Shown piece after piece: positions 1-1,065 of a stretch of DNA of 1,065 bases. The notes under the pieces were generated by a model. That model saw only the letters and a list, made by a program, of their open reading frames with translations. It was not told where the DNA came from and searched no databases. A program made the translations under genes and the position numbers. The DNA lies in the sequence record OR846432.1; one strand, given 5' to 3'. How positions within the stretch are numbered: the first letter of the stretch is position 1; every line of letters starts with the position of its first letter. This stretch comes from a phage.

Positions 1-1065
1 GGGGTACACAACTGTTCAGTGTGAGTCGTTGATTGAAGATATGATCGCGGGCGGGAATTTCAGCTGGCAGGCGTGCCATGAGATGTTTGCGCGTAAAGGG
101 CTTATGTTGCAGAAACAGCATCATGGTCTTGTGATTGTGGATGCGTTTAATCATGAGCTCACACCAGTGAAGGCCAGCAGTATCCACCCGGATTTGACGT
201 TATCCAGGGCTGAGCCGCAGGCAGGGCCATTTGAGATTGCAGGTGCAGATATATTTGAACGGGTGAAGCCTGAATGTCGCTACAATCCGGAACTTGCTGC
301 CAGCGATGAAGTGGAGCCCGGCTTCCGGCGCGATCCTGTACTGCGTCGTGAACGCCGTGAAGCCCGTGCAGCTGCGCGGGAAGATTTGCGCGCGCGTTAT
401 CTTGCATGGAAGGAGCACTGGCGTAAACCCGACTTACGTTACGGAGAACGGTTACGGGAAATTCATGCTGCCTGCCGTCGGCGCAAGGCGTATATCCGTG
501 TGCAGTTCCGGGATCCACAATTGCGTAAGCTGCATTACCATATTGCGGAAGTGCAGCGTATGCAGGCGCTGATCAGGCTGAAGGAGAGTGTGAAGGAAGA
601 GCGGTTGTCACTGATTGAGGAGGGTAAGTGGTATCCTTTGTCCTACCGGCAGTGGGTGGAGCAACAGGCGGTACAGGGAGACAGAGCTGCATTATCACAG
701 TTACGTGGCTGGGATTATCGTGATCGTCGCAAAGACAAGCGACGAACAACGAATGCCGACCGCTGCGTGATTCTCTGTGAACCGGGAGGAACTCCACTTT
801 ATGAAGACACTGGCGTTCTCGAAGCCCGTCTGCAGAAAGATGGCAGTGTGCGTTTTCGTGATCGGAGGAATGGCGAGTTAGTCTGTGTGGATTATGGGGA
901 CCGTGTGGTGTTCTACCATCATCAGGACAGAAATGAACTGGTGGATAAGCTGAATCTGATTGCTCCTGTATTGTTTGATCGTGAGCCAGGAATGGGTTTT
1001 GAACCGGAAGGCTCATATCAACAGTTTAATGATGTATTTGCGGAAATGGTGGCCTGGCATAATGC
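1..1065 (+). CDS. Internal fragment of a large conjugative relaxase-like protein (MOBP family, TraI/NikB-type), truncated by the window at both ends. Codon phase: first complete codon at 2-4, last at 1061-1063.
   Basis: Hand translation of + frame 2 gives 354 sense codons and no stop (GYTTVQCESLIEDMIAGGNFSWQACHEMFARKGLMLQKQHHGLVIVDAFNHELTPVKASSIHPDLTLSRAEPQAGPFEIAGAD...VFAEMVAWHN). An open frame this long is very unlikely by chance at roughly 50% GC. Leu is mostly CTG and Arg mostly CGT/CGC, as in enterobacterial coding DNA. The segment HEMFARKGLMLQKQHHGLVIVD...KASSIHPDL...GPF resembles, from memory, the region after the nickase core of IncP TraI-type relaxases (GL.L...G-hydrophobic-I-D/E...KAS..SRDL...GPF). 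No database search was possible. The coding call is strong; the product call is moderate. Confidence 0.75.

Follow-up and report, generated by a model that had tools for sequence, protein, structure and literature searches.

An open frame from the middle of nikB', very probably a 5'-truncated relaxase remnant of IncI/IncK type on the F-type plasmid pO157

The 1,065-nt stretch of DNA analysed here (the window) very probably comes from the interior of nikB', the remnant of an IncI/IncK-type MOBP conjugative relaxase gene that has lost its 5' end and most probably has no function. It is carried by pO157, the F-type virulence plasmid of E. coli O157:H7. The window is 100% identical to positions 52440-53504 (+ strand) of pO157 from E. 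coli O157:H7 Sakai (AB011549.2). It recurs unchanged in other O157-type plasmids, which number in the hundreds; of the 812 places matched among E. coli complete genomes, 811 were on plasmids and one was on a chromosome. The original Sakai record places the window inside a CDS, nikB (51715-53688, 657 aa), and RefSeq/PGAP flags this locus as pseudogenic, with the entry "relaxase NikB; incomplete; missing N-terminus". On the extended pO157 locus (L001, in which the window occupies 6001-7065), the open frame runs from 5225 to 7249, a length of 674 codons with a TAG stop at 7247-7249, and exceeds the window by 776 nt on the upstream side and by 184 nt on the downstream side. The part inside the window (2..1063, + strand, 354 codons) corresponds to residues 489-842 of both the 903-aa IncK2/Z relaxase and R64 NikB (899 aa).

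The 5' end of the gene was located by alignment with intact relatives, which encode proteins of 899-903 aa. The pO157 sequence keeps only residues 231-903, with the alignment beginning at A231, 690 nt into the intact gene, and the breakpoint falls at L001 5228 (AB011549.2 51667), so that 230 codons are missing compared with the intact close homologues. The open frame begins three bases ahead of the recombination junction with F-type DNA. When the locus was searched as a 2.2-kb query, the matches to thousands of F-type plasmids were confined to its opening 128-133 bases, which belong to the hok/sok tail, and the plasmids with an intact relaxase matched from base 129 (L001 5228) on. F-type homology ends at L001 about 5227-5234, and pairwise BLAST sets this end at 5230-5234; by the same comparison the adjoining IncK2/Z-like segment, L001 5228-7898, is 99.1% identical to pSH262-2. 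The two parents share few bases at the join (CC.GGC) and no IS end is present there, which suggests that this left junction (L001 5227-5234) was made by illegitimate recombination. A 120-bp probe centred on the junction was found whole in 338 plasmid records (PLSDB), which is consistent with a single ancestral event that has been inherited vertically.

The surroundings of nikB' on pO157 are psiB-psiA-hok/sok on the upstream side, followed after the gene by IS remnants and toxB; an oriT-nikA-nikB operon with its cognate T4SS and coupling protein is not found there. According to the plasmid annotation, nikA, oriT(IncI), and the IncI T4SS are absent from pO157, and no IncI coupling protein adjoins nikB'. 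We propose that one ancestral rearrangement joined a 2.67-kb IncK2/Z-like fragment, comprising nikB from codon 231 to the stop, a small TolA-C-like gene, and about 150 bp more, directly to the F-type leading region, at the point where its hok/sok module ends. Such a rearrangement would have taken away oriT, nikA, the operon promoter, and the entire nuclease domain, and the leftover 674-codon frame would still look like a gene (no stops, periodicity, native codon usage) through the recency of the truncation. The first-pass annotation had supposed a gene longer than 354 codons with both termini outside the window. The frame does continue past both edges, to 674 codons and an annotated CDS of 657 aa, but no complete gene with a start lies outside, the native 5' end (230 codons) being absent from the replicon together with nikA and oriT. 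The absence of a plausible start, which that annotation had named as evidence against its proposal, was found in part: the first ATG of the open frame, at L001 5276, is the annotated start, and it is the internal M247 of the intact relaxase.

Two features on the downstream side were also recorded. At L001 7317-7748, downstream of nikB', lies an intact gene whose 143-aa product is annotated as a TolA C-terminal domain-containing protein. This gene came with nikB' from the IncK2/Z backbone (L003 7090-7521), and no such gene is present between nikB and trbC in R64; the protein might mimic TolA and have a bearing on how colicins or filamentous phages enter the cell. Beyond it, and outside the window, the heptamer ACCTCAC is repeated perfectly in tandem, with 10.1 copies, at L001 7909-7979 (AB011549.2 ~54348-54418). 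This array starts ~10-20 nt past the right-hand end of the IncK2/Z-derived fragment and is absent at the corresponding place in pSH262-2.

Homology to NikB/TraI (MOBP) runs along the protein, as judged from the NCBIfam model NF041893 (TraI_MobP_relax) and from 70-75% identity to R64 NikB. The window matched NF041893 with E = 1e-45 and 156.7 bits over profile positions 192-494 of 502, and the 657-aa ORF matched with E = 3.7e-62 and 210.9 bits over positions 175-494 of 502 only; neither score reaches the equivalog cutoff of 250 bits, and the N-terminal third of the profile is unmatched. Three parts of NikB fall within the window: the final TraI_middle-type repeat, a charged segment rich in Arg and Glu, and the start of the C-terminal region. 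The C-terminal portion of a TraI-like middle domain (PF22863) was detected at 62..235 (+ strand; window aa 21-78) with E = 2.1e-7, above the gathering cutoff, and this copy comes last among the internal repeats of that module in NikB. Pfam placed TraI_middle at aa 231-320 of the 657-aa ORF and detected two such stretches in the intact relaxase; window aa 22-94 (65-283) aligned to R64 NikB residues 260-340 and 377-448 at 26% and 39% identity, respectively (R64 gene, L009 17391-20090). The Arg/Glu-rich, mostly charged segment (RRERREARAAAREDLRARY...RDRRKDKRR) spans 300..730 (+ strand) and is nearly invariant in the three sequences compared (IncK/I-gamma/pO157); a weak 9-nt repeat at 347-372 arises because the codons for RRE/ARA are repetitive.

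The nicking activity of MOBP relaxases resides in the N-terminal nuclease domain, and this is the portion that pO157 lacks. In the intact 903-aa IncK2/Z protein, PF03432 (Relaxase, the MobA/VirD2 nuclease domain) covers aa 84-203, and the Pfam scan of the pO157 ORF returned TraI_middle alone, with no PF03432. By alignment, the catalytic-Tyr region (DLIAYTS, Y22) and the His triad HTDTDNLHVH (158-167) both lie inside the 230 residues deleted in pO157. A sequence search of the PDB with the intact 903-aa relaxase as query gave no solved relative at E ≤ 0.01. We infer that the nikB' product cannot act as a relaxase, because its nuclease domain is absent and the plasmid is without oriT(IncI), nikA, and an IncI T4SS. 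An essential part of the gene has been lost at a definable breakpoint, as is expected of a pseudogene; the point on the other side is that 674 codons are unbroken and that the original Sakai record has a 657-aa NikB starting from an in-frame ATG.

Over the 2,019 retained coding nucleotides the pO157 and IncK2/Z genes differ at 10 positions, of which five are synonymous and five nonsynonymous; when these were polarised with the IncI-gamma/K1 outgroup, two fell on the pO157 branch and five on the IncK2/Z branch, with three ambiguous. The pairwise dN/dS between pO157 and IncK2/Z is 0.29, a value that comes from only 5 + 5 changes, located mostly on the IncK2/Z branch, and that cannot separate neutrality from constraint; with 10 differences only, dN/dS on the pO157 branch is uninformative. 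Among the intact lineages dN/dS is ~0.19. So few mutations would be expected to leave the frame intact with or without selection, and we attribute its present state to a recent truncation (at most ~5 substitutions on the pO157 side) and not to demonstrated selection. The coding statistics of nikB' are inherited from the ancestral gene. The frame is also interruptible in a natural isolate: in one strain, E. coli O157:H7 Z1825, the plasmid pZ1825-1 (L007) carries a 1.3-kb IS1203 at window positions 868..872 (L001 6868-6872), and the five bases 868-872 are duplicated on both sides of it.

Signals for expression were sought around the start of the frame. A simple consensus scan from the hok region past the ATG to L001 7832 revealed no sigma-70-like site, no well-spaced Shine-Dalgarno sequence was seen by eye before the ATG at M247, and a consensus terminator scan found none. 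Inspection by eye and folding pointed to a GC-rich hairpin followed by UUUUC after hok, at L001 ~5098-5130 (-29.5 kcal/mol), which is statistically weak (z = -1.97) and is only indicative of a structure that closes the hok transcript. Read-through from hok or a weak internal promoter may reach nikB'. On balance, we infer that nikB' is without expression and without function.

These observations bear on the most durable of the alternatives, namely that the truncated ORF is an expressed, functional gene whose 657-aa product, starting at M247, keeps the middle repeats and the C-terminal region. For example, it could serve as a decoy aimed at the IncI-type coupling protein or relaxosome and so interfere with incoming IncI/K/B/O plasmids, or it could have some other moonlighting function. 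The unbroken frame of 674 codons with its in-frame ATG and its annotation as a CDS in the original record would fit this proposal, as would the presence of the allele in 338 plasmid records and the finding, by alignment, that the retained region is the most conserved part among the IncK/I-gamma relaxases. The retention of the allele is, however, explained by the vertical, near-clonal inheritance of pO157 and by the small number of substitutions (at most ~5) since the event, and the ATG has the hairpin and U-tract upstream of it and neither a promoter-like site nor a well-spaced Shine-Dalgarno sequence. The IS1203 disruption in one isolate, the assignment as a pseudogene by both PGAP and a published survey, and the fact that the partner IncI T4SS and coupling protein do not adjoin the gene in pO157 also argue against expression with a function, which we regard as very unlikely.

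Slightly less likely again is the specific form of this proposal, in which NikB' (M247-M903) would be translated at a low level from hok read-through and would act in O157:H7 as a dominant-negative decoy against incoming IncI/K/B/O plasmids. It presumes that NikB' keeps the determinants recognised by the IncI/K coupling protein and that the decoy cuts establishment or transfer of the incoming plasmid. Were it true, nikB' would be a domesticated relaxase fragment serving plasmid-plasmid competition.

The proposal that the window derives from an intact, full-length nikB of a conjugative IncK2/Z-type plasmid instead of pO157, and hence from a functional relaxase gene, has less still to recommend it and is highly improbable. 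The full-length gene of the pSH262-2 type of IncK2/Z plasmid is 99.1-99.5% identical over the region, but the window differs from pSH262-2 at codons 491, 560, 593, and 694 and equals pO157 at all four, and the 100%-identical records among the matches listed (best 20 per search) are all O157-type IncF plasmids of 91-108 kb.

That frame 2 is the coding frame of the window was examined by several measures. Translation of frame +2 (2..1063) gave 354 sense codons and no stop; the numbers of stops over the 1,065 nt were 29, 0, and 14 for frames +1, +2, and +3 and 16, 6, and 9 for frames -1, -2, and -3, respectively. Given the base composition (GC 52.6%, p(stop) 0.049), a stop-free run of 354 codons has a probability of ~2e-8, and a fully open frame appeared in 0 of 20,000 mononucleotide shuffles of the window. 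The period-3 Fourier power was 8.55 compared to a shuffle mean of 0.75 ± 0.43 (z = 18.3), a level reached by 0 of 2,000 shuffles, and the GC fractions at positions 1, 2, and 3 of the frame 2 codons were 0.656, 0.411, and 0.508, respectively. A codon-usage log-odds model trained on 4,244 codons from genes neighbouring on the plasmid ranked +2 first at +44 bits and -3 second at +10 bits, with +1 at -166 bits. The first-pass annotation had described a stop-free frame 2 of 354 codons and taken it to be the true coding frame, and had proposed a test of its 3-nt periodicity and codon usage against the five other frames; the translation, stop counts, and shuffles confirm the former claim, and both parts of the test favour frame 2. 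Its remark that the ORF track is blind to genes running off the edges is likewise correct, since the tool declares that it omits ORFs extending past an end of the sequence, and for this reason frame 2 is missing from the track.

The track does list four ORFs of 60 aa or more, namely 159..518 (-), 200..418 (-), 294..572 (+), and 573..1016 (-), together spanning 159..1016, and all are read as shadows of frame 2, as had been suggested from the start. A Pfam search of the four gave nothing significant. The largest, 573..1016 on the - strand (147 aa), contains four stops in the 90%-identical homologue of pRM9467-C1 (L004), in which frame 2 is open, and substitutions relative to that homologue fall on positions 1, 2, and 3 of the frame 2 codons in numbers of 34, 24, and 88, respectively. 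The other three ORFs (159..518-, 200..418-, and 294..572+) lie in a nearly invariant stretch, where conservation is uninformative because the sequence hardly varies, and codon log-odds and periodicity favour frame 2 there. An Rfam scan of both strands of the window at E ≤ 1 returned no match. The idea that the open frame is a chance non-coding feature and that the real gene is a listed ORF on the opposite strand draws its sole support from the existence of the 147-aa antisense ORF and is almost certainly wrong, being rejected on the statistics (P ~2e-8, 0 of 20,000 shuffles, period-3 z = 18, best codon log-odds in +2) and on the comparison with homologues (excess of substitutions at third positions, antisense ORF broken in the homologue, strong family and homologue matches).

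These results carry a caution for scanning sequences of this kind: a long stop-free frame with perfect coding statistics may be a recently decapitated pseudogene, and ORF tracks that need both termini hide such frames. They also make nikB' a footprint of the mosaic past of pO157, in which a fragment of IncK2/Z type would have been spliced into an F-type leading region.

The nearest known systems are intact MOBP relaxases. In R64 and the IncK2/Z plasmids, NikB and NikA bind oriT, NikB nicks by means of a catalytic tyrosine and a His triad, and the intact NikB then guides the single strand on its passage through the IncI type IV secretion system. Both NikA and NikB are needed for IncI1 transfer (PMC4288162, PMC6112013). 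Against R64 NikB (IncI1, 899 aa; NC_005014), the translated window shows 75% identity over residues 489-842 and the complete pO157 ORF shows 70% over residues 248-899, and in both proteins the TraI_middle repeats, the charged segment, and the C-terminal region follow one another in this order. R64 has the gene order nikA-nikB-trbCBA, whereas pO157 is without residues 1-230 (the nuclease domain, catalytic Tyr, and His triad), nikA, oriT, and trbABC. The IncK2/Z relaxase of pSH262-2 (WP_000991387.1, 903 aa) is far closer, with the 10 differences in 2,019 nt over the retained coding part and 99.1% identity over the whole 2.67-kb common fragment including the downstream TolA-C-like gene. In pSH262-2, however, the gene is intact (2,712 nt), is preceded by mobA/nikA and followed by the TolA-C-like gene and trbCBA, and belongs to a conjugative MOBP/MPF_I plasmid, whereas the pO157 copy starts at codon 231 and is fused to F-type DNA. 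From this sequence comparison, the IncK2/Z lineage is the likely donor of the fragment.

A further relative is pRM9467-C1 from E. coli O145 (IncFIB + IncI-gamma/K1), an EHEC virulence-type plasmid with espP. It carries a full-length nikA-nikB module whose identity to the remnant in pO157 is 90%, and typing classes the plasmid as mobilizable. EHEC plasmids related to pO157 thus keep the intact gene that pO157 has lost.

The nikB' relic itself is already known. A survey of plasmid pseudogenes ([quoted passage not shown]) lists nikB, with traI, as a non-functionalized pseudogene in 164 (98%) of the PTU-E5 (pO157-type) plasmids and describes the cluster E5 plasmids as non-mobilizable and domesticated (bioRxiv 10.1101/2023.11.08.566193). 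The window is that same nikB relic, with no material difference; what is added here is the exact coordinates of the junction and the likely IncK2/Z donor. Our reading fits the published picture of pO157 as a domesticated plasmid that has lost mobility and is passed on vertically.

Follow-up and report, generated by a model that had tools for sequence, protein, structure and literature searches.

The 1,065-nt window analysed here (the whole stretch of DNA under study) is, as judged from sequence comparison, an internal piece of nikB, a MOBP-family relaxase gene, and very probably represents codons 489-842 of that gene in the truncated, non-functional form carried by pO157-type plasmids. Over its 1065 bases it shows 100% identity (megablast against PLSDB) with pO157, the well-known virulence plasmid of E. 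coli O157:H7 str. Sakai (AB011549.2 52440-53504, 'nikB'), with no detectable difference from the nikB pseudogene of that plasmid, and many RefSeq pO157 records, in which the feature is named 'relaxase NikB', are likewise 100% identical. The nikB annotation of AB011549.2 spans 51715-53688 (BAA31811.2), and PGAP labels the pO157 copy a pseudogene, 'relaxase NikB; incomplete; missing N-terminus' (L002 7228-9249). Coordinates of features in and around the window are collected in Table 1.

Table 1. Features of the window and of the pO157 pseudogene that contains it (window coordinates unless stated otherwise).
Feature	Position	Strand	Basis and remarks
nikB internal fragment	1..1065	+	Frame 2; codons 489-842 of the 903-codon intact NikB; mapped onto pSFE059 NikB
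5'-truncated nikB pseudogene in pO157	-772 to 1249 (L001 7228-9249)	+	PGAP
Third TraI_middle-like module	2..292	+	NikB residues 489-585; PF22863, shuffle-tested module alignment, MAFFT alignment of the three modules
55-aa peptide CHEMFARKGLMLQKQHHGLVIVDAFNHELTPVKASSIHPDLTLSRAEPQAGPFEI	74..238	+	NikB residues 513-567; core of the third middle module
Arg/Glu-rich region, predicted all-helical	335..727	+	Window aa 112-242, NikB ~600-730; AlphaFold2 (AF2); inside the NF041893 match
C-terminal alpha/beta domain	761..1060	+	Window aa 254-353, NikB ~742-841; AF2 model
A at position 10	10..10	+	Synonymous; G in nearest intact nikB (pSFE059, p655Rt_IncBOKZ, pTA1b)
A at position 618	618..618	+	C in nearest intact nikB genes; Ala694 -> Glu

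Frame 2 of the forward strand is free of stops through all 354 codons of the window, a run with a chance probability of about 2e-7 at the window's GC content of 52.6%, and the other two forward frames contain many stops. Residue mapping to the intact NikB of plasmid pSFE059 places the first amino acid of this frame at NikB residue 489. A sequence-only reading of the window had singled out a 55-residue peptide, CHEMFARKGLMLQKQHHGLVIVDAFNHELTPVKASSIHPDLTLSRAEPQAGPFEI (window 74-238, frame 2, matching window aa 25-79 exactly), as resembling a MOBP relaxase, and profile searches bear this out: window aa 21-78 (nt 62-235) match Pfam PF22863, 'TraI-like middle domain', with 31.4 bits (E 2.1e-7), above its gathering score of 27.6 bits, and window aa 2-317 align with positions 192-494 of the 502-position profile NCBIfam NF041893, 'TraI/MobA(P) family conjugative relaxase' (E 1e-45). 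The NF041893 scores of the window (156.7 bits) and of the pO157 ORF (210.9 bits, E 3.7e-62) fall below the curated cut-off of 250 bits because sequence is missing, the homology itself not being in doubt; intact pSFE059 NikB, at 401.8 bits, lies above it. PF22863 is the only Pfam match of the window protein, which has no PF03432 nuclease domain. The window encodes non-catalytic parts only, and the same reading was correct in placing the catalytic Tyr and His triad outside it.

The window combines a TraI-like middle domain with descent from an IncI-complex nikB, to which its nucleotide identity is 99.8% for intact IncK2/Z genes and 85-89% for other IncI-complex genes. A protein homologue search returned 27 clusters, of which most are partial NikB entries with 56-99% identity, confirming the NikB name that the matching source records also carry ('relaxase NikB'). 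This 27-cluster set is shallow for structure modelling, and an AlphaFold2 model built from a 21-sequence alignment reached a mean pLDDT of 66, with the peptide segment at 74-238 only about 30-60. Within the Arg/Glu-rich region, which is conserved in the TraI/MobA(P) profile, the model places helices at aa 112-139, 147-168, 172-206, 215-224 and 228-242, with pLDDT per 10-residue block mostly 73-95 (one block at 63). The C-terminal domain is modelled with strands at 254-305 and 333-336 and helices at 310-325 and 340-353 (pLDDT per 10-residue block mostly 65-85, one block at 52); it has no Pfam model and no fold match by Foldseek against the PDB. The Foldseek search of the model returned 0 PDB matches at E <= 0.001 (best TM-score ~0.16), and a PDB sequence search with the window protein gave nothing significant, the one match, at E 0.73, being spurious; neither the model nor the fold search pointed to a function. 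Antisense ORFs of 147 and 119 aa lie within the nikB coding region at window 573-1016 (-) and 159-518 (-). Neither these nor the other antisense and alternate-frame ORFs of the window (92 and 72 aa) match Pfam, and the window has no Rfam match; the ORFs are probably chance products of a moderately GC-rich (52.6%) coding region.

Among the intact genes sampled, the closest is that of pSFE059, a plasmid typed as IncK2/Z, MOBP and MPF_I, whose NikB (WP_001546478.1, 903 aa) is the IncI-complex counterpart of R64/ColIb-P9 NikB. R64 NikB is a MOBP HUH relaxase with the catalytic Tyr in motif I and three His in motif III; it is brought to oriT by the oriT-binding protein NikA, and both HUH motifs, I and III, are needed (PMC12857230). 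Deletion of either nikA or nikB abolishes transfer (PMC6112013). The gene order in pSFE059 is nikA, an 11-nt interval, nikB, a gene for a TolA C-terminal-domain protein, a short hypothetical ORF, trbC, a DsbC-family gene (in the trbB position) and trbA; nikA is annotated there as mobA and matches the NikA-like Pfam family PF21983 (E 3.4e-19). The encoded NikB has a sole early tyrosine, Tyr22, in 'EDLIAYTS', a His triad, HTDTDNLHVH, at residues 158-167, and a PF03432 nuclease domain at residues 84-203 (E 2.8e-30). At a distance of 46 nt upstream of nikA there is an imperfect inverted repeat of 18 nt (pSFE059 locus, L003 5111-5148), 83% complementary with a 2-nt spacer, which is a candidate oriT recognition repeat.

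Intact NikB contains three tandem modules of ~95 aa, at residues 246-340, 366-460 and 489-585 (pSFE059 NikB, L003 5538-8249). Pairwise alignments among these modules give z = 15-21 against 500 shuffles, compared with z < 3 for control segments. Pfam reports only the third module, and region 175-272 of the NF041893 profile is matched twice, by two stretches of the protein. Set against TraI of IncP RP4 and the TraI/MobA(P) family, a family-level comparison made through profiles (NF041893, and PF03432 with PF22863), the likeness lies in the NF041893 alignment and the TraI_middle domain (PF22863) of the window, and the difference in the three middle modules of NikB. The sequence-only reading had expected the catalytic motifs some 200 codons upstream of the peptide. 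In intact NikB the peptide is instead separated from the upstream His triad by 346-355 codons and from Tyr22 by 491, farther than estimated because there are three tandem middle modules and the peptide belongs to the third; a spacing of ~200 codons fits a layout with one module, of the kind implied by the family profile. Relative to such a layout, the module duplication shifts the C-terminal regions of NikB ~240 residues farther from the nuclease domain.

Assignment of the window to the truncated copy or to an intact gene depends on its closest relatives. Records matching the window number 877 in PLSDB and 793 in RefSeq; of the former, 602 are at >=99% identity and 262 at 80-90%, and their ranking was sampled at even spacing in 40 rows. 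The first 15 of these rows are 100% identical and are all pO157-sized plasmids; from 99.8% identity down, the rows carry an intact relaxase gene, and the sampled records at 85-89% are annotated as intact relaxase genes. No gene is listed under the match in 14 of the 15 rows at 100% (AB011549.2, the remaining one, lists nikB), and the PLSDB plasmid gene table omits pseudogenes. A chimeric query, consisting of an intact nikB 5' end followed by the window, ranks intact genes first and finds no perfect match, and the three best intact genes have two mismatches each, all at window positions 10 and 618.

We consider it improbable that the nikB of the window is intact and functional and resides on a conjugative plasmid of the IncK2/Z, IncB/O or a related IncI-complex type, sharing the pO157 alleles. 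Were that so, nikA, oriT, catalytic motifs in the same ORF and a TrbC coupling protein would be expected around it, and the ~200-codon distance would still be wrong. Conjugative MOBP/MPF_I plasmids commonly carry an intact nikB with 99.2-99.8% identity to the window, 530 PLSDB records cover the nikB 5' end, and the record listing was sampled, with the DNA-level comparison spanning PLSDB, RefSeq and complete E. coli genomes; at positions 10 and 618, nevertheless, the window departs from all three best-scoring intact genes, and all 15 sampled records at 100% are pO157-sized. Moreover, even sampling yields an estimate of ~330-350 exact-match records, in agreement with the 347 records without a nikB 5' end (877 minus 530). 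We therefore assign the window to the truncated copy because of its exact identity and the two diagnostic bases, as seen in the sampled listing of 877 records: in that listing its sequence is shared with records carrying the truncation junction and not with intact genes.

The truncation itself can be placed precisely. Homology between pO157 and the IncK2/Z plasmid pSFE059 takes the form of a single 2.67-kb island (pO157 locus, L001 7228-9898 = L003 6228-8903) at 99.1% identity, whose left end is nikB codon 231, codons 1-230 being deleted in pO157. Three-way alignment with an F-type plasmid resolves this left junction to the base, F-type '...CATGAACA' being followed by nikB 'GCCTGGCG...'; in the letters of the junction, the F-type leading region (psiB, psiA, hok) extends in pO157 as far as '...GTACGGGCATGAACA' (L001 7227), where nikB 'GCCTGGCGACGCGGG...' takes over. 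At base level the same alignment reveals no meaningful microhomology at the hok-nikB junction. The junction lies 773 nt upstream of the window, which itself contains none. When a 3-kb query spanning the junction is searched, F-type plasmids match positions 1-1231 only and IncK/I plasmids 1229-3066 only, and the hok-nikB fusion occurs in 286 of 5426 complete E. coli genomes.

With only 2 mismatches over the window, pSFE059 NikB shares the three middle modules, the helical region, the C-terminal domain and the downstream TolA-C-domain gene with the pO157 copy; unlike pO157, pSFE059 retains codons 1-230 with Tyr22, the His triad and PF03432, together with nikA, the candidate oriT repeat and an MPF_I backbone with trbA/B/C. 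The TolA-C-domain ORF was carried into pO157 on the 2.67-kb IncK/I-type island along with the nikB remnant, where it is intact (143 aa; PF06519, E 5e-14; L001 9317-9748, ~250 nt downstream of the window end), and it comes after nikB in pSFE059 too.

In pO157 the nikB frame is closed by an F-side TGA (L001 7222-7224) one codon before the junction and opens at 7225, 775 nt upstream of the window. The first in-frame start is NikB Met246 (ATG, L001 7276), from which a 657-codon open frame extends to the native stop, ending at 9249. There is no inactivating mutation inside the window, and the window alone does not show that the gene is dead. It is conceivable that NikB residues 246-903 are expressed in a new role, for example as a dominant-negative binder of the NikA or coupling protein of incoming IncI/K/B/O plasmids, in which case the O157:H7 NikB fragment would be a relaxase decoy lowering transfer or entry of those plasmids, a domesticated function akin to fertility inhibition; we rate this as very unlikely. 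Among the sampled pO157 copies the frame starting at Met246 is uninterrupted and shows 100% conservation up to the native stop, but recent clonal descent of O157:H7 explains this. The parts retained are non-catalytic regions that would be expected to make protein contacts. A dN/dS of ~0.19 against the nearest intact gene (6 synonymous, 4 non-synonymous substitutions), equal to the value between intact genes, also counts in favour, but ten substitutions are too few to separate constraint from history preceding the truncation or to reveal relaxed selection. A promoter/terminator consensus scan, weak evidence either way, placed two promoter-like sites inside hok/mok and detected nothing sigma-70-like in the stretch from hok to the ATG at 7276, where there is also no obvious ribosome-binding sequence. 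The remnant is interrupted by IS1203 in O157:H7 strain Z1825 (NZ_CP062718.1 73104-77482) and split in NZ_AP026117.1, with the break at window position 848, and because some pO157 variants disrupt it further in this way, it appears dispensable. Both PGAP and the published account of this plasmid group (PMC11229322) treat it as a pseudogene.

We return to the reading of the remnant as a non-functional pseudogene, for which the catalytic parts and transfer context missing from pO157 are central. The motif I Tyr is not found in pO157 when NikB residues 1-230 are searched against the whole plasmid by tblastn (best E 0.5). Neither HxDxxxxHxH nor a looser pattern occurs in the 675-codon nikB open frame, and in a Pfam search the 657-aa ORF matches PF22863 only, with no PF03432. 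The sequence-only reading had proposed inspecting the upstream part of the same ORF for the Tyr and His-triad motifs and had agreed beforehand to count their absence against itself; in pO157 that ORF has neither. Across the whole 92,721-bp plasmid, blastn and tblastn detect no trace of the IncK segment comprising oriT, nikA and the nikB 5' end, of NikA, or of the trbA/B/C side, and the region of the 18-nt candidate oriT repeat is not found on pO157 either. Relocation of the missing nikB 5' end to another site on pO157 is rejected by the same whole-plasmid searches, which found none.

The pO157 copy accordingly has none of what distinguishes a functional MOBP relaxase: no catalytic Tyr, no His triad, no PF03432 domain, a score below the NF041893 cut-off, and no oriT and NikA upstream. 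The gene upstream of the remnant is hok, not nikA, so that the expected oriT and small accessory protein gene are absent from the position predicted for them, and the anticipated coupling protein gene is likewise missing, the trbC/B/A side having no homology on the plasmid. The transfer genes left on pO157 are F-type only, namely traI (the C-terminal, 3' part), traX and finO; the replicon carries neither a coupling protein with mating-pair formation genes nor a usable oriT, and PLSDB types it as non-mobilizable. The proposal that the locus belongs to a conjugative or mobilisable plasmid or ICE therefore fails for the exact-match plasmid, which is non-mobilizable and without IncI-type transfer genes, and the predictions of context (nikA, oriT, trb genes) hold only for the intact ancestor type, such as pSFE059. 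Relaxase activity is impossible for pO157 nikB because the catalytic domain, nikA, oriT and the IncI-type transfer machinery are all gone.

These observations are consistent with the following origin and fate. On an intact plasmid, NikA binds to oriT and brings in NikB, whose N-terminal HUH nuclease (Tyr22, His triad 158-167) nicks the transfer strand; the third middle module, the charged helical region and the C-terminal domain plausibly provide relaxosome or coupling-protein contacts and substrate recognition. In pO157, illegitimate recombination would have joined a 2.67-kb IncK2/Z-type scrap, comprising nikB codons 231-903 and the TolA-C-domain ORF, to an F-type leading region after hok. 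The catalytic domain has gone, as have nikA, oriT and all of the IncI-type machinery for transfer, so that the nikB remnant is no longer able to serve as a relaxase and is very probably a vertically inherited pseudogene in a non-mobilizable, domesticated plasmid.

Two other observations concern related sequences. The EHEC O26 mosaic plasmid pO26-CRL (NC_013728.1; L004 5165-8229), typed as IncFIB, IncI-gamma/K1 and IncQ1 and as mobilizable, has nikA and nikB both intact near IS3 and espP, at 87% identity to the window; fragments of IncI-complex oriT regions, decayed to varying degrees, appear to turn up repeatedly among EHEC virulence plasmids. A Leclercia/Enterobacterales cluster (559 aa, 61% identity, 27 contigs) has the TraI_middle Pfam domain only and no nuclease domain, and may be another N-terminally short NikB-like ORF.

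The pO157 nikB remnant is already known, having been annotated and published as a pseudogene, and the finding has little importance beyond correct annotation. Of the plasmids in PTU-E5, the group of pO157 homologues, 164 (98%) carry non-functionalised traI and nikB, and PTU-E5 and pO157 are described as non-transmissible and domesticated (PMC11229322); the truncated nikB agrees with this published view of a domesticated, non-mobilizable pO157 carrying transfer-gene pseudogenes. The relaxase-like signature here does not imply a mobile element, and in genome scans mobility should not be deduced from a matching non-catalytic relaxase domain until catalytic motifs and the oriT and accessory-gene context have been checked.

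Follow-up and report, generated by a model that had tools for sequence, protein, structure and literature searches.

Positions 700-1063 of the window, by which we mean the whole stretch of 1,065 nucleotides under analysis, code for the greater part of the C-terminal module of a MOBP conjugative relaxase of the NikB type, an assignment that is well supported, as is the identification of the terminal block of this module as a divergent LPD7 domain (Pfam PF18821). The gene itself, annotated as nikB on the IncF virulence plasmid pO157 of E. coli O157:H7, is, by sequence comparison, a 5'-truncated remnant of an IncK2/Z-type relaxase gene, that is, a relic of an I-type conjugation module. The predicted order of elements runs from the last helix of a family-wide motif through a variable basic linker and a strand to the divergent LPD7 alpha/beta domain, and in intact relatives such a module might serve in docking rather than in catalysis. 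Taken as a whole, the explanation offered here (the identity of the module and a dead copy on pO157) is probably correct, the docking role in the relatives being its tentative part. The gene, its remnant status, LPD7 and the TraI/MobA(P) family are already known or catalogued; new here are the assignment of the NikB C-terminus to a divergent LPD7 domain together with a defined helical motif, the rejection of a suspected internal repeat, and a possible structural lead to the adaptor LvgA for which the literature searched showed no precedent.

On the plus strand, frame 2 is open through the entire window (positions 2-1065, 354 codons), and the peptide that the preliminary description had attributed to the last ~120 codons is the final part of this open reading frame. 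The window is 100% identical to positions 52440-53504 of pO157 of strain Sakai (AB011549.2), within the coding sequence annotated as nikB (1974 nt; 657 codons); the first residue of the window corresponds to residue 243 of pO157 NikB, and the window spans residues 243-596. The stop codon lies 61 codons beyond the window end in the source record, such that the domain indeed runs past the edge, as had been supposed. Two open reading frames on the minus strand, at 573-1016 (147 aa) and 159-518 (119 aa), have no Pfam match and were taken as shadow frames. No Rfam match at E ≤ 1 and no inverted repeats were found in the window.

Comparison with intact plasmids is indicative of a gene that has lost its front end, at variance with the long intact relaxase that had been assumed for this locus. 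The relaxase domain (PF03432, MobA/VirD2), which Pfam places at residues 85-203 of the IncI1 NikB, is absent from the 657-aa pO157 reading frame, and BLASTP aligns this frame with residues 248-899 of the 899-aa IncI1 protein at 71% identity. At the DNA level, the match to the intact IncK2/Z plasmid begins at L001:5228, 690 nt into its 903-codon relaxase gene, with the truncation breakpoint in the region L001:5228-5276 (pO157 51667-51715), upstream of the window. Because an in-frame stop codon is located 17 codons 5' of the annotated ATG, the annotated start is a mere internal methionine codon. In intact plasmids, nikA/mobA lies immediately 5' of the relaxase gene, whereas the cognate nikA and oriT are missing directly upstream of the pO157 gene, where psiA and parB/hok-like genes are found instead. 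The plasmid pO157 is typed as non-mobilisable, and a survey of plasmid pseudogenes found nikB to be non-functionalised in 98% of pO157-like plasmids (bioRxiv 10.1101/2023.11.08.566193). Thus, the window is part of a decapitated relic, on the evidence of the missing relaxase domain, nikA and oriT, the 5' loss, the non-mobilisable typing and the pseudogene survey; and since the gene is devoid of the HUH relaxase domain, nikA and oriT, its C-terminal module most likely does nothing in pO157.

A living remnant, i.e. a 657-codon frame expressed from an internal start as an inert protein with a function, for example, interference with the transfer of incoming IncI/K plasmids whose coupling protein it would occupy, appears very unlikely. 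What speaks for it is that the frame is intact over 1974 nt and that a frame at least 99% identical is present in 602 plasmid records. Against this, the nikB part of pO157 differs from the intact IncK2/Z gene by only 10 mismatches in 2022 nt (99.5% DNA identity), 5 of them synonymous and 5 non-synonymous, a number too small for any interpretation in terms of selection. The near-identity shows only that the deletion is recent and carries no signal of selection. Furthermore, there is no promoter-like site closer than ~250 nt upstream, the count of promoter-like sites in L001:4900-7400 is at the chance level, and 13 of the 15 records among the matches listed have no protein-coding feature under the match, the exceptions being the two Sakai records, which is consistent with annotation as a pseudogene.

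The DNA match between pO157 and the IncK2/Z plasmid extends through an open reading frame of 143 aa downstream of nikB (L001:7317-7748) that is TolA-C-like (Pfam E = 5e-14) and was carried in together with the nikB remnant. This frame lies 3' of nikB in pO157 and in the IncK2/Z plasmid, and is not found there in the IncI-gamma/K1 plasmid examined.

Within the family, the window belongs to the part downstream of the relaxase domain. Across window residues 2-317, the protein matches the NCBIfam model NF041893 (TraI/MobA(P) family conjugative relaxase), such that the first two thirds of the region flagged in the preliminary description fall within a family-wide conserved region; the 354-aa fragment scores 156.7 bits over model positions 192-494 of 502 only, the family cut-off being 250 bits. 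The part of the earlier claim that placed the region at the C-terminus of a MOBP relaxase gene stands, whereas the part that held it unassignable does not, given the helical motif covered by NF041893 and the divergent LPD7 domain. On the plus strand, positions 62-235 (window residues 21-78, E = 2.1e-7) encode the last tandem copy in NikB of the TraI-like middle domain (PF22863), which Pfam detects in the full remnant with E = 2.3e-16 in two stretches. These tandem copies span L001:5276-6240, and BLASTP self-similarity of the pO157 frame against IncI1 NikB suggests three copies rather than the two stretches called by Pfam. Between the TraI_middle repeats and the C-terminal module, at positions 299-700, there is an Arg/Glu-rich and presumably helical stretch (RRDPVLRRERREARAAAREDLRARYLAWKEHWRK...) that is also covered by NF041893.

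To collect homologs, P0001, a C-terminal protein of 219 aa that differs from the present one by a single substitution, was used as the query in an exhaustive HMMER search of 1.84 billion proteins. The search returned 67 representative clusters, mostly aligned over query residues ~2-120 only; beyond ~120, only the NikB clade and one relative of 908 aa match over most of the length, and four shorter relatives reach query positions 131-156. A word-index protein search with the last 216 aa returned mainly NikB fragments, the distant relatives being reached by the exhaustive HMMER search. The alignment used below comprises 31 C-termini, of which 5 belong to the NikB clade. All 28 full-length homologs carry the Relaxase and TraI_middle domains, followed by the C-terminal module.

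The module begins with a three-helix element at positions 593-730 of the plus strand (helices at 593-619, 644-673 and 683-730; H2-10, H19-28 and H32-47 in the AlphaFold2 model), which is covered by NF041893 and contains the motif W-V-E-x2-A-x2-G-D-x-A-A-x-S-Q-L-R-G-W-x-Y-x2-[KR]-R, conserved across TraI/MobA(P) relaxases. Among 30-31 homologs, W22, A27, A34 and R39 of this motif never vary, and conservation reaches at least 90% at G40, Y43 and R47. The element is followed by the basic linker KDKRRTTNAD (731-760), which varies in length, is aligned in poorly conserved columns and has a pLDDT of 68, the lowest of any block in the window part of the model. Next comes the strand RCVIL (761-775; E58-62), equivalent to strand E45-47 in the model of the relative P0077, and then the loop CEPGGTPLYEDTGV, the two together occupying positions 761-817. 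Three cysteines, C59, C63 and C99 (positions 764-766, 776-778 and 884-886), are invariant in the NikB clade; C59 and C99 are absent from the other relatives, and C63 is present in 11 of the 31 aligned sequences. Two of these cysteines flank the ends of the RCVIL strand, and the third lies on the adjacent hairpin strand.

The LPD7-like domain starts at about position 818 of the plus strand, fills the rest of the window (818-1065) and ends about 40 nt past it. In the AlphaFold2 model, its strands are at 818-832, 848-862, 878-892, 902-916 and 998-1009, and its helices at 929-976 and from 1019 on, the second being cut by the window end; past the window, a long C-terminal helix and a disordered tail are predicted. 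The segments RDRR at 857-868 and LVCVDYG at 878-898 together make up the first beta-hairpin of this domain. By itself, Pfam finds no LPD7 in the window protein, in the 657-aa frame or in the last 216 aa, even at E ≤ 10, nor in IncI1 NikB at E ≤ 0.1; in the first three cases, TraI_middle is the only domain reported. At the aligned C-terminal position, however, LPD7 is called by Pfam in 18 of the 28 full-length homologs (E down to 6e-21), among them P0077, where it covers residues 625-718 with E = 2e-19. The four relatives with the strongest matches score 46.5-69.7 bits, above the Pfam gathering score of 27 bits that NikB does not exceed.

Three lines of comparison assign the NikB block to this family. 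When the NikB-clade block was aligned by hhalign to 12 LPD7 segments, a probability of 91% was obtained (E = 1.1e-6, 75 columns); an HMM built from these 12 segments alone recovers NikB at 20.4 bits over HMM positions 5-79 of 88, equivalent to positions 824-1063 of the window; and the predicted topologies match. Specifically, the models of NikB (pLDDT 84, pTM 0.74) and P0077 (pLDDT 92.8, pTM 0.80) share the order helices, strand, four-stranded meander, helix, strand, helix and long C-terminal helix. Across all 31 sequences, G85, D101 and G103 of the LPD7 core are invariant (P0001 numbering), position 84 is D or N in 29, and the aligned block follows the pattern [DN]-G-x-[VI]-x-[YF] ... D-x-G ... 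A ... G. Although NikB falls below Pfam detection even at the most permissive threshold and the scores that link it to LPD7 are moderate, the NikB block is a well-supported divergent LPD7 domain, and Pfam under-calls this domain in NikB-type relaxases.

The preliminary description had suggested that the region folds like a domain, and the predicted fold is indeed confident (AlphaFold2 pLDDT 84). A Foldseek comparison of the AlphaFold model with the PDB, which it had put forward as a check, gave no significant match; likewise, phmmer with the full reading frame against PDB sequences found no match, and a profile of the module against PDB sequences gave only chance-level matches (FlgG, ribosomal S12 and GyrB). 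With regard to a match to an already characterised domain, LPD7 is a catalogued family but is functionally uncharacterised. The statement that C-terminal extensions of relaxases are poorly characterised is borne out by a 2025 review that still draws these domains as 'unknown function'.

The suspected internal repeat calls for separate treatment. As had been reported, the octamer CGTGATCG occurs twice in frame on the plus strand, at 719-726 and 857-864, each copy starting at a codon boundary and encoding R-D-R, and RDRR is present twice in the translation. These two sites had been interpreted as a small internal duplication, whereby two units of RDRR followed by a hydrophobic-Cys-Val stretch would derive from one small ancestral element, and in its favour stands the in-frame 9-mer TCGTGATCG, which occurs twice and extends to 18 of 25 nt, with YRDRR and FRDRR at the two sites. 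Such resemblance is at the chance level in every comparison. The window contains 15 repeated octamer pairs, whereas mononucleotide shuffles have 10.6 ± 4.3 and codon shuffles 13.2 ± 4.9; the best ungapped match of 25 nt, between 715-739 and 853-877 (18/25), is equalled or bettered in 40% of the codon shuffles; and local alignment of the two protein halves yields a score of 24, confined to YRDRR/FRDRR, compared to 20.0 ± 3.5 in protein shuffles, 299 of 2000 of which score at least 24. The spacing of 10 to 15 residues between RDRR and Cys-Val that had been described does not hold up either: in the first copy, R-C-V follows after 10 residues, and in the second, L-V-C-V follows after 3.

The two sites also belong to different structural elements in the AlphaFold2 model. 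The first RDRR (719-730) closes the conserved helix as its final turn, whereas the second (857-868) takes up the end of strand two and the turn of the LPD7 hairpin. Of the two 'C.V' stretches, RCVIL (761-775) stands as a strand by itself, and LVCVD (878-892) makes up the hairpin strand that follows the turn. In the alignment of 31 homologous C-termini, where conservation of both elements had been proposed as the test of the repeat, the second RDRR sits in a clade-specific insertion of two residues that is gapped in 14-22 of the 31 sequences, and even the NikB clade does not preserve this copy: R92 is retained in 2 of the 5 sequences and V100 in 1, and the second 'C.V' is C-T in 4 of the 5. Each element is conserved within a structure of its own and not as one copy of a shared unit; a duplication is scarcely credible. 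Thus, the two RDRR/'C.V' elements are unrelated structures that are alike by chance, and both copies of the octamer are chance repeats.

In intact relatives, the C-terminal module would be a non-catalytic domain for protein-protein docking or a translocation signal; it would present the relaxase, to which the T-strand is covalently attached, to the type IV coupling-protein complex, which in IncI-type plasmids is built on the DotL/IcmO-like TrbC. This is a tentative reading, by analogy with related systems, that may well prove wrong. In the LPD7 part of the alignment, invariance is limited to G, D, G and structural residues, and conservation of glycines, a single aspartate and a hydrophobic core does not look catalytic at the sequence level; LPD7 is not among the LPDs flagged as potentially enzymatic (Iyer et al., PMC5512222). 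In the gene table for the T4SS/transfer module of pRAS2 (PMC13627098), lpd7 appears as a gene of its own next to virD4 and traD, and in IncI1, both nikB and the IcmO-like trbC are needed for transfer (PMC4288162). A docking role is favoured because LvgA serves as the adaptor between a subset of effectors and the Dot/Icm coupling-protein complex (PMC7251119), Dot/Icm is the sister of I-type conjugation systems, and TrbC is IcmO/DotL-like. At the same time, the proteins from which LPD7 was defined are polyvalent ones active in the recipient cell, an origin that points to a role after transfer rather than to docking. Moreover, we know of no restriction of LPD7-bearing relaxases to Dot/Icm-like systems, which also counts against docking. 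Substantial caveats on this role are that neither Foldseek, with no significant match in the PDB, nor the profile comparison with PDB sequences gave any signal.

The main rival to docking, which we regard as doubtful, is a role of the LPD7 module in the recipient cell after transfer, or binding to DNA; in the manner of other domains from polyvalent proteins of conjugative elements, it might help to recircularise, prime or protect the single strand that comes in. The LPDs come from polyvalent proteins that are delivered with DNA and mostly carry ssDNA-binding ArdC-N and primase domains, and the relaxase itself is transferred with the DNA (PMC5512222); in addition, the basic linker KDKRR adjoins the domain. 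This linker, however, varies in both length and composition, and neither Pfam nor the comparison of the profile with PDB sequences revealed any sequence or profile similarity to a known nucleic-acid-binding domain. A narrower version of the docking role, in which the LPD7 module of MOBP relaxases, including NikB, would be a fused LvgA-like adaptor fold, is unlikely. A profile of 30 sequences compared with all PDB chains gave no match to LvgA (7bwk) and none below E = 0.1, and no relaxase-LvgA link is suggested by the titles and abstracts of the literature searched. Nor did that literature yield a domain-level study of the NikB C-terminus or of the function of LPD7.

At the very end of the reading frame, past the window (L001:7217-7246, the last 10 codons), all 5 NikB-clade sequences carry the motif W-[ET]-P-P-[ST]-P, and several IncL/M-like relatives end in aromatic-x-P (...FKP, ...WKP, ...YNPK). 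Lying in the low-confidence and probably disordered tail, this terminal motif might act as a short linear signal for docking or secretion.

Resistance plasmids of the IncI, IncK, IncB/O and IncL/M groups owe their spread to NikB-type relaxases. For these proteins, the present analysis supplies a domain map of the formerly unassigned last ~220 residues and offers the invariant residues R723, G769, D785 and G787 (IncI1 NikB numbering) for mutation. For pO157 itself, the consequences are minor, given that the stretch is what remains of a conjugation system now lost. Should the resemblance to LvgA be real, it would provide a testable hypothesis for the recognition of MOBP relaxases by type IV coupling proteins: the relaxase itself would contain a domain of the kind that, in Legionella, is a free subunit linking substrates to the DotL coupling complex, and the relaxosomes of I-type and other MOBP systems would be recognised without chaperones of the IcmS/IcmW/LvgA type.

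Among known systems, the closest are IncI1 NikB (R64/ColIb-P9 family) and the IncK2/Z relaxase, with which the pO157 protein shares the TraI_middle repeats, the helical region and the C-terminal module; the C-terminal 216 residues of the IncK2/Z protein are 99.5% identical to those of the pO157 copy, and the IncK2/Z plasmid has the TolA-C-like frame downstream, as in pO157. The pO157 copy differs from both in the loss of the first ~230-245 codons, with the HUH relaxase domain, and of nikA and oriT. The wider TraI/MobA(P) family (NF041893; IncL/M 'NikB'/TraI and RP4-like TraI relatives) has in common with NikB the TraI_middle domain, the Arg-rich helical region and the WVE...SQLRGW.Y..[KR]R motif, up to the start of LPD7, although most of these relatives are 620-740 aa long with one TraI_middle copy, whereas NikB has extra copies. 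LPD7 (PF18821), which Iyer et al. (PMC5512222) defined in proteins of conjugative elements as a globular domain with no known function, occurs in TraI/MobA(P) relaxases C-terminal to Relaxase and TraI_middle, as does the NikB block, which resembles it in the core pattern [DN]-G-x-[VI]-x-[YF] ... D-x-G, in the predicted order of elements and in profile-profile similarity. The NikB copy differs in the 2-residue insertion in the first hairpin, in F for Y in the first strand, in its clade-specific cysteines and in a longer loop before the last strand.
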